Shown here piece after piece: positions 1 to 64,000 of a stretch of 64,000 bases of DNA. Under the pieces are notes generated by a model. It ran no database searches. It worked only from the letters and a program-made list of their open reading frames with translations, and was not told where the DNA came from. The translations under genes and the position numbers were made by a program. This DNA comes from Squalus acanthias (Eukaryota). The stretch is taken from assembly GCA_030390025.1 (NCBI GenBank), contig CM059432.1, positions 40,922,001 through 40,986,000 of the forward strand, given 5' to 3'. Each line of letters opens with the position of its first letter. The first letter of the stretch is position 1.

Positions 1-324
1 AGACTCTTAAACATGGTAATAGATTTCTGTGCATGTCAAACACCCAGGCAACCCAAAAGAAAATGATCAGTATATTTGGTTGTGGTTTGTTTAATGTATT
101 TGATTTCCTTTGAACGTTCTGTCAAATTATAGCTTTATATAATGAAAGATTTTCTAGAATGTGAAATATTTTAGAAACTGTACCATTGGCAATTATTCCT
201 AATATATATTTAGAATTTTGTTGTGGACTACTCCAGGTGAATTAGATCATGTGGGAAATAGTAATTAACTTGATGACAATTGTCTGCTGTATCTGGCTGA
301 ATTACAGTTACAGTGTGCTACTCC

Positions 325-815
325 CTTGATGGCTCAGCTGCTAGGGCAGTGAGTACTTGAGCCATATGGAAGGGCTCATGTTAGATCCTCAGTCTATGCT
401 GAATTAGCTGATGCATAGCAATACAATACGGAAACAGGCCATTTGGCCAAACCAGTCTGTGTCGTTGTTTACCCTCTACGCGAGCAAATAGTTCAAATCA
501 CATTTACCCACCTTGTTCCCATATCCCTTCAACTCTCTTTTCCTTCAACTGCCTATCCAATCTATGGTGCGGTGGCAGGATTGGCATCATTGCCCTTGGA
601 TTAGGTAGGTGAAAATTGGCCAGCGTTCTTGTTATCCAGCACCCCTTGTTGGGAGTGTATGTGTGTGGAGGATGTTGGATGAGGGCAGGATGAAGCTCAG
701 TTGTCTTCTGCAGTCAGATAGTGTGCTGACACGCAATGGTGAAATGGGTGAGGTAGCTGATGGCATCCAGTGCCTGGAGAACCTAACAAGGAGTCGATGC
801 CTTAGGAGGAAGAAG
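325..815 (+). mobile_element. Old tRNA-head SINE (here called family X), split by a CR1 fragment
   Basis: tggctcag A-box-like head and tgctgaattagctgat core motif; parts of the family recur at about 880-1264(-), 5950-6300(-), 12300-12470(-), 16080-16290(+), 34040-34120(+), 45770-46100(+) and 46730-47115(-). Confidence 0.55.
415..563 (-). mobile_element. CR1 LINE 3' end fragment
   Basis: Reverse complement of the CR1 3'UTR stem-loop (ggccaaatggcctgtttcc); similar copy at 35005-35405. Confidence 0.65.
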
Positions 816-879
816 AGAAAATAATGGGAAACAAGGAAAGAAAAAGTATTGGACTATGTTGTAGCTTAAGTCACTCAGT

Positions 880-1264
880 ACAAAAATTCCACCCCCCACA
901 TTTTTTTTTAATCAGGATGTTTCCATTATATACAGACATTTTAACTTTTGCCATTTGCTCTCCTGATGGTGACATGCTAGGGCACTGTGGCCCATTACAT
1001 AAGTGGTCATTCTTCATGTGTGACCCTGGACAGTGGGTGTCAGCAGGCTGTTTGACCATGAGGTGTATCACAGCTGAGCCTGCACCTAATGTCAAATGTG
1101 CATTTCTTTGCAGGGATCTTACTGAATATTTTTTCTTCTTCCTTTGCCTGGAGATGTTAAAATTAGTTATTGTGCTCCTATAGTGTTCAGGTAACTCAGG
1201 TTTGATCCCTAGATCTATGCTAATATTCTCTTCGTCTGACAATATTGCGTTTATTCACTGAGCC
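880..1264 (-). mobile_element. Family X SINE copy, inverted relative to 325-815
   Basis: gtgtcagcaggctgtttgaccat...cacagctgagcc is antiparallel to the + copy; ends cactgagcca. Confidence 0.5.
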
Positions 1265-1545
1265 AACTGTTTAGTTTGTTCTGGGCAAGAGTGGTTGATT
1301 TATTGAACGCGAATCCTATTTGCACATAATTGGTGAGTAATATCCAGCATGGAGCAGATTTGACCGAGTTTGGGAGTTAACCCTGATAAAATATTAGTAA
1401 TAAATATAGGTAACTTGGGTTCCATTTTACAGCATTACACCATTTTAAGTTACAGAAATACTTTAAGACGATGTAGAGTTTTTCAGAAAAAAACTCTAGC
1501 ATTTATTGGAGGTTTCTATTTCCTGCCATTGAGTCAAAAAATTAT

Positions 1546-2322
1546 TGCCCAGAATTTTCTGAAAAATAATGGCATGTGAACGACGCACGCCGTTATTAAT
1601 GGGCAAATTAGCCAGCAGCTTGTGGCGAGGAAGAAATAACCTATGAATTGCGAATCGCCACAAGCTGCTGGTCGATTTGCACCGCTCCGCCGTTAGCTTC
1701 GCGTAAACGGCATCACGCCCTTAACCACCCCATGATTTTCATGCAGTTGCTGTATTTGCACATTAATTGCCCATTAAATGGGCTACAGAAAGCGAAGTCT
1801 AGTAATTAATAGCATAAATACCCTTTTGATGACGTGATAGTTGTTAATTGCCAATCAATCTCTCTCGCCTAGAAAGTGAACGATTAAAAGTGTGGAGTGT
1901 GGAGTCTTATTCCTTCAGGTAGTGAGTTGCTTTGGAGATTTTAAAAATATCAAATTTTAGAATGTTTTTCTTTCTTTTCCTTTCTGTCTCTAACTCTCTC
2001 TCTCTCTCTCTCAATCCAGTCTTACTTTCCCTCTCTTTTTCTTTCTCTACCTGATTTTGACATTGAATTCACACACTCTAAATCGCCCTCTTTCTCAGTC
2101 CTTCCTCTGATTATTTCTCAATCCTTAAATCTCATTGGTTAAGGAGATATACAGTCCTGTTAATCACCAGGGTCTCAGATGCCCTGTTACCCTCACTGCG
2201 CCATGATCAGCCCGCACTTCCAGCAACTTTGTGGGAAAAACATTTTTGAGCTGAAAGGTGCAGGAAAAAGTCTAACTAACAGGGCACGCCATGAGATGCC
2301 CCGCTCCAGAAAATTCTGGGCC
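1546..2322. mobile_element. PIF/Harbinger-type MITE, copy 1
   Basis: Perfect 15-bp TIR gcccagaattttctg (1547-1561) / cagaaaattctgggc (2307-2321); 3-bp TSD tat/tat; no ORF. Confidence 0.85.
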
Positions 2323-2909
2323 TATGTTTGGTAGTACCAGTAAATTACTCTTATCTACTGTGCAATACAGTACAAACTGACAAACTAATGTGCAGAGTTA
2401 GATGAGTAAATTTGCATGACATCCAAATCAAAAAATTGCAGAATTACTGGACTGCACAATCACTAGATGGCTTATTTATAAGTGAAATGCTTTGTTCTTT
2501 AAGGGAAAGTGTATGCCACTGTAATATAAAATATACTCCCTCGAATTATACTTTTGTGATTTATAATTATTTATCTCCCTTACCAGCACAATGTCGAGTC
2601 CTTGTGGAGATTTCCAGTTTCATGTTGGGTGGGGGACATTATATGCTTTCAAATGGCATCAGTGAGTACTTGATTTGACTCGGCAGGAATCCGTATGCTG
2701 GAAGCAGGATATTAAATAATGAATAGCATTTTTATATTGCAGAATCACTTCAAAAAGCAGTTCAGCACTAATGCCTCAGAGCTGCAGTGCTGTGCAATCC
2801 ACTTTACTTGTATTGTAGGTTGATGCAACAGAAAAAGATGTGCGTTAACAATTATTTTTAAGTTGCAATTTTGTGAGGGAATGTTTTATATAAATAATCC
2901 CCGATCCTC

Positions 2910-5182
2910 ATGAGAAATAAGGGCAGGAGTAGGCCATACGGCCCCTCGAGCCTGCTCCGCCATTCAATAAGATCATGGCTGAACTTTGACCTCAGCTCCA
3001 CTTTCCCGCACGATCTCCATATCCCTTGATTCCCCTAGAGTCCAAAAATCTATCTATCTTAGCCTTGAATATACTCAAAGACTCAGCATTCACAGCCCTC
3101 TGGGGCAGAGAATTCCAAAGATTCACAACCCTCTGAGTGAAGAAATTCCTCATCTCAGTCTTAAATGGCCTACCCCTTATCCTGAGACTATGCCCCCGAG
3201 TTCTAGACACTCCAGCCAGGGGAAACAACCTCTCAGCATCTACCCTGTCAATCCCCTTCAGAATCGTGTATGTTTCAATGAGATCACCTCTCATTCTTCT
3301 AAACTCCAGAGAGTATAGGCCCATTCTACACAATCTCTCATCATAGGACAGCCCTCTCATCCCAGGAATCAATGTAGTGAACCTTCGTTGCACTGCCTCC
3401 AAGGCAAGTATATCCTTCCTTAGATAAGGAGACCAAAACTGTGCATAGTACTCCAGGTGTGGTCTCACCAAGGCCCTGTACAATTGTATCAAGACTTCCT
3501 TACTCTTATACTCCAACCTCCTTGCAATAAAGGCCAACATGCCATTTGCCTTCCTTATTGCTTGCTGTACCTGCATGCTAGCTTTCTTTGTTTCTTGCAC
3601 GAGGACACACAAATCTCTCTGAACACCAACATTTGAAAGTTTCTCACCATTTAAAAAATATTCTGTTTTTTGTTTTTTCCTACCAAAGTGAATAACCTCA
3701 CATTTCCCTACATTATACTCCATCTGCCACCTTACTGCCCACTCACTTAGTCTATCTATATCCCTTTGCAGACTCTTTGTGTTTGTCTCACAGCTTACTG
3801 TCCCACCTAGCTTTGTATCATCAGCAAACTTGGATACATTACACTCGGTCCCTTCATCTAGGTCATTAATACAGATTGTAAATAGCTGAGGCCCCAACAC
3901 TGATCCTTGCAGCACCCCACTAGTTACAGCCTGCCAACCTGAAAAAGATCTGTTTATCCCTAGTCTCTGTTTTCTGTCCGTTAACCAATCCTCTATCCAT
4001 GCTACTATATTACCTCCAACCCCATGAGCCCTAATCTTGTGTAATAACCTTGTATGTGGCACCTTATCGAATGCCTTTTGGAAATCCAAATATACTACAT
4101 CCACTAGTTCCCCCTATCTACCCTGCGAGTTACATCCTCAAAAAACTCTAATAAATTTGTCAAATACGATTTCCCTTTCATAAAACCATGTTGACTCTGC
4201 CTAATCATGGTATGATTTTCTAAGTGACTTGATACCACTTCCTTAACAATGGATTCCAGCATTTTCCCGATGACTGATGTCAGGCTAACTGGCCTGTAGT
4301 TCGCTGTTTTTTCTCTCCCTCCTTTCTTGAATAGTGGTGTTATATTTGCGACCTTCCAATCCGCTGGGACCATTCTAGAATCTAGGGAATTTTGGAAGAT
4401 CAAAACCAATGCATCCACTATCTCTTCAGCCACCTCTTTTAGAACCCTAGGATGTAGGCCGTCAGGTCCAGGAGATGTGTCGGCTTTTAGTCCCATTAGT
4501 TTCTCTAGTACTTTTTCTCTACTTATATTAATTACGTTAAGTTCCTCACCCTCATTAGACCCTTGGTTCCCCACCATTTTTGATATGCTTTTTGTGTCTT
4601 CTACTGTAAAGACAGATACAAAATATTTGTTTAGAGTTTCTGTCATTTCCTTATTCTCCATAATAATTTCTCCTGTCTCAGCCTCTAAGGGACCAACGTT
4701 TACTTTTGCTACTCTTTTCCTTTTTACATACTTGTAGAAACTCTTACAATCTGCTTTTATATTTCTTGCTAGTTTTCTCATTCTATTTTTTACCTTTTCA
4801 TCAATTTTTTGGTCAACCTTTGCTGGTTTCTGAAACTCTCCCAATCCTCAGGCTTACTATTATTCTTTGCAACATTATAAGCTGCTTCTTTCAATCTAAT
4901 GCTATCCTTAACTTCTTTAGTTAGCCACGGTTGGATCACTTTTCCCGTGGAGTTTTTGTTTCTCAATGGAATGTATTTTTGTTGAGAATTATGAAATATT
5001 TCTTTAAATGCTAGCCACTGCTTATCTACCGCCATACCTTTTAATCTATTTTTCCAATCTACCGTAGCCAACTCGCCCCTCATACCTATGTAATTGGCTT
5101 TATTTAAGTTTAAGACTCTAGTTTTGGACTTAGGCATGTCACTCTCAAAAGTAATGTGAAATTCTATCATATTATGATCACC
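2910..5182 (-). mobile_element. CR1 LINE, 5'-truncated, frameshifted ORF2 (reverse transcriptase)
   Basis: ORFs 4790..5272, 4104..4844 and 2992..4104 carry NYRPVSLTS, YLDFQKAFDKVPH, QGSVLGP and FADD motifs; CR1 3'UTR at about 2910-2990. Confidence 0.95.
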
Positions 5183-5949
5183 ATTTAAAATTTCATAATA
5201 TCCTTCCACCTTTGCACCTCCACTATTCACCAATGGCTTTGTGTGTTCTATTAAACATTCTCCCTCCTCCAAATCACAGGAGGATCACTGGCAATTTATC
5301 AGCTCAATTTGTACATATCCGTATACTCACCAGTAATGTTCCCAACTAGAAATTCAGTTCCTTTTTGAAGGAGTTAATCAATTCAGCCTCAGCTGTTTTT
5401 ATTGAATCTGTTCTATCCATCCATCACTGAGTAAAAAGTTTCTTTTAATCTGTGATCTCACTTCAAGGTTGTTAATTTCAAACCCATGGCATCTAGTTTT
5501 GTGCTTACAGCTTAAGTCAAAGAGCTTGTTTAAATTATCCAGCGTTCTCAGCATCTTGAAGACCTAAATCGTATTTCTATTCAGTCTTTGTTACGTGGGC
5601 ATATAGAATGTGCTTTTTGAAAATGTGTCTGCAACTTACTTTTATTTTAAAAACCACAATTATCATTTTTTTCCCCCATGTTTACTCCCATTACTCCTTT
5701 CCTCACCAGAGTGGTTACTCATTCTGGTATTTGATTCCTTGGGACAGCAGTAGTCATTCCCATTGTACCTTGTCCAAGTGTCCATTTTACCTGTAAGATT
5801 AGATCGTGAGTATGGGACTTTCAATTATGGGTGATCACACAACTGAGTCAAAACTTTGGTAACCAAATAGACGTTGCATCTGTTATCACAGTTGTTCAAC
5901 TGAACTATCCACAAATATTTCAGCTCATACTTTTACTTTCCTGGACAAT

Positions 5950-6300
5950 CATCTTTTCCTCCTCCCCCAGCCCAAAGGTAATAGCTTAATCTTCGAGTAC
6001 AATTCTTTGAACACTGGTCACCTTCAGTAGCCCAAGTACTCAGTTGTAAGTCTTGACAGAGTGCTGGCAGACTTTTTAACATAACAGCTGAGCCTGATTG
6101 TATTCTCATCTGACACCCACACACCACACTTCCAGCAAGAGTGACTGACTGGATAGTAAACAAAGAGTGGGAACACTGGCCAAATTTCTTCTCTAACTCA
6201 GGGACAATGCAGACTGCACCCCTCTCCAAGTGGAGAGCAGCTAACTCAATATAGGCCTGCGATGGAACTTCGGGCATTCCAGTTTGTGTTGCTTAGTCAG
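5950..6300 (-). mobile_element. Family X SINE copy
   Basis: cagctaactcaatataggcc and cagctgagcctgattgtattctcatctgacac are antiparallel to the family motifs. Confidence 0.55.
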
Positions 6301-6366
6301 GTTCTAAATATCTCCAAATCTTGGGGTAACTGCTCAGGGCACTAAGGAATGGTGAGGTATAGGGTT

Positions 6367-9300
6367 AAGAAAGAACATAAGAAATAGGAGCAGGAGTAGG
6401 CCATTCGGCCCTTCGAGCCTGCTCCGCCATTCAATAAGATCATGGCTGATCTGATCTTGACCTCAACTCCGCTTTTCTGCCTGTTCCCCATAACCCTTGA
6501 CTCCCCTGTAGTTCAAAAAGCTGTCTATCTCAGCCTTGAATATATTCAATGACTCCGCCTCCACAGCTCTCTGGGGTAGAGAATTCCAAAGATTCATGAC
6601 CCTCTGACAGAAGAAATTCCTCCTCATCTCCGTCTTAAATGGGTGACACCCTTATTCTGAACTATGCCCCCTCGTTCTAGATTCCCCCACAAGGGGAAAC
6701 ATCCTCTCAGCATCTACCCTGTCGAGCCCCCTCAGAATTTTACATGTTTCAATAAGAACACTTCTCATTCTTCTAAACGCCAATGAGTATAGGCCCAACC
6801 TGCTCAACCTTTCCTCATAAGACAACTCCTTTATACCAGGAATCAACACTGCCTCCAATGCAAGTATATCCCTCTTTAAATAAGGAGACCGAAACTGTAC
6901 GCAGTACTCTAGGTGTGGTCTCACCAACGCCCTGTACAGTTGTAGCAAGACTTCCCTACTTTTATACTACACCCCTTTTGCAATAAAGGCCAACATTCCA
7001 TTTGCGTTCCTAATTACTTGCTGTACCTGCATGCTAACTTTTTGTGTTTCATGTACGAGGACACCCAGATCCCTCTGTACCGCAGCATTCTGTAGTCTCT
7101 CTCCATTTAAATAATATTTTGCTTTTCTTTTCTTCCTACTAAAGTGGATTACCTCACATTTTCCCACATTATACTCCATCTGCTAAATTTTTGCCCATTC
7201 ACTTAACCTATCTATATCCCTTTGCAGACTCTTTGTGTCCTCCTCACAACTTGCTTTCTCACCTATCTTTGTATCATCAGCAAATTTGGCTACAGTACAC
7301 TCGGTCCCTTCATCCAAGTCATTAATACAGATTGTAAATAGTTGAGACCCCAGCACTGATCCCTGTGGCACCCCACTAGGTTGCCAACCTGAAAATGACC
7401 CATTTATCCCACTCTCTGTTTCCTGTTAGTTAACCAATCCTCTATCCATGCTAATATATTACCCCCAACACCATGAGATCTTATCTTGTGCAGTAACCTT
7501 TTATGTGGCACCTTATCGAATGCCTTTTGGAAATCCAAATACACTACATCTACTGGTTCCCCTTTATCCACCCTGCTCTTCACATCCTCAAAGAACCCTA
7601 ATAAATTTGTCAAACACTGTTTCCCTTTCATAAAACCATGTTGACTCTGCTTGATTGTATTATGATTTTCTAAATGTCCTGCTACTACTTCCTTAATAAT
7701 GGATTCCAGCATTTTCCCAATGACAGATGTTAGGCTAACTGGCCTGTAGTTTCCTGCTTTCTGTTTTCCTCCTTTCTTGACTATGGGCGTTACATTTGCG
7801 ATTTTCCAATCTGCTGGGTCCTTTCCAGAGTCTAGAGAATTTTGGAAGATTACAACCAATGCATCCACTATCACTGCAGCCACTTCTTTTAAGACCCGAG
7901 GATGCAGGCCATCAGGTCCAGGGGACTTGTCAGCCTTTAGTCCCATTAGTTTGCCTTGTACTTTTTCTCTCATGATAGTGATTGTTTTAAGTTCCTCCCT
8001 CCCTTTTGCCCCTTGATTTTCCACTATTATTGGGATGCTTTTAGTGTTTTCTACCGTGAAGACCGATACAAAATATTTGTTCAAAGTCTCTGCCATTTCC
8101 TTGTTTCCCATTATTAATTCCCCAGTCTCATCCTCTAGGGGACCAATGTTTACTTTAGCTACTCTCTTCCTTTTTATATACTTGTAGAAGCTCTTACTGT
8201 CTTTGTTTATATTTCTTGCTAGTTTACTCTCATAATCTATTTTCTCCCTCTTATTTTTTTAGTCATCCTTTGCAAGTTTCTAAAAATTTCCCAATCTCTG
8301 GCCTACCAAGAATCTTCACAACATTGTATGCCTTTTCTTTCAATTTGAGACCCCCCTTAACTTCCTTAATAAGCCACGGATGGTTCATCCTTATCGTAGT
8401 CTTTCTTTCTCACTGGAATATATCTTTGTTGAGAGTTATGAAATATCTCTTTAAAAGTCTGCCACTGCTTATCTACCATCTTACCTTTTAATCTATTTTC
8501 CCAGTCCACTTTAGCCAACTCTGTCTTCATACCCTTGTAATTGCCTTCATTTAAGTTTAAGACACTAGTTTCAGACCCAAGTTTCTCACCCTCAGAATTT
8601 CACATTCACATTCACATGTTATGATCACTCTTCCCGAGAGGATCCTTTACTATCAGATCATTAATTAATCCTGTCTCATTACACATTACCAGATCTAAAA
8701 TAGCCTGTTGCCTGGTTGGTTCCACAATGTGTTGTTCTAAGTAACTGTCCTGAATACACTCTATGAACTCGTCCCCAAGGCTACCGTTGCCAATTTGATT
8801 TGTCCAATCGATATGAAGATTAAAATCGCCCACGATTATTGCAGTACCTTTCTTACAAGCCCCTTACGAAACTTACAAGCTCCTTACGAAGTAACAGGGA
8901 GGATTGATGAAGGGAATGCAATGGATGTTGTCTACATGAATTTTAGGAAGGCATTTGACAAAGTACCACATAGAAGGCTGGTTAACAAAATTGAGGCTCA
9001 TGGAAGAGGTGGGTCAGTGGCAGCTTGGATAAGGAATTGACTTAAGGATAGAAAACAGCGAGTTGTGGTAAATGGCTGTTTTTCAGACTGGAGGATGATA
9101 GACAGTGCTGTTCCCCAAGGGTCAGTGCTGGGGCCACTGCTTTTTTATATATATATATATATATCTCTCCTGGATATTGGAATACAGAGTAGAATTTCTA
9201 AATTTGCTGATGACACCAAACTTGGGGGTGTGGCAAACAGTGAGGATGATACCAATCGACTGCAGCAGGACATAGGCTAGCAGAATGGGCAGACAAATGG

Positions 9301-10324
9301 CAGATGGAATTTAATACAGAGAAGTGTGAGGTGATGCATTTTGGCAGAACGAACAGGAAGAGGCAATATACACTTAATGTCACAGTTTTAAAGAGTGTGC
9401 AGGGACAGAGTGACCTGGGAGTTAATGTGCGTAGTTCCCTGAAGGTGGTGGGACATATTGAGAGAGTGGTTAGCAAAGCATATGGGATCTTGGGCTTCAT
9501 AAATAGAGGTATTGAGTACAAAAGTAGAGAAGTTATACTGAACATTTATAAAGCGCTGGTTAGGCCACAACTGGAGTATTGCGTCCAGTTCTGGTCACCA
9601 CACTTTAGGAAGGATGTGAAGGCCCTTGAGAGGGTGCAGAGGAGATTTACCAGAATGGTTCCGGGGATGGGGGATCTTAGCTACAAGAACAGGTTGGAGA
9701 AGCTGGATTTGTTTTCAGTGGAGCAAAGGAGGTTGAGGGGTGATTTGATAGAGGTGTACAAGATTATGACGGGTTTGGATAGGCTAGACTGGGAATGGCT
9801 GTTCCCACTAATTGATGGTACAAGGACTAGGGGACAGAGATTTAAAGTTTTGGGCAAGAGATACAGGGGGGTGGGGGGGGATGTGTGGAAAAACTTTTTT
9901 ATGCAGCGAGTGGTGAGGACCTGGAACTTGCTGCCGACGAAAGTGGTGGTAACGAAGACACTCAATGTTTTCAAGGAGAGACTGGATAGGCACTTGAGGG
10001 AAATAAACTTGCAGGGCTACGGGGATAGAGCGGGGGAATGGGACTGACTGAATTGCTCCATAGAGAGCTGGCACGGACTCGATGGGCCGAATGGCCTCCT
10101 ATGCCGTTATGACACTATGACTCACATTATTTCTTGATTTATACTCTGTCCCACAGTGTAGCTACTGTTAGGGGGCCTATAAACTACTCCCAGCAGTGAC
10201 TTCTTTCCCTTATTATTTCTTAACTCCACCCAAACTGATTCTACATCTTGATCATCCAAGCCAAGATCATTTCTCAGTACTGTACTGATCACATCCTTTA
10301 TTAACAGAGCTACCCCACCTTCTT
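6367..10324 (-). mobile_element. CR1 LINE (endonuclease part to 3'UTR), interrupted at about 8864-10122 by another CR1
   Basis: APE motifs (VESVWVELRN, GVVYRPP, MGDFNLH, GKSDH) at 10122-10324 and 8612-8833; RT fragments 6652-8111; sequence is continuous across the insertion (acaagcccc / cattatttcttg). Confidence 0.93.
8864..10122 (+). mobile_element. CR1 LINE of a second subfamily, 5'-truncated, nested antiparallel
   Basis: RT ORFs 8795..9040, 9065..9280 (FADD) and 9304..10047; 3' end gatgggccgaatggcctcct with a tatgac-type tail. Confidence 0.93.
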
Positions 10325-10763
10325 CATTCCCTTGCATTATTGTTTCCATCTCAGCCATTTTGCAGGGATAAGTCAAGTGAAGGCCAGATACCCCTTTGTA
10401 AGGAAAGAAACTGAGGGACAGTTTCCCAGGCCTCCCATATGTTTGTCCCAAAGGCTATCTCAACAGCATCTGACTCTTGGTCAGTCAGTGTGTTGCCTGG
10501 AGAATTGTATGCAGGTCGCTAGGAAGAGTAGAGAGCAATTTCATACAAAAGATTAATAAATTTGGATGGCACAAGTATTTATTTTCAGATTTCCTATAAT
10601 GTATTGTGTGAGAACAGTGGAATGTGCGCATTCTGTGCATGTGTAAATCTTACACCTCCAGTATGTCAACATGGAAAAATGTACCTATGTAAAATTTTAG
10701 AATTGGAATTCAAATTCAAAAAACATACTTACACGCTTTTTCTTCTGTAATTTTATTTTCTAG

Positions 10764-10879
10764 CAAAACACACATGTGGATGTAGTTCGCTTTCCTTGTG
10801 TGGTTTACATAAATGAAGTTCGTGTCATTCCTCCTGGAGTCAAAGCTCACAATAGCTTGCCCGACAGCAGAGCATATGG
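10764..10879 (+). CDS. VIRMA: VIRMA exon 2 ([39 protein letters not shown])
   Basis: ttttctag acceptor, GG|gtaagt donor, 116 bp; VIR_N domain sequence. Confidence 0.96.
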
Positions 10880-13800
10880 GTAAGTGAGGTGGGGAGGGTG
10901 GGGCGGGGGGTGGAGGATAGCCGTATGCTTTCTTTAAAGCAATTTAAGTCTTTGAATGTAATTGACAGGATATGTTTGTATCTAAAATAAGGTGCAGGCA
11001 TGTAATAATCTTTGATCAAATTGCTGTTTGACTAACACAAAGGGAAAAGTTTACTTTGAATTATTTTATGATATATATGCACACAAACAGAACAAAGTAC
11101 TACTTCAGGTTTATGGTGTAAACTCCCTGGATTAGAATGTAGTGTTTTGCCTGACAATTGTAATTGTTTAACTTTCCTCAGGGAGACTTCGCCACATGCA
11201 TTTCAGCTAGACCTGTTTTTCAACAATGTCAGCAAACCAAGTGCACCTGTTTTTGACCGATTAGGAAGGTAAGGCTTGTCAAAACTTAAGCCCTGACTGA
11301 AGTGCTACAGCACTGTGAAAGATTGTTTCTACCTTACATTATGAACTTGGACTGAATTAAACACCGATTGCGTTGAGTTTTTTTCCCCATACTGTAATTT
11401 GTCTAAGCTTCAAACTGTCCCACCTAACCTGTTAGAACCATCATCTGAACCGAGCTTTATATAAGGGATTTAAAACAATGCTTTTTTCTTTTTCCCCTTT
11501 CACAACTGCATAAGTGCATTCCACCCAGTTTAGGAGTACAGGTGGACTGCAGTTTATGGTGTGGGTTGTAAGTTTGCTATAACAGGGAAGAGAGGCATTT
11601 CTATAGATCTGTGATCAGATGAGCTTTTATTGATAGGCAAGCTAAAGTGCTGTCTTTCACAAAGAATGAAATTTGCCTCTATCCAAGGATCACAGGATAT
11701 TTTGCCCTTTTAACTTGATAGTAGGAAATATATATTAACGTATATGTGGTCTTTTTACTTCAAGGAATTTGTGTGCCCAATTATAGAGTAACATCACAGC
11801 CAAATCCTCCTTCAGCCATCTTCCTCCCTCAAAAGAAAAACAAGTGCTTTGTCAGATTTCTTGGAAAATTTCAAGAACGGGATACTGTGAACCCAATTAC
11901 ATGAATATGTGATCCATAAATAGCCCACTTGAAAAAATGTCTCCACACTAATCCTTTCCTTATGATTCCCAATGACTTAAATAAATTGAATGGCCTGTTA
12001 AAATGAATTAAACAAAAGAGAACAGCTTGATTTTAGAACACACTTTATTGTAACAGTGGTTTTGCTTTGCTTTTTATCTCTGCCTGTTGCATTTCAGTCA
12101 GCTGTGACATTCCTCCCTGACTCAATCCATCACCTAGCACTCTCCTGATTTTCACCTTCCTTTTGTGGTGATGGGCTTGGCCTCCATATGGAGTCTTCTC
12201 CTCGCCTTTCAGTAGAGATAAGTAGCACTGCAGAGTGTGGCAGGCTGAGAGGAGGAAGAAAGTGAACCTGCATATGTTGCTATGGCATCACTTCAAGCAG
12301 CCTATTTAAACTTTCACTTGTGAACAGTGACTGTCACAGGGCTATTCAATTACAGTGCCCTTACTGCTGCCTAGCTAAGATACGCTAACTTACCACAGAC
12401 AGGCAAGTGAATCTGTGCCTTCCTGATCCCTACGGCTCAGCACACTTGGCACATTTGCTTTCTCAAGTACCAGGAAAGTAACATTCTCTGGATTTTTACA
12501 GTAAAATCTCATTTATTTTGTAAGTGATAAAGAGAGGAGCAGTAAACTTTGTGGAAACAATGTATGAACTCTCAAATTGAAACAGGATGGAATCAAAAGT
12601 TATTAAAATATGGAACCATTTTGATGAACTGATGGTGTATTAGAGAAGTCTCATCCAATGGGGATTGTCTCGTTGACGTATCTTGGATAAATAATTTAGT
12701 AAAGCAATGTTTTAAAGAAATTAAAATCTTATCTTTGATGTTCTCTTGTTTTTCCTCAGCATTGATTATGATGAAAATGCATCTATTATTTTTAGACCAA
12801 ACAGTAAGGTAAGATTTTTTGCATTGCAGATTGTGTTTCGTGGTGCAAGCACTTTTTACAACTTGCATGTTGTTTGTCTTGTCTATATTCCCTTTATTTT
12901 GTAATGTATTTTTCTCCTGCCTTCGATTCCCTGCACTGTCAGTGAATGGACGAGGCAGGTGATCTGCCTTGGCTGCTGAATTGGCTGCCTGAGCTCTGCA
13001 TGATTTGTTCTGCCATTTATTTTCAGATAATTCCGACAGCTTTCAGATAATGCGGGAGATATATTCCTACAGTACCAGCCAAATTTCCCCCTCCAGTGCA
13101 TCAATTTTAATAAAGAACCATTAATTATATTGCTTGCCATTTTACAACAACAACAACTTGTATTTATATAGCACCTTTAACGTAGTAAAACGTCCCAAGG
13201 CGCTGCACAGGAGTATTATAAGACAAAAAATTTGACACCGAGCCACATAAGGATAAATTCGGGCAGGTGACCAAAAGCTTGGTCAAAGAGGTAGGTTTTA
13301 AGGAGCGTCTTAAAGGAGGAAAGAGAGGTAGCGAGGCGGAGAGGTTTAGGCAGGGAATTCCAGAGCTTAGGGCCTAGGCAACAGAAGGCACAGCCACCAG
13401 TGATTGAGCGATTATAATCAGGGATGCTCAAGAGGGCAGAATTAGAGGAGCGCAGATATCTCGGGGGGTGGATGGGGGGGGAGGAGGTTTGTGGGGCTGA
13501 AGGAGATTACAAAGATAAGGAGGGGCGAGGCCATAATGGGATTTGAAAACAAGGATGAGAATTTTGAAATCGAGGCGCTGCTTAACTGGGAGCCAATGTA
13601 GGTCAGCATGCACAGGGGTGATGGGCGAACGGGACTTGGTACGATTTAGGACACGGGCAGCCGAGTTTTGGATGACCTCAAGTTTACGTAGGGTAGAATG
13701 TGGGAGGCCAGCCAGGAGTGCATTGGAATAGTTAAGTCTAGAGGTAACAAAGGCATGGATGAGGGTTTCAGCAGCGAATGAGCTGAAGCAAGGGCAGAGA

Positions 13801-16800
13801 CGGGCGATGTGATGGAGGTGGAAATAGGCGGTCTTTGTTATGTTGTGAATATGTGGCCGGAAGCTCATTTCAGGGTCAAATATGACACCAAAGTTGCAAA
13901 CAGTGTGGTTCAGCCTCAGACAGATGTTGGGGAGAGGGATGGAGTCAGTGGCTAGGGAACGGAGTTTGTGGCGGGGACCGAAAACAATGGCTTCGGTCTT
14001 CCCAATATTTAATTGGAGAAAATTTTTGCTCATCCAGAACTGTATGTCGGACAAGCAGTCTGACAATTTAGAGACCGTGGAGGGGTCGAGAGAAGAGGTA
14101 GTGAGGTAGAGCTGGGTGTCGTCAGTGTACATGTGGAAACTGACCCTGTGTTTTCGGATGATGTCGCCAAGGGACAACATGTAGATGAAAAATAGGAGAG
14201 GGCCAAGGATAGATCCTTGGGGGACACCAGAGGTAACGATGCGGGAGTGGGCAGAGAAGCCGTTGCAGGTGATTCTCTGGCTACGATTAGATAGATAAGA
14301 ATGGAACCAGGCGAGTGCCGTCCCACCCCGCTGGACGACGGTGGAGAGGTGTTGGAGAAGGATGGCGTGGTCAACCATGTCAAAGTCTGCAGACAAGTCA
14401 AGAAGAACGAGGAGGGATAGTTTACCTTTGTCACAGTCACAAAGGATGTCATTTGTGACTTTGATAGCTGTTTCGGTACTGTGGCAAGGGCGGAAATCTG
14501 ATTGGAGGGATTCAAACATGGAATTGCGGGAAAGATGGGCACGGATTTGGGAGGCGACAACATGTTCAAGGACTTTGGAGAGGAAAGGGAGGTTGGAGAT
14601 TGGACGGTAGTTTGCAAGGACGGAGGATCAAGGGTTAGTTTTTTGAGGAGAGGGGTGATGACGGCAGATTTGAGGGAGAGGGGGACAGTACCTGAGGGGA
14701 GAGAACCGTTAACAATGTCAGCTAACATGGGAGCCAGAAAAGGACGTTTGGTGGTCAGCAGTTTGGTGGGAATAGGGTCGAGGGAGCAGGAAGTGGGTCT
14801 CATGGACAAGATGAGCACGGAAAGATCATGTGGGGAGATCGGAGAGAAACTGGAGAAAGATGTGAGTTCAGGACTAGGGCAGGGGGGAACTTTAGAGGAA
14901 GTTTGGCCCAGTGGGCTAGGGTTAGGAAGTGAAGTGGCAGAGGCAGCTGAATGGATGGTCTCAATCTTAGTGACAAAGAAGTCCATGAGCTCCTCACACT
15001 TGTTAGCGGTGGTGAGGGTGGAGGAGACAGGGGAGAGGGGTTTAAGAAGACGGTTAGCAGTAGAGAATAGAAGCTGGGGTTTATCTTTGCATTCCAGAAT
15101 GCTTCTGGAATAGTGAGCAATTTTGGCAGACGAGAGCAGGAACCGATAATGCTTTATGTGGTCCAGCCAGATCTGGTGGTGAATGGCTAAACCAGTTGTC
15201 CACCATACCCGTTCAAGTCTGCGTCCCTTAGACTTAAGAGAGCGAACATGAGAGCCGTACCAGGGGGAACGGCCAGGGTGAGAGAGGGTAATTGTTTTAG
15301 TTGGGACCAGGGCATCAAAGGTGGTGGTGCGGGAATGGTTGAGCAGATTGGTAGCTGCAGAAATGTCATGGTGAATGGAGGGCCAAAGGCTGGACAGTTG
15401 GGATTTCAATTGGAATTGCTTGCCATTTTACCTGTATATCATCAAAACTTGATGTTGTGATGTTTATTCAATTGTTCCAAAATGTTGTCTTTTTTTACTG
15501 TGTACTGTGAATAACAAAATATATTATTTTTAAAAAGAGAAAATAAATCATGGTAACAAAATAAGTTGAACTTCAAAGCAGTCATTAAAGCTTGTGATGT
15601 AGCTGAAGCCCCAATATTGTGTTCCAAACATGTTTATAACAGAAGGTGGCTGCAACTTTGCTCAGGCACTGATCTTGGGTGATGCTGAAGTTGAGCTGCT
15701 CATTTCAGTTTGATTTTCAACATTATTTCCTTAATTAATTGCCACAGGTCAATACGGATGGAATTGTCCTGAGAGGTTGGTACAACTGTCTCACCTTGGC
15801 AATTTATGGGACTGTAGATCGAGTGATAAGTCATGACCGAGATTCCCCTCCTCCACCTCCACCTCCCCCCCCTCCACCGCAACAACAGCAACAACAACAG
15901 CAGCAACAGCTTCAGCAGCAACAACATCAGCTGCAGCAACAGCAACCAACTCTTAAAAGGAATACAAAACATGGTAAGAGATGATATTGAAGCGCAGAAG
16001 GATATGGCATTGTGCTGCTTTAACATTGACACTAACAGTTCTGTCGATGGATTAGTGGATAGATGCACTGCGTTGTGTGGTGCTGAGGCATTTCGATGCA
16101 TAGCTCACAGTTTTGATTCTTGTTTCGTGGTGAGTTAACTGATCTAAGTTGTAGTGGCAGTAGGAAGGAAATGCTGTCGGTGGTTTCAGTGTCTCTGACC
16201 TAATAAAGGAATAAAATCAGCCAGGGTTTAAATTCCTGCTAATCTTCCAACAATCACTACTGAAGGTATGCATGTGCGGATGTGTAGCACAGGACCCAAC
16301 AAAATGCTTTAACCCCAACCTTGGAGCATCCCCCTCCCCCACTTTCACACCATTTTGACATTTCCATTTGTTACATCAGCTACCCTTGTGGTCTCTTTGG
16401 CCAGTTTTGTATTGTATTGTGGTTCTCACAGACTAGGAACTATCAAACTTCATTTCACATTGCACCTTTATGGAGAGTGAGGTTTCATTGCATCAATATG
16501 GTCCAGTTTCAAATGCCAGAACTGAAATAACTGTGTTGTAACCCACTGCACCAGCCCCCAGTAAAGAAGTAAATATTTATTTCTATACCCCAAAGTGGCA
16601 TATGTGAAAATCAGACCTTCCATTTTAAAGATATACCCTGTTGAAGGGCTTATTCATGTAATCCAAGAGTCATTCAGTTTAATGTTGCAGTATTAATGCA
16701 GATGTGTTCAAGTGACATCAGATGGAGATCTCACAGGGCTGTGTTGGCAGCCAATATAAAGTTTTTGGCAAGAAGATTTGTATCTATTTCAATTTTATGC

Positions 16801-19800
16801 TATTTTAGTTGATTTTTCTTAAATCTTTATATGAACCATAACACTTTAATAAATATAAGACTATCTTGGGTACTCATTTATCCCTTCCAATAGAGGGACG
16901 AGGAAGGCAAGATCTTTATCATTCTTCTAGGTCTGGGCGTAGACAATGCCTCTCATCGTTGTGGTCTGAATGCACCTGAATGATTCTGGCTGAAAAGAGC
17001 CAAACTAGGGTATATTATAAGACAAAAGGCATTGCAATGTGTTCATAAAGAAGTACATTGATTGAAGAAAGCTTGTTCCTGTGACTTGTTGGTTTAAAGG
17101 AATGGATGTGATATGTGGAGTTGAGTTTCACACAAAGGGAAATGATTACTACTTGTTTAATGAGTAATATCCTATTTGGCACTTTTTTAAATTATCTGCC
17201 TGAAGTTCAAATTTTCTTGACGTGTTGACTTGCATGTATGCCACCTGCAGCTCAAGCTGCCTCTCTGTCACCACCCATGGAAAAAGATTATTATAGGATT
17301 TACAACAAGATTTATTTAAAAGAAATATGGACTATATACAAGTTAATACGGTGTATACATTTTGTTCACTGCATCAGCTGTTTTCAGGTTTACAATGGTT
17401 TAGAATTAGTAAGCTTTTAATAGAAACTGGTTATTTGAGGCCATTGAATGTTTATCATTAGGATTCTGAATTTTATTAAGTGTTTAAAAATTTCAGTTTT
17501 GTTTAAAAATGTGTTTTTCTAAAAACATATTTGTACTTTTAGATTGGGATAAAGAGGATCAATACAATGAAAATCCTCCAAGACCACAGCCAAGGGGACC
17601 TCGAACGCCTCCAGGTCCTCCTCCACCCGATGATGATGAAGAGGAATCACTGCCTCAGACCGGTAAATTAAGATTTTTAGCACATACACTTTATACTTCA
17701 GTACTTGTCCTAACAGTTCAAATCCTATTCTAGGACATGTTGGGGTCATATGTTGGTAATTTCCTTGGTGACATTAGATTCCCAAGCATGAAGCTGTAAT
17801 GAACCTGATTTTGGAGTTCAAAGCTTTTCATAACAAATATGAATAAAGCGTTGAAACTTATCTGCCATTATGGATGTTGCATGTAGTATCATGGCTGATG
17901 GTGGATTTCAGTTTCTTATTGCATAATTCAGTACCTGTTGTGAAACTCGGTTGTACAAATCAAGGTGTTCTCGTTACTGATTGCTGGTTTGCACTGCTAG
18001 CCAGTGTTGGGGTGGGGGGTGATGGGAAAGTTATAACAAAATATCAGGTGGTATTCCTGCTCCTGACTGCTATGTAATATTAGTCACCCCCACCAGAAAT
18101 ATGTTTTATATGTGGCATGTGACCAGCAGAGGTCACATGCCACAAAATTCAAACAGGGCCAACTGGTGAGTAAGAAGTCTAAGCACAAATAGGATTGAGT
18201 TGCCTGGGCTTTGCGAGCTGGATTACTAGGGCTTGGGGCTGTAGATTGGACACTCCTGTTCTGTTCTGAGAGATGTTAAACATTGTTACAGCCTTAAGAA
18301 ACTTTCAAACTTCTAAAAGTGAACTTTCATTCCTTTGCTTTTGACAAAAAAACCTAACTGCTCCCCACCACCCTGCTCCAAATTTTCTGTGGAGTAGGTG
18401 TTGAATGTAAAGTAACTAGCTTGTGTTACATTCATCACTTTAGACTTGATCCTGTTTAAAATGCTAATGGTGCAAAAATCCTTCCATTTGTGCTGGGAGA
18501 GTTTCTTGTAACTGAACAAGTGAAATAGCAGTAGACTGAGACTGCAAAGATTGGGGGTCTTACTTCTCTGATCAGAAGTTGGTGAGGATCTTGGGATGTG
18601 CTGTGAATTGGTTCTCTGTTCAGATGCTCTGTCTTGGACATCTAGTTTGAGTGCCAGGTTTATTAAATGCACAGCCCACCGAAATGCATATGTTTAGCTA
18701 GCAAAAATTGTGTACCTTAAGTGGGCTTCAGTGGATAATGTTCATGTGTATCTGTAGCAATAGCTAAATAAATGGTTACAACAGAGTCTCTTTTGTACCA
18801 TAAAAAATAATTTGAAGTTAATTCTAGAAAAGTATGCAACAATCATTTTAGTATTGGTGATAAAGGCAGTTTTGCAATTAAGACCAAGGTTTAAGGTACC
18901 ATTCTAATGGCTAATTCCAATGGTTTATTATTTCAGTGGGTGTGGATAAAGTGGATGAAAGTGAACGCAGAGAGGATTATTTTGAACCCATTTCTCCAGA
19001 TCGTTCTTCCAATCATCAGGAGGCACAGTTTTCTGATGGTGAGGAAGAGGAAGAGCCTCCAGAGGAGGAAGAGGAAGATGAGGAAGATGCAGAAGTAGAA
19101 GAGGAAGATGAAGATGGGCGCACTGTGGAAAGCATTGAAGAAGAGGAAGATGATGTAGAGGAGGAGGCAGGGGAAGAAGTTGACGGTATGTGGAGTCTGG
19201 TTTGTAGAAATGACGAAACTGCACAAATCAAAGTTTGGTCAGTCTGGGAATTAGAAAAGTGACCAAATAAATCAGCAATACATATATTAAGTGTAATTGT
19301 TCTAAAATTCTATAGAAGCAAACTATATAAGTAAATTGTAGAATATGAGTTGTACAATGTAAGGCTTTTTAAAGTGCAAAAGAAAAATCTAGGTACAACA
19401 TTGAGAACTAAAGTTAACATCATACACAGGAACTTGTTACATCCAAGCGAATTTAAGAGAAGAGAAATGAGGGGAGTTGGCAGTTACGATCAATGAAATA
19501 TAAAAGTAGAGGAACAGGGAAATTGCAATACAGTTTGTGACAGACAGTTTCCTCTGAATGAATTCATAAACAACCCTTCTCAGTCCACACCTATCTATAG
19601 TAAATCACAATGGGTTATGATTATTATGGTTCCCGACTGTAGAAAATGTGCCGTGGGACAGTCCGAAAGATAAGGTTATCTTTGATTTGGCATTTTTTCC
19701 TAACAAATTACAGTACATTATATGAAAAAGATTGTTTTTCTTAAATAGTATACAATTTTTAGCTTCTAAGAATGATGTGTTCACCAACCATTATTTATCT

Positions 19801-22800
19801 GTGTTTCTCCAACTAGTGGAGTGCCAACTCTTAGCCTATCTGAATCTGACTGGAATAACTAATTGGTGGATTAATTTAATCCAGAGAAAATCCTGTGGTA
19901 AGGTGATATACTGTGAGTGTGCTACATTGCACCTGAAGCAGCTGGGGAGCGCTTAGCAGATTTCCTACTTTTTATCACTGGTGGCAAAGCTTACATTATA
20001 TTCAGTTGGGCGTTTTGTTATATCACTACAATTTCTTCCATTTTAAATCTTCAGTAGGGACGTCTTAGTGCAGGCCTCTGGATTACTAGTTCAGTAACAT
20101 CCACTGCACCACTGTGTCTGATTTATGTTATTGATGTTGAAGTCATGGTCATTGAAGTCCAACTGAGAATGGGTATAACTGTTTTTGTTTTTATTTTGTA
20201 GAAGATGATGGCTATGAACAAATATCCAGCGATGAAGATGGAATTGCAGATCTGGAACGTGAAAATTACAAATTGAGCTTTGACATTGAGTATACTGCTG
20301 AAGATCTGGCATCCGTGCCTACCATGGCGTATGACCCTTATGACAGAGAGATAGGACCTCTTTTATACTTTAATCCTCCCTATAGGACTAAATATGAGAA
20401 TGAAGTGGCTAGATTAAAGGAACTTGACCTAGAAAAAGCAGGTGCAGGGAATATAGATGCTGCAGTTAAGTTAAAGGAACTGCTTGAACTATACAAAGAT
20501 GACAGAGGTGCCAAATGGGTAATGGCTTTGGAAGAGGTACCAAGTTTACTGGTTAAGGGTTTGAGTTATGTTCAGCTATTTGAAAGTGATCAGGACCATC
20601 TAAAACAACTAGTGGACTGGACCATGGATGCTTTAAGCCTTCACACAGCTGCAACGCAACCTATAGCACTGAATGTCAGGCAGCTAAAAGCTGGGACAAA
20701 ACTTGTTTCATCTTTGGCTGAATGTGGGTCTGAAGGAGTTTCAGCCCTTTCAGAGGCAGGTATAATCGATAGACTCTTTGTTCTGTTGTTTGCAGAACAT
20801 ATGTCATCTTCATTAAAACTAAACACACTCAAAGCTTTGGACAGTGTTGTTAGTGTCACAGAAGGAATGGATAAATTCTTGAACACTAAGGCAGAGCAAC
20901 AAGAAAAAAGTGGGTATCAAAGGTTAGTGGAGCTTATATTGACTGACCAGACTGTGAGAGTTGTGACTGCTGGCAGTGCTATAGTACAAAAATGCCATTT
21001 CTATGAGATTTTATCAGATTTGGAAAGATCAGCTGCCCACCTTGCAGAGAGTACTCCTGTCCCTTCAAACATAAGTGAGAGAGACCAGGATGTTAATATT
21101 GGACGGGAGAAAGGAAGTAAAGATAACGAAGAAGGAGATCTTGAGACTCCTACGGATTTAGACCATTTGTTGGAAGCTTCTAATATTAGTGAAGTGGAGG
21201 TGGAAAAACTTGTAAGCATTCTCGATGAACTTCTGCATTTGTTGGAGGCTGCACCTTATTCAATGATACAGCCACCTGTTAAGTCATTTCCAACAGCAGC
21301 TCGCATCACAGGTCCTCCAGAAAGGGATGATCCTGCGCCTGCTCTCTTAAGGTAAGTTTTTTCTATATATGTTTTAAAAAAATGCTTTCTGGCTCTTTAC
21401 GAATGTATATTTCTTTTATTTATTCATTCACGGAATGTGGGCGTCGCTGGCAAGGCCAGCATTTATTGCTCATCCCTATTTGCCCTTGAGAAGGTGGCGG
21501 TGAGCCGCCGCCTTGAACTGCTGCAGTCTGTGTGGTGAAGGTACTCCCACAGCACTGTTAGGTAGGGAGTTCCAGGATTCTGACCCAGTGATGATGAATG
21601 AGCGGCGATATATTTCCAAGTCAGGATGGTGTGTGACTTGGAGGGGATCTTGGAAGTGGTGGTGTTCCCATGCACCTGCTGCCCTTGTCCTTCTAGGCAG
21701 TAGAGTTCGCAGGTTTGGGAGGTGCTGTCGAAGAAGGTGCTTTATAGTTCCGTTGTGTGAAGCACTTTGAGGCATCTTGAGGTGCAATGCAAATGCAAGT
21801 ATTTTTATATTTTTGCCAATTTAACACTTTTATAGGAAACAATTTATAAGGAGTAATGCCTAATTGTAGCAATGTCATCAATTCCATTCTTGCACTATTT
21901 TTAGATGTAGAGTATTAGAATAATTCTCATTGTCAGTACTTGATTATTTTATTCTTTGGGGGTTGGCCTTCTGTTCTAAAAGGTTTATTTATCGCAAATG
22001 AAATTTACACCAAGTTTCAGTATTGAAATCTATAAAGTATAGCCAGCAGTTTCTGCCCAACACTAAATACATAGGCTTTACTTGCTCTTGATCTAGATTA
22101 AGTGCTCTTAACTGGTTAAAGAATTTGGTGCATAGAAACAGCCATGATGGTGGCCAACAGGTTGACCTCCAAACTTGAGTAGTGGTGCTCTGGTTATTAA
22201 ACGGCTGGTAATACTTGGGTGCGAGATTGATTTTACTAGAGTTTTGATAATTTAAATAAGAGTATGAGAAAACAAATGTAGGGTGAGAAAAACCTATTCA
22301 GCCTATGGAAACTTTTCCCTGTAATATTGTAACTTGCATACCCTAGAATCCAACTGAATTTTGAATGCCCTAATATCTGCGATTCTATTATCATACCTGG
22401 ATAATTGTTTTCAACGTTTATCACCTTCTGAGTAAAAAAAATGTTTTCTAATGTATTAAAAAAATCCAGGGGGGAAATGAGAATTTTTTTCTGCTGTGAA
22501 TTGTTATGATCTTAAATGAACAACCTGAAAAGGTGGTGGTAGCTGATTCTATAGTAACTTTCAAAAGGGAATTGGATATATACTTGAAAAGGAAAAATTT
22601 GTAGGGCTATGGGGAAAGAGCAGGAGAGTGGGACAAATTGGACAGCTCTTTCAAAAGCCGGCACAGACCAGATAGACCAAATGGCCTCCTTCTGTGCCTT
22701 ATGATTCAATGATTGTATGTTTTAAATTTGATTTAAATATATGTCCTTTTAATTAAATAATACTCTGGGTTCATTTTATTTATAGCATTTAATACTTTAT

Positions 22801-25800
22801 ATACCTTGTTGCGGTCTGGTCTTAACCACCTTTTTTATGAATTATGGATCTTAAGTTTCTCTAATCTTTGCTCACAGCTTATTCCTTCTACACTGAATCA
22901 TTCTTGTTGCCCTTTCTGCATCCGCTCCAGTTTATGATCGTCTCATTAGAAGCCTGGTGACCCAAATTTGTGCTCGTTAATCCAACTGAAAGAAAATAAA
23001 GGATCTGACCAGTGCATTTTAAAGCCTCTGAATAAACTCTTTCTTTCCCTCCCTAGTGATTACTTCTAAAAAAAAATTAATCATTAATTTTACTATTTTC
23101 CTTTTATCTACAATTACTCTACCACTTTAATCTTTTAGATAACTTCTTCCCTAACCATTATTTTCTGGCAGTACAGGAATAGTTTTGTTATTGTACTTAA
23201 CAGCCCTTTGTGTGTCCATCATTGGTGCCGCCTTTTGAACCCCTCATATCTACAGTACTATGTTTTAGCTTTTTCCTGTATTGCTCACAAACTTCTTCCC
23301 TTCCCTTCACAATGTAGACTTTTTGTATAAGATTTTAATTTCCTATTTCCATTTTGAATTGCTTTGTTAATGCATTAGTACTTGGTACTTAGTTTTCTTG
23401 GCTATATTAAAGCTAATATAGTTTAAAAAAAAATCATTTTACCTTAATAATGCTGTCTTTCAGCAGTATGCCCCACTTAATTTATTTTAGTTCTCTCTGA
23501 TTATATGGAAGTTTGTTTCCCTGAACTCGTATACTTCTGTCTTAATCCTCAATATGTTGATTGTAGATAAATTTTATTATATTATGGTCACTTGCCCCTA
23601 AAGATTCACTGCTACTGCAATTATGGTTATCATTCTGATTACTTTCAAGAATCTAGATGTATGTTCACCCTAGTGGGATTCCTAATGCAATAGGTTAGGA
23701 AGTATTTTGTGTCATACTTATTATTTCTGATTCTGTTGCCTTATGTGCATAAGGACATACATAGCTTATATTGGGTTGGTTGAAGTAACTCCATTATGAC
23801 TCCATTGTCATCTGTATACACTTCTCATCTCCTTATATAAAATGCTGTTTCTCTTCACTGTCCTGAGGGCCTATAGCTGACCTGTTTAACCTGCCCTCTA
23901 CTTGTTTTATTTATCCAGACTGGTTCTTTTTTTTTGCCTTTCCCTGAGATATAATTTAAATTTGCTCAATTTCCAAATTAATGCATCAGGATATCTCTGC
24001 TCCTCTGCTACCATCTCTATTTTTCATGAACAACTATATATTGAATTCTGGCGTGAGCCTCGATTTCACAGGACCTGTGTCATAAATTTCTTCCACTACA
24101 AAAGCTTCTAATTCCAGTATTTACACCGAATGCTTCTAACGTTCAACTGAATGTTTTTTACTTTTATCCTAGATTTTTTTAGCTTCCTCTTTGTTTACTA
24201 TACCTAATTTTATTTTCTATTTCATCTTATTTTGTTCCTTTTGATCACCATCCAATTTCTGATCATTAGTTAGTTTGATTCCCTTCCTTCTTTATGTACA
24301 ATTTAAACAAGCCTTAATTCCATCATCTGTTATTGGCCAGTTTTCCTGTTCTTAACTTAGAGGTGCAGCCTATTTCTCCTGTACCAGCCAGGTTTACCCC
24401 AGAAAATGTTACGTTTAATTATAAAGCCAGCACCATTTAACCTGACTTAACTAGCCAGCCACTGATTTTAACCTAGTAATTCTACTGCTACCACATCGTG
24501 ACAAAGATGCGCAGTAATCTAGAAAAGACAACTTGGCCCCCTTATCATTCAGTTTCCAGGCAATATGCCTGAATTTAGTTTTGGGAACATAGAATCATAG
24601 AATAGTATAGCACAGAAGGAGGCCATTCGGCCCATTTCTTCATGTTTTTTAATCCCGTTCTTTTTAATCTCTCAGTACCAATTTATCCACTCTTATCATC
24701 TGTATCCACAACCTTAGCCACAGAAGAGTGACTGCTGGCATATTGCTTTATAATTAACATTCAAAAAAACTAGCCCCACACTTCATCCAGCGCAGTGCAC
24801 CATCGGATCACCAGGCAGAGTAAATATATTAAACAGCTACAAAGTTAATATGCCTTTTGTATCTGTTGATAAACGTGGTGTAAGTTAACTTCATGTATTG
24901 GATTAAAGCTTATGGTGTGGATAAAATGTTGGTAGAATGTAAAAATAATTCAATTTCAGTGTTTGAAAGTATGACACCAAAGCATTTTGACTGTACATTC
25001 AAATGTGATTGAGGGTCCTGCAGCCGAAATTTATCAAATTTACAAGTACATGCAATAAATGTAATTGATAAAGAAGATGGACTTATTGTTCAGGTCAATG
25101 TGCTCATCCTCTATATAGTTCATTTACAGTTGAGTATGAATAGCTGACTGGAAGGCCGATAACCATTTCAAAATTCTTAAATTTGGAATAATTTGTCTAT
25201 TTGATTTTTTTCTTGCAGGTATCTTAACAGCTGCCATTTTCTGGAATCACTCACCCTGCTATTGTCTATTCCTGCAACCAACGCTCATCCTGGTCTATTG
25301 CAATCTATTAAAGACTTGATTAAGTTCCTAATTCAGATACAAAATGGTCTTTTATTCCTCAGTGCAGAGTATGAAGCGACAAATCTGCTGATCAGAGCCT
25401 TGTCTCAGACTTCTGATCAAGACCAAGAGGAGGGTATCCATTCTGATGGTGGCAATGATGATACATTGGCTATATGGCTCTTGTATTCATTACAGGCATT
25501 GCAGTATGTTTCTGAACTTTTTGACTACTTAAATCGAGGTTTAGCAGTTGAGGAAACAGACCGTGCAGACGTATTAGGAACTCTTCATAGCCTCTACCTG
25601 ATTACTTTCAATCCGATTGGAAGAAATGCAGTGTCCCACGTGCTCCATCTGGACAAAAATCTTTCTAGTCTCATTACTCTTATGGAATACTATTCCAAAG
25701 AACTCTTGGGGTAATGTATCTTATTTTAATGAATCACTATTCCAGCCAATATAGTACAAATGAATGCAGTGAACTGCCCTGTGACTGGGGTGCTTTGCAT

Positions 25801-28800
25801 GTTTGTTGGAATTCTTCTTCTTTGTTGTTGACCAGATTACAATTTTTGAGTTGTACAAAAAATTGTGTTCATTATAATATGTGCACTGATTAGTTTCTGA
25901 AATCTTCGGTCATTTTGTTTTTGTTTGAAGTGTGTTTCTAGGTCCAGAGAAAACTGTGCAAACAAATCCAATTGTAAATGAGCACAAACATCACAGTGGT
26001 GATTTATTTACAGATTTATATCATTAGGCTGGAGTGCAAGAAAAAGGAGGAAGTTTACTAAGTATTTGAAGTGGAATAATTTTTTTTACATAATTGTGTT
26101 AAACAATAATATTGATTTTGTAGAAAATGGAAATTAACTAATGTATTTGCATGCAGCAGACAAAAATGCATGTTTTTTTAAAGGTGCAATTGAAACCTTT
26201 TTAAAACTATCTTTTGAAAGCATTGGTTTTTTTTAAATCAGTGTTTTAAAACTGACATGCCTATGAATGTATAAAATACTGTTAAAGTTTGATAGATGAA
26301 TCATATATCCTACCTGGTACCATTTTAATCGGGAAATGTGGTGCATGTTATTTTGCACAGCCCCACATGTAAAACAACAGGAGGACAAATCAGGGTGCCT
26401 GGGCAATAGATTTTTGTGTTCCATTTTACACTTAAAACTTGAAAGTACTGTAGCATTGCTTCTGCTCATTATATTCTCTGGTCTAAGATTACCGGATATG
26501 TTGTGTATTAGCTCTGCTTGGTAACTTTGTCTCTTTCCCTGGCACTGTGCCTACCTGCCTCAAGATTGCCATTATCTCCCTCCTCTAAGAAACAAACTCA
26601 ATCACTTCATTCACTCCCAACTGCTACCCTATCTCCAACCTTTCATTTTTTTTTCTGGTCCTGGAATACTCCCAGCACTCCTTGTTTGAGACACTTCCAT
26701 GCACCCATAGCAATGACTGCGCCAGTGACCATGACTTTCTGTCTCTACTTGTTCTTCTTGGACTGTTTGCAACCAATGTCTCTACTCTGCCACCACTTCG
26801 GAGTTATTGCTGTCTCATGGTTTTGTTCATAACCTGTCACAAGGCAGGCATTACATAGCATCTAATGGCTTCTCCTATGCCTGCACGGTATTTTCTAGTG
26901 TGTCCCAAAGTTTCAATCCTACAATTTAATTCTAGCAAAACTGAAGCCATCCTGTGTGTGCCTTTGGTCTTGACTTAATCAACCTCCTCGACTGTCATCT
27001 TAGACTGAGTCAGGAGGTATGGAACCTTGATGTGCTGCTCAATCTTAATCAACTTTCTGCACCATATCTGCTCCATTACCAAGATGACTTTTCCCTACTT
27101 CCACAGCTTTGCCTGTCTGGCCCTACCTCTCTTCCCTTTCCCCCCATATCACTAAAACCGTAGTCCATACCTTTATCTCCTCAAGGTTCAACATCTCTAG
27201 CACTTTCCTAGCTGGTCTCTCCATCTGAACTATTCACAAGTTGCAGTTCGTAGTAAGCAGTACAGCCCGCATCTTCACATCATACAAAGTCCTGCATGAT
27301 CATCTCCCCATCCCCCATCAATTCTAAGCTCTATTGGTTCCCATTGCCCTCGTAAGTTGATCCTAATATTTTCATCCTCATTTTCAAATCCCATTATGGT
27401 TTTGACCCACCCTACCGTACTGATCTCCAGCCTCATCTCCCCATTCTCTACTCCTCTAACACTAGACTGCTCATTGTCTCCCACTCCATCATTGGTAGCT
27501 ACTTTGTTCGCCACTATGTTCCAGTCCTTTCAAACTCCCAATTTGCCACCCCACTCCTCTACCTTCAAAAACTTTTGTTTCACCCTTGCTTTTGGCTGCT
27601 TACCCATTTTCCCTCCTGCTTGACAAACACACTTTTTTCTCATCTTTTAATGCAAAGTGCTCTCAGATTTCTTCCTGCACATGAAGAGCACTGTAGAGAT
27701 GCATGTTGTGTATGAAAGACAAGTAATTAAAAATTTTTGACAGTTAGCATTTGCAACACCTATATTTCTAATGCAAAGTCTCTATTGAAGGTAAATTTCT
27801 GATGATAAACCTGTTTTGTCATTAGTATAGTCCTTAAATCCATTTATTTCATGCAATGTTTTTGGGGCTAATAGGACTTTTTCCAAGACAGTTTAAAACA
27901 AACCCGCACCTTTGGCTTCTCCAGCCATTTTTCCATATTTGGACCCTGTCCCCATGGTTTTCTGCACTTGATACGGTAATTTCACTAGAACCAGTGAGGA
28001 GTAGCAGTATAATAACGGCAACACTATATCTCTGCATTAAAGCTAGGGTCAAATGTTAAGTTCATGAAATGAGCTTTGATTTTGCAATTTTTTTGGCGGC
28101 AAGGGCAATTGGTGAGTTGTGGACAGATCATTGGCTTTTAACATTTTTTTGAAAGATCTTTGTGTAGCTGTTATTAGGGTTAGCTGTTTAGATTGCAACT
28201 AGTTTCCCCCTTCCCACCTTGTTTTGAGTGGTAGGTTAGAATAATCAAAGATTAGCCAATTGGAGAATTCTGAAGTCTCTTGGATTTCCAAACCATTGAA
28301 AAGTATAATGTTCCTTGATGATATGGATGTACAATTTATTAGCATTAATCAGGGTGATTGCAAATTATACATGTTTCTTTTTGTATATATAAGATGATAC
28401 ATTTTGATTATTTTAAATTCCAGGGACACAAAATCCAGAAAATCTGTTGCATGCAATTATGCTTGCATGCTTATTTTGCTAACAGTACAATCTACTCATG
28501 ATGGGCAAATGCTGGAACAACATTCTGCTGGATTACTGAGACTCTGCAAGGCTGATGACACCAATCCCAAACTGCAAGGTAAAGTAATTTTAATTATTTT
28601 TTCTTAATGCGCTGGCTGTCTACCACAGAGTGGTCAGATGTGGGTTCATGCTCATGACTTAATGTACACGTATTGGCAGGTTTCGGCCATGCCATCAGGA
28701 AGGTGACAAATTGATGTCAGGTGAACGGAGAAAAATCAAATTACTCCAAAATGTTCATATGTATTCTATTGGTTAGCATTCATAGGGACCTTGGAGCAGG

Positions 28801-31800
28801 TTTAGTAGGTGGACCAAAAAGCAAGGAATTCGGAAAACAAAATGAGGCATTTTCAGTAATCTGTTGTTATTTATGTACATTGCCAGGAGTGTCTTATAAA
28901 TGGATGAGATGAAATACTTTCCTAAATAGTGTATGCTGTGTTCATGAAATATATTCTAGCAAGTGTTCTACCATTTAGGAAGAAACACGTGATTTGGAAA
29001 TTGCTGCATGTCTAAGGAGCTAAATGTTCATGCCCTGCAATGTTGCATTTGATCACAGTAAGCAAAGCTGTTAACAAAATTCAGACTTCCTAAATATTTG
29101 TGCCTGTCCAAAGCCTTTTGCAGGAGCATTCTGATCAGTTCATTGATTGGTTCAGGATTTCTCCTATCTGTAATTGGTGTCTACATCATTAAATAAATTT
29201 AAAACAGAAATAGACAGTTTCCTAGAAGTAAAGGGAATTAGGGGTTACGGGGAGCGGGCAGGAAATTGGACATGAGGCTGAGTTCGGATCGGTCAAGGCC
29301 CTGTGGGTGGCGGAGCGGGCCCAGGGGCTGAGTGGCCGGGTCCTGCTCCTACTTCTTGTGTTCTTTAGATTTGAGGTTAGGATCAGATCAGCCATGATCT
29401 TATTGAATGGCGGAGCAGGCTCGAGGGGCCGATTGGCCTACTCCTCCTATTTCTTATGTTCTTACATTGTAGGTACCCTCTTCCACAATGGTGCAAAACC
29501 CTTTCTACTGCTCCCAAGCCTCACCATCCAATTTCCATTACCCAGAGATCCCTTACACACCACTCTCTGTGCTCCCAGAAACCTTTCTCAGTATTTCCAC
29601 AATTGGGAAATCTCTTACTCAATGCTCCCATACCCCACCACCGCCAACCCAGTGCTCCCACATTCCAACCCCCCACCACTACTGCTAGACTCCAGCATGC
29701 TTCCCACATGCTATTCCTAGTAATCCTAGACCCTGGAACCCCCTCTCCTACCACCGTGCTCCCAGACCCCGGAACCCCCACATCGCTCACCACTGTTCCC
29801 ACTCACTTAAGAATCCCCTCCCAGTATTCCCACATTTAGTAAACTCTTTCTGTAACACTCAAAAGGAAGAGGGTGTAACATACTTTCCCATAAGTTGACA
29901 ACATAGAATTCAGTATCACTGAATGCACTTAAGATGGCCAGTCTCATGGGTTGTTGGGTGATGGACAATCTCCAGCAACAACAGAAGGAGAACAAAACAA
30001 AAAGCATTTGAAGAAGCAAGTCAATAAATCAATGAAAGAGAAAGATAGGGAACCAGAAAAGCGCTAGAAAAATATCCATGAGCCATGTCAACGGGGGTGA
30101 AACAGTTCTCAAAAGCAGGGGCGGGAGGGTTCAGATAAGGGTAAGTTTATAAGTTTGAAGAGAAAAGGCAAAGCACTAGAGATTTGGGTAAAATCAAGCA
30201 GGTTATGTCAGGAAGGGGCAGAGAGTTTAATAACGGTAATAGTTCATTAGCAACTAAGGCCACATCAGGGAAAAATAGTAAAAAGTTAAAATTAAAGGTG
30301 CTATATCTAAATGCATGAATCATTCGTATCAAGATAGATGAATTAATGGCACAAATAGAGATAATGGGTTTGATCTAGCAGCCATTATCGAGATGTGGTT
30401 GCAGGTTGACCAAAGTTGGGAACTAAATATTCCAGGGCACTTGACTTTTAGAAAAGAGGCAAATGCAAAAGGAGGTGTGGTAGCCCTGACAAAGGACGAG
30501 ATAAAGGCAGCAGAGGGAAAGGATCTTAGCCCAGAAAATCAGGATGTCGAATCAGTATGGGTGAAGCTATGAAATAACAAAGGGCAGAAAACACTGGCGG
30601 GAGTAGTTTTTGGCCCCCTCATAGAAATCGTAGTGTTGGACAGAGTATAAATCAGGAAACCAGAGGAGCATTTAACAAGGGTAACTTTAATCTTCATATA
30701 GACTGGGCAAACCAAATTGACAAAAGTAGCTTGGAGGACGAGTTTTCTAGAACAATGTGTCAAGGAACCAACAAGGGAACTGGCTATTTTAGATCTAGTA
30801 TTGTGTAATGAGAAAGGGTTAATTAGTGATATAGTAAAGAATCCTCTGGGAAAGATTGATAATATGATAGAATTTCATATTAAGTTTGATGTGGTTAAGT
30901 CCGAAACTAGGGTCTTAAATTTAAACAAAGCCAATTGCGGAGGTATGAGGGGCGGGTTGGCTGAGATAGATGCAGAGGTATGAGGGGTGCCTTGGTTGAG
31001 GTAGATTGGGAAAGTAGAATAAAGGATATGACAGTAGCTAAGCAATGGCAAACATTTAAAGAAATAATTCCTAATTCTCAAGGAATATACATTCCCTTGA
31101 GGAATAAAACCTCCACTGGAAAAGTGGTACAGCCATGGTTAACTAGAGAAGTTAAGGATAGTATTAGATTAAAAGAATGAGGCTTACAATGTTGCCAAAA
31201 AGAGTAGTGAGCCTGAGGATTGGGAGAGTTTTAAAAATCAGCAAAGGATGTCCAAGAAATTCATGAGGGAGAAAATAGAATATGAGAGTAAACTAGCAAG
31301 AAATATAAAAATAGATTGTAAGCTTTTTTACAAGTGTGTAAAAAGGAAGAGATTAGTGAAAGTAAACAGGGGTCTCTTTGACAGGAGAAATTATAATGGG
31401 GAATAAGGAAATGGCAGGGATGTTAAACAAATATTTTGTGTCTGTCTTCACAGTAGAGGACACAAAAAACATACCAGAAATAGGGGGGAACCAAGGGTCG
31501 AATGAGAGTGAGAAACTTAAAGTAATTAATGTTAGTAAAGAAAAAGTACTGGAAAAATTAATGGGACTAAAAGTTGACAAATCCCCTGGACTTGATGGCC
31601 TACACCCTAGGGTTTTAAAAGAGATGGGCAGGGCAAGAGTGAGACTAATTGGATAGGTCTTTCAAAGAGCCAACACAGGCACGATGGGCCAAATGGCCTC
31701 CTTCTGCGCTGTATGATTCTATAATTCTAAGAAGGTGGCAGATGGAGTATAATGTGGGGAAGTGTGAAATTATCCACTTTGGTAAGAAGAATGAAAAAGC

Positions 31801-34800
31801 AGAATATTTTTTAGAAGGTGAGAGACTAGTAAATGTTGGTATTCAGAGGGACCTAGGTGTCCTTGTACACAAATCACAGAAAGTTAACATGCAGGTACAG
31901 CAAGCAATTAGAAAGGCAAATAGTATGTTAGCCTTTATTGGAGTGTAAGAGTAAGGCATTCTTGCTGCAGTTATATAAGGCTTTGGTGAGACCACACTTG
32001 GAGTACTGTGCATAGTTTTGGTCTCCTTACCTAAGGAAAGATATACTTGCCTTAGAGGGGGTGCAACAAAGGTTCACTAGATTGATTCCTGGGATGAGTG
32101 GGCTGTCCTATGAGGAGAGATTGAATAGAATAAGAAGATAAGAAATAGGAGCAGGCGTAGGCCATTCAATAAGATCATGGCTGATCTTCTACCTCAACTC
32201 CACTTTCCTGCACTATCCCCATATCCCTTGATTCCCTTAATATCCAAAAATCTATCGATCTCTGTCTTGAATATACTCAACAACTGAGCCTTAGCAGTTG
32301 GGTTACATTTGCTCCCTTCCAATCCGCAGGAACCATTCGAGAATCGATGGAATTTTGGAAGATGACAACCAATGCATCCACTATCTCTATAGCCACCTCT
32401 TTTAAAACCCTAGGATGTAGGCCATCAGGTCCAGGGGAATTTATCAACTTTGAGTCCCATTAATTTCTCCGGTACTTTTATTTTTACTAATACTAATTTC
32501 TTTCAAAAATGAGAAGTCGCACAACACCAGGTTATAGTCCAACAGTTTTATTTGTGCGACTTCTCATTTTTGTCCACCCCAGTCCAACACCGGCATCTCC
32601 GCATCATAATTTCTTTCAGTTCCTCATCCTTGCTAGACCCTTGGTTCTCCTCTATTTCTGGGAGGTTTTTTGCGTCGTCTTCCGTGAAGACAGACACAAA
32701 GTATTTGTTTAATTTCTCTGCCATTTCCTTATTCCCCATTATAATTTCTCCTGTCTCAGCCTGTAAAGGACCCACGTTTACTTTAGCTAATCTTTTCTTT
32801 TTTACATACCTATAGAAGCTTTTACAGTCTTTTTATGTCTCTCGCATGCTTACTCTCATTCTATTTTCCCTTTCTTTATCAATTTCTTGGTCCTCCTTTG
32901 CTGAATTCTAAAATCCTCCCAATCCTCAGGCTTACTACTCTTTTTGGCAACATTATCAGCCTCTTCCTTTAATTTAATACTATCTTTAATTTCTCTTGTT
33001 TGCCACGGTTGGACCATTTTTCCCGTGGTGTTTTTATTCCTTTAGGGAATGTATATCTGTTGCAAATTGTGAATTATTTCTTTAAATGTTTGCCATTGCT
33101 TTTCTACTGTCATAACTTTTAATCTGGTTTCCCAACCTACTGTAGCCAACTCACCTCTCATACCTACGTAATTTGCTTTGTTCAGGTTTAGGACCCTCGT
33201 TTTGGACTTAACTAAATCACTCTCAAACTCAACATAAAGGAGCTCCCCAGAGGCTCCTTTACTACAAGGTTATTAATTAACCCTGTCTCATTGCACAGTA
33301 CTAGATCTAAAATAGCCATTTCCCTCATAGGTTTCTTGACATACTGATCCAGAAAACTATCTTGAATGCATTCCATGAACTCTTCCTCTGCTCTATTTCT
33401 ACAAATTTGGTTTGCCCAGTCCATATGAAAGTTAAAGTCCCCCATGATTACTGTATTACCCTTGTTACATGCATCTCTAATTTTCTGATTTATACTCTGC
33501 CTGACACAGCAACCACTGTTAGGGGGGCCTATAGACTACTCCCACTCGTGTTTTCTGCCCCTTGTTTCTTAGCTCCACCCTGCCCCTTCTTGTTTCTTAG
33601 CTCCTTAGAATGGGCCTATATTCTCTGGAGTTTAGAAGAATGAGAGGTGACCTCATTGAAATATATAAAATTCTTAGAGAGCTTGACCAGGTAGATACTG
33701 AGAGGCTGTTTCCCCTGGCTGGAGAGTCGAGAATGAGGGGGTCATAGTGTCAGGATAAGGGGTCGGCCATTTAGGACTGAGATGAGGAGAAACTTCTTCA
33801 CTCTTGTAAATCTTTGGAATTCTCTACCCCAGAGGGTTGTGGATGCTCAATCGATGAGTATATTCAAGACTGAGATCGATAGATTTTTGGGCATCAAGGA
33901 AATGGGGATAGGACAGGAAAGTGGAATTGATGTAGAAGTTCAGCTGTGATCTTAGTGAATGGCGGCGCAGGTTTGATGGGCTGTATGGCCTACTCCTGCT
34001 CCTATTTCTTATGATCTTATCCCACTGAATGAAATTTCCAGTTTCAGTTCCTGGTCTATGCTGAATTAGCTGATGCAGTACTTGGGTGATGAAATTAACC
34101 TGGTGTCCCTGGCCAGGATTTAGACTACAAATGACAATTGGTTATCCACGGTTGAGTCACCTATTGGACTAAATCATAGGTTTGTATCTATCCAGAACAG
34201 TTATATACACTGCAACCAAGCATAACAATTTATTTTGAAATATTTTTAATGTTTTGAGAATTATTAAATCCAAATGACAGCATTCAAAATGAGCTTCTCT
34301 TAAAGAAATCCCAGATGAGGTACCTGATAGCTGAGTATGTCTGATGAATTATGGTACCCATTAATTTAATTTCTCTTTCTTGATTTTTAGAATTGAGTAA
34401 ATGGCTGGAGCCACTGAAGAATCTAAAGTTTGAAATTAATTGTATTCCTAGCCTTCTCGAATATATTAAACAGGTGAGTGAAAAGTTAGGTGTCTGTTGA
34501 TGTACTGTATTTTTAAAAAAATAGGGTAAAATGTGAATAGCCAGTTCTGCTTTTGAGATTTGTGGTGTTTCTGCTAAATTTTAATTTTGTTCCAGGTGAC
34601 TCATAAATCAATAAAACTTACTGTCTTAGGAATAGGAAATGATTAGATCAGTTCCTTGGGTACAGATCCTCTTGTGGTTTGAGGGGTTATGATCTGATTT
34701 TTGGCTTTAATTCAGGTTTATCCCTTGGATTGTTGGCAGGTTCAGGGAAACTTGCCTCTTTGGGTCAACCAGTTTAGTTTACAACTTGCACCTTGTGATA

Positions 34801-37800
34801 CTGAAAGCCACTATTACAACAATAATGCTACTCAAACATCAGGAACAGCTTTGTTACTGTAATAACTTAAGCTTCTAAATAAAAGTTAAAACACAATTGT
34901 ATACTGAAAAACACTCTCCATGACTGAGTTTATTTCGTGGGTAGCTGAGCTTATACTGACCAGTAAGATACAGGATCGATCCCTAATTCAGGACAACAGT
35001 TACACATGCATAGAAGTTACAACATGGAAATAGGTCATTCGGCCCAGCTAGTCTGTCGGTGTTTACCCTTCACGCAAGCAAACAATCTTAATCACATTTA
35101 CCCACCCTGTTCCCATATCCCTTTATCCCCTTTTCCTCCATCTACCTCTCCAATCTAATCTTGAATGTTGACATAGTTTCTGCCTCAGTCACTAACCTTG
35201 GAAGTGAATTCCACAAGCTGACAACTCTGTATAAAGAAGTTTCTCATGCTCTCTGTTCTAAATCTCTTACATTCAATTAATGCCCCCTCATTCTAAACTC
35301 TTCACTACTGCTTTAATCTGCCTTGTCCCATTCTTTCATCATTTTAAATATTTCTGTCATATCGCCCCCTAATCTGCATTGTTCCAACAAAAAAAGCCCC
35401 AATTTTCCACCTTTGGTGTTGACCTACTTTTTTCTTCCACCAGACTCTTGGGCCATTGGAGCCTGCTCCACGTTGCCAGTTTTACACATGATTCACATTC
35501 TACTTACTTACCACCCTTTAGCTCTTTTCACACACTATATGTCTTTTTATTTCTTTGATTTCTCTCATATGTTTTGTCTCCTGCTGTATCACTTTTAACC
35601 ATCTCCTGATTCCCCACCTTAACACTTTACAGGTTATGCTATGTCTTTTCATCAGTGTGTGGTTATTGTGTATTCCCTTGCTCTGTTCCCGCTTAAATGC
35701 TGTTCATCTTTCAATTCTGAGGCAGGGTTTATATCTGAAATGTAAAATGATTTGTGTTTTCTCGAATGAAGCTGCCTGACCTGTTGAGGGTCTCCTGTGT
35801 TTTCCATTTTTGTTTGATTTTCAACATTTGCAGTATTTTACTTTTCCCCCTAATTTTTCAAGTCTTTTACCACTTGCCTGGCCATGGCACATCTGGCTAA
35901 GGGAATGGAAACATTTGCCAGGGTTCCTGCTGGAAGTGAGCATATGTAGATTTGGATAAAGACAGGATGGGGATAGGTTTTGATGCTTTCCATGGTTGAT
36001 TGACATTTACTCTGTCAAGGCTCACACATGAATAATGGACACTTGAGCAAGAAAATGAAGCATGCTTGATACCTATGGAACAATATTCTAGCAAGGAATC
36101 AATGCCTCAGGAAATAAAAAGAAAAAAATGCAGATACTGGGAATTGGAAGCAAAAACAGAAAATAGTGGATATATACAGTAGGTCTATCATCTGTAAAGA
36201 GAAGGGGCAGGTTAACTTTTTGGATGTAATCCTTTGGGTCTGATGAAGGGTTACACCCAAAACAATAACCTGTCTGTTTGTAGTTGCTAAAACCTGCTGT
36301 AATTTCCAGCATTTTCTATTTTTGTGCCAATGTAAGAATATTGGCACAAAAATTAAATTAAATTACTATAAACTATTTGTTCTTGCCAGTATCCATAGTA
36401 TTCTTCATATTCTCTCTTTATTTACATTTAACTTTTTTGTCTTTCTATTATACTCTATTCTAGTCTAATTTTTTTTCTATTCTAACTTAAAATATTTCAT
36501 TTACCTTTTATTCTTCTGCCTCTATGCTTCATTGTTCATTTTGGAGATGGGATCAATTTATTTGCAAAAGGATTTTCCATTAGCTTTAAAGTTGTTTTCC
36601 TAGCCAGTTAAAAGGATCGATTCTGAAGGTTGACGTGGTTACATCATAGATATGATCAGGTCAATTTTTAACGTGAAAACGTGTTCAAATGCAGCCCAAC
36701 TGCCCTAGAATAGTAAACACCTCTAGAATCCAAAAGGTTAAATCTGCTTAAAGCTGTCAATATTCCATCAGATTAAATTGCAACAGAAAAAGTGAAGTAA
36801 CTGCAACTTGAAGTGCTATTTTTGCTACCATAAATCTATCTGGGCAACAAAATGATGAACATGGCAGTAGTGGCCACCGAAAAATAAATGTGCTATGATC
36901 GATAAATTTAGAGAGGTAGTATTAGACTCGCATGTCTAACTCAAATATGTGACGGGTGATGCCAGTGAGTGCAGCTTGCCTGAATTAACGGATGTAAGTG
37001 CCAATTTGTATATTGTATGAGTGGCGCGGTGCGTCATGCTTTTCAGTAATCTAGTAGCTTATTTGCTACTTTCTATATGCTTCATAAAAATTAAAAATCG
37101 TACACACGACCCCAACCTGTCATGTATGCGCCTGCCACCATTTTTATGGCGGCAGGTTGCATGGCGTGCCTGTGTCTCATCTTGGAGACCAGGACACTTC
37201 ATTATAAACTTCTGCCGATCGCGGTTCTGCCATGGTCTGCCGACCGCCACCCCACCCCCCCTCCAAGCCCTGATCTTTCCCTCCCTCCCAATTGCCAGGC
37301 TCCGACCGCCCCACCCCCTTGTGAGGAAAACACATAATTCTAAATTTCTCTAACATAATTGATTATCAGTCTGACAAAAGCAAAATTTAGCCCGTGCTCA
37401 AGACCTTAGTCAGGCCGCACTTGGAATACTATGTCCAGTTTTGGTCTCCTTACATGGTGGGTGATATTGAGGCTTTGGAAAGGGTACAGAGGAGGGCCAC
37501 TAAATTAATTCCCAGTTTAAAGCATCTTAGTTATCAAGATAGGCTAAAAGAGTTGGGACTCTACACTTTAGAGAAGCGCAGACTTAGAGGTGACCTGATT
37601 GAGGTTAATAAGATAATGAAGGGAATAGATTGTGTTCCAGTTGACTGTTTGTTTGTTTCAATTAAATAGGCTGGGGAGAACCAGGGATCACAAATTTAAG
37701 TTCTGGAAGGCTAGATCTAGGTTAGATGTCAGGAGGTGGTTCAGTTTCCCAGAGAATAGTGGACCTCTGGAACAAACTGCCATCTCTTGCGGTGGATGTT

Positions 37801-40800
37801 GATTCGCTGAATTCCTTCAAGCGTGAACTGGACCTTTGTCTGGCTGGGGCGGAGATCACTTCTTACAGAAGGTAGATACTGTAGGGAATTCAGGGCCAGA
37901 GTGATCTGGACTAGTTTTGATCGCTTAGATGGGTAGGAGAGGAATTTCCCAGATTTTTTCCCCCCAAATTGGCCTGGTTTTTATTCCTGTTTTTTTGCCT
38001 CTCCCAGGAGATCATATGGTTTCGGGTGGGGTGGAGTGTATATATTGTGATACACAAGGTATCGCAATTGTATGGGACAGACTCGATGGACCAGAGGGTC
38101 TTTACCTGTCTGTCATTGTTCGTATGTTCTGTGTTGGGACATAACTTTCTCATTAATAGATTGTGGGCTTTCAATTGGTTGAAAACAAAGCCAGTCTTCA
38201 GCCAGTTAAAAATGTAAAAAAAAAATCAAACTTGCTGTAAAATGGATATATGAACTGGAAAGCAGAAAAATAAAGGTAACTGAAAGCTTGTTAGACTGGC
38301 GCTTTTTTTTAGAGCAAAAAGCAAGTTAAAGTAAAAATATAGAATAAAAAGGAGGAAACAGGGTTGACGAGCACAAGGTAGTGTTTCAATTTTTTGTTTC
38401 AATTGAAAAATTGTGCTTTAGTTGTCTGGTAGTTAGGGTTAACATTGCAGTAGTAATTATTCTTTAGTTTAAGCAGCTTTATTACTGTTAGATCACTTTT
38501 TTCCCGTATCATTGTAAATGAGCATAAGAACGAAGAGAACCAGTAGGTCCAGGGAGATGCGAACTTCCCTGAAAATACTGCCGGTCTAATGTTTAGAAAA
38601 GAGTACCGAAGATTTTTTTTTGTAAACTATTTTCCATGAGTAAATAAAGTAAATATTGGTCTTTTTGCTTGGGTTAATAGTTGAAGTTCAAAACTATTTT
38701 AAATGAAGCCGAGTCTTGAATTTTGTTGCTTTTTAAACTCCATATATTCTTAGAAATGTGTCTTATTAAAAATTCACAAGTTTACAGATATGCAAGATTT
38801 CTGAGATACAGATATCGTATTGCATGTATCAGTGATTTTTGAAATTGTTTTCATCAAAGTAAGGCTTGCAAAAGATTGTTTTAATTACCTGCCAGTTCAG
38901 ACTAAAATTATTTACCACTGAGCATTATTTCCATGAGAATATGATTTTATTTTGTGATTTTAGAACCTGGATAATTTGACCATTCAGATGACTCAGGAAG
39001 GTGCTGGACTAACCACTGCACTGCGTGTGCTTTGCCACATTGCATGCCCACCTCCCCCCCTTGAAGGTATGATACTTAAACTTGATAGCATTGATAGACT
39101 GGTAATGATGTTTTGGTACTTCGGCCTAGGAATTGGATATGGGCCGAAAACGGGTGGTGTCATGGCCTAGCGCTATTTAGCTGCACTGGGTCAAACTGGT
39201 TCAGGTAGCACGCAAAATTCATGCTCAGTCCTCATTAATATGATTATAATGCTGATCTCAACGCTAAAATCACTGCTCATTGGCTTACCGCTCAACAGGT
39301 GGGCCAATATTGGGTGCAGTCTAATTCCATGTCATGTTTGGCCCAGGCTTTATCCAGTACTTAAGGGGAGGTGCACTGATGCAACAGCACCTCATTGTCA
39401 TTCCACTTGGAAGTCCAAGCAACTACGAAGAGATGGATTAGCGTCAGCAGAGGGACAGAGCAAGACGCTTCTCAGACGCGGCTCTGGAGTCACTGTTGGT
39501 GGCCGTGGAGAGGAGGTGGGCTGTCCGCTTCCCAAAAGCTGGCAGGAAGCCATTGGCCCATACGTGCAGAAAGCATGAGATATCTGATTATGTGACGGCC
39601 AACAGCGTGGTCCCCAGGTCCTCCATCCAGTGCTGCAAGAAGTTTAATGACCTCACATGGCAGGTCAAAGTGAGTGAAGGCTTCAGCAAATGCCATTATC
39701 CACCATCTGCACCGCAAGCCTCACACACTGCTCAATGCACCACACCCCCATCACTCACCTACAAACAATCACCTATCACGACTCAGACCTCACAATCATA
39801 GCTTCACTTCACTCTCACAACCTTACACTGCAGCAACACTCAGACCCACATCTCTCACCTTGCACACACTGACAGCTATTCAGCTATGGCAGGCACATCA
39901 CCCAAACACATTGCACCACACTCACTCACACGCTTCCCTGTCTCTTGCAGGCCAAGGTCGTGCACAATCGCCGGGAGCAGCGGCAGACAGGCGGAGGGGC
40001 AAGCTGCAATACAGGCCTTGAGTCAACTGGAGGATAGAGTGCTCGACATCATTGGAGGTCGTGGCAGCGGGCGAAGTTGAAGTCCTTGGGGACAACAACG
40101 GAATGCTCATTCCTAATCCTCCTTCTCACATCCCACTTTCCTCTCATCCCACAATCTCTTCTCACTTACAAGCTGCTGATGCTGTATGCATGGATATCTT
40201 GCTCTCCCCCGCGTGTACCCCCCCTCCCCCCCACCATATCCCGACTCTTGTGCCTTTCTGCTTTTAGATATCGAAGAACAAGCAGCAGCACAGCCTATCC
40301 CTGAGGCAGTGGAGGAGAGCGAGGTGGGAGAAGAAGACGACACAGCGTCGCTGCATCTGTCACTCGCAGACACCAGCTCAGAAACTGGCACTGCGCGTAC
40401 TTTAGAGGCTAGTGTAGATGCGGGATCTGCACAGGGTGAGGCACTGGGCACGAGTGGGCTCCAGCAAGGCCAGGAGAATAGGGTAACTCGGGGGCCAGCT
40501 CCCCGGAGGGCAAGTTCGTGTGCGAGTTCTGCTGCACAGGACTCAGATGAGGACCTCGATGGGGCGGCCTTCAGAAGAAGGGTATTGGGCATGCACACCG
40601 AATTGCTAGGTGCAATGACAAGCCTGCCAGAGAGCCTCTTGGCAATGTCAAAGAGCTTGGAGGAGTCTGCCTCTAACATTGGCCGGGGCTTTGTGCAGAG
40701 CTTGGAGCCCATGATTTCCAGGCTGGGAATGATGGAAAACTCCAGGAGAGACCGTGTCAACCCAGACTTGATGCTGCGTGTGATGGGCGATGTCGCGGCT

Positions 40801-43800
40801 GCTATTGCAGCACAGGCGGAAGCAACCCAATGTCTTAGTGCTGCAGCACAAGATCAGACTACTCTCTTGCAGTTTCAGCTTGCTGCCACCCAAGCTCAGG
40901 CTGCTGCCATCGGCTGGGTTTACCACTGTCGAACGGGGTTGCCGGGTGTCGCAGCACCCGCAGCAATCTGATCTCCACCAGATTGTTTGGAATGTTGAGG
41001 CGCCATCCCAGGGCAGTAGCTGTGGGTCAGTGGAGCAGGACCCTGTTTCCCCCCTCAGAATGACAGCATTCCTATTCCCACCACAGCCACTCCGCCATTG
41101 CCCTTCCGCTGCCTGTCATCCAGCCAGCCCAGACTGCTGTCGTCACTTCATAGAGGAGCACCTGAACAGGAAAAGGCGCCCGAACAACAGGCACTAAGGG
41201 ATTGCTCAAGGGTGATTGGTTGATATAGTAGTTGTGAATTGATTCTTGATAAATTTAATAATTTGGTTTGGAATCTTTGTTTTGTGGTGGCTCTCATTTC
41301 AGCTTTGTGCCCAGGAGTACACTGTGACAGAGGGATGATATGATGAGGATGTGGTGAGCAATGGGGATCTGGGGTTTCATTCACTGGAATCGCAGTCTGA
41401 TGACTGCCCGTGCCGAAGGGGGATTTGCTGCCTGCCTCTTCCCTTCCTCCTCTTCTCCCTCTTCCTCTTCTTGAGGTGGTCCCGCAATCCCTACTGGCAA
41501 TCGCTGTGCTCTCATGATGGCCAACATGCAGCAGACCACCAAGTGCGAGTGGTCACGGCAGCGGAACCGGTGCTTCAGCAGGCCGATGGTCTGCTCGATG
41601 ATGTTCCTGGTGGCAGCATGGCTCTCGTTATGAGTGCTGGGCACGAGTGTTGAGGCTGCGGAGGGGAGTCATCAGCCAGGTGCAGAGTGGATATCCCTTG
41701 TCTCCGAGCAGCCACCGTCTGGTTTGACGTGGTGGCTGGAAGATTGCTGGCAGAGCGGACTGACGCAGGATGAAGGCATCATGACTGCTGCCAGGATAGC
41801 GGGCATTGACCATCAGGAAGCGCTGGGCTTGGTCGCACAACAACTGCACATTAAGTGAGTGGTAGCCTTTGTGGTTATGGAAGATCTCAGGATTGTTATG
41901 CCCACAAAGCCACGTGGGTGCAGTCGATTGCGCCCTGCACCATGGGGAAGCCCGCTATCCTGGCAAAGACACATGCGTGCTCATCTTTCTCTCTGCTCAG
42001 AGAAGAAAATGTAGTATCTTCTGGTGTAGTGAGCTTCAGTGACCTTCCAGATGCAGCGATGGACAGCGAACTGGAAGATGGTAGCTATGTCTCCTGCTGC
42101 AGACTGGAAGGATCCGCTGGCGAAGAAATTAAGGGCCACGGTGACCTTGAGAGCCACTGGGAGAACTGTGTTCGCCCTGCTCTGACGCTGCAGGTCTGGT
42201 TGCAGGAGGTGGCAGAGTTGTGTGGCCACCTCCTTGGTGAAGCGGAGCCTCCTAATACACTGCTCCACGCTTAAGTGGATATAAGAGACGTGCTCTCTGA
42301 AGACCCTCGGTGGGGTAAGTCCTCCTGTTGAGAGCCCTCCTCCCTCTGCGAGCATCTTCTCTTTGCTGCCTCCACTCCCTAAGATATTCAAGTGCGAGAT
42401 AGACTGCCAGTACAGACCCCATGACTGAGCAGAAGCCTTCTAAATAAGAATGAAAGCATTCTCCACTTGCCCCAACACTCCCTGTTACCTTAGGACCTTG
42501 AAAGAAGTTTAGAAAGCTGCTGGAGTTGCAGAAGGTTCCACAGAGCCATTCAAACTGAAGAAACATCTCAGCTGCAAGTTTTGCTGATGATCCCTTTAAA
42601 TAACGCTGCTGGAGCCTCCTTCCTGTTTGTCAACGCTTGCTCAGCTGGTCGCAATTAATGCCGGTAAGTGGAGCGGCGAAGTTGAAAATGGCAGATCGGG
42701 CGTCAAGTGAGCGTTGCACACTCACTGACGTCACGATCTGCATAATCTCCATAATTTTCGCGAATGAGCCCAGCCGAAAATGGCTGCCGCTGAGGGATGC
42801 GCTGGCAGTGGGTGGAAATGCGGCGGCTGCCATTTTCTCCCCCCCCAAATTGGGCGGTAATGGCCGTGCTAAACCCCCGAATTTCTAGGCCATTGTACTT
42901 TATTTATTGCAGTTGTCTGTGGAAAACTTTTTTTGATTTATATCTTATTTAAAAATGTTATATAGAATAAAGATAATAATTAAAAGCAAAATAGACATTG
43001 CATTTACTAGTATGCTTTGGAAGTGGTGATAATTTCATGGTTCTAAAGATATTGGGCCATAATTTGCTGCAGTCGGGCATCCAACGGCGTCTGCTATTAG
43101 TTGGACTTGCCCTTGCAAGTTTAGGTTTTTAGATCTTCGCGTGGCAAGTTGCTGAATGTGAGAGCTCATAACATCACAACGAAGAAAACAGGCATCTGGG
43201 ACCTGAGTGAACAGGGAAAGCAACTTTATATCTCCTTAACCAATCAGTTTGAAGGATTGTGAAATTAACAGTGCAAGGACTGAGAAGGAAGTGTAACTGA
43301 GAGTGGTTGAATTCAATATCAAATGAGGTGCAGAAAGAGACGGAAAGAAAGATTGGATTGAGAGAGAAAAGAGACGGAAAGGAAAAGTTTTTAAAAAAGT
43401 GGAAATCTAAAATTTTACAATTTTAAAATCTCCAAGAACAATTCAAACCTGATGTAATGAGACTCCACACTTGTACTAGTTAATTTCCAATGCCAGAGAT
43501 GTTGACTGGCAGTAATTAACACTTATCACGTTGTTAAAAGGATACTTAGACTGAAATAGACAAGACTTTCTGTAGAATGTTTAGTTCATATCTACCACGC
43601 AAATACATCAACTTCATGTTATTCAATGGATTTCAGTGGTGAGGCAGAGATTGAGATGTTTTTGTGGAGCGGTCCATCTCGGACAGCAACGTTTGGATTT
43701 TTGAATTTAACCACACATCTGCCCTTTGCCTGAAGTTGCTGTAGCATTTGCGCATAAATAACAGCGAATGCCACTACCTTCACCATTATTTTGACAGAAA

Positions 43801-46800
43801 ATTCTGGACCTATGTTTTGCTAACTGCAACTAATTCATTTCCTCCGTTTTGTTCCTAGCAGTGAAAATTAATTCCACAGTTTTAGTTTACCCCTGTCAGT
43901 ATAATTGCAGGTATTACACACTCATGCCATTTCCCCAATTATCAAACCTCACCATTAACTTAAGAGAAACATCCTTTTCAACACTTTCAGATCTGGAACT
44001 GTCAAGCTAGAAGAAGTTTTGTGGTGGGGCTTTATCCACACCAGCAATAAACAGTGTGTGGTATTAATACAGCTAATGTAAACCAAATTTCTTCAAAAAT
44101 GTGGAATTTTAATCTATCATTCCTAAAATGGATTTGAATTACACTCTTCAGAGATAATGGGCAGTGGACAATATCATTTATTTTAATTTTTAAAGCAAGG
44201 TATGTGTTTGATTTTTATTTTCCTCGGAAATAACTTGGTATTTCTTTCACTAGGTCAGCAGAAAGATCTTAAGTGGAACCTTGCAGTTATTCAGTTGTTT
44301 TCTGCGGAAGGAATGGACATATTTATTCGAATTCTACAAAAACTAAACAGTGTCCTAATACTACCCTGGAGACTGCATGCAAATATGGGAACTACATTGC
44401 AGAGGATTATGATTCTTTCCATCACAAGATGCACCCTTTCCCTTTTAAAGGCTATGCTGACAGAACTTCTGAGGGGAGGGTCTTTTGAATTTAAGGATGT
44501 ACGAGTTCCTACAGTACTGGTTACCCTCCACATGGTCCTTTGCTCCATACCTCTGTCCGGGCGACTGGATGATGAAGAGCAAAAGATTCAAAATGACATC
44601 GTTGATATTCTACTTACTTTTACTCAAGGAGTCAATGAGCAGGTCACTTATTCTGAGGAGTCTTTGGCAAACAACACATGGTCATTAATGTTAAAGGAAG
44701 TCCTTTCCTTTGTACTGAAAACACCAGAAGGATTTTTCTCTGGAATGTTGCTGCTTTCAGAACTCTTGCCTTTTCCACTGCCCATGCAAACCACACAGGT
44801 GAGATTCAGTCTCTAAACGTGCCCTCAAATATCTCGTGATTATTGAATCTCTGCCAGTGGTGCACAGATCATTATGTCTGTATATTACTGACAATTTTAT
44901 ATGAGAAATGACCCATCTGGATAGAAAATATCATTTTACTCAGGAACCTTGTTCACTTAGAAATCCTCTAAGACAAATCTTAAATGGAATCAATATATGA
45001 AACATTGAGACATATAGTATAGCCTATATTGACCTCAAACCTAATAACTAAAATAAATTAAATCTTTATACTTTCCAAATAAGAACCAGGCCACTGTCCT
45101 GTTGCTCTGTCATTGACCTTTATGGCCCTCATTGGGTGAGTTCAGAAGGGATTGGTTGTCTTGCAAATGGTTGATGTCCAGTGAAAAGGAGAAGACGACT
45201 GAGCCATTCTGAGAAAGTTGAAGTGGAGTTAAACGGGATCATAAGTGATGGCCACACAGAAGCTGAAGGACAGACTGTTGTTGTCTTCTAGCTAAAGGAG
45301 GATCACAGTGGTAAGGGAGAGAGTAACAAGTAAAAGTAATTAAGATCACTTTATGATCCTTTTAGTAACTTTATAGAAATTAATATTGAGACCTTGTCTG
45401 CAATTCTAAAGTGTGCTATATTACTTATTAGATTTATAGGAAAGCAAATATGTATTTGCCTCTGAGTCTTAGTTTAGTGGACCAGGTGGTGGAAGTTCTC
45501 TTAAAGGAACTTTGAGGTGAGTAAATGAATGATGCGTTCTTACTCCTACATTAGACTACTTTGTTCATTCTGGTGATGTAATCACAATTAGAGGGCAACG
45601 CATTAGAATCCTGTGTCTATCCATTTTAGTAGACATTTTAAAATGCCAAGGCATCTAGAGCATGCGTATGTATGTGTTTCAGCAAATGTTCAGCGGGAAC
45701 AAAAAAGAAAATCGGAGATGGTAAATGAACCGTCAGCAAAATCAAAGGTTCAGTAACTTTATCCAATGAATAGTTGCCCCATATAGACTGAGAAAGTTCC
45801 TGATTTGATACCTGGTCAGTGCTGGTTAGCAGTTTACAGTTGGAATGGTGGTAATACAGTTAGCCTCAACACCCTGTTTTAGGGTGGGGAATATTGATCA
45901 TGGTTTCTGCTCCTTATTAACTAGAGGCGTTTTCTGGAAATTAATGTATGTGGTTTCCAGCTGTGGACAGGATCAGGCTTGAATGTGACTCCCCCATAGT
46001 TGAATAGCACAGAACACTTGCTGTTGAGGCTCACACATGAAAAATGGCAATTTTGGCAAGGCCTTGGAGGGTGGTCTGCACTAGTGGAATTGCTTTGGGG
46101 TGGGGTGGGGTGAGGCGGGGAGGGGGTTTGAAATGGGCAAGAAAGGAGAATTTAAAAGAATCCTTGATTCTCAATGCTGTGACGTGGTTAGAATTAGTAT
46201 GTAGTCTGCTAATTTTGTTCATAGGACTCCTTGGATGTAATTGTGATTGTCAAAGGAATATTCCAGTTAAATCCATATTCTACAATAGCCTTGTTCTTGA
46301 GTACTCATCCGACAATTACACGCATTATCACTAAATTACATTTTTAAAGCTGACCATGAAGTGGCTGACTTTCTGATTGGATACATAATTTTACTGATGC
46401 TGCTTGGTGTAGAAACATAATGGCCTGTTTCTGAACTTTGGTTCACAGCACCTCTGATTGCTCCTGGTGTACAACAGGGCATACTGAGAGCTGAGGTTCA
46501 GGGATGCCTCTGTGCCTGAGCCTTAATGTTGAAAAAATTATAGCTTGATTGTCAGCCACTACCTTGTAAGATTGAATATTTTTAAATTAGTCACAGTGGT
46601 GTTTTTGGTAGATATGCATAGTAAGAACTTACCTTTGAGTATTTATTTCAATGTGAACCAAAGAGAAATACAGTAACAGAGAACTGGTGTCGAGGTAAGT
46701 AAACAGTTATTCTTTTTTCTTTTAAACAGTTTTCCAATATCCTCTCCTTTTCTTCCTCTGTTGAGTATGGTTCTATGCCTCCCCACAGTCCTCCGTAGCT

Positions 46801-49800
46801 CATCCAATTGCCATTATTTATACATAAGTCTCGATGATGAATGTTGATAAGCCATTCAACCCTGTGGCATCACCATCAAACTTGATTCAGTCCTCGCTTG
46901 ATTCCTAAACATGCATATTTTAAGCAGGAGTCACTGTTTAGCAATTAGGAAAGGAAACCCTGTCTAATGTTTCTTCATACTCTCTGCCTATGGAATATTG
47001 TGTCCAATAGTAATTCCTGCAGTGTTGCCCCAGCTGAGAGCTGCCGCAGCAGAGACATGGAATTAAACCGAGAGTTTGTGGCACAGTACCACATCATGTG
47101 GTTTATTTACTCACTGAGGCATCACAGGATCTTAAAATTGCCTTTATTGTGAGGACATATTTGAAATTTCAAATCAACAAAGTACTCTCTGTTAATAGCT
47201 GTAATGAATCTTCCAGAGTATTTTACCCAGGAATAGCGTCTAGCTAAGCCTTCTCCTTCAGTCACCGCTCTGTTTCTTAATCCAGCATAGCCTCTGGCTC
47301 AATAGCCACTTTGATAAAGTATTCCATATTCTAATAGCCATCTGTAGGAAAACATTTCTTTGGTTGTTAATTCTTTATTCTTCTCATGAGGATTATGAGT
47401 TTGTTCCCCAAATGTTGCTCAATTTTTCATTATATTTTTTAATCTTGAAAATCTCTATTGGATTCTCTCCCCCCCCCCCCTTTTAATTGTCTCTCTAAGT
47501 TTAAAAAAAAGGCCTACATTTTCAAGCCTTTTGTCATAACTATAACTGCTCATTCCTGGTAATTAATGTATCCTGGTAATTAAATCTTGGTATTAATGGT
47601 ACAGTGAATAGTATATGAACATTTTATTTCATCCTTGCAGTAAAATTCTGAACAAATTTTCAGTACAATCCCCACCATTTACGCCGTCCGCGCTTATTGC
47701 AGACAGCTGCCTATATCAGGTAAATGGCGCTAACCATTTGCCATCGCCATAGGCGTCAAATACAAAGGCGCCGCTTGAAATCTATTAAGTGCGTTGACTA
47801 TTTTGGCCAGTTCAAGCAGAATAATTCTTTGCCTCAGCTGTTCGCACCTCGTTAAAATGCAATTACCATTAAGTCCTTTCCTGGTTCTTGGTGACCCTTT
47901 CACGATTACATTATTTAAGGACAAGAGTAAAATGACTGCTCATTTATGATGACTGCATAATTGGAACTGCTTGTACTCTTTCAAATATGCAACGGCAGCA
48001 TCACCGCCTCCAGTCCCCACTGGGACCTCTCGAATGGCTGCAGCCCTTCTTGCCGACTTGTTGAGCTCCTCGTCATTGCAGGGGATGATGCACAACTTCT
48101 TGTTGTCTGCGTTGCCCACCAGCTCCAGGATCTTGGCCGTAGGGTACTCAAGGACCTTTCTCGCACGGGTTTTGGAAGGATGCGCGTACCCTTTTGAATC
48201 AAAGTGCTCTTTTAAAATTTCTCGGTTACAGCGTCCACCGTGTATAGTGTCAAATCACATTGACACCAACACGCCCATTATAAATGGTAGGGAATGTATT
48301 TTGTGTTATTTTGATGTTTTTAACCAATACCTGGATGGCCTCCCATTTTCCACCCTCTGTAAACTTGAGCTCATCCAAAACTCTGCTGCCCATATCCTAA
48401 CTTGCACCATCACCCCTCTGCTCACTGACCTACATTGGCTGTCGGTCCACCAATGGCTCAAATTTTAAATGTTCATCTTTGTATTCAAATCCCTCCATGG
48501 CCTTGCCACTCCCTATCTTGGTAACCTCCTACAGCTCCACAATCCTCCAAGAACTCTGCGTTCCTCCAATTCTGACCTTTTGTGCATCCCCGACTTCTTT
48601 CGCCCCACTATTGGCAACTGTGCCATCAGCTGTCTAGGCCCTAAACTCTGAAACTCCATCCCTAAACCTCTCCACCTCTCTCTCCTTTAAGATGCTGCTT
48701 TAAACCTAACCCTTTAACCAGGCCGTCAGGTAATTGAGAACCTTTCTCGGATGGTCCTAATGTCGTCTTCTTTGGCTGTCAATTTCTTTGTCTGATTATA
48801 TGCCTATGAAGTGCCTTGGGACGTTTTACTTCGTTAAAGGCGCTATGTAAAAGCAAGTTGTTGTAGTATTCTTCAAGAATAATTTCAGCATAAAACAGAA
48901 TGGCGACTCTTACTGGTTGGCTGATGAGGCTGAGTAAAATGAGATTTAAAATACTTTTATTTTTAAAGTAATTGCAAGGGTGGCAATATCTGCAGTGTTC
49001 TGATGATGAGGTATATTTTGCGCTCTAAGTCACAAAAGTGACCAAATGTGTGATCTTGCTTGAAACCAAAGGCTTGTTCATTTGTAAAGCTGTTGCGATG
49101 ATGTTTGCACCTATAGGGTTAGTGGTGTATCATTTTAACTTGTAAGTGTGGCTAATATTTCTCTATTCTATGTATAACCACAAAAATGTTATATTGCTTG
49201 ACAGCCGATTTCAGCAGAAGGTATAGCTATTGCACTGAACACCCGAAAACTGTGGAGCATTCACCTTCAAATGCAAGCAAAGTTTCTGCAAGAAATAGTA
49301 CGTTCCAGCTTTGGATCCACCTGCCACCCTCTACAACAGATACTCAGGCGTGTGTGCATACAACTGTGTGATCTGGCTTCTCCCACAGCTCTCCTTATCC
49401 TGAGGACTGTATTAGATCTAATTGTAGAAGAATTGAGCAGGTAATCATTTTTTTGAGCTCCAGGCAGTTTTGCAGTTTTACCTGATTTATGGTACTGTCA
49501 CTTTTCAGGGTTTGTTTTCTGGAAGTTTGCTGAAGAATTTTTTATAGTTTTAAAAAAGTTTTAAAACCAGCAAGTTTGATTTGGAAGACAAAATAGAACA
49601 TGTAAGCAGCTCAATAATTTTTATATGACCAGCATAATTCTATTTGTTTGAACAGGGAGCCTTTTTTATACAAATAAGTAATTCTTTGTTGTATTACTCA
49701 AATAATTTCTATCTCACAGTCCTTTAGAAGGGAAAGAGAAGCCCCTCACTGCCCACACTGCACGTCTGCTTGCACTGCTGGATTCTTTAGCTTCACATGG

Positions 49801-52800
49801 AGCTTGCAAGGCTGCCCTGCTGCATCTTTTAAGTGGAACCAGCAAAGGTGATGAGAGATTTGCAGAGGTATTTCAAGGGATGCTGGAATTGCTGCGGACA
49901 GTGGCTGACAATGTACATCACCAGCATTGTGCTGAATATGTTGCTTCTTTTGTGCAGTCCCTCTGTGACCAGGTAATTTTTTATTTAAAAAGTTAATCTT
50001 TGCCTCATCTCGCTTTTAGATTAATTTTATACATTTACAGAAACAAAATCCTTCTCTCAATGTTTGCAAAAATGCCCAGTTGCCATGAAACTAATACAGA
50101 CCTTTACCTTCATGTAGCTGAGCCTGCGATAGTGACACGGCAGTATTCGCAACTGCTGACAGAACTAAATACCAGACACGTATCCTTGTAAAAGGGCTTT
50201 TGTATTCTGTGTTTCTCATTGAATCTCTCAGTAGCATAAAGGAAAGTTTAAAAAGTGACTTGTGAATAGTGGGCTAGCTTCTTCTGTTCATTAAACTTGT
50301 CACTCTTTATTTGAAATATAGATTTAATTTTATAACAATGTGGGTGTGGTATTCTTAAGAGCAGCGTCTTTGGCAGGGGCAAACTCATTCTAGTGAAGTG
50401 AGTACAAATATTTCTGGTCTGGCATTTTGCAGGGTAAATATTTCCCAAAGGTAAAACCTAGACAGTTTCTTTCACTAACATATTGGTTTGAATCTGTATT
50501 TCTATAAACAGAACACACCGATTCTGACAAAACTGAATACCTGCAAGTCAAGAATGTAATGTAGAAGAAAATTTCAAATGCTGACTTACATTTACACATC
50601 CATATCGGTTCTAATCTAGTGAAAACAAGTGCAGATCAGTGCTCACATGATAGCTCTCCAAGCATAGTAAAATCTCTAGAATAGCTGCAGGGAAAGGCAA
50701 TAATCTATTGTAATAAAAATGTTGATTTTTAACAATATACAGTAATATGCACTTGGCTCTGGTACCCAGGGGCGTAAATAATGCCAACAGGAAATCTGTT
50801 GGTGCCGGGCTTCAAACAAGAAACTTCTGAGTTGGAAACTGCTGAGATTAAATTATTAAGTTTTCCAAAGGTTCATTGGTAGGGTACGGAAGCATAGTGG
50901 TTATGTCATTGGACTAGTAATCCAGAGGCCTGGACTAATGATCCGGAGACAAGAGTTCAAATCCCACCATGGCAACTGGGAAATTTAAATTCAGTTAATT
51001 AAACAAGCTTTTTATTCCAGATTTATATCAGTAATGGTGATCATGAAAATACTGGATTGTTGTAAAAACCCATCTGGTTCACTAATGTCCTTTAGGGAAG
51101 GAAATCTGCCGTCCTTACCTGGTCTATATGTGACTCCAGACCCACAGCAACATGGTTGACTCTTAACTGCCCTCTGAAATGGCCTAGCAAGCCACTCAGT
51201 TGTACCAAACCGCTACTGCAGCGGTTCACTACCACCTCAAGGGCAATTAGGGATGGGCAATAAATGCTGGCCTTGTCAGAGACGCCCATATCCCATGAAC
51301 GAATAAAAAAGAACAAGATTCATTGTTGTGCTGTGAAAATAGAATGCTTACATATGAAGCCAGCAGAATTTCTGGTGCTGGTAATAGCTGTTCAGTGTTA
51401 CTTAACTGATATGGTCCTGTGACCCTGAAGCAGGTGACCATTGGGCTCTTTCTTTGTGGTTTTCAATATAAGTGAAAACAGTAGGGAAATTAAATTTAAC
51501 TGAACATGAGATTGATTTGAATTTCTCTGATTGCAGCTGCTTCAAAATTCCAAAATACTGGGAACTAGGTATTAGAGAGTTACTTAAACACTGCCCTTTA
51601 ATTTCTGGAACCTGACTTCAGTCCAGCCTAGCCCAGGCTGATGGTATCCATGTCTCTTCTGTCAGCTTGTTGTAAGAGTCCTGGATAAAATGAGTTTGGG
51701 CAGTCTCAGTCAGTATGTAGTGGCTGTGGGCCTAAAGCACAAAACTGCCCCTAATTTGGCACCAACCAGCAATCATTCAGAGACTACAGGATGTCTTGTG
51801 TGGAAAATAGGAAAATATTGCACTGATGCACTGAGCAATGCTTCCCTAATGTTGGAACAGAGGCACAATGTTGGGGCAGAGTAGAGGGAACTTTACACTG
51901 CAACTAACCTGTGATTCCTTGATGCTGACTATCCCAGCAGAAACATCACTCCTCTTTATGAACACAAAACTCAAGCAAAACAAAAGTCTTCCTGGGTTAT
52001 ATAGCTCTTCCCCATAAGACTGAATCTATTCTAGACTACAGCTGATTTACCGGCTTATAAATTGTCATCTATTAAAAATCTATTTGAAGATATGTCATAT
52101 TTTAGAAGAACGTGTAATGTGAGCAATCACTTGTACGAGAATAGTGTTGAAAATGTCGATCCGTTTGTATAAATACGAATTCATAGACTATACTGGAAGG
52201 CTTTCATAAAGAAACTAACTTGAGGTTTCGCTCTGTATTTGTTTTCAAAATGGATTACGTGAAGTTATCACACTTATCAGGTAAACATTTGGACAACTCG
52301 GCTTCCTTGTCGATTTTGTAGGTCTGTATTGAAGTGGTATGTTAAGCCTGGAGGGAAGGTGGAAGAAAGGGAGAACAACTGCCATTCCCTGCAAGACTGT
52401 TTGGAAAAACATAAAATTGTTCATAATTTCTTAGTTGTGCCAATCCAAAAACAAGATGTTCTGGTTGGAAAAGACCCACTTAGAAGATAAATCCAGTTTA
52501 TCTTTGATCAGCTGCTATTCTTCTGATCAAGGGTCAGTCCTCCCTGGTTCTGAATACTGGTCCCTATGCAACAAAAGCCCTTTGAAGTTCAGTTCTAGCT
52601 TCAAAAAATAAGAATTGATTTTTTTTGTTTTTAAAAAAACACCTTTTAAGAATATAAATTTGGTTATTTCTTCAGTTGTGGTTATTAGTTCACTCTCCAA
52701 TGTGGAGGATTAATAGATTCTTTTCACTTGAGTATGACATTTTAAATTATGGCCTGTAATGCAAGTTGAAACAAAGACCAGCCTATGGTGTTGTGATACT

Positions 52801-55800
52801 GGTTCCTTTTTCCCCCATGCAGGACATTTCGCTGATCTTGAATAACTCAACTGAGGGATCCGGTTCTGATCTGGAACAGCTGTCCAATTCCCTGCCAAAT
52901 GGAGAACTTTTGTCACCAATATGTGACAGTTTCTTGCAAGCACTAGCTAACAGTGAGACCACTTTCACCACAGTACTTACCTGTCTCAGGACCATGATGT
53001 TTTTAACAGAACACGAATATGGGTTTTTCTATTTGAAGAGGTAACGGTATTAGAAACGCTTTCTAAGCTTTTACTTGAAACCTTTTTAGACTACCGAATG
53101 AGGAATTTTGTTCAGATTGTGATTTTGCAATAATTTAGCACTAAAATGATAATCTGCTGATCTTGTGGAGCATAATGAAGGAGACACACATCCTATATTC
53201 CTCTGTACCTATACTATCCAAATACTTCAACGCACCAGTCTGAATTCAAGGTTAGGTCAGGGGACAGGTTTTCACTGGTATACTTTATGATTCTGTTTCA
53301 ATTTCTGGTAGTGATCCCATCCCAGATACCTTGTAGAATGCTTTTAGGAACAATCTCAAATCTGTCAAACATGTTTGCGCAGTTGTAAACCACAAATGGA
53401 CAGTTTGTAGGGAGCAGTCTAAATGCCAAATTAGATCATGAGGCAGGTTGAAGCTTTGCTATGGCATTGAACTTTGTTGCTTGAAGACAAAACATTCATT
53501 GTACAGTTTGAAAGACTATTTGCAAAATTCATTTGGAGTGATTGGCCAAATAGAAAATTATTAGAATCAGTGTTCCCCGTAATTTTGTTTGGCTCCTTTA
53601 AGGGGCAGCGTGGCCCATTCACAGTTCCGCGCATGCACGATCTTTAACATTCCAAAAGCCGGTCCCGGGCTGCGCAGGAATGGTAGAGATAGGGAACGTT
53701 GATTAGAATATTCTTTAGACAAACGAGTATTTTCTAAAGTTCCGGAAACTGCTTTCAAATTGTCCATTACCTTGATGGTTATGGCCTAATTTGTGATCAC
53801 CAGTATGGTTTTTGGTATGGCTGTTCCATTGGTGAAATCTTGCCGGATATGTACTTCTAGGCTCTGCACTTCAACAGTTTGCTAAATCATCTCTCTAAAT
53901 GCAAGTCGTCGTTGTTGTCATCTGTTACAAAGATTTTTCCAGGGTCTGGCAGTGTACTTCCAAACATATTCATCATATGGCCTCCCACCAAAACTATGTC
54001 TTGTTTCCTCTGAAAGCACTATCTCTGCTATAGTTGATGGCTAATCTCCTTACTCTTCTATTAAGTTAGGGGTTCTTTACAGCTCTGTTATTTCACCCAC
54101 ACAGTTCTTCTTTCATATTAATGACCTTCTGCACTCATCATGAAAGTCTACTTGCTTTTTTGCTTATGATACCACTCTTTGTTCAGATCTCATGTTCTCA
54201 GTACTCATAATTTCCAGACCTTTCATAGTGCAGTGACTGAAGGCACTACATCTTCATCTCATCCATACCATTCAAAGGGGCAGTGAAAATCCTGTTTATT
54301 TCAATTCTTGAAAGCCACAGTGTCTTCATATTTCTTGTAAGTCTAACCAACAGCTGACACCTTTTATTTTGACAAATGCACTCTTAGATTTTCATCTATC
54401 AACATTCTTGGCATTATTATCTTCTCTGACTTCAAATAGAAACCCCACATCTCCTCCATCATAAATCTTCCTCCATCATAAATCTTCCTCCATCATAAAT
54501 CTTCCTCAAGAATCTTTTGTTCCAAGCATTTCTTTTCCCTTCAAAAACTTTTAATTCTCTCAAGTCTGTCCATAATTTAATACCTTTCCCATATCTGAGA
54601 GAGGTTTTCTCTGGTCTTTTTCTGACTCCTGGACAGGATACAAGAAAAACCACGTCATCTACTGGTCTCATGTCTAGCTTCCGATCTCCCTCTAACTGTT
54701 GCAGCCTTTCTTGTTGTCTTCTATTTTACTGCTGCTACTATGGTCACTGCTTCTCTGAACTTTCCTCGCTTCGTCCTTCTAATTTGATTTCCCTCTGACC
54801 TTCTGTACCTGCAATCATCTATGTTCTTCTGATACCTGGTTACTTCCTGTCCTCTGCATTATTGCTTCATCATGGATGGCTGTTGATTTTGCCCTGGCTT
54901 CTTTTCTCTACTACCAGCCATCTGGTTAAATCCCATCTCTCCCCTGCACCCATCACTCTCGCCTCTAGCAACAAGTACGAGGAGCTCATGGACTTGTTTG
55001 ACACCTCCATTCAGATGCCTCTGCTGCATTCCCCTCTTCTCCTTGCCCTATGATTATGACTGTGGTGCATTATCCCTCCTTGTTCTTCTTGACCTCGCTA
55101 CAGCTTTTGACGCAGCCAACCACACCACCTTCCTCCAAAGCCGCCTCCGTTGTCTAGCTCAGTGGTACTGCCCTCATTTGGTTCCACTCTTTCTTATCCA
55201 ATTGTAACCAGAGCATTTCCACCAATGACTTCTCTAACCGCCCTCACACTGTTACCTCTGGAGACCCCAAAAATCGATCCTTGGCCCCCTCCTATTCCTC
55301 ATCTAGCTGCTGCCCCTTGGTAACATCGTTCGAAAACTTAGGGTCAGCTTCCACATACGCTGGCGAAACCCAGCTCTACCTGTCTCGACCCCTCCACTGG
55401 CTCTAAGTTGTCAGACTGCTTGCCTAACTCCACTCTGGATGAGACACAGAAACTTAGGAAGACCAAAGCCATCATTTTCTGCCGCCACCACAAACTCTGT
55501 ACTCACGCTACTAATTGCATCCCACGACCTGGCCGCTGTCCGGTTGACTACATTTTGCCATCTGTCTCCCTGCTTTCAAAAACATGCTCAAAATCATTCT
55601 CTTTAACCATGTTTTTAGCCCCTAAACCTAATCCTTTCTCAATTTCCTTTTTCCCTTCTCAGTTCAGTATTCATTTTCTTTTACTCCTCAGTGTAAATTA
55701 CTTTGAGAAATATTTTTGAGAAAACTATGGGAAGTATTTGGCCTGACTGCCACTCTTTATAAGCTTCAGGCAGACTCTCTGATTTAAACATGACAGGTTG

Positions 55801-58800
55801 ATAAGTACCTACAAAAATGGCTGGGAGCAAGGAAATTTAAATAACTTATTTTTTTTTAAAGTAAGACCTATTTTTGCTCCAATCTCTCCTTGTCCAAAAG
55901 ACTCATGTAGGGAAACATATTGGGGCTCTCTGAAGCTTTCTCTAGTACTTGCTCAAATTTTTCAGAGTAGCCCGTTGTGATCCAGTGGTACAATGGAGAC
56001 CACTACATAGCAACAGCAAGGGAGTTGTGACCTCCTCCATGTTCCTGCCAAGAAACATCTACTGAAACCTTATTATGAACGACCTAAAGTTTGCCTTGGT
56101 ATGTGGGTACAGCATACATCCCAGAGATTTTTGAATGGCATACGTGCCTGATAATTTCAGATTTGTGAGTACTGCAGGTGAAGTTCTTCAAGGTAACCTG
56201 TCTAGGGAGCAAGTAAAATAAATGCCAAAGAGTTTCAAGAAACATCAGTAGAGATGCTTAAAACAATACAGGCATGGTTCTTTGGGTGGTGTGCCTTCCT
56301 ATGGTCAAGTAACTAACTACACACTGGAGTGTTCAGTGATCAGTTCCATTCGCAACTCCTCAGATAATGAAGCAGTCCTTGCCCGCATGCAGTAAGGCCT
56401 GGATGACATTCAGGCTGATAAGTGGCAAGTAACATTCATGCCACACAAGTGCTAGTCATTGACTATCTCCAACAAGAGAGAGTCTAGCCACCTCCCCTTG
56501 ACATTCAACGGCATTACCATCGCCAAATCCACCACCATCAACATCCTGGGGTCATTATTGACCAGAAACTTAACTGGACCAGCCACATAAATACTGTGGC
56601 TACAAGAGCAGGTAAGAGGCTGGGTATTCTGCGGCGAGTCTCACCTCCTGACTCCCCAAAGCCTTTCCAAGGCACAAGTCAGGAGTATGATGGAATACTC
56701 TCCATTTGCCTGGATGAGTGCAGCTCCAACAACACTCAAGAAGCTCGACACCATCCAAGACAAAGCAGCCCATCCACCACCTTAAACATTCACTTCCTCC
56801 ACCACCGGCGTACCGTGGCTGCAGTGTGTACCATCTACAAGATGCACTGCAGCAACTGGCCAAGGCTTATTCAACAGCATCTCCTAAACTGACGACCTCT
56901 TCCGCCTAGAAGGACAAGGGCAGTAAGTGCATGGGAAGACCATCACCTCCAAGTTCCCCTCCAAGTCACACACCACACTGACTTGGAAATATATTGCCAT
57001 TTCTTCATTGTCGCTGGGTCAAAATCCTGGAACTCCCTCCCTTTCAGCACTGTGAGAGTACCTTCACCACACGGACTGCAGCGGTTCAAGAATGCGGCTG
57101 ACCACCACCACCTCAAGTGCAATTAGGGATGGGCAATAAATGTTGGCCTTGCCAGCGGCGCCCACTTCTCGTGAACGAATAAAAAAAAAAAGCTTCTTCA
57201 ACCGTTACAGTTCAGGGCTCTCACTTCTGCCGGATTGGCAGTAAGGTCCAGGCCATTAAGGAGCACTTTAATGTTGTCATTCCATCTTGTTCTGGGTCTA
57301 CCTCGTGGCCTGTTCCATGTTTATGGTGGTTTGGTGGTAAAGATCTGGCAAGATCGGGCTTGGGGTGGCACGTGAGATGTTCATATCAGAGGAGTTGGTA
57401 ACGATCAATCAATTGGGACAGTGGTGGATGATTAGCCAGGTTGCGTACATTCTCATTTAAGGATTTGTCTTTAGAGTGCAAAGCGATCTAGAATCAAATC
57501 CATCAATGCGCCTATTCATTACTTTGGTGTGTATCAACATTTCTGAGGTGTATTTAAATATAGCTATTGCTAATGCGTGCCGTACTTTGAGATTACGACG
57601 TGTTCGATCTCCATATATGGGTTAGAGTTCATTGCAGAGCTTGCAAGTACAATGTGCCTACAGCAGTCAGGGAAACAGCCTCCATTGCGAGGAAATCATG
57701 CTACTTACTAAGTAAATGAATTGTGTCATTGGCCCGGATTTTGCGGTCAACGGCGAATGAATGGCGCTCGGCATTCATTACACTCCCAGCTGCCCACACA
57801 CAGACTTTTAGTGGGCTTTTGTTTGGCAACTTAGTTATTAGAAATCCATTTTAGCATGGCGCCCTCTAGGGGATCTGGGACCTGTGTGAGCAGGGCAAGC
57901 AACAGCATGTCTCTTCAACTAATCAGATTGAAGAATCCTTACTGAGCCATGCAGTCTAAACCAGGAAGTGTAAGTTAAAATATTTAATTCAGTGTAAAAA
58001 CATGTACAGAAAGCGAAATAAAGATGGGATTAAGACAGAGATAAATGAGACAGTAAGAAAAAGTAAAAAAAAAAAAGTTTTAATTTAAAAAAAAATCTCC
58101 AATAATTAAAATCTGAAGGAATGAGACTCCACTCTTGTAAAAGTAAATTTTCTGTGCCAGAGAGGTGGTTTGGTGGTAATTAAGACTTATCACGCTGTTA
58201 AAAATTACACTTGAATGGACAAGCCCTAACTTTTTCTGGCCTGTTTGTGGGTATCGAATGGGTAAGTACCGCAACTTCATTCCCTTCATGTGTTTGAATG
58301 TTGAGTGTCTCGGCGAGGTACCAGTATCGCAAAGCAAATCGGACAGCAACTTCCTGATTTTCATGTTGAACCGTGTATGTGCGGATGCTAGAAGTTGCTG
58401 TCTGATTTACTCCATAATAACGGTGAGCGCTGATAGCTTCACCGTTATTATTACTGCAAAATCCGGGCCATTGAATCTACTTTGATGGATCGTCATTTAT
58501 GATGAAGGTAGCTGGAATGATATCGCGCCCTAGCAATTGCACTTTCATCTTGTTCTAGCTGACCCTAAAGACCAAGGCTAGATGACTGTTGGTGAAAGAT
58601 TTGTCGTGCTTCGATAAGAGTCTCCACGAACTCATTGCCTAGGCTGGTCCCACATCCACTTTTTCTTTTGTTGACTTCATGTTGTAGTCAACACCTGACG
58701 AGAATAAGTTTGGGGTGAGAACACAGCCCTGACTTACTCCGATATAAAGTTGAAAGGCTCAGAAAACTTTGTCAATATCGTCCTCATTTTCAGCACAAAA

Positions 58801-61461
58801 CTATACTGTGAATTGGAACTATCAACTGACAGATAGGAAACATAAAATTGCTTACAAGAAAATGCACACTTTCAACATCTAGCAAAACTCCAACTTTGGA
58901 GACCGCGTTAATAAAAAAAAAGGCTCTATCCACAATCGGTTTGAAAGATGAAGGATGACAAAAGTTAACACTGTAAATTTGTTATATAATTTTCCTATGT
59001 AATTTCTCTGCAGAAAATTGCAAGGTAGATTGGATTTCTTTTGCAGTGACCTGTATGTAAAATGCATTAATTTGTAGAATATCACACCAGGAGGTTTTTC
59101 TTCTTCCTAGCCTCTTGTTACATTAGTGCCAACAACGATGATTCATTTGTTTTTTTCAAATTAGTGGAATTGTGCCAGAGGCTTACAACTGCTTCTACAA
59201 AATCATGTACTGAACAAGGGATTAGTCATGTAATCCTATTTACTTTTGGGGTGGAAAATGTACCTTTCATAAAACAGAATTGGAAATGATTTTCTCTTCG
59301 AGGGAAGGTGAAGCGAAGATGGGAACTTAGTTTAAAATTTTGGGAGTTTGAGAGTAAAATTTGACCTGTGCCTTTTAGAAACAACTGTTCTAGATGTCAA
59401 GTTTTGAACTCCACATTTTTGTGTTAACTTCCTGCTTTCAAATCCATCCATCTGCCATTGGGTCAGCCTGGTTATCCAGCTGGTCTCGGTAGAATTTGCG
59501 ATGATTGCTTTAGGCTTCAATTATTTTTTCTCTTTGCACTGGTAATTGTTTCAAGTGAAGTGTATAATATATCTACATTACTGAAAGTAGGGTAATTTGC
59601 TTTTATTTATGGTAATAGACTGATTGTAGAATGTTTGGTTCCAATGTATTATGTCCATGTGTTAATAATAGCCTCAGCTTTTACTGAATATAAGCAGTTA
59701 TAAGGTAGCCTATGTTCAAAGCTGCCACATAACAAGGAGCGCCCCAGCTCACTGTGGAAAGGAATTTTGGATTAGCTTTTCATGCCTTTTAGTCTTCCTA
59801 CAATGTGCAGGTTTCATGCTCCTGTCAATATTTAACTGTCTGCCTGTGGTATCGAACCAAAAGTAGGTGAAGTCAGGTGTCTGATGGGACTGTTTTGCTC
59901 TGTATTGTAATGATTGTTATAAATCTAGGATGCAGCTGGTTCTTGTTTTGTCATTTTTTGATTTGGCTATTTTTAATGTTGGATTTTCTTCGTTTAAATC
60001 GCAAATTTCCCCAGATTTCATGGAAATTGGATGTTTTACTGGACTTTGTTAACCTAGTTTAAGATGAAGTTAATACTTCTTTTGTATTCGAAGAACTTAA
60101 AAAAACAATTTATATAGTGTTTTTAATATAGAAAAATGTCCCAAACGCTTCAGAGGTGCAATTATTAAAAAGAATGCCTAGCCAAAGGAGGAGTTATTAG
60201 GAGGGGTGACCTAAAGCTTGGTCCAAGAGATGGGTTTTAAGGAGGGTCTTGAAAGAGAAGTCGGAGATGGAGAGGTGATTAGGGAGGGAATTCCACAACC
60301 TGGAACAGATGGCTGGAGGGGATTACTGAGGTAGGAAGGGACATGACCATAAAGGGATTTAAACACAGTGATGAGAATTTTAAAATGGAGGCATTGAGGG
60401 CTTGTGAGACAATGCAGGTCAGGAAGGACAGGGATGATGGGTGAGTGGGACTTGGTGTGGGATAGGATACAGGCAGCAGAGTTTGGAGGAGCTGAAGTTT
60501 CCGGATGGTGGAGGATGGAGTCCGGCCAGGAGAGGATTGAATAATCGAGTCTGGAAGTGAGAAAAGCATCGATGAGGGCCTCAGCAGCAGATGGGCCAAT
60601 GGTGGACAATGTTACGGACGTGAAAGTAGGTGATCTGTATGATGGAGAGGGAACTATTTACAGTGTCAACGAGCATAGGGCCAGGAGGGAAGTTTTATGG
60701 TTGCATGGAGGGACGGTTGACTTGGTGGGTAAGCAGGAGAGGCAGCTACAACAAATGGTCTCAACCTTAGTTACAGTCCAGGAGTTCTTGGAGATGAGAG
60801 TGGAAGGGGCAAGGAAGAAGAGTTTAGGGAGAGGGTTGCTAATAACGGCTCCAACACAACCTCTGTGGAACCTCTCGACAAACTTTCCAATCTGAGAAAC
60901 TTCCTTTAACTCCTATCCTTTGCTTTTAGTTCGCCAACTGTCTCTCTATCCATGTGGCCACATTTCCTCTTTTTCTTTGCTGTAAGCCTTTTAAGTGGTT
61001 CCGTATCAAATGCTGTTTGAAAATCCACATAAACAACATCCATTGCAATTCCTGCATGGGATCTGGTACCCTGCCTCCCCAACAAAAGAAGGCATAATGA
61101 TAGCTGTAACCAAAGGCATTAATTTGCAGTTGGGTCAATAATCTACTGTAAATAATGCAGACGTCTCATCGATAAATGCAACAAAAAGTTGTTTTAAGTT
61201 GTACCCGAAAGTCATGTTTTAGGTTACACCTATGTCAATTTTGAATGTGAAATGATAAATTATGAAAATGTTTGACTTTGAATATGCAGTTAGTCTACCT
61301 TTTAAAACAATTTTTTCTTTCTGAATAGCGCTCTGAGACAATACAATAATGCCCTCTATTGTCTACTGAAACGTGTGGTTCATAATTTCAACAAAGAAAT
61401 GGCTGAGTTGGCTTCCTCATTGTTAGATTTTCTGCGGCAGATCATAAACACAGACAATTTG
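10764..61461 (+). CDS. VIRMA: Protein virilizer homolog (VIRMA/KIAA1429), partial spliced CDS, 16 exons in window; first exon upstream and 3' exons downstream of the window
   Basis: Hand-spliced exons 10764-10879, 11182-11268, 12760-12808, 15748-15973, 17543-17662, 18937-19185, 20202-21351, 25219-25710, 28424-28578, 34391-34473, 38964-39066, 44254-44798, 49205-49440, 49720-49972, 52823-53040 and 61329-61461 give one open frame of 1405 codons. It is colinear with human VIRMA as recalled ([20 protein letters not shown] ... [19 protein letters not shown] ... SLCDQDI). Confidence 0.97.
10891..10910 (+). promoter_or_regulatory. G-run cluster / predicted G-quadruplex 11 nt into intron 2
   Basis: ggggagggtggggcgggggg: four G-tracts of 3 or more with 1-nt loops. 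Confidence 0.45.
11182..11268 (+). CDS. VIRMA: VIRMA exon 3 ([29 protein letters not shown])
   Basis: ttcctcag acceptor, AG|gtaagg donor, 87 bp. Confidence 0.96.
12760..12808 (+). CDS. VIRMA: VIRMA exon 4 ([16 protein letters not shown])
   Basis: tttcctcag acceptor, AAG|gtaaga donor, 49 bp. Confidence 0.95.
13146..15414 (-). mobile_element. L2-clade LINE, 5'-truncated, with 17-bp TSD
   Basis: ORF2 pieces 14030..15409 and 13428..14519 ([28 protein letters not shown]); (gtt)n tail; attgcttgccattttac at 13129-13145 and 15415-15431. Confidence 0.95.
15748..15973 (+). CDS. VIRMA: VIRMA exon 5 ([21 protein letters not shown] ... polyP-polyQ ... LKRNTKH)
   Basis: ccacag acceptor, G|gtaaga donor, 226 bp; lies within ORF 15739..15984. 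Confidence 0.96.
15847..15945 (+). repeat. Coding P11 tract followed by Q10-L-Q4-H-Q-L-Q4 (CAA/CAG) in VIRMA exon 5
   Basis: Direct translation. Confidence 0.95.
16320..16560 (-). mobile_element. LF-SINE-like relic
   Basis: Reverse complement has a tRNA-like head tggtgcagtgg and tgtgaaatgaagtttgatagttcctagt...acaaaactggcc; related to 51560-51985. Confidence 0.4.
17543..17662 (+). CDS. VIRMA: VIRMA exon 6 ([40 protein letters not shown])
   Basis: cttttag acceptor, G|gtaaat donor, 120 bp. Confidence 0.94.
18937..19185 (+). CDS. VIRMA: VIRMA exon 7 ([12 protein letters not shown] plus acidic tract)
   Basis: tttcag acceptor, G|gtatgt donor, 249 bp. Confidence 0.94.
19930..20118 (-). mobile_element. 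Diverged partial copy of the tRNA SINE at 50877
   Basis: caggcctctggattactagt is the reverse complement of actagtaatccagaggcctg. Confidence 0.55.
20202..21351 (+). CDS. VIRMA: VIRMA exon 8 ([20 protein letters not shown] ... [15 protein letters not shown])
   Basis: ttttgtag acceptor (NAGNAG), AG|gtaagt donor, 1150 bp; ORF 20273..21355. Confidence 0.96.
21414..21736 (-). mobile_element. 3' end of a CR1-group LINE (same family as 56340-57190)
   Basis: Near-identical reverse complement of 56880-57190 (SWNSLPNS motif, caataaatgctggccttgccagcgacgccc tail). Confidence 0.85.
22430..22718 (+). mobile_element. CR1 3' end fragment
   Basis: [14 protein letters not shown] terminus, aaatggcctccttctgtg stem-loop, tatgattc tail. 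Confidence 0.8.
22850..24560 (-). mobile_element. Highly decayed ancient CR1-like LINE
   Basis: Scattered similarity to the minus-strand CR1 copies (e.g. attattatggtcacttg, antisense of SDHN); T-rich skew. Confidence 0.4.
25219..25710 (+). CDS. VIRMA: VIRMA exon 9 ([18 protein letters not shown] ... [14 protein letters not shown])
   Basis: tcttgcag acceptor, GG|gtaatg donor, 492 bp. Confidence 0.96.
26880..27710 (+). mobile_element. Decayed L2 LINE 3' part
   Basis: Residual [11 protein letters not shown] and ctattggttcccattg (HWLP) similarity to the young L2 copies. Confidence 0.6.
28424..28578 (+). CDS. VIRMA: VIRMA exon 10 ([18 protein letters not shown] ... [10 protein letters not shown])
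   Basis: ttccag acceptor, G|gtaaag donor, 155 bp. Confidence 0.95.
29195..29464 (+). mobile_element. Short CR1 3' end with a tandemly doubled 3'UTR module
   Basis: [26 protein letters not shown] terminus, then two ggcggagc...ggcc...cct..ttctt.tgttctt modules. Confidence 0.8.
29500..29835. repeat. Degenerate C-rich minisatellite-like tract
   Basis: About 7 recurrences of (g)tgctccca-like words in C/A-rich sequence. Confidence 0.45.
31622..31728 (+). mobile_element. Second-subfamily CR1 3' tip replacing the RT core of the host CR1
   Basis: gatgggccaaatggcctccttctgcgctgtatgattct; the host jumps from HPRVLKE to RRWQMEYN. Confidence 0.75.
32132..33605 (-). mobile_element. Nested antiparallel CR1 (internally deleted) with 6-bp TSD
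   Basis: tagaat at 32126-32131 and 33606-33611; 3'UTR at 32132; MGDFN endonuclease piece 33212-33445. Confidence 0.88.
32506..32606. mobile_element. 101-bp hairpin insertion (Penelope-like mini element) with 12-bp TSD
   Basis: taatttctttca at 32494-32505 and 32607-32618; perfect 21-bp inverted repeat; family assignment is from recall. Confidence 0.75.
34391..34473 (+). CDS. VIRMA: VIRMA exon 11 ([28 protein letters not shown])
   Basis: tttttag acceptor, CAG|gtgagt donor, 83 bp; absent from the ORF track. Confidence 0.95.
35005..35405 (-). mobile_element. CR1 3' fragment
   Basis: Reverse complement of the CR1 terminus; homologous to 415-563. Confidence 0.75.
35410..35845 (+). mobile_element. 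Decayed Penelope-like 3' relic
   Basis: gctgcctgacctgttgag...cattt...catttgcagtatttt end motif shared with the 36115-36325 palindrome. Confidence 0.45.
36115..36325. mobile_element. Penelope-like palindromic pseudo-LTR with a degenerate hammerhead core
   Basis: Imperfect arms aaaaacagaaaatagtgga / tccagcattttctattttt; CTGATGA-agggttacaccc-AAAAC at 36240-36263. Confidence 0.6.
37394..38132 (+). mobile_element. CR1 3' part, third subfamily with a long 3'UTR
   Basis: ORF 37394..37669 [15 protein letters not shown]...RRLRGDLIE; tail cgtatgttct. Confidence 0.88.
38964..39066 (+). CDS. VIRMA: VIRMA exon 12 ([34 protein letters not shown])
   Basis: ttttag acceptor, G|gtatga donor, 103 bp. Confidence 0.95.
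39433..40971 (+). pseudogene. Harbinger Myb/SANT-like DNA-binding protein gene, 3 exons (39433-39669, 39951 to about 40100, 40268-40971)
   Basis: [20 protein letters not shown]...[13 protein letters not shown]|gtgagt; cag|[16 protein letters not shown]...[10 protein letters not shown]; stop at codon 3, frameshifts in exon 2. Confidence 0.85.
41381..42422 (-). pseudogene. HARBI1-like (DDE_Tnp_4) transposase, disrupted
   Basis: [57 protein letters not shown] and [18 protein letters not shown]; several stops and frameshifts. Confidence 0.93.
43054..43810. mobile_element. PIF/Harbinger-type MITE, copy 2
   Basis: Imperfect TIR gggccataatttgctg / cagaaaattctggacc; internal atgagactccac motif shared with copies 1 (inverted) and 3. 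Confidence 0.8.
44254..44798 (+). CDS. VIRMA: VIRMA exon 13 ([20 protein letters not shown] ... PLPMQTTQ)
   Basis: tcactag acceptor, CAG|gtgaga donor, 545 bp. Confidence 0.96.
45770..46100 (+). mobile_element. Family X SINE copy
   Basis: ggacaggatcaggctt...gaatagc...aggctcacacatgaaaatggc. Confidence 0.6.
46730..47115 (-). mobile_element. Family X SINE copy
   Basis: Antiparallel similarity to 45770-46100. Confidence 0.5.
47666..48296. mobile_element. Non-autonomous TIR element flanked by TA, carrying a histone H2A fragment
   Basis: ta|caatccccaccattta (47664-47681) versus taaatggtagggaatg|ta (48281-48298): 16/18 inverted match; CpG-rich interior. Confidence 0.7.
48057..48155 (-). pseudogene. 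Histone H2A core fragment (about V54-K95) with two in-frame deletions
   Basis: [33 protein letters not shown] versus canonical [42 protein letters not shown]; 27/33 identical. Confidence 0.9.
48325..48866 (+). mobile_element. L2 LINE 3' fragment
   Basis: [20 protein letters not shown]; tail ttaaaggcgctatgtaaaagcaagttgttg. Confidence 0.9.
49205..49440 (+). CDS. VIRMA: VIRMA exon 14 ([21 protein letters not shown] ... [25 protein letters not shown])
   Basis: ttgacag acceptor, AG|gtaatc donor, 236 bp. Confidence 0.95.
49720..49972 (+). CDS. VIRMA: VIRMA exon 15 ([30 protein letters not shown] ... QSLCDQ)
   Basis: ctcacag acceptor, CAG|gtaatt donor, 253 bp. Confidence 0.95.
50877..51310 (+). 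mobile_element. tRNA-derived SINE sharing its 3' tail with the LINE at 56340-57190
   Basis: A/B-box-like head (tagtggtt...gagttcaaatccc), central core, tail gcagcggttca...gggcaataaatgctggcctt...gaacgaataaaaaa. Confidence 0.85.
51560..51985 (+). mobile_element. LF-SINE-like element
   Basis: aaatgagtttgggcagtctcagtc, cacaaaactgcccctaatttggcacc, gaggcacaatgttggggcag and an A-rich end resemble the recalled LF-SINE consensus. Confidence 0.5.
52823..53040 (+). CDS. VIRMA: VIRMA exon 16 ([26 protein letters not shown] ... [10 protein letters not shown])
   Basis: catgcag acceptor, AG|gtaacg donor, 218 bp. Confidence 0.95.
53568..53701. mobile_element. hAT-type MITE (134 bp)
   Basis: 8-bp TSD attagaat (53560-53567, 53702-53709); TIR cagtgttccc / gggaacgttg. 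Confidence 0.88.
53800..54830 (+). mobile_element. Heavily decayed non-LTR RT of a distinct family
   Basis: Residual [23 protein letters not shown] and [13 protein letters not shown] motifs. Confidence 0.6.
54453..54507. repeat. Perfect tandem repeat, 3.2 x 17 bp (cctccatcataaatctt)
   Basis: Units start at 54453, 54470 and 54487. Confidence 0.9.
54885..55720 (+). mobile_element. Internally deleted L2 LINE
   Basis: [24 protein letters not shown] and [10 protein letters not shown] remnants. Confidence 0.8.
56340..57190 (+). mobile_element. CR1-group LINE 3' part (SINE partner family)
   Basis: [46 protein letters not shown]; poly-A end. Confidence 0.88.
57200..58790 (-). mobile_element. Decayed RTE-like LINE, split by MITE copy 3
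   Basis: Minus-strand remnants [13 protein letters not shown] (about 58700-58740) and TQFIYL...GGC...LASSAMNS (about 57620-57730). Confidence 0.55.
57731..58469. mobile_element. PIF/Harbinger-type MITE, copy 3
   Basis: Perfect 14-bp TIR ggcccggattttgc / gcaaaatccgggcc; 3-bp TSD att/att. Confidence 0.9.
60095..60850 (-). mobile_element. Internally deleted L2 LINE
   Basis: [33 protein letters not shown]. Confidence 0.8.
61329..61461 (+). CDS. VIRMA: VIRMA exon 17 ([44 protein letters not shown])
   Basis: ctgaatag acceptor, TTG|gtaagt donor, 133 bp; absent from the ORF track. Confidence 0.94.
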
Positions 61462-61812
61462 GTAAGTGACAGAAATATGTTTTGTTTCACTGATTTATCA
61501 GTTTTAAATACATAACTGTAATTGCAACACTTATAAATTTAGTGCTATGTGTCTTTAATACTTATAATCCTCACCATTTTTTGGGAATGATTGTTAAGGC
61601 TCAACCCCTTCAATCTTGATATTTACTGTGAAATCAGGAAGTCTTCAAACCTTAATAACTGGAGTTTTGTGATTTTTAAAAATATGTTTTTACATAATAT
61701 GTTAAAATGTCTTGAATCAAATTGTGTCAGAACTACCATTAGATTATATTTTGAAGCAAAAAACAGTGGGTGTTGATTCTCATTATGTTGCACAGAATGT
61801 ATGACTTTTGAA

Positions 61813-63470
61813 TCTTTCTCCCCTATCTCCCCATATGCCCTCTTCAAGCTCATCTTGTCCATGAGACCCACCTCCTGATCCATCAACCCTATTTCCACTA
61901 AGCTGCAGACCAGCCAACTTCCCTTCCTGGCCCACATGTTAGCTGATGCTGTTAATGGTTCTCTGTCCTCAGGTACTGTCCTCCTCCCCTTCAAATCTGC
62001 CGTCATCATTCCTCTCTTCAAAAAACCAACTTGACCCCTCTGTCCTTGCAAACTACCGCCCCGTCTCCAACCTCCCTTTCCTCTCAAGTCCTCGAACGTG
62101 CTGTCGCCTCCCAAATCCGTGCCCATCTTTCCCGCAACTCCATGTTTGAATCCTGCCAGTCAGGTTTTCGCCCCTGCCATAGTACCGAAACGGCTCTTAC
62201 CAAAGTCACAAATGACATGCTATGTGGCTGTGACCATGGTAAACTATCCCTCTTCATCTTTCTCGACCTGTCTTCAGGCTTTGACACGGTTGACCACACC
62301 ATCCTCGTCCAACGCCTCTCATCTGTCGTCCAGCTGGGTGGGACTGCACTCCCCTGGTTCCATTCTTATCTACCCAGTCGTAGCCAGAGAATCACCTGCA
62401 ATGGCTCCTCTTCCCGCTCCCACGCCGTTTCCTCTGGAGTCCCCCAAGGATTTATCCTTTGCCTCCTTTTATTTCTCATCTACATGCTGCCCTTCAGTGC
62501 CATCATCCGAAAGCACAATGTCGGTTTCCACATGTACGCTCACAACATCCAGCTCTACTTCACCACCACCTCTCTCGACCCCTCCACGAACTAAATTGTC
62601 AGACTGCTTGTCCGACTGTATTGGATGAGCAGAAATTTCCTCCAACTAAATATTGGGAAGATCAAAGCCATTGTCTTAGGTCCCTGCCACAAACTCCATT
62701 CCCTAGCTACCGACTCCATCCCTCTTCCTGACAACTGTCTGGGGCCGAACCAGACTGTTCACAACCTTGTTGTCATATTTGACTCCGATATGAGCTTCTG
62801 ATCACATAGCCGCGCCATCACTAAGGCCGCCTATTTCTACCTCCGTAACGTTACCTGACTCCGCCCCTTCCTCAGCTCATCTGCTGCTGGAACCCTCATC
62901 CATGCCTTTGTTACCTCTAGACTTGACTATTCCAATGCACTCCTGGCCAGCCTCCCATCTTCCACTCTCCATAAACTTAAGCTCATCCAAAACTCTGCTG
63001 CCCGTATCCTAACTCGCAGCAAGTCCCATTTGCCCATCACCCCTGTGCTCGCTAACCTAAATTGGCTCCCGGTTAAGCAGTGCCTCAATTTTAATATTCT
63101 TATCCTTGTTTTCAAATCTTTCCATGACCTCGCCCCTCCCTATCTCTATAACCTCCTCCAGCCCTACAACCCTCCGAGATATCTGCGCTCCTCCAATTCT
63201 GGCCTCTTGCGCATCCCTGATTTTAATTGCTCCACCATTGGCGCAGTGCCTTCAGCTGCTGAGGCCCTAAGCTCTGGAATTCTCTCCCTAAACTTCTCCG
63301 CCTCTCTGTCTCTTTTTCCTCCTTTAAGACGTACCTTAAAACCTACCTCTTTGACCAAGCTGCCCTATTATCTCGTGGTTCAATGTCAAATTTTGTTTGA
63401 TAATGCTCCTGTGAAGCGCCTGGGGTGTTTTACTACGTTAAAAGTGCTATATAAATGCAAGTTGTTGTTG
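61813..63470 (+). mobile_element. L2 LINE, 5'-truncated, same family as 13146-15414
   Basis: [29 protein letters not shown]; tail gctatataaatgcaagttgttgttg. Confidence 0.93.
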
Positions 63471-63734
63471 TTTGAAATTTATTTTGTTGTTAAGAACACC
63501 TCATATTTTATTCCATTTATTGTGCCAAATGTTTAATAAGATCAAGGGTGCTCCTCATTTCCCAGTGTCCCAATAACTCCATTTCAAGTGCACTGTTAGA
63601 GGTTTTGTTCATAAACTTGTTAGTGTAAACAAATGGGGCAAAGTACTGAATAATTGTAGTGACAATCTGAGTCCAGCATTTGTTTTTCCCTTATGTCATC
63701 TCGCAGTGCATTAACATTATGACTTTAACATTAT

Positions 63735-64000
63735 GGGGGAGAAATTCAGTATTGTCCCATTTGGGGCGCAATTATCGGCCGGGCGCAAAGATTAGCGCCT
63801 GGCGCTAATTATCGCCACCGACTGCAAACTTGACTTTTATCGCCCGTGGAGGTGATTGGAGCGCTAAATCAGGTGCTTCACACCTGTCTTAAGGCGCAAA
63901 GGCCGAGGAGCGAGGCGCTACCTCAGAGCGCTGGCGAAGCTCATGTGATGTCAGTCAGCAATGGAACACAGACACACTGGCGCGGCCAGTTCTTAAAGGG
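63735..64000. mobile_element. Left end of another probable Harbinger-type element, truncated by the window
   Basis: tat|gggggagaaattc terminus resembling the other TIRs; abrupt CpG-rich ggcgc repeats; second TIR not visible. Confidence 0.5.

What the first reader, a model, noticed from the sequence alone, without database searches (positions are those of the whole stretch)
47664..48298. TA-flanked TIR element carrying a captured histone H2A core
Seen: a roughly 630-bp CpG-rich segment bounded by 18-bp inverted repeats (16/18 including TA). Its minus strand (48155-48057) encodes [33 protein letters not shown], 27/33 identical to H2A V54-K95, the region bearing the nucleosome acidic patch. Both deletions (2 and 7 codons) keep the frame. 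The frame is open stop-to-stop for 104 codons (48254-47943), has no ATG, and ends ...SHHK*. Up to five of the six substitutions fit CpG deamination (GAG>AAG after C, GCG>GTG, CGC>TGC twice, possibly TCG>TTG). Inference: either Pack-type gene-fragment capture by a DNA transposon, or the relic of an element that encoded a histone-fold protein. The ORF track misses it.
Basis: partly seen in the sequence, partly recalled or inferred. Interest (0 to 1): 0.75.

Follow-up and report, generated by a model that had tools for sequence, protein, structure and literature searches.

The report
Old transposon carrying histone H2A scrap
A 635-base repeat with matching inverted ends sits in an intron of the VIRMA gene and carries a 99-base decayed piece of a histone H2A gene that is also found in other copies of the repeat; it is likely an old cut-and-paste transposon that picked the piece up as non-coding cargo, a known process whose multi-copy form is uncommon in animals.

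Summary
In detail: 16/18 TA-bounded inverted ends, CpG o/e 0.82 against 0.34 for the window, and 27/33 identity to H2A V54-K95. Contigs of four organisms laid on the site show a dispersed repeat family with ends at these coordinates and many different flanks. At least 7 other contigs of the source-like run join H2A sequence to element sequence (at least 4 loci). Far more relatives share only the left arm. The insertion is orthologous in two other organisms and, for its left half, a third. So this is an old, multi-copy, Pack-TIR-like capture by a non-autonomous element, probably of the TA-targeting Tc1/mariner-pogo group. The reading as a relic of a histone-fold protein is not supported. Helix 1 is absent, helix 3 is deleted, E61 is now K, and there is no ATG and no Pfam or protein relative. 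Six amino-acid changes fit neutral decay. The 21-nt deletion lies between CCGC repeats, which in H2A are 77-84% in frame. Not shown: an empty site, an autonomous partner, the donor gene, paralog sequences. New member of a known kind; interest 0.3.

The parts
47664..47665 (.). TA, left putative target-site duplication
   Evidence: Sequence. Relatives align from 47664 with unrelated flanks before it: 21, 11 and 19 contigs in X9, X14, X20, agreement 0.40-0.44 (table 7). No empty site was seen, so duplication is inferred.
47666..47681 (+). left terminal inverted repeat (16 nt, begins CA)
47666..47790 (.). left arm shared with a high-copy repeat family
   Evidence: Summed contig depth peaks at 143-432 times the flank depth in four runs; 68-116 contigs per run share the variant at 47721. 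Depth is not a copy number.
47791..48056 (.). variable middle; relatives diverge, skip or replace parts of it
   Evidence: Joints and loose ends, for example a shared different interior after 47867 in 20 (X1) and 18 (X9) contigs.
48057..48155 (-). captured histone H2A coding fragment, V54-K95, lacking codons 70-71 and 7 codons around 81-87
   Evidence: GC3 29/33
47943..48254 (-). 104-codon stop-to-stop frame without ATG; judged incidental
   Evidence: chance 14% in any frame, 4% in this frame given the core; no Pfam match; only doubled H2A proteins hit
48156..48280 (.). right inner arm, shared with a smaller set of relatives
   Evidence: depth 3-12 times flank in X1; X1 record 8 and X9 record 32
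48281..48296 (-). right terminal inverted repeat
   Evidence: Depth is 11-15 times flank at 48268-48301 and falls to single-copy level (0 in X20) past 48302.
48297..48298 (.). TA, right putative target-site duplication
   Evidence: sequence

Best explanation
This is a copy of a dispersed repeat family with TA-bounded inverted ends whose interior holds a decayed 99-base piece of a histone H2A gene, likely a non-autonomous Tc1/mariner-pogo-type DNA transposon that captured the piece once and then spread it as non-coding cargo. Shown: the element ends, the multi-copy family, H2A joined to element sequence in other loci, and the orthologous insertion in other organisms. Inferred steps: (1) a break or stalled fork inside a family member was repaired by template switching onto a histone gene, as in the gap-filling or FoSTeST models; (2) a transposase supplied in trans recognised the ends and moved the chimera to new TA sites, giving roughly 4-15 H2A-bearing loci that can still be detected; (3) small deletions, one of them between CCGC repeats, and CpG deamination eroded the cargo; (4) this copy landed in a VIRMA intron before the sampled organisms split and has decayed neutrally since.
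For: (560, 466, 255 and 696 contigs laid): single-copy depth in both flanks, a sharp rise at 47656-47689 and a fall at 48302. Different flanks before 47664 in 21, 11 and 19 contigs. In X1, 7 contigs other than the own locus join H2A to element sequence: records 5, 7, 8 (16-17% substitutions) and 4 joints with at least 31 letters on the shorter side. Record 8 runs from H2A into the right TIR and then 482 letters that do not match this flank; X9 record 32 looks like the same locus. Relatives with both arms but no alignable H2A exist (47867 to 48235 and to 48251; 48014 to 48218). Orthologous insertion: X9 records 25, 26, 31; X14 records 9, 16; X20 record 17 (left half). The element diverges faster than its flank (X9: 2.2% for the flank piece, 4.1-6.8% for element pieces). 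Neutral simulation at 8.5% gives a mean of 5.1 amino-acid changes, P(6 or more) 0.39, P(stop) 0.08. Repeats of 4 nt or more within 40 nt in H2A DNA are in frame in 34 of 44 (L004) and 27 of 32 (L006) pairs. Precedents.
Against: No empty site is among the 15 of 61 joints shown, so the TA duplication is inferred. No autonomous partner or transposase was found, and no genome is held. Paralog sequences could not be read, only tables (32 of 2056 pieces shown). Short contigs that cover only the H2A part may be host histone genes, so depth there (9-14 times flank in X1, 3-7 times in the others) overstates copies; two halves of one locus may also be counted twice. The 'no H2A' joints are marked 'between: not known' and could hide diverged H2A. 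A 14-19 nt periodicity test for subterminal repeats was not significant (P 0.12). The donor cannot be placed: 83/99 nt to the vertebrate-type L006 and to all five algal-type comparators alike. Indels among paralogs are mixed: record 7 is net +5 (frameshift), but record 5 is net 0 and record 8 is net +12. A 104-codon frame given the core arises in only 4% of shuffles.
Confidence: 0.8

Rival explanations
1. The H2A piece entered as cDNA, a truncated retrocopy made by LINE machinery that inserted into a family member, which then transposed. The end state is the same; the capture step differs.
For: The window is rich in LINEs. Canonical histone genes lack introns (established knowledge), so an RNA route cannot be excluded.
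Against: No poly(A), target duplication or H2A 3' end flanks the piece; homology stops at V54 and K95. The stem-loop-like stretch at 48173-48213 is in the opposite orientation and weak.
Confidence: 0.08
2. The element, or its autonomous parent, encoded an H2A-derived peptide (histone-fold or acidic-patch mimic), and this is its relic.
For: Both deletions are in frame. The frame is open for 104 codons (4% by chance given the core). Five of six acidic-patch residues are kept (residue list recalled). Record 5 is net 0 and record 8 is net +12. Fungal hAT elements carry transcribed H3-like ORFs.
Against: No ATG. Helix 1 and the start of helix 2 are absent and helix 3 is deleted (boundaries recalled; they agree with the low-confidence model). 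E61K and L58P. No Pfam match and no protein with these deletions or flanks among 1.84 billion representatives. Neutral-level change. Record 7 is net +5. Paralogs have indels across the SHHK end (47936-47956) and at 48247.
Confidence: 0.05
3. One local gap-filling event put H2A DNA into a dead element, and the extra copies arose by segmental duplication, not transposition.
For: Most animal Pack-TIRs arise by gap filling in place.
Against: Flank depth stays single-copy at 80% likeness. Record 8 leaves the alignment at the right TIR and has a different flank. No H2A gene was seen among the window's frames of 110 codons or more (read by eye).
Confidence: 0.04
4. A one-off histone pseudogene fragment; the extra depth over H2A comes only from host histone genes.
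For: Host H2A genes could align at 80% in short pieces.
Against: Records 5, 7, 8, 24, 32 and four joints tie H2A to element-specific sequence at 16-18% divergence, and record 5 carries both deletions.
Confidence: 0.03

Closest known systems
Multicopy Pack-TIRs of animals (Tan et al. 2021, PMC8277862; abstract, section 7 whole, passages of sections 4, 6, 8, 9, 10, 12, 14, and a supplement search)
   Same: Host sequence between the ends of a short non-autonomous TIR element, copies at distinct sites; TcMariner is one of the two main carriers (115 of 370).
   Different: Old and eroded, so it falls outside that study's filters (90% identity to the parent, length ratio 80-120%). Cargo is histone coding sequence. 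The study found only 4 (1.4%) multicopy cases, in frog and alligator, and 0 Pack-TIRs in elephant shark.
Histone H3 transduplication by hAT transposons in Pyrenophora tritici-repentis and Pseudocercospora fijiensis (PMC3538342, passages; PMC6710886, abstract and outline)
   Same: A core histone sequence captured between TIRs and amplified; dead copies in P. fijiensis.
   Different: Fungi, hAT, H3; near-complete ORFs inside transposase-bearing elements of 2.3-5.6 kb, with ESTs in Pyrenophora. Here a 33-codon H2A scrap in a 635-base TA-flanked element with no transposase.
Tigger/pogo elements (PMC9219625, passages and table rows)
   Same: TA target duplication and short TIRs (18-23 bp in Chondrichthyes).
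   Different: No transposase here, and no link to a named family was tested; other TA-targeting Tc1/mariner groups fit as well.

Membership tests
Pack-TIR (multicopy) | TIR-element ends on both sides of the cargo | tested here: met
   both ends recur as repeat boundaries in four runs
Pack-TIR (multicopy) | interior derived from non-TE host sequence | tested here: met
   H2A 27/33 aa, 83/99 nt. The rest of the interior is of unknown origin.
Pack-TIR (multicopy) | related elements without the cargo exist | tested here: inconclusive
   Loose ends after 47867 (20 and 18 contigs) and three joints that skip H2A; the sequence between is not known.
Pack-TIR (multicopy) | cargo-bearing copies at distinct sites with distinct flanks | tested here: met
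   7 X1 contigs; the different flank is seen directly for record 8 only.
Pack-TIR (multicopy) | parental copy identified in the same genome, not TE-linked, not a retrocopy | not testable with these tools
   No genome; histone genes lack introns. Length ratio 99/126 = 79%, just under the paper's filter for young cases, which is a search filter and not a definition.
Tc1/mariner-pogo non-autonomous element | TA target-site duplication | tested here: inconclusive
   TA at both ends and relatives align from the TA; no empty site seen.
Tc1/mariner-pogo non-autonomous element | short TIRs | tested here: met
   16 nt plus TA; range in PMC9219625
Tc1/mariner-pogo non-autonomous element | autonomous partner with the same TIRs and a DDE/DDD transposase | not testable with these tools
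   No genome; no transposase match in 8 of the 15 frames overlapping the element that were scanned.
pogo/Tigger in particular | subterminal repeated transposase-binding motifs (feature recalled) | tested here: inconclusive
   Periodicity P 0.12 in this copy; a CTTAT/CCTAT-type motif repeats by eye in the loose-end consensus rows.
histone-fold (H2A) protein gene | three-helix fold (helices 1-3) | tested here: not met
   Homology limited to V54-K95 with helix 3 deleted; no Pfam histone match.
histone-fold (H2A) protein gene | start codon and purifying selection | tested here: not met
   No ATG; 6 changes against 5.1 expected neutrally, with L006 as stand-in ancestor and an assumed 6-fold CpG rate.

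The most novel reading that the evidence does not exclude
A pogo-type family in sharks once kept an in-frame, trimmed H2A segment (end of helix 2 joined to the D90-E92 acidic residues) and expressed it as a nucleosome acidic-patch decoy or histone-mimic peptide, perhaps spliced into an autonomous element's transcript; the copies seen now are its decayed relics.
Probability: 0.05. Interest if true: 0.8.

Novelty: new member of a known kind. Interest (0 to 1): 0.3.

Why it matters
Multi-copy gene-fragment capture by TIR transposons was rare in a 100-animal survey (4 cases, none in the one cartilaginous fish found in its species table). This adds an old case shared by several organisms and, as far as my searches reach, an unreported histone-carrying one in a vertebrate. 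With an unchecked note of a BAZ1A-carrying element in the same genome, it suggests shark genomes are a good place to study Pack-TIR birth. It is also a caution: in-frame deletions in a captured coding fragment are no evidence of function, since microhomologies in coding DNA are mostly in frame. It gives no new mechanism.

Tried and rejected
No whole genome is held, so no BLAST, consensus or partner search. No second copy in the window. Word-based protein search: 2 candidates, none passing. HMMER over 1.84 billion representatives: 6 hits, all doubled H2A proteins. A left-arm pattern found nothing in metagenome contigs, and an H2A pattern nothing in viral contigs. Rfam: one match at E 0.69 in the left flank, nothing in the element. 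DNA fold z -2.0 on 20 shuffles, not pursued. AlphaFold on single sequences gave no verdict: pLDDT 42 for the frame and 48 for the real H2A control. Of 20 runs listed, 4 were laid; organisms B, D, F, G were not examined. Three X1 joints with fewer than 31 letters on the shorter side (47744-48041, 47759-48109, 47982-48081) were dropped from the count of 7. A tree of the fragment was not built, since identity did not separate comparators. Upstream H2A-likeness and the SHHK end were rejected as chance. The histone stem-loop-like stretch in the right arm (2 of 500 and 8 of 500 shuffles, noticed after the fact among 8 comparisons) is not used: paralogs carry other letters at 48199 and 48206 that weaken it. 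X20 has no cover past 48302, which shows nothing. Earlier-finding look-ups by place and sequence gave nothing. Repbase and Dfam are not available, so the family may already have a name.

Full report
Context. The window holds a VIRMA (virilizer) gene on the + strand (E 3e-97; further exon-like frames) among LINE copies with reverse transcriptase domains. The element lies in an intron, between exon-like frames near 47.0-47.1 kb and 49.2 kb (read by eye), and 31 bases before a 5'-truncated LINE piece at 48330-48867 (the label L2 is recalled). No genome is held.

The observation. The ends, CpG enrichment, H2A match and open frame are as described. For a DNA comparator I fetched 7 loci with H2A genes from metagenome contigs. 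L006 is a complete vertebrate-type gene, L004 a partial one, and five look algal. Against L006 the piece is 27/33 aa and 83/99 nt for V54-K95. Homology does not extend upstream or downstream at DNA or protein level, apart from a 6/7 match after a 4-nt offset behind K95, a weak hint of a third deletion that breaks the frame.

It is a repeat family. Twenty runs of 8 coded organisms hold part of the stretch; I laid 4 DNA runs at 80% likeness. Depth is single-copy in the flanks, rises at 47656-47689, peaks at 143-432 times flank over the left arm, is 3-14 times over H2A and 11-15 times at the right end, and drops past 48302. Depth is summed over contigs and is no copy number. Before 47664, 21, 11 and 19 contigs of X9, X14 and X20 run into unrelated sequence (agreement 0.40-0.44), so the TA-TIR is a true family end. 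The X1 row for that place is not among the 24 of 802 shown.

H2A travels with the element. In X1, record 5 (47949-48133) has equal span in record and window, so it shares both deletions. Record 7 (47971-48138) is net +5, so it shares the 21-nt deletion and may lack the 6-nt one. Record 8 (48107-48288) joins H2A to the right TIR and goes on into another flank. All three differ from the window by 16-17%. Four joints with at least 31 letters on each side link the left arm to H2A. That is 7 contigs, at least 4 loci if halves are counted twice; only 32 of 2056 pieces and 15 of 61 joints were shown. Several alignments break at the two deletion sites (48107/48109, 48079/48081), so copies may differ there. 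Most relatives share only the left arm; 20 and 18 contigs go on after 47867 into one other interior, and three joints skip the H2A part with unknown sequence between.

Age and decay. The insertion is at the same site in organisms C (15 changes in 366, no gaps) and E (25 in 448, 1 gap), both with the same deletions, and its left half in H. In C the element pieces differ by 4.1-6.8% and the flank piece by 2.2%. Transitions dominate the changes (table 1). Taking half the paralog distance (8.5%) as lineage change, neutral simulation on L006 codons gives a mean of 5.1 amino-acid changes and a stop in 8% of runs, so six changes and no stop need no selection. The 21-nt deletion lies between CCGC repeats 21 bases apart in both vertebrate-type comparators, and repeats of 4 nt or more in H2A DNA are in frame in 34 of 44 and 27 of 32 pairs. 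The 6-nt deletion shows no clear microhomology in L006.

Coding potential. There is no ATG, no Pfam match and no database protein with this form. Helix 1 is missing and helix 3 is deleted (helix limits recalled; one search's low-confidence model agrees). E61 of the acidic patch (residue list recalled) is K, and L58 is P within helix 2. Points for coding: a 4% chance of the open frame given the core, a possibly compensating -1/+1 pair at 48019 and 48041 in some paralogs, and a net +12 in record 8. Points against: net +5 in record 7 and several indels across the frame's last codons. A longer frame (171 codons) lies on the opposite strand, and L006 has a 146-codon antisense frame too.

Mechanism. 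Shown: ends, family, cargo in several loci, orthology. Inferred: capture by template switching or gap repair, movement by a transposase in trans, TA duplication, and the Tc1/mariner-pogo assignment. An RNA route of capture cannot be excluded for an intronless gene.

Comparison. It works like a multicopy Pack-TIR (PMC8277862: 370 cases, 4 multicopy; elephant shark 0) and meets the features that could be tested. Histone capture by TIR elements is known in fungi (H3 in hAT; PMC3538342; PMC6710886). TA and short TIRs fit Tigger/pogo (PMC9219625) but do not single it out. Seven paper searches (listings seen) showed no description of this element. The library lacks most subscription papers and repeat databases, and bioRxiv supplements were closed. 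Earlier AI notes report other Pack-type elements, one in this genome; I did not check them.

Verdict. A real, old, multi-copy transposon with dead H2A cargo: new member of a known kind, interest 0.3. The coding reading keeps about 5%.

Noticed in passing
window 48056-48079 (table 5c, run X1): One paralog contig appears to hold three tandem copies of the roughly 23-base unit that codes NDEELNK, a sign of slippage in the cargo.
   Followed up: no
window 48173-48213, + strand: Resembles the 5' half of the histone 3' stem-loop region of L006 and L004, opposite in orientation to the H2A piece; weak, and paralog letters move away from it.
   Followed up: partly
window 47486-47587: A small separate repeat in the left flank: depth rises to about 16-24 times flank at 47520-47553 in all four runs; a 13-base direct repeat lies at 47554 and 47571.
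   Followed up: no
window about 39200-42600: GC-rich element with a weak Myb/SANT-like frame (39442-39798, E 0.026) and an opposite-strand frame (41984-42439) that looks like a Harbinger nuclease by recall; likely a decayed Harbinger transposon inside VIRMA.
   Followed up: no
window 30560-33580: Nested, inverted LINE fragments form a long imperfect inverted repeat.
   Followed up: no
L004:1-954: A metagenome contig in which a prokaryote-looking frame runs directly into the 3' half of a vertebrate-type H2A gene with its stem-loop; probably a chimeric assembly or contaminant.
   Followed up: no
relatives beyond window 47867 (table 7): A sister subfamily (20 contigs in X1, 18 in X9) shares a different interior; it could hold other cargo or a transposase remnant.
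   Followed up: no
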